Below, piece after piece: positions 1-64,000 of a DNA stretch of 64,000 bases (position 1 is its first letter; every line of letters begins with the position of its first letter). The notes under the pieces are model-generated. The model had not been told where the DNA came from. It saw only the letters and a program-made list of their open reading frames with translations, and did no database searches. The DNA comes from Macrostomum lignano (Eukaryota), in NCBI GenBank assembly GCA_002269645.1, contig NIVC01001046.1:62001-126000 (forward strand). Reading direction: 5' to 3'. A program made the position numbers and the translations under genes.

Positions 1-112
1 TCCTCTCTGGCACCCCCACAATCTGGCACCTAATCCTCTCTGGCACCCCCACAATCTGCCCCTAATCCTCTCTGGCACCCCCACAATCTGCCCCTAATCC
101 TCTCTGATGGGG

Positions 113-470
113 TCCCTTGACAAGTCCCCATCCGCCCCTGACAAGTCCCAATCCGCCCCTGACAAGTCCCCATCCGCCCCTGACAAGTCCCAATCCGCCC
201 CTGACAAGTCCCCATCCGCCCCTGACAAGTCCCCATCCGCCCCTGACAAGTCACCATCCGCCCCTGACAAGTCCCCATCCGCCCCTGACAAGTCACCATC
301 CGCCCCTGACAAGTCCCCATCCGCCCCTGACAAGTCACCATCCGCCCCTGACAAGTCACCATCCGCCCCTGACAAGTCACCATCCGCCCCTGGCAAGTCA
401 CCATCCGCCCCTGGCAAGTCACCATCCGCCCCTGACAAGTCACCATCCGCCCCTGACAAGTCACCAGCCG
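113..470. repeat. 21-bp minisatellite CCCCTGACAAGTCCCCATCCG (about 17 copies), intron of TIS11-A
   Basis: Direct inspection; preceded by a 31-32-bp unit repeated about 3 times at 1-105. Confidence 0.95.
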
Positions 471-492
471 CATCCACCCCGCACTCCCGCAG

Positions 493-657
493 CTCAGCGG
501 CAGCTGCCCTTTTGCCAACCGGTGCCAATTCGCCCACGGCCCCGAGGAGCTGCGAGGCCGGCCCGACCGGCACTGGCTGTACAAAACGGAGCCCTGCCGC
601 GCTTTCCATGGCGAAGGACTCTGCCGGTACGGCGGCCGCTGTCATTTTCTACACTGA
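493..657 (+). CDS. Terminal exon of TIS11/ZFP36-type tandem CCCH zinc-finger protein (paralogue A); 5' exons lie upstream of the window
   Basis: After acceptor ccgcag: LSGSCPFANRCQFAHGPEELRGRPDRHWLYKTEPCRAFHGEGLCRYGGRCHFLH*. End of ZF1, YKTEP lead-in, complete C-x8-C-x5-C-x3-H ZF2. Same phase-0 intron position as paralogue B. Frame absent from the ORF track. Confidence 0.9.
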   Translation, partial: LSGSCPFANRCQFAHGPEELRGRPDRHWLYKTEPCRAFHGEGLCRYGGRCHFLH

Positions 658-1084
658 TTGACTTATGTGCATAGTTGTATGTATGTTTGTATTTATGTGT
701 ATATACGTCCATATGCTTAAAAATACAGACTTTACAGACTTATTTAAAAAATAATCCAACATATACTCAATTCCCGTTAAATTCTATTTAACTGACTTAT
801 TTTCTTGAAAATCAAATTTTCATACTGCGGTGAAGCTGATAAACTAAGAAGAGAATGCAACAAGGGAGGAAATAGGAGAGGAAATGGCGGGAGGCAACTT
901 AGCGTCGGTTCGATATTCGGTGCCGCTCAGCTTAAGCTATTCGCCTCACTTATTGTACTCATGTTTCTCTGTACTCGTGCTTTGAAATCTGTGACAATGA
1001 ATTCATAGATGGGTGGACCTTTTTTCTAAACCTTTCTGCAAAGTCTCCGTCTCATTCTCCGCTCCTCTCCGATCCCTTCGCCCG

Positions 1085-1725
1085 CTCTGCCCCTCTCCGC
1101 CCCTCTCCGCCCCTCTCCGCCCCTCTCCGTTCCTCTCCGCTCCTCTCCGCTCCTCTCCGCCCCTCTCAGCCACTCTCCGCCCCTCTCAGCCACTCTCCGC
1201 CCCTCCCAGCCACTTTCCGCCCTCTCCGCCCCTCTCCGCCACTCTCCGCTCCTCTCCGCCCCTCTCCGCCACTCTCCACCCTCTCCGCCCCTCTCAGCCA
1301 CTCTCCGCCCCTCTCAGCCACTCTCCGCCCCTCTCAGCCACTTTCCGCCCTCTCCGCTCCTCTCCGCCCCTCTCCGCCACTCTCCGCTCCTCTCCGCCAC
1401 TCTCCACCCCTCTCCGCCCCTCTCCGCTCCTCTCCGCCCCTCTCCGCCACTCTCCACCCCTCCGCCCCTCTCAGCCACTCTCCGCCCCTCTCAGCCACTC
1501 TCCGCCCCTCTCAGCCACTTTCCGCCCTCTCCGCCCCTCTCCGCCACTCTCCGCTCCTCTCCGCCACTCTCCACCCCTCTCCGCCCCTCTCCGCTCCTCT
1601 CGGTCCCTCTCCGCCACTCTCCAACCCTCTCCGCCCTCTCAGCCACTCTCAGCCACTCTCCGCCCCTCTCCGCCACTCTCCGCTCCTCTCCGCCCCTCTC
1701 CGCCCCTCCCCGTCCTCTCTGCTCC
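1085..1725. repeat. 10-bp satellite (CTCTCCGCCC)n
   Basis: Direct inspection; reverse complement of the 3880-4610 array. Confidence 0.95.
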
Positions 1726-1764
1726 TCTCCAGAAAAAATCAGAAGGGTGGGGACGGGAGAGGAG

Positions 1765-2035
1765 AGCAGGAGAGAGTGACAGGGTGAGAGAGAGTGACAG
1801 GGGGAAAGAGAGTGACAGGCCGGGAGAGAGTGACAGGCCGGGAGAGAGTGACAGGCCGGGAGAGAGTGACAGGGGCCGGGAGAGAGTGACAGGCCGGGAG
1901 AGAGTGACAGGCCGGGAGAGAGTGACAGAGGCCGGGAGAGAGTGACAGGGGCCGGGAGAGAGTGACAGGCCAGGAGAGAGTGACAGGCTGGGAGAGAGTG
2001 ACAGGGCGGAAGAGAGTGACAGGCCGGGAGAGAGG
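1765..2035. repeat. 18-bp minisatellite GGGAGAGAGTGACAGGCC
   Basis: Direct inspection. Confidence 0.9.
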
Positions 2036-2888
2036 AAAATCGCGGAGGTGCGATCAGGAAATGTAAGGTTTTTTTTGGAAGCAGTTCTTGAGGTGCTTTG
2101 TGAAGCTGCTGTGTTAAACGACTTATAGTCCTCGGTCGGGGTCAGTCAGTCAGTCAGTCAGGCTGGGCCTCAAACCAGGCTTCACAGCAGGGTTTCTCAG
2201 TTTTTTATTGTCTGTTTAACAGCAATTATTTATGCTTCCTTGACCTTATTCGCTGAGGAGCGAAGATTTGCGCTCACCTACGATATGAGCTGGAGACCAT
2301 ACGTACCCTCGTATATCGTTTGAGTCCAACTCGGTTGCTTGCCAAGCGGTGACCGCGGTGACCCAGCTGTGAGCTGCAGTCAGCAAAGCCGACCAGCCGA
2401 AGCGGTGAAGTCCGATCTGCAGCAGCTTGAGACACCTGGGATGCTCAGGTTGGCTCAGCTCTCCAAGTGTTCGTAACAGCCCAGTTCGAGTTGTGCTGAT
2501 TCGCCATGGCAACTAGCGGGAATGCAGAGCTCGGGGCCGAGACCAGGTGGGCCCGGCAGCGGAATGAAAGCAACTGGCTGCCCCCTCAATTTCACTTTGA
2601 GTCCGTCTGCCATCAAAAACTGGAACTTTGGAATTCGAACTCAGGACGATCAATATTCTCATCAACTAGAGTTCTAAAGGAACCACATCACAAGCGTGTT
2701 CGACAAAGTGATGGATTGCAACTAATTTCATAACTTGTTAATTGATTATATATTATACTCGTAATTTTCTAATTAGTGTTTATTTAATAAAATTTTAAAG
2801 CAAAGATTACGAGTAGTTACAGAACACAAAACTAGGCATTCCATATTTTATGTGGTTAGTTTGTATTACAATTGAGAGTGCAGGGCTG

Positions 2889-3512
2889 TCACTGTCCTGT
2901 CAGTTTCCTGCGGCCGCAGCCGTGGCCGGTGCCCAGCGGGCAGTATTTCACGGTGTGGGCGCTGCCGCCGGTGGCGCCGCACAGCGGGCAGGTGAAGCGG
3001 CTGAGCACCGGGCAGGCGACGCTGCCGTTGCCGTCCTTCAGGGTGTGGCCGCTGCTGAAGGCCTCCGGCTCGCCGTTCTTGCGGCAGAAGACGCAGAAGA
3101 CGGGGCGGCGCGGCCGGCTGGCGTTCCTGGCGAGCACCGCGCGCTGCAGGGCGGCGTTGGGCAGCGGGGCGGCAGCGGGCTGGAACTGGAGCTGGAGCTG
3201 CTGCTGGGTCTCGAGCTGGAGCTGCTGCTGGGTCTTGAGCTGGTGCTGCTGCTGGGTCTCGAGCTGGAGCTGCTGCTGGGTCTCGAGCTTGAGCTGCTGC
3301 TGGGTCTCGAGCTGGAGCTGCTGCTGGGTCTCGAGCTTGAGCTGCTGCTGGGTCTCGAGCTGGAGCTGCTGCTGGGTCTCGAGCTGGAGCTGCTGCTGGG
3401 TTTCGAGCTGGAGCTGCTGCTGGGTCTCGAGCTGGAGCTGCTGCTGGGTGTCAGTCTGCTGCCGCAGGTACTGCAGGTACCGATTCTGCAGCTGCAGATT
3501 TTTAGAATACAT
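2889..3512 (-). CDS. nanos: Nanos (two CCHC zinc fingers); true start uncertain, ZF exon probably starts at acceptor 3491
   Basis: FCVFCRKNGEPEAFSSGHTLKDGNGSVACPVLSRFTCPLCGATGGSAHTVKYCP is the canonical Nanos domain. AATAAA on the minus strand at 2779-2784. Confidence 0.93.
   Translation of the reverse strand: MYSKNLQLQNRYLQYLRQQTDTQQQLQLETQQQLQLETQQQLQLETQQQLQLETQQQLKLETQQQLQLETQQQLKLETQQQLQLETQQQHQLKTQQQLQLETQQQLQLQFQPAAAPLPNAALQRAVLARNASRPRRPVFCVFCRKNGEPEAFSSGHTLKDGNGSVACPVLSRFTCPLCGATGGSAHTVKYCPLGTGHGCGRRKLTGQ
3186..3449 (-). repeat. Coding 24-bp repeat x11 in nanos (TQQQLQLE)
   Basis: Unit GAGCTGGAGCTGCTGCTGGGTCTC on the plus strand; keeps the frame. Confidence 0.95.
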
Positions 3513-3561
3513 TTATAAAATTCCATCTTGAAATGTTTCGATGCCGAGAACTCAGCTTTAC

Positions 3562-3818
3562 ACAGGTGGACTCGACTGGGCATCTCAGACCGACGCGTCT
3601 CCAGGCCGTCTCCCAACTCCCATGGCCCCAGCAACCAAACGAGACTCGGATTGGGAAGGGGGGTGACGGAGCTGAGAGGCCGCAGGCTGGCTGCAGCTGG
3701 AGACGGCTCTCCGTTGCCAAGCGGTTTCCAAGCGGGAATTTGCGGTTGCCTCTCGGCCAGCCCAGGTGGCTGCGGCTGCTGGAGCGACTCGAGCGATCTG
3801 GGAGTTGCCATGCCGGCC
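3562..3818 (-). other. Probable upstream nanos exon (reading frame unresolved)
   Basis: Polypyrimidine tract plus ctcctcag acceptor before 3818, ATG at 3811, gtaaag donor after 3562. Part of it is conserved in the copy at 9032-9185. Confidence 0.45.
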
Positions 3819-3879
3819 TGAGGAGCGAAAGGGAGATTGAGAGAGAGGAGAGGAGATTGGAGTTGTTGAAAGCGCGGTG

Positions 3880-4610
3880 AGGGGCGGAGAGGGGCGGAGA
3901 GAGGCGGAGAGGGCCGGAGAGGAGCGGAGAGGGGCGGAGAGGGGCGGAGAGGGGCGGAGAGAGGCGGAGAAAGGCGGAGAGGGGCGGAGAGCGGCGGAGA
4001 GAGGCGGAGAGGGCCGGAGAGGGGCGGAGAGGGGCGGAGAGCGGCGGAGAGAGGCGGAGAGGGCCGGAGAGGGGCGGAGAGGGCCGGAGAGGGGCGGAGA
4101 GGGGCGGAGAGGGGCGGAGAGGGGCGGAGAGGGGCGGAGAGGGGCGGAGAGGGGCAGAGAGGGGCAGAGAGGGGCGGTGAGGGGCGGAGAGCGGCGTAGA
4201 GAGGCGGAGAGGGCCGGAGAGGGCCGGAGAGGGGCGGAGAGCGGCGGAGAGAGGCGGAGAGGGCCGGAGAGGGGCGGAGAGGGGCGGAGAGGGGCGGAGA
4301 GAGGCGGAGAGGGCCGGAGAGGGGCGGAGAGGGGCGGAGAGGGGCGGAGAGGGCCGGAGAGAGGCGGAGAGGGCAGGAGAGGGGCGGAGAGCGGCGGAGT
4401 GAGGCGGAGAGGAGCGGAGAGAGGCGGAGATGGCCGGAGAGGGGCGGAGAGGGCCGGAGAGGGGCGGAGAGAGGCGGAGAGGGCCGGAGAGGGGCGGAGA
4501 GGGGCGGAGAGGGGCGGAGAGGGCCGGAGAGGGCGGAGAGCGGCGGAGAGAGGCGGAGAGGGCCGGAGAGGGGCGGAGAGCGGCGAAGAGGGGCGGAGAG
4601 GAGCGGCGAG
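3880..4610. repeat. 10-bp satellite (GGGCGGAGAG)n
   Basis: Direct inspection. Confidence 0.95.
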
Positions 4611-5349
4611 GTAGAGGTTGAGGTAGAAAGGCGAGGGAAAGCGAGAGGGCGAGGGAGAGGAGATGAAGAGGTAGAGTCAGAAGGGATTTTCAGTTTCTTG
4701 ACATTTTGAAGTGAGCTGGCTGCTCTCCAAAGCAGCCGGAGTCTGTGGGGATCTGCGGTGGGGAGTCCTGGCTGGGGTTGCAGTGGGGAGGATCAGTGCG
4801 AGTTCCCCGCACGAAATGCTGGCCGCCCACGCTTTGCCTGCTGCTTCCCTGCACGGCGTCTCAAAGTCTTGTGGGGATTTCCGAGCCGCCCTTTTTTCCC
4901 GGACTCGAATTCGGAAACTGGGGTGGATTGAGGAGTGTCAGAGGGGCGGATTGAGGAGTGTCAGAGGGGCGGATTGGGGAGTGTCAGAGGGGCGGATTGA
5001 AGAGCGTCAGAGGGGCGGGTTGAGGACTGTCAGAGTGACACGAAGTGTGTCAGAGTGAATTCCCCAAATCCATTTTAGGAAATAGTTTCATAGCTTCGTT
5101 TTCATTTGATTCATGGTGTCATCGTGTCATTTCCTTAATTTTGCTTTCTGCTGCCTTTTCGCAATGCTTTGCCTTTCCTTATGAGAGGGGGTCATCAGAC
5201 CGGGATGTCTTTTCTCCAGAAAGTTAAGCATTGATTTTCACTCAGCCACCAGTTTCTATACAAGATTTATTCACCCCAAAGCTTGCTCGATCCCCATTCG
5301 CTAAGGTGAGGGAGGGGTTCAAGGGGCCCGGAGGTTCTCCTTGCTTCTC

Positions 5350-5393
5350 CCATTGGCTCAGGAGGCGCCCCCTCCCCTCAAAGGCGATAAAAG
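5350..5393 (+). promoter_or_regulatory. Putative core promoter of TIS11 paralogue B (reverse CCAAT box, GATAAAAG TATA-like)
   Basis: ATTGG at 5352-5356 and GATAAAAG at 5386-5393, about 95-135 nt upstream of ATG 5485. Confidence 0.4.
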
Positions 5394-5484
5394 CGGCCTG
5401 AGGATCTGTGCGGCTTGAAACTGAAAATCATCCGAACTCACTACTCAACTTTTCACCACAGCTTAGCAATTTTGATAGCCAGCC

Positions 5485-7784
5485 ATGAGCAGCTGCAGTT
5501 CCAGTTCCGGATTGACCGCCTATGGAGAGCTGCGACTGAGCGAAGGTACGCAAATTTCTGCTGCACCTGGCTTCTTGATTGACAGCTCATTGAATTTATT
5601 GCACATTCAGCACACATTCAGCACACATTCAGCACACATTCAGCACACATTCAGTACGCATTCAGCACACATTCAGTACACATTCAGCACACATTCAGCA
5701 CACATTCAGAACACATTCAGCACACATTCAGCACACATTCAGCACACATTCAGCACACATTCAGAACACATTCAGAACACATTCAGCACACATTCAGCAC
5801 ACATTCAGAACACATTCAGCACACATTCAGTACACATTCAGTACACATTCAGCACACATTCAGCACACATTCAGCACACATTCAGCACACATTCAGAACA
5901 CATTCAGAACACATTTAGCACACATTCAGCACACATTCAGTACGCATTCAGCACACATTCAGCACACATTCAGCACACATTCAGCACACATTCAGTACGC
6001 ATTCAGCACACATTCAGTACACATTCAGCACACATTCAGCACACATTCAGAACACATTCAGCACACATTCAGCACACATTCAGCACACATTCAGCACACA
6101 TTCAGCACACATTCAGAACACATTCAGCACACATTCAGCACACATTCAGAACACCTTCAGCACACATTCAGCACGCATTCAGCACACATTCAGCACACAT
6201 TCAGCACACATTCAGCACACATTCAGCACACATTCAGCATACATTCAGAATGCATTCAGATTCAGAACATATCTACACACTCAGAACACATCTACAGACA
6301 TTCAGAACACATTCAGTACGCATTCAGCACACATTCAGTACACATTCAGTACACATTCAGTACGCATTCAGCACGCATTCAGCACACATTCAGCACACAT
6401 TCAGCACACATTCAGAACACATCAAGTCTGTAGTCACAACACATGTTTACAACATACCCAACACATTAGAACTCAGCCAATAATCCCAAACAATCATCAT
6501 CCAAATTTCATATTTCAGAGCAAGCCAGTGTCATCACGGACGAAGACACTTTCTGCCTCATCGACCGGCTGGTCAGCGACCTGCTGCTGGAGGAACAGGA
6601 GGGCTCAAGGAGAAGAGACTTGGACACTGAGAAGTACAAAACAGAGCTCTGCCTGAACTACTCTGTGAGTGCGAAGTAGACTGTGCATCTTGGCTTATAG
6701 AAATGCATTGGTAAAGCATAGGGTTTAATGGTCATAGGGTCTGAGATCCACAGATTGATGTGTCATAAGGATTCGTAGTCATGGACTAATGGTCATGGAG
6801 GCTGATGGTCACAGGATTGTCATAAAAATTCGTGGTCGTATGGTGTGATGGACATAGATATTGATCGTCATAGTGGCTTCTGGTTATTGAGATTTATGGT
6901 CATAGAAGTGGCTGCTCATCAAGGTTGATGCTCGTTGCTCGAGGTTGATGGATTGATGGTCATATGGATGGGTTGCAATACAGTGATGGTCATATAGATG
7001 GGTTGCAATACAGTGATGGTCATATAGATGGGTTGCAATACAGTGATGGTCATATAGATGGGTTGCAATACAGTGATGGTCATATAGATGGGTTGCAATA
7101 CAGTGATGGTCATATAGATGGGTTGCAATACAGTGATGGTCATATAGATGGGTTGCAATACAGTGATGGTCATATAGATGGGTTGCAATACAGTGATGGT
7201 ATAGCCAGGTATAGGTCATAGATATTAGGTCATGGGCATCATAGGCCAGGTATAGATCATAGATTTTAGGTCATGGGCATTAAAGCCAGGTATAGGTCAT
7301 AGATATAAGGTCATGGGCATCATAGACCAGGTATAGGTCATAGATATTAGGTCATGGGCATCATATTCCAGGTATAGGTCATAGATATTAGGTCATGGAC
7401 ATCATAGGCCAGGTATAGGTCATGGACATCATAGGCCAGGTATAGGTCATGATATTATAGGCCATGTGCATCATAGGCCAGGTATAGGTCATAGATATTA
7501 GGTCATGGGCATCATAGGCCAGGTATAGGTCATAGATATTAGGTCATGGGCATCATAGGCCAGGCATAGGTCATAGATAGCCTCAGCCCGGTCATACTCA
7601 TGGCCCACCGAAATCGCCATCGCAGGAGAGCGGCAGCTGTCCTTACGGTCCGAAGTGCCGGTTCGCCCACGGCAAATCCGAGCTGAGGTCGGTGGTTCGA
7701 CACCCACTGTACCGCACCGTGCCTTGCCTGGCCTTCAGCTCGGGGCACTGCAGGTTCGGCCGCCGATGCGCCTTTCTGCACTGA
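5485..7784 (+). CDS. TIS11/ZFP36-type tandem CCCH zinc-finger protein (paralogue B), 3 exons, 121 aa
   Basis: Exons 5485-5545, 6519-6664, 7626-7784 with compatible phases (1, 0). Contains [26 protein letters not shown], an 18-aa linker ending YRTVP, then [19 protein letters not shown]. Confidence 0.9.
5600..6420. repeat. 11-bp satellite (CAGCACACATT)n, TIS11-B intron 1
   Basis: Direct inspection. Confidence 0.95.
6950..7575. repeat. 30-bp array (6950-7200) then about 41-bp array (7200-7575), TIS11-B intron 2
   Basis: GATGGTCATATAGATGGGTTGCAATACAGT; GGTCATGGGCATCATAGGCCAGGTATAGGTCATAGATATTA. Confidence 0.93.
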
Positions 7785-8049
7785 ACATGGAAGACACCCG
7801 AAGAGACAGCGGCACCCCAGGACACCCAAGACAGCGGCACCCCAGGACACCCAAGACAGCGGCACCCCAGGACACCCCAAAAGAAGGCCTTTAAAAAATT
7901 ATGATTTGAGTTGAAAAGTTACTATTACTGTTGCCTTATTGTTACATACTACGCGAATCGAACTAAGGACGTCGGATGCGCTCATTTTTGTTTACAAAAA
8001 ATGTACCAAGTACTTGTAATCCTCAATTGCATCGCTCACCTTTACTCCA

Positions 8050-8385
8050 CTGACCCTCCTTGACCCTACTGACCCTCCTTGACCCTACTGACCCTCCTTG
8101 ACTCCACTGACTCCCCTTGACCCTAATGACTCCCCTTGACCCCACTGACTCCCTTTGACCCCACTGAATCCAATGACTCCCCTTGACCCCACTGACTCCC
8201 TTTGACCCCATTGAATCCCCTTGACTCCACTGACTCCCCTTGACCCCACTGAATCCCCTTGACCCCACTGATCGCTTGACCCCACTGACTCCCTTTGACC
8301 CCACTGAATCCCCTTGACTCCACTGACTCCCTTTGACCCCACTGAATCCAATGACTCCCCTTGACCCACTGATCCCTTGACCCCT
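8050..8385. repeat. About 20-bp degenerate minisatellite CCCTTGACCCCACTGACTCC
   Basis: Direct inspection. Confidence 0.88.
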
Positions 8386-8929
8386 TTGCTTTTGCCTCTC
8401 TTCTGAATTGATTTCCCATCGGCGCATCGCTTAAAATATTTCGATTGCACATTTAACACTAAACTGTTTCCGAATCGCTTCTTACATCTTCGATTTTGCA
8501 TGAGTTACACAGTTCTGTAGTTGTCTGTCTGTAATTTTCAAAGCAAATAACCGCAACTTTCTTGCTAAGCTGCATGACTTCAAAAGTATAACAAACTGTA
8601 ATTTTTGTCCACTTGTAATTACATTCAGTTAATATAAGTAGGATAAAATAAACTCAATATGCTGCTTTGTACAGACCCTTAGTAAATATTTTCTATGCAA
8701 TTATCTTTGCTAAATTTTGTTGAATTCATTAAAAAGATGCAGCGCTTGTTTTAAGACTGAAATTAACGCTAAATAAAGCTTGGGATATTACAGAGAGGGA
8801 TGGGCCTCAGTGGCTGAGGGTCCGCAAGGACAGACCAAGAGTTATTCGGGTCCTTGCTCCTTGCGTGAGGTTCAAGGACGCCTGCACTGCCGGCTGTGCT
8901 ATTTTTAGAACCAGTCGAGTTGAGACTCC

Positions 8930-9185
8930 ACAGGTGGGTCTGCGGCGGTTGCTAAGGGCAGCTCTGGGATTTTCGAACCGGTTTGAAGGCTCGACTTCCA
9001 GGTGGACTTAAAGGTTGAGGGTAGCGGGGTTGAGAGGCCGCAGGCTGGCTGCAGCTGGAGACGGCTCTCCGTTGCCAAGCGGTTTCCAAGCGGGAATTCG
9101 CGGTCGCCTCTCGGCCAGCCCAGGTGGCTGCGGCTGCTGGAGCGACTCGAGCGATCTGAGAGTTGCCATGCCGGCCTGAGGAGCT
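8930..9185 (-). pseudogene. Degenerate duplicate of the nanos 5' region, zinc-finger exon absent
   Basis: About 9032-9185 is nearly identical to about 3673-3825 (gagaggccgcagg...gccatgccggcctgaggagc). Further short matches (agtccacctg, ttctaaaaat) but no CCHC sequence downstream. Confidence 0.65.
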
Positions 9186-9252
9186 GTGAGATTTGAATTG
9201 GGTGAGGGCAGCTGAGGGAGAGAAGTGAAAGTTCGAGGTTTTGTGTTGCATG

Positions 9253-9580
9253 GGGAGGGAGAGGGAGAGGGAGAGGGAGAGGGAGAGGGAGAAGGAGAGG
9301 AAGAGGAAGAGGGAGAGGGAGAAGGAGAGAGAGGGAGAGGGAGAGGGAGAGGGTGAGGGTGAAGAGAGGGAGAGGGAGAGGGAGAGGGAGAGGGAGAGGG
9401 AGAGGGAGAGGGAGAGGGAGAGGGAGAGGGAGAGGGAGAGGGTGAGGGAGAGGGAGAGGGAGAGGGAGAGGGAGAGGGAGAGGGAGAGGGAGAGGGTGAG
9501 GGAGAAGGAGAGGGAGAGGGAGAGGGAGAGGGAGAGGAAGAGGGAGAAGGAGAGGAAGAGGAAGAGGGAGAGGGAGAGAG
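9253..9580. repeat. (GAGGGA)n hexamer
   Basis: Direct inspection. Confidence 0.95.
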
Positions 9581-9957
9581 GAGCCAGAATAGGCTTTTCG
9601 GTTTCTTTACATTTTTAAGTGAAGATCGCCGGCGTTGTTAACACCAGGTGGGACTCCATGATCTGAGCCCGGGACTCCTAAAAATAGCTCAGGTGCAAAA
9701 TAGCATGGCGCTAGCTCTAGAAGTCCTTGTCTGAGCTTTACTATTTCATTTGAAGGTGAGTGAGAGGGAAGTCAGAGTGTTAGAATTCAGAAGCGGAGCC
9801 AAAATCTCATTCCCATTGTCCCTCTCCATGGGTGGTCCTGTCCAATTCCTTGCCTTGCTTCAACTTGCTTCGCGACACCCGAAGATCTGACAGTGAAATG
9901 ATTTATTTTCCTCTGCATTTCTCAGGTTCTCGCATCAGCTGTAAGGTCAATATGAGA

Positions 9958-11590
9958 GCGGCGGATTGGCAGAGGGGGCGGATTGGCAGAGGGGCGGATT
10001 GGCAGAGGGGCGGATTGGCAGAGGGGCGGATTGGCAGAGGGGGCGGATTGGATGAAGGGGCGGATTGGCAGAGGGGCGGATTGGCAGAGGGGCGGACTGG
10101 CCGAGGGGGCGTATTGGCAGGGGGCGGATTGGCAGAGGGCGGATTGGCAGAGGGGCGGATTGGCAGAGGGGCGGATTGGCAGAGGGGGCGGATTGGATGA
10201 AGGGGCGGATTGGCAGAGGGGCGGATTGGCAGAGGGGGCAGACTGGCCGAGGGGGCGTATTGGCAGAGGGGCGGATTGGCAGAGGGGCAGATTGGCATTA
10301 GCAGGGGATGGATTGGCAGAGGGGCAGATTGGCATTAGCAGGGGGTGGATTGGTAGAGGGGGCGGATTGGATGAAGGGGCTGATAGTGATTGGTAGAGGG
10401 GTGGATTGGCAGAGGGGCGGATTGGCAGAGGGGGCGGATTGGATGAAGGGGCTGATAGTGATTGGTAGAGGGGCGGATTGGCAGAGGGGCGGATTGGCAG
10501 AGGGGCGGATTGGCAGAGGGGCGGATTGGCAGAGGGGTGGATTGGCAGAGGGGCGGATTGGCAGAGGGGCGGATTGGATGAAGGGCTGATAGTGATTGGT
10601 AGAGGGGCGGATTGGCAGAGGGGCGGATTGGCAGAGGGGGCGGATTGGCAGAGGGGCGGATTGGCAGAGGGGGCGGATTGGATGAAGGGGCTGATAGTGA
10701 TTGGTAGAGGGGTGGATTGGCAGAGGGGCGGATTGGATGAAGGGGCTGATAGTGATTGGTAGAGGGGTGGATTGGCAGAGGGGCGGATTGGCAGAGGGGG
10801 CGGATTGGATGAAGGGGCTGATAGTGATTGGTAGAGGGGCGGATTGGCAGAGGGGCGGATTGGCAGAGGGGCGGATTGGCAGAGGGGGCGGATTGGCAGA
10901 GGGGGCGGATTGGCAGAGGGGGCGGATTGGCAGAGGGGGCGGATTGGATGAAGGGGCTGATAGTGATTGGTAGAGGGGGCGGATTGGATGAAGGGGCTGA
11001 TAGTGATTGGTAGAGGGGCGGATTGGCAGAGGGGCGGATTTTCAGAGGGGGCGGATTGGCAGAGGGGGCGGATTGGCAGAGGGGGCGGATTGGCAGAGGG
11101 GGCGGATTGGATGAAGGGGCTGATAGTGATTGGTAGAGGGGGCGGATTGGATGAAGGGGCTGATAGTGATTGGTAGAGGGGCGGATTGGCAGAGGGGCGG
11201 ATTGGCAGAGGGGGCGGATTGGATGAAGGGGCTGATAGTGATTGGTAGAGGGGCGGATTGGCAGAGGGGCGGATTGGCAGAGGGGGCGGATTGGCAGAGG
11301 GGCGGATTGGCAGAGGGGGCGGATTGGCAGAGGGGCGGATTGGCAGAGGGGGCGGATTGGATGAAGGGGCTGATAGTGATTGGTAGAGGGGGCGGATTGG
11401 ATGAAGGGGCTGATAGTGATTGGTAGAGGGGCGGATTGGCAGAGGGGCGGATTGGCAGAGGGGGCGGATTGGATGAAGGGGCTGATAGTGATTGGTAGAG
11501 GGGCGGATTGGCAGAGGGGCGGATTGGCAGAGGGGGCGGATTGGCAGAGGGGGCGGATTGGCAGAGGGGGCGGATTGGCAGAGGCGCGGA
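9958..11590. repeat. G-rich satellite (GGCGGATTGGCAGAGG)n with higher-order insert GATGAAGGGGCTGATAGTGATTGGTA
   Basis: Direct inspection. Confidence 0.95.
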
Positions 11591-12164
11591 TTTTCAAAAT
11601 GCCAATTTGTGTGACAAGCTGCTCTGCATGTCTGAAACCTGCTGTAACTGAGACTGAACTGGTAGACAAGTTGCTAAAATGAGGAAAAGAAAGCTAAGAG
11701 TCCACACACGCAGCTCGTGCGGGATGGGAGCTGCTGTTTGTCAAAGCGGCTGCCCACCTGTGATTTATGGCCCCGCAACTCGCTACTGAGCGCTTTGAGT
11801 TTTGCCGCAGCGCTGCCGCCATTGGCTGAGGCCTCGAGAGCTGCGGTGGGGAATCTCGGGGAGGATCTGAGTTCACTCCACGAACCGGTTGCGTCCCTGC
11901 GCGGCGTCTGTAAGTCTGGCGGGCCTTCCCGAGCTGTCACATTAAAAATATCCCTATGCATGTTTGCTATAAATTGTTTTAAACTGCAAATCGCCGCAGA
12001 AATTGCTTAAAATCCAAAACCGGTGTGAAGAGAGGAACTGTGTCGATAAAAATGGAGCTGATTTTAGTAACAGTCGAAAAAGATTTCACAGGTGGGTCAG
12101 CGTTTGTTGCTAAGTGTAGCACTGGGGTTTTGAGGACCAAAGCAAGAGGGAAGCAGAGAGAGGT

Positions 12165-12415
12165 GGATGAGACTGAGACAGGTGAGATAAGACTGAGAGA
12201 GGTGAGATGAGACTGAGAGAGGTGAGATGAGACTGAGAGAGATGAGATGAGACTGAGATGAGACTGAGATAGGTGAGATGAGACTGAGAGAGATGAGATG
12301 AGACTGAGATGAGACTGAGATAGGTGAGATGAGAATGAGATAGGTGAGATGAGACTGAGATAGGTGAGATGAGACTGAGATAGGTAAGTTGAGGCTGAGA
12401 GAGGTGAGATGAGAC
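12165..12415. repeat. About 20-bp GAGACTGAGAGAGGTGAGAT array
   Basis: Direct inspection. Confidence 0.88.
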
Positions 12416-12807
12416 TAGGAAAAGTTAAATAAGATGAGGTTCAGAAGCGAGAGTCGGTATTAAGTGCCCAGCAAGCCGGTGCCCATTATCCAGTCAAACC
12501 AGACCCATAAGTCTTAGAGCGAGTTATGGGACTCGCTGTCTCTGCAAGGATTCGATGTACTTTGGAGTCAAAGCTTGGCATTCATTGGCATGGGTGGTCC
12601 AGTTTGATTCTACTGGTACGGAAAGGAAAACTCAAACAGCATTCATTGTATGTGGCAGTCCTTTGGCTTGACTGGGTGAAATGATTTATGGCCGGCCAAT
12701 AGATCATTGTGACCTCAGCGGGAAGGACACAAGTCTTTGTTCTGTGGTTAAGAAAAAATTAGGTTTCCAACACGCATTTCAATCAGTATTAAACATAAGA
12801 ATGTAAA

Positions 12808-13350
12808 GGAGAGGAGAGGAGAGGAGAGGAGAGGAGAGGAGAGGAGAGGAGAGGAGAGGAGAGGAGAGGAGAGGAGAGGAGAGGAGAGGAGAGGAGAGGA
12901 GAGGAGAGGAGAGGAGAGGAGAGGAGAGGAGAGGAGAGGAGAGGAGAGGAGAGGAGAGGAGAGGAGAGGAGAGGAGAGGAGAGGAGAGGAGAGGAGAGGA
13001 GAGGAGAGGAGAGGAGAGGAGAGGAGAGGAGAGGAGAGGAGAGGAGAGGAGAGGAGAGGAGAGGAGAGGAGAGGAGAGGAGAGGAGAGGAGAGGAGAGGA
13101 GAGGAGAGGAGAGGAGAGGAGAGGAGAGGAGAGGAGAGGAGAGGAGAGGAGAGGAGAGGAGAGGAGAGGAGAGGAGAGGAGAGGAGAGGAGAGGAGAGGA
13201 GAGGAGAGGAGAGGAGAGGAGAGGAGAGGAGAGGAGAGGAGAGGAGAGAGGAGAGGAGAGGAGAGGAGAGGAGAGGAGAGGAGAGGAGAGGAGAGGAGAG
13301 GAGAGGAGAGGAGAGGAGAGGAGAGGAGAGGAGAGGAGAGGAGAGGAGAG
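12808..13350. repeat. (GGAGA)n pentamer
   Basis: Direct inspection. Confidence 0.97.
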
Positions 13351-13634
13351 GAATGGATAGGATAGGAGAGGATATTTCTTAAGCCCAGTAAATACTTTGG
13401 TGGGGGAGTGAGTTGTGTAGACGGGTTTGGCGGTTGGTTTTGTCATGAAGTAGCACACATTAGCTGTTTATGCCCCAGCACTAACATTCAACATGCATTC
13501 TACTTGCAGTAGAGCCCTTGGAGATTTTGAATTAAGGAGCTTGCAAAAATCACTTTAATGCAGCCCTTTCCCCCTTGGCTCGTATCCCCTTAGCCATTAT
13601 CCGCCATCCGACTCAGGATCCACGTCATTATCAG

Positions 13635-14035
13635 TCCCAGTACCCGCTCCAATATCTACCCCAGTACCCGCTCCAATATCTACCGCAGTACCCGCTCCAA
13701 TATCTACCCCAGTACCCGCTCCAATATCTACCGCAGTACCCGCTCCAATATCTACCCCAGTACCCGCTCCAATATCTACCCCAGTACCCGCTCCAATATC
13801 TACCGCAGTACCCGCTCCAATATCTACCCCAGTACCCGCTCCAATATCTACCCCAGTACCCGCTCCAATATCTACCCCAGTACCCGCTCCAATATCTACC
13901 CCAGTACCCGCTCCAATATCTACCGCAGTACCCGCTCCAATATCTACCCCAGTACCCGCTCCAATATCTACCGCAGTACCCGCTCCAATATCTACCGCAG
14001 TACCCGCTCCAATATCTACCCCACTACCCGCCCCA
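13635..14035. repeat. 24-bp minisatellite CAGTACCCGCTCCAATATCTACCC
   Basis: Direct inspection; source of the QYPLQYLP ORF. Confidence 0.95.
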
Positions 14036-14564
14036 GTAACCCAAAATCTCTCTTCCTTGCCTCTTTCTTTTCACTTTAAATGACCTGCACACTATCCGCA
14101 GATAAAACATTCCATAGTGACGTATAGGAACAGAATGAGCAACCAACTGTCGGCGCGACCGCTGACTCAACAGTTTTTTGCCAACTGGTTATTAGGAGAA
14201 GAGGTGACACAAAATCGACGTGGGTCTCCAGTCTCCCATCTCTTCCCGCAGTTGAACTTTGGTGGGTGGGATTCGATCGCTCATCTTAGGTGAAATGCAG
14301 TAGCTGAACCCCCCCCCCGAGCAGCCAATCCTAGGGACTATGTCTCCTCATCCTTGTCTTTCCTGGCTACCCCCCCCCCCCCAGCTCATCGCCAGGGTCC
14401 TCATCCTCCTTTCCAGTGAAGCTCAGGTTGAGTCAGAAGGCCCACTAATTAATCCTTGCTTTCTGAGTGCCTAGCGATCGAGTGAAAGTTGACAATTTTA
14501 CTCGCACAGGTGAATGCAGGTGACATAGAAAAACTTATAAAGATACTTTCAAAAAAATCCAGTA

Positions 14565-14912
14565 TAAACACAAAGCGAGCTCCGAGATAAACACAAATTG
14601 ACCTCAGAGATAAACACAAATTGACCTCAGAGATAAACACAAAGCGAGCTCCGAGATAAACACAAATTGACCTCAGAGGTAACCACAAAGCAATCTCCGA
14701 GGTAAACACAAATTGACCTCCGAGATAAACACAAATTGACCTCAGAGGTAACCACAAAGCAATCTCCGAGGTAAACACAAATTGACCTCCGAGATAAACA
14801 CAAAGCGAGCTCCGAGATAAACACAAAGCGAGCTCCGAGATAAACACAAAGCGACCTCCGTGTTAAACACAAAGCGACCTCCGTGTTAAACACAAAGCGA
14901 GCTCCGAGATAA
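14565..14912. repeat. Composite 22-25-bp array (GAGATAAACACAAA core) just upstream of the sHSP
   Basis: Direct inspection. Confidence 0.88.
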
Positions 14913-14995
14913 ACGCATCAAGGCCAAGAACGAGACTTAGAAAGAAAACAAAGACACAAAGAGCCGCAGGAACAAAGACGGCTCCAATCTCCAAG

Positions 14996-15718
14996 ATGGC
15001 CTGCAGGCCGACCCGAGCGTTCGCGAAGCTCCGCGCCGACTGCGTGTACCGCGAGGGCGACGGTCCTCGCCGCGACGAAGTCGGAGTCGGCAGCGGCAGC
15101 AGCGGCATCGCCGGCGGCCACGTGCGCTGGTCGCGCGAGATTTTTCTGCCCGGCTTCGCGCCGCAGGACATCGCAGTTCGTCGGGTCGACGGGCGGTTCG
15201 CGGTTAGCGCCAAGGCCGTGTCCTCGGTTGACCCGGAGCTCGTCGCACTGATTCGTCGAAGCCTCCAACTGCCCGACGATGTCGATGAGGACAGCCTCGT
15301 CTGCTGGCTGGAGGGCGACGTTCTTGAACTGCGCGCCGGTTACAGGAGAGCGGCGGCGGCGGCGGCTGCTAGCGACGATGACAGCGAGCCATCGGGGGCT
15401 GAAGCCATCGACGGCCGACTTGTCGGCTCCCGCTGGGTGCTCGAACTGCCTCTGCCAGCCGAGTTTCAACCGGCCGACGTGATCGTGACAGTCGACGACG
15501 ACAGCGGCAACGGCCTGACGGTGCTGGCCAGTCGGGGCCGACGAACCAGGCGAGAGTTCGAGAGGCGAGTCCGGGCACCGGCGGGGGTGTCGCTTGACCG
15601 ATTGGTCTGCCGGCTGCGGCAGCCTGGCGTCCTGCGGCTGGAGGCGCCGCGCGGCCACGACGGCGAAGATGCCGGAGGCGACGAGGAAGGCGGCGGCGGC
15701 AGATGTCGCTGCTGCTGA
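14996..15718 (+). CDS. Small heat-shock protein with two alpha-crystallin domains (p40/Tsp36-like), intronless, 240 aa
   Basis: ACD1: LPGFAPQDIAV...IRRSLQLPDDVDEDSLVCWLEGDVLEL. ACD2: LPAEFQPADVIV...REFERRVRAPAGVSLDRLVCRLRQPGVLRLEAP. Start context aagATGG. Confidence 0.85.
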   Translation: MACRPTRAFAKLRADCVYREGDGPRRDEVGVGSGSSGIAGGHVRWSREIFLPGFAPQDIAVRRVDGRFAVSAKAVSSVDPELVALIRRSLQLPDDVDEDSLVCWLEGDVLELRAGYRRAAAAAAASDDDSEPSGAEAIDGRLVGSRWVLELPLPAEFQPADVIVTVDDDSGNGLTVLASRGRRTRREFERRVRAPAGVSLDRLVCRLRQPGVLRLEAPRGHDGEDAGGDEEGGGGRCRCC

Positions 15719-15829
15719 GTCGGAGTGTCGATGGCTGCTCTGGATCAGACAAAAGTACACTGCGAACTTGGGCTCGATGGGCGCGCTTTTTTCATCATCT
15801 GGTTCTCTTTTAGAGGCCATCCTCCCTCT

Positions 15830-16280
15830 GATCCCCTTGACAGCATGTCATTCCCCATCTGATCCCCTTGACAGCATGTAATTCCCTATCTGATCCTCTT
15901 GACAGCATGTAATTCCCTATCTGATCCTCTTGACAGCATGTAATTCCCTATCTGATCCCCTTGACAGCATGTAATTCCCTATCTGATCCTCTTGACAGCA
16001 TGTCATTCCCCATCTGATCCCCTTGACAGCATATCATTCCCCATCTGATCCCCTTGACAGCATGTTATTCCCCATCTGATCCCCTTGACAGCATATCATT
16101 CCCCATCTGATCCCCTTGACAGCATGTTATTCCCCATCTGATCCCCTTGACAGCATGTCATTCCCCATCTGATCCCCTTGACAGCATGTCATTCCCCATC
16201 TGATCCCCTTGACAGCATGTTATTCCCCATCTGATCCCCTTGACAGCATGTCATTCCCCACCTGATCCCTTTGACAGGCT
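15830..16280. repeat. 31-bp minisatellite ATCCCCTTGACAGCATGTCATTCCCCATCTG
   Basis: Direct inspection; follows the sHSP stop codon. Confidence 0.93.
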
Positions 16281-16654
16281 GTAATTTTCCCTTTGATTAA
16301 ACTTAACACTGAGTAGCAAATGCTGATATTTCTACTTACAAGTAGACAAAGTGGCGTATTCTAAAATATCAAAATTATAAAAAACTTTATGAAAGAGAAC
16401 TACCGAACCTTAGAACAACGGTATGATGATTAATAGATGTTTATTGTGCTGTTCAAATCGATAATTGCGTTGAAAAAAAGGTAAATTTGCTTCAATATGA
16501 ATGATTCCATGAATAGTAGGTACAATAATTTCGCATACAAGTACATGTAAGGACTCACAATCACAAAAGAAGAAATCGAAGCAGAAAAAGAGAAACAAAA
16601 GAAATCGCAACAATGATTGGAGAGAATTACAAAATGACTTTTTCATCTTGTTAA

Positions 16655-36221
<19,567 letters not shown>

Positions 36222-36334
36222 TGCGGCTTTTTCGGGGGCCGTCGTTTCTTAGAATTTATTCAAATATAGGCCTTCAATAATTTTATGCGATTTTTTTTAT
36301 GTGGCTCAGATATTTTCGATGTTTTCGATGTATT

Positions 36335-36790
36335 TCTTAGAAATGTCCTCCAGAATATCTGTATTTCTTAGAAATGTCCTCCAGATTATCTGTATTTCTT
36401 AGAAATGTCCTCCAGAATATCTGTATTTCTTAGAAATGTCCTCCAAAATATCTGTATTTCTTAGAAATGTCCTCCAGAATATCTGTATTTCTTAGAAATT
36501 CCTTCCAGTGTGTCTGTATTTCTTAGAAATTCCTTCCAGTGTGTCTGTATTTCTTAGAAATTCTTTCCAGTGTGTCTGTATTTCTTAGAAATGCCTTCCA
36601 GTGTATCCGTGTTTCTTAGAAATGCCTTCCAGTGTATCCGTGTTTCTTAGAAATGCCTTCCAGTGTATCCGTGTTTCTTCGAAACGTCTTCCAGTGTATC
36701 GCTTTTTTTAGAAATGTCTTCCAGTGTATCCGTGTTTCTAAGAAACGTCTTCCGTTGTATCTGTGATTCTTAGAGTCTGTCTTCCGGTGT
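36335..36790. repeat. 31-bp satellite GTATTTCTTAGAAATGTCCTCCAGAATATCT, decaying towards the ETS-motif region
   Basis: Direct inspection. Confidence 0.9.
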
Positions 36791-36925
36791 TATCTGTGTT
36801 TCTTAAAGTCGACTTTCCTTACTGTTAATTATTCTTCGAAGCTTATCCTTTCCGGTGTTGATTTTTTCTTTGAGTTATCTTCCGGTGTTGTTTCTGAAGT
36901 ATGAAAGAGAATTACTTCCGGTGCG
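36780..36925 (-). promoter_or_regulatory. Cluster of four ETS-type (CCGGAA) motifs upstream of the M13-like gene
   Basis: TTCCGGTG near 36782, 36850, 36880 and 36916, about 560-700 bp upstream of ATG 36221. Confidence 0.4.
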
Positions 36926-37377
36926 CGTTGATAGAGCTGTTTAGATCCGCTGCTTTCAGATTTGTCCAAAATTGCTGTGGCGCTGGTTCTCAAAGCTCAA
37001 TGAGCTGTTGCGGATATTTTATTTTATTACGATCCACAAAAAGCGCCCCTGTCCCTTGCTTTCAGCCCTCAGTTTTATCCCAACTTGTATTCCCAATCAT
37101 CCAACCGCCACTGTCATTGGTGGGGATTTAGACTGACCAGTTGGATTGGCTCGCCCAGCAGCCCAGCCCCGGACTCAGATAAAAGTTTCTCCATCAATAT
37201 AATCCTTTATATGGCTTATTCTGAAGTTTTTTCTCCAACGCCATACTGCAATATTTTCAACTTGGTGTGGGTGTTTTCTGTTCCCTGTTTTCAATAAATT
37301 ATTTATGCCAACAAATGTGCCGACTACAACTGCTGCCAGCTGCCTCACTAATTGCTGAATGCTAGGGGAAGAAGATT

Positions 37378-38300
37378 AAAGAGAGACAGAGCGGAGAGAC
37401 AGAGGGGAGACACAGAGGGGAGACACAGAGGGGGGGAGACAGAGGGGGGAGACACAGGGGAGAGACAGAGCGGAGAGACAGAGCGGAGAGACAGAGGGGA
37501 GACACAGAGGGGAGACACAGAGGGGAGACACAGGGGAGAGACAGAGGGGAGACACAGAGGGGAGACACAGAGGGGTGAGACAGAGGGGAGACACAGAGGG
37601 GAGACACAGAGGGGAGACACAGAGGGGTGAGACATAGGGGAGAGACACACAGGGGAGAGACAGAGGGGAGACACAGAGGGGAGAGACACAGGGGAGAGAC
37701 ACACAGGGGAGAGACAGAGGGGAGACACAGAGGGGAGAGACACAGGGGAGACACAGAGGGGAGAGACAGAAGGGAGACACAGAGGGGAGACACAGAGGAG
37801 AGACAGAGGGGAGACACAGAGGGGAGACACAGAGGGGCGAGACAGAAGGGAGACACAGAGGGGAGAGACACAGGGGAGACACAGAGGGGAGAGACACAGG
37901 GGAGACACAGAGGGGAGACACAGAGGGGTGACACAGAGGGGTGAGACAGAAGGGAGACACAGAGGGGAGACACAGAGGAGAGACAGAGGGGAGACACAGA
38001 GGGGAGACACAGAGGGGCGAGACACAGGGGAGACACAGAGGAGAGACAGAGGGGAGACACAGAGGGGAGACACAGAGGGGCGAGACAGAAGGGAGACACA
38101 GAGGGGAGAGACACAGGGGAGACACAGAGGGGAGAGACACAGGGGAGACACAGAGGGGAGACACAGAGGGGTGAGACAGAAGGGAGACACAGAGGGGAGA
38201 CACAGAGGGGAGACAGAGGGGGAGATACAAGGGAGAGACAGAGAAGGAGGGACACAGGAGAGAGACACAGGGATGAAGTATGAGGGAGAGAAATAGGAAC
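37378..38300. repeat. About 14-bp satellite GAGACACAGAGGGG
   Basis: Direct inspection. Confidence 0.95.
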
Positions 38301-39074
38301 AACAGACATGATAGAACAGACAACAGAGTAAATGTGTGGGCACAAAGCGCAGAGAGAGAGAGGCTAGCGGATCAAGATACTGGAGCGGTGCGTAAGCACA
38401 CGGATACCAGTGCCACTAAATTGCCTCTGTCTTGGGAGTTTCCCTCTGATTAGCTCATCGATTTCCCCAGTCGGGGGGTGGGTCAGGCGACATCAATCTC
38501 TTCCCCTCCTCCTGTAACCCCCCGCCAGACAAATTTGTTAAAATCTTTTTAAAATCTACTTTCAAACCCAAGCGTTCAAGTGGATTAAATGGCTAATTAT
38601 TGTTGCTTCACGCGCGCAAGGACTCTCGGCTAGTATCTGGACTGGATAGAAATGACACAATTGGTTGTCTTAGTTGGGGATATTTATTCATAGTGTCAAC
38701 AAGTCCAGATCGCGGCAACCCGTTCTCTCTCTGACTGAAGTCCCCAGACGCGCTGATGGCTGACAGAGGCTGCTCATGCATAATGCAGATAGGACGCGAA
38801 GTGTGCAGCAGACAGACAAAGACTGGCTGGAGCAAAAATTAAATCACAAATTTAAATTTCACTTCTCGGTCATGCCGAACGGGATCTGGCGCCTTTTGCT
38901 AGAAATATTCAGTGATGAAATTTTGATTTCTGAATTGGCTATCAGTTCTAGTCGGAGTTCGTTTCGGTCTGCACGTGCAGGGACGCAGACTGTGATGGTG
39001 ATGAAATTGTAACTTGGGTAGCTCGTAGACAAGCGAGGAGTTGAAAGATAATTAAATTGACTGCCAAATGCTCA

Positions 39075-39788
39075 TCTCTCTTGGTGGCCCCATCTCTCTT
39101 GGCGGCCCATCTCTCTTGGCGCCCCACCTCTCTTGGCGGCCCATCTCTCTTGGCGCCCCATCTCTCTTGGCGCCCCTCTCTCTTGGCGCCCCATCTCTCT
39201 TGGCGGCCCACCTCTCATGGCGCCCCATCTCTCTTGGCGGCCCATCTCTCTTGGCGCCCCTAGCTCTTCTCTTGGCGCTCCATCTCTCTTGGCGCCCCTC
39301 TTCTCTTGGCGCCCCATCTCTCTTGGCGCCCCATCTCTCTTGGCACCCCACCTCTCTTGGCGCCCCACCTCTCTTGGCGCCCCATCTCTCTTGGCGCCCC
39401 ATCTCTCTTGGCGGCCCACCTCTCTTGGCGCCCCATCTCTCTTGGCGGCCCATCTCTCTTGGCGCCCCTATCTCTTCTCTTGGCGCTCCATCTCTCTTGG
39501 CGCCCCTCTTCTCTTGGCGCCCCATCTCTCTTGGCGCCCCATCTCTCTTGGCACCCCACCTCTCTTGGCGCCCCATCTCTCTTGGCGCTCCATCTCTCTT
39601 GGCGCCCCTCTTCTCTTGGCGCCCCATCTCTCTTGGCGCCCCATCTCTCTTGGCGCCCCATCTCTCTTGGCGCCCCATCTCTCTTGGCACCCCACCTCTC
39701 TTGGCGCCCCATCTCTCTTGGCGCCCCACCTCTCTTGGCGCCCCATCTCTCTTGGCGCCCCACCTCTCTTGGCGCCCCATCTCTCTCT
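39075..39788. repeat. 17-bp satellite CATCTCTCTTGGCGCCC
   Basis: Direct inspection. Confidence 0.95.
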
Positions 39789-41537
39789 TCGTGCCCCGTC
39801 GTTTTTTATTTTCAGCTTGGGATAGCTGTTTATTTGCCCAATAGAGTTAGAGTCTGATAATATATTATTGCAGTAACTTATCAATTAATTGCAGGAAACA
39901 CAAAATATTTGAGTACTGGCTCATAATGCGGAAACACTAGCAGTTGAGAAGACAGTTGAGATCGACTGCAGAGAAGTTCTGGCGCATACTTAATTGATAA
40001 ACAACGATTATCGCTCGTATTTATATTTGTTTCATGGGAAGAATATTACTCGTACGTACTGGTCGACCGCTCCATTGACACTAGCGCATGTAGTTTGCAT
40101 GAGTATATCGCGAGCATGGTCATTGGGCCTGTGCAGTTGAATCATGAATAATGAAAGCAAGTGAGCTTTATTCCTTTATGCACTCTATGCACAAGGAGAT
40201 ATGCACCACATCCACACGGAAAAAACACGATTAGATAGCTATATGTATATTGCGTATAGTTTAATCTGGATTGCTAGTTCCTTGCATGCCTAGTACGTTA
40301 ACATGTTGCTTCTTTCTAATTAAAACAGATGATTGAAACAACAGAATTACAGAGTAATTACAGAATTAACAGTAATCAGATGCAACCAGGTTAGCAATGA
40401 ACCCTTTATCTGCCAGAAGAACCCGAGGACTTTGCTTTGTAATTCAGTGCGTTTGCTGATTGCTTATTATGGACAAATCAAGCTCATCTTCTATTTTTCG
40501 ACTGTGCTTAAGTGACTAATCGTTATGAAATGTAGTCGAAGTCAAGTTTATTACAATAACTTGACGCCAATTATAAAAATATACAGTTTTTGACAAGTAT
40601 TTCTTTTCTAATTCTACATTTCTAGCCACTAACATTTTTCCGAAGACAATAATGGTAATGCAAACACGAGTTTTGACTCAACATTCATTTCAGAGAGTTC
40701 GAAGACTAAATTTAAACCAGGTAAAAAACTTTAGGAAATATATTTATTCATATTTTAGCAAGATTTTAAACTAATGAATGAATTATATATTTAATAAATT
40801 ATTATGTTAAATGCAAGCGTGTTATCATTATTATTTTTTCGTTCCGTGTTTGCTTCGTTATAAACGACAAAGCACGCTAAGCGATAATCGCGAAAACTCA
40901 AATTTAAACATAAAAATGACGTACAAAGATGATATGAATAACTGTGATAATAATTACTTTTACTGTGACTTTGACTCAGTTTTTTATCTTTCCGATCAGC
41001 CTTCTTGGCTTTCATTCTGATTTTATAATATGGCATTGATTCGAAAGTACGAGCTAAATGCATTTGAATCTAATCCTCTTAGAATTTCAATCAAGTAAAA
41101 GCTAATGACAACAGTTCATAATCATGAAAAGCCTTGTGCTTCTTAGAACGGATTTATTTAGGCTCTCGTACTATTCTACCAAGTAGAAAGCAATGTTTGG
41201 TATATAAAAAGGCATATATAGACTATAGTTCAAACCTATGATTTGAAAATATATCATGTTAATTTTCAATGACATGTAGGCTTTTGTTTTCACTTTCATT
41301 TTCAGATTCATAATTTGGTAGAAATGGCAATTGCTCTGAAATTATATTTTATATATGAAGATTGAAATTTTCTAAATTGACCAACTTTTTTTACAAATTT
41401 CAGTTTTTCAAATTTCAATGACTATTATAGAATAAAATTCTACTAAGCATTTCTGACGTATACTAAATTTTAAAAGGCGACAACAGTTAGAATTTCAAAT
41501 TCAATAAATCCGGAAAAATTCCAGCCTCTGCAAAGAA

Positions 41538-47928
<6,391 letters not shown>

Positions 47929-48059
47929 GTTGAGCACTTTTTATTGTTCGTTGAGCAAATTATTTGCAGCTTTGAGTGTCGGTAGCACAATACCTATATA
48001 GCCTGTAGAACAATATAGCTCTTGCGTTTTTAGCTCTAAGCAGAGCAGAGCTCTGTGGA

Positions 48060-64000: not shown

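Follow-up and report, generated by a model that had tools for sequence, protein, structure and literature searches.

We analysed a 64-kb window of the genome of the flatworm Macrostomum lignano, the window being the whole stretch of DNA under study, in which a three-gene neighbourhood is followed by a gene-less repeat of nanos upstream sequence. The order is TIS11-A (+), nanos (-), TIS11-B (+) and a 154-bp element termed block B (-), so that nanos stands tail-to-tail with TIS11-A and head-to-head with TIS11-B. Block B lies about 5 kb from its counterpart, block A, and is part of a duplicate nanos upstream flank, which carries no gene. The initial annotation had named these genes with their order and strands correctly, and every element was found where it had been placed. 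Peptides from the window were present at 96-100% identity in four deposited M. lignano gene models (P0131, P0134, P0135 and P0136). Feature coordinates are given in the table.

Features of the nanos/TIS11 locus (window positions; A and B denote the two copies of a feature)
Feature	Position	Strand	Description
TIS11-A last coding exon	493..657	+	second half of CCCH finger 1, finger 2, stop; earlier exons left of the window
GC-rich unique segment 3' of nanos stop	2246..2700	-	kept at 96-100% in paralogous M. lignano loci
nanos	2889..3512	-	single-exon ORF, 207 aa, two CCHC fingers at C-terminus
24-bp minisatellite in nanos ORF	3189..3449	-	in frame, (QQQLQLET)n, ~11 copies
Block A	3673..3826	-	154-bp core, 161-314 bp upstream of nanos ATG
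(GCGGAGAGGG)n microsatellite	3874..4611		between block A and 31-bp motif; 73.9 copies (TRF)
31-bp motif A	4684..4714	-	27/31 identical (87%) to motif B
Upstream islands A	4750..4886	-	homologous to 11838-11934
Candidate TIS11-B core promoter	5350..5393	+	inverted CCAAT box and TATA-like element; sequence patterns
TIS11-B exon 1	5485..5545	+	ATG ... GAAG/gtacgc
TIS11-B exon 2	6519..6664	+	3' end at donor gtgagt
TIS11-B exon 3	7626..7784	+	includes stop
Block B	9031..9184	-	second core copy, 1.25 kb past TIS11-B stop, same orientation as nanos
(GAGGGA)n microsatellite	9255..9583		between block B and motif B; positional counterpart of 3874-4611 (TRF, alignment)
31-bp motif B	9592..9622	-	counterpart of motif A
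16-bp minisatellite (AGAGGGGCGGATTGGC)n	9955..11592		stretches module B by 1.6 kb (TRF)
Upstream islands B	11838..11934	-	homologous to 4750-4886

A nanos gene between two TIS11-like CCCH genes

The nanos product matched zf-nanos (PF05741) with E=2.3e-23 and 82.6 bits against a cut-off of 27, covering profile positions 1-53 of 54 (Pfam), and it aligned to solved Nanos structures (3ALR, 3.4e-19; 5KL1 and 5KL8, ~3e-18). Its fingers read CVFC-RKNGEPEAFSSG-H-TLKDGNGSVA-C ... CPLC-GATGGSA-H-TVKY-C, which is the exact C-x2-C-x12-H-x10-C, C-x2-C-x7-H-x4-C spacing of the family. In its C-terminal zf-nanos domain, its CCHC spacing and its strong structure matches it resembles the Nanos proteins of Drosophila, zebrafish, planarians and schistosomes; unlike them, it has an N-terminal half encoded by a minisatellite (period 24, 10.9 copies, 95% matches, TRF). 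No vertebrate-type NOT1-interacting motif was seen in the M. lignano nanos ORF, a motif that is missing in many invertebrate Nanos proteins (PMC5207322), and no nanos entry was found in the accessible portion of the supplements of PMC5173321. Downstream of the nanos stop, peptides from 2279-2500 on the minus strand recurred in P0131 (twice) and P0134, and minus-strand poly(A)-signal hexamers occurred at ~2779 and ~2204. The GC-rich segment there is possibly a long nanos 3'UTR.

Both flanking genes encode CCCH fingers of the TTP type. The TIS11-A exon begins after an acceptor at 493 (cag/CTC), is translated as LSGSCPFANRCQFAHG...CRYGGRCHFLH and ends ...CHFLH-TGA (stop codon 655-657; zf-CCCH, E=4e-12, Pfam). 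TIS11-B has three exons with GT..AG introns and a 121-aa product ending ...CAFLH-TGA, with two zf-CCCH stretches (E=1.1e-15, Pfam). As had been noted before, the two genes have a common intron position and stop directly after the last His, and both properties are visible in the sequence; the common intron is in phase 0, inside finger 1 and directly before xSGSC. Spacing was exactly C-x8-C-x5-C-x3-H in TIS11-B finger 1 and TIS11-A finger 2, finger 1 of TIS11-A being half inside the window. TIS11-B has a KYKTELC lead-in to finger 1 and an 18-aa linker; in TIS11-A the linker is 19 aa long and finger 2 is preceded by WLYKTEPC. The (R/K)YKTEL lead-in and 18-residue linker of the TTP/TIS11/ZFP36 family were found here, and the whole tandem-finger domain of TIS11-B aligned to TIS11d (1RGO, 9e-21) and TTP (1M9O, 4.5e-20).

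Unlike those family members, the proteins encoded here are tiny, and finger 2 of TIS11-B has C-x7-C-x5-C-x3-H spacing with a degenerate PLYRTVPC lead-in. In TTP-family proteins a CNOT1-binding motif at the C-terminus recruits deadenylase; this motif is absent from TIS11-A and TIS11-B, whose reading frames close with the final zinc-binding His (...FLH-stop). By analogy with TTP they may bind AU-rich RNA, with the classical effector tail missing, and we describe them as minimal RNA binders of the TTP kind, with nothing after the last zinc ligand. An earlier label for the locus, a cluster of mRNA repressors, is fair as a description of the domains, the repressor role of the CCCH pair being assumed. 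Some 95-135 bp 5' of the TIS11-B ATG there is an inverted CCAAT box (CCATTGG, 5350-5356) and a TATA-like element (GATAAAAG, 5386-5393), and on these patterns the interval is likely to be the TIS11-B core promoter.

Two near-identical blocks within a longer duplicated flank

Block A and block B were identical at 151 of 154 positions (98.05%, no indels, E=1e-77, blastn), differing at 3741, 3747 and 3801 (block A positions). The initial annotation had reported about 150 bp of the nanos 5' region as near-identical in two places; the repeat and its length hold, and the block lies outside the nanos ORF. Two copies were present in the 64-kb window, where none is expected by chance. Identity fell to the random level (15-35%) within 20 bp on either side of the core. 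As an RNA gene the block had no Rfam match at the gathering threshold or at E<=1, and the cores did not fold more stably than shuffled sequences (z-scores +0.47 and +0.99).

Sharp edges of this kind, in a genome that is more than half repetitive (PMC5730564), might suggest that part of a mobile element or dispersed repeat came to lie near nanos twice by chance. Against this, the two copies in 64 kb share one orientation and matching nanos-linked contexts, no copy occurred in other M. lignano loci totalling about 70 kb, and the block lacks terminal repeats and coding capacity of the kind usual in elements. Among the deposited M. lignano models retrieved with a nanos query, all that contained block peptides also had the nanos zinc fingers. 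On the loci covered, we regard a dispersed repeat as highly unlikely. An assembly artefact, in which a mis-join or an uncollapsed haplotype yields the second copy, is barely credible: M. lignano assemblies are redundant and hard to build (PMC5730564), and to judge from P0134 the older ML2 assembly may contain an additional, inverted nanos, but the blocks differ at three sites, their flanks on the nanos-body side are entirely different, and P0134, from that independent older assembly, likewise runs from block B through antisense TIS11-B and block A to nanos.

The duplicated flank exceeded the 154 bp. We aligned 3673-4886 (copy A, 1.2 kb) with 9031-11934 (copy B, 2.9 kb), and their homology consisted of collinear islands at 74-89% identity, in the same order and orientation, interrupted by micro- and minisatellites. 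The core of the 31-bp motif (28 bp, 4687-4714) had only two sites in the window, with 0 expected, and further upstream there were islands of 18 bp at 89%, 31 bp at 74% and 45 bp at 80% (best E=3e-6, repeat-masked blastn). The 11838-11934 region was joined to the block in the paralog models P0131 and P0136, and a short array related to the 16-bp minisatellite was present near module A at 4921-5030. A lack of homology beyond the 150-bp block had been named as grounds for rejecting a duplication; the islands lie beyond it.

These islands also bear on the idea that only ~154 bp were copied, recently and independently, to an unrelated site 3' of TIS11-B, perhaps through ectopic repair or template switching. 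The very sharp edges on both sides and the 2% divergence would fit such an event, but the collinear islands and the positionally matching purine-rich microsatellite upstream of both blocks would not, nor would a unique 31-bp motif that is 27/31 identical and not expected by chance. It is an unlikely origin for block B. The suggestion that the nanos 5' piece had been copied separately and more recently was thus half right, as the homology is not confined to 150 bp. Since homology continues upstream as collinear islands, the sharp 98% core is better read as a gene-conversion or constrained patch in an older duplicate.

Uneven divergence and the origin of the second flank

We compared divergence across the duplicated parts of the locus. 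TIS11-A and TIS11-B shared 31 of 52 amino acids (60%) and 62% of nucleotides, and 7 of 14 fourfold sites matched; on these figures they are old paralogs whose synonymous sites appear saturated. Divergence was therefore uneven, from 62% nucleotide identity in the TIS11 exon, through 74-89% in the flank islands, to 98% in the core. DNA similarity was absent between the introns and UTRs of the two TIS11 genes, and also between 658-3672 and 7785-9030; a global alignment on the nanos-body side scored below shuffles. No relic of the nanos body was found beside block B, whether zinc fingers, N-terminus or 3' flank (7785-9030; tblastn E<=50, masked blastn).

The initial annotation had proposed that a two-gene cassette was tandemly duplicated and that the second nanos lost its zinc fingers. 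Duplication of a tandem [TIS11 -> <- nanos + flank] unit would indeed give elements ordered and oriented as they are here, namely TIS11-A, then nanos and its flank A, then TIS11-B and flank B, and the architecture common to the CCCH genes, in intron position and C-terminal end, fits as well. A single recent duplication of the whole cassette followed by loss of the second nanos body is nevertheless decidedly unlikely, given the saturated TIS11 exons beside a 98% block, the dissimilar introns, UTRs and nanos-body side, and the missing zinc-finger relic. The parts were not of comparable divergence and a second nanos remnant was not present, so the recent cassette event is disfavoured.

The best explanation overall, which we hold with modest confidence, is that block B marks an older duplicate of the nanos 5' flank whose core, probably a non-coding regulatory piece, was later kept or reset to near-identity. 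The nanos upstream flank would have been duplicated some time ago, either along with the TIS11 gene, through an ancient tandem duplication whose second nanos body later disappeared, or as the flank alone. The flanks would then have diverged to 74-89% in the few stretches that can still be aligned and been broken up by microsatellite turnover, while the 154 bp of the core stayed at, or returned to, 98% identity, most likely via gene conversion between the copies. Conversion is suggested by the identity pattern together with mosaic variants: in the homeologous nanos-proximal block of P0136, copy-B variants occur beside a flank of the copy-A type, and at the two T/C sites a third block, that of P0134, combines A and B variants. 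A short near-identical tract with sharp edges, less similar flanks and mosaic variants is what gene-conversion patches in segmental duplicates look like; unlike cases with a phylogenetic demonstration, conversion here is read from the identity pattern and the mosaic variants. A regulatory element under strong purifying selection would give a similar pattern. The nanos/TIS11 arrangement is real and would then be a fairly ordinary outcome of local duplication and probable gene conversion.

Role of the core upstream of nanos

Rather than a nanos exon, the core most likely represents non-coding sequence, either promoter-proximal or part of the nanos outron, and block B would be an orphan copy of this regulatory piece. 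GT[AG]AG is the dominant donor motif in M. lignano (PMC8629364), and the minus strand from 5440 to 3480 contains no such donor, which argues that the core is not a canonical exon. An ATG in strong context at 3811 starts a reading frame for which no good donor offers a link to that of nanos.

We also considered a functional block B. Together with its upstream module it could be a distal alternative nanos promoter or 5' leader, with TIS11-B nested antisense in the intron, or the promoter of an antisense RNA running into the TIS11-B 3' region. Block B does lie upstream of nanos in the same orientation, the core and several islands are preserved while all else decayed, paralog gene models link the 11.8-kb region to the block, and the TIS11-B poly(A) signals (8647-8772) are just 260-380 bp away. 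However, neither block has a donor at its 3' edge or a canonical GT[AG]AG donor nearby, no notable ORF follows block B, and the deposited gene models, in which reading frames are mixed, are not reliable. We think a functional block B unlikely. That the 9031-11934 module is an active nanos-type promoter or leader, for a distal isoform with TIS11-B antisense in its first intron or for an antisense RNA into TIS11-B, with conversion matching both elements, seems decidedly improbable; if it were, germline or stem cells would have Nanos coupled in cis to a TTP-like repressor.

Candidate trans-splice acceptors favour the reading of the core as non-coding nanos upstream sequence. YTNCAG acceptors occurred at 3491, 3485 and 3470, all in the nanos frame, and trans-splicing at them would discard block A as an outron, since the spliced leader of M. 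lignano itself terminates in ATG. The locus resembles SL trans-spliced M. lignano genes, in which the outron is removed and the leader supplies AUG, in having in-frame acceptors just inside the nanos ORF start, and trans-splicing would remove three out-of-frame upstream ATGs of nanos. It differs in that the nanos acceptors are known from sequence alone, and their in-frame property partly follows from CAG-rich coding. No SL sequence was present in the 64-kb window.

Two features of the core run against the non-coding reading. The three sites at which A and B differ lie multiples of three apart, and the changes are synonymous only in the minus-strand frame shared with nanos, a pattern with a simulated probability of 0.04 for the nanos frame and 0.16 for any frame; it hints at coding constraint and is unexplained by the non-coding model. 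The minus-strand 5' edge of block A reads GCTCCTCAG/GCCGGCATGG, and this edge of the block resembles a 3' splice site (CTCCTCAG/G), which would suit an exon.

Genes of the nanos/TIS11 neighbourhood

The initial annotation placed two CCCH genes of the TIS11/TTP type (TIS11-A and TIS11-B), a nanos gene between them and a second copy of a nanos 5' block. All four identities and placements were confirmed, those of the genes by exon structure, Pfam and structure matches (Table). On all sequence criteria tested, nanos is an ordinary member of its family, and its C-terminal region is a textbook Nanos domain with exact CCHC spacings. A 24-bp minisatellite lying in frame (3189-3449, minus strand) accounts for the N-terminal half, where (QQQLQLET) is repeated ~11 times. 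As this stretch is absent from paralogous M. lignano models or lies in another frame there, its copy number is probably variable.

As previously described from the sequence, the two CCCH genes share an intron position (phase 0, before xSGSC within finger 1), and in both the stop codon directly follows the last zinc-binding His. The TIS11-B product has 121 aa, of which residues 59-121 align with the tandem zinc-finger domain of TIS11d and TTP along its full length (structure matches: TIS11d 1RGO, 9e-21; TTP 1M9O, 4.5e-20). Both CCCH genes thus align with the tandem-finger domain of the TTP/TIS11 family. Unlike other members, however, both proteins are minimal, lacking the C-terminal CNOT1-binding tail because they end at the last His, and finger 2 of TIS11-B differs from the family pattern in its C-x7-C spacing and degenerate lead-in. 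For both CCCH proteins, 'repressor' is a label suggested by the domain.

In a word-indexed protein search the full-length nanos query was swamped by its Q-rich repeat, and TIS11-B returned only 10 candidates. Exact-product look-ups gave no match for the 207-aa nanos ORF, a 257-aa ORF overlapping it, the 99-aa and 53-aa ORFs at the second block copy, or the ORFs at 3533-3880 (+) and 2506-2733 (+).

Genes and duplicated islands located in the window. Island pairs are given as nanos-side copy vs second copy.
Feature	Position	Strand	Details
TIS11-A terminal coding exon	493-657	+	acceptor cag/CTC; translation LSGSCPFANRCQFAHGPEELRGRPDRHWLYKTEPCRAFHGEGLCRYGGRCHFLH-stop; Pfam zf-CCCH 4e-12
nanos, uninterrupted 207-aa ORF	2889-3512	-	C-terminal zf-nanos 2.3e-23; 3ALR 3.4e-19
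TIS11-B, three exons	5485-5545, 6519-6664, 7626-7784	+	donors gtacgc, gtgagt; acceptors cag
Motif pair	4684-4714 vs 9592-9622		31 bp, 27/31 identical
Island pair	4750-4767 vs 11838-11855		18 bp, 89%
Island pair	4785-4815 vs 11858-11884		31 bp, 74%
Island pair	4842-4886 vs 11890-11934		45 bp, 80%, E=3e-6
UDP-glucose pyrophosphorylase (UGP) gene	41500-47950	+	
Nuclear-receptor gene	50790-58450	-	

Extent and age of the flank duplication

The nearly identical nanos 5' repeat of about 150 bp is real, but it lies outside the nanos reading frame. Block B (9031-9184) is a 154-bp copy of block A (3673-3826) with three mismatches and no indel, and block A is 161-314 bp upstream of the nanos ATG. When the window was compared with itself, the cassette halves had nothing in common beyond this block and purine runs of low complexity. 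In a more sensitive search after masking of tandem repeats, homology continued only on the nanos-upstream side (minus strand), through a 31-bp motif and three islands with order and orientation kept. The 28-bp core of the motif (4687-4714) occurs nowhere else in the window besides the pair. In each copy, the stretch from block to motif holds a purine-rich microsatellite, whose repeat units differ between the two, and copy B is further lengthened by a 1.6-kb array of a 16-bp minisatellite.

On the nanos-body side of the blocks, identity falls to random within 20 bp, and global alignment of the next 170-200 bp of the two copies scored below shuffled controls. Nor was any relic of nanos fingers, N-terminus or 3' flank found near block B, where a second nanos that had lost its zinc fingers had been proposed. 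Thus, given the collinear upstream islands and the lack of homology or relic on the nanos-body side, the duplicated unit is the nanos 5' flank, spanning at least 1.2 kb in copy A (module A, 3673-4886) and 2.9 kb in copy B (module B, 9031-11934), without nanos itself.

Divergence is uneven across the neighbourhood. TIS11-A and TIS11-B agree at 31/52 residues of the comparable exon, at 62% of nucleotides and at only 7/14 fourfold sites, which is saturation, whereas the flank islands are 74-89% identical and the core 98%. The three sequence classes disagree on age. A single recent duplication of the cassette would not produce such unevenness, and recent, separate copying of just the 154 bp would leave the collinear islands unexplained. 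In the favoured reading, events would begin with an older duplication of this 5' flank, which may have included the adjoining TIS11 gene, with the second nanos body lost afterwards. Microsatellite turnover in the duplicated flanks would have followed, and then homogenisation of the core by gene conversion. Some support for conversion comes from mosaic variants in two deposited M. lignano protein models: the nanos-proximal block of P0136, a homeologous copy, carries the two copy-B variants beside a copy-A-type flank, while at these two sites a third block, found in P0134, combines A and B variants. The core could instead have been kept by purifying selection on a regulatory element, which would look similar. 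The core thus looks like a converted or constrained patch within an older duplicate.

Minisatellites built on a GGGGCGGATTGG core (GC box plus inverted CCAAT box) are found at 4921-5030, 9955-11592 and 47325-47778; two of the three sites adjoin the duplicated modules. Beyond module B, 11968-12095 (+) contains a TATAAA box, then ATGGAGCTGATT... (MELILVTVEKDFT), and ends at a CAG/GTGGGT donor. It may be the first exon of a putative plus-strand gene, head-to-head with module B, a placement that mirrors that of TIS11-B relative to module A. A Pfam scan of the ORFs downstream gave no hits.

The 154-bp core and the start of nanos

The core had no Rfam match even at E<=1. It gave no hit as a known RNA, tRNA or spliced leader (SL) gene, and it folds no better than shuffled sequence, arguing against a stable RNA structure. 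At its 5' edge on the minus strand, both copies read GCTCCTCAG directly followed by GCCGGCATGG, which has the look of a 3' splice site and then an ATG in strong context (3811). The ORF from this ATG is out of the nanos frame, and each of the three A/B differences changes an amino acid in this ORF. Donors of the GT[AG]AG type, which predominates in M. lignano (PMC8629364), are absent from the minus strand from 5440 to 3480. With that donor missing and all usable in-frame acceptors in phase 0, splicing has no way to join the ORF to the nanos frame, and the block was rejected as a coding nanos N-terminus; the only phase-0 GTs of the ORF are weak and belong to Val codons. A single donor of decent quality (GTGTAAAG, 3563), joined to CTGCAG/, would remove the nanos ATG and leave a frame without a start.

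Three out-of-frame ATGs (3811, 3583 and 3526) precede the nanos ATG. In M. lignano, 30-39% of genes are trans-spliced; the leader is 35 nt long with a terminal ATG, and YTNCAG is the motif enriched at trans-acceptors (PMC8629364, PMC5730564). Three such acceptors, with exon starts at 3491, 3485 and 3470 (-), each keep the nanos frame. Given the terminal ATG of the leader, the SL could provide nanos with its start codon and eliminate the three upstream ATGs. A reasonable model would have nanos trans-spliced at these sites, with block A in the promoter-proximal region or the outron (the 5' stretch discarded by trans-splicing) and block B an orphan copy. The pattern of A/B differences cuts the other way: the intervals between the three are multiples of 3, and each difference is silent in the minus frame used by nanos (simulation, P=0.04 for the nanos-shared frame, 0.16 for any frame). 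That frame has no start in copy A and meets four stops before nanos.

Homeologous copies, linkage and the wider window

Four deposited M. lignano models, P0131 and P0134-P0136, came up in a full HMMER scan for the nanos domain. In them, translations of the window, non-coding frames included, are reproduced at 96-100%, which places the window in M. lignano. P0134 is one implausible minus-strand model that runs through block B, antisense TIS11-B exon 3, block A, the nanos fingers, the 2279-2437 segment and antisense TIS11-A. As this follows the order of the window, the same arrangement is present in an independent older assembly. More homeologous copies of the neighbourhood are represented by P0131, P0135 and P0136; M. 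lignano is a hidden polyploid in which such copies are expected (PMC5730564). The deposited models at nanos loci are chimeras mixing frames and even strands, and are not to be trusted as proteins. They take in antisense TIS11 exons and block peptides. In P0135, a nanos zinc-finger region and a block-like piece each occur twice. P0134 implies either that one more nanos, inverted, and a third variant of the block lie left of the window, or that the assembly has a palindromic error.

The window is animal DNA of about 50% G+C. Its UGP gene is nearest by far to M. lignano (68% identity; other animals <=56%), and UGP and the nuclear-receptor gene keep the order and orientation of three near-identical M. 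lignano loci (L005-L007). Identity to these loci is only ~68-77%, which marks the window as a paralogous region of older origin in the M. lignano genome. Within 10 kb, L005-L007 contain no nanos, tandem zinc-finger (TZF) gene or block. No CCCH gene lies within 2-3 kb of an unrelated metagenomic nanos homolog (L001-L004), a weak negative.

As in the initial annotation, we know of no described physical nanos-TTP linkage, and literature searches, which were not exhaustive, found none. They also found no locus-specific expression data; lists of age-upregulated genes name NANOS1, ZFP36 and ZFP36L1 homologs, and GO tables ZFP36L homologs, at list level and not tied to these loci.

Both Nanos and TTP-type proteins act through 3'UTRs to regulate mRNAs of the germline and of stem cells, cell types for which M. 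lignano serves as a transgenic flatworm model. The neighbourhood may be a compact, testable case of cis-coupled control, with its shared 2-kb head-to-head nanos/TIS11-B intergenic region and conserved duplicate nanos control region; the head-to-head pair and the predicted, preserved orphan module make the test cheap in a transgenic model. A coordinated repressor cluster is possible, a functional idea suggested by domain identity. It seems more likely that the neighbourhood simply reflects local duplication in a genome very rich in repeats. Even so, it yields a corrected nanos gene model and two unannotated mini-TZF genes, and exposes the deposited models here as frame-mixing chimeras. The original observation is real and well located, with its duplication story revised to an older nanos-flank duplicate; on present evidence it is a local duplication of modest interest, in a genome with an exceptional load of repeats.

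Tandem arrays with TRF score >=200 number 49 and cover 33.2 kb, or 52% of the window, and almost every intron and intergenic spacer has its own distinct array. For the M. lignano genome as a whole, simple and tandem repeats are reported at 15%, far less than this mini-/microsatellite share. A ~340-bp segment in a 14-bp minisatellite array (29560-29897) is shared with the nuclear-receptor locus L007 (22221-22505) at 76% overall, with a nearly identical core of ~200 bp, and probably represents a fragment of a repeat. The window's right end (63031-63400, +) encodes a reverse-transcriptase fragment of a non-LTR retroelement (YADDLALLS... motif).
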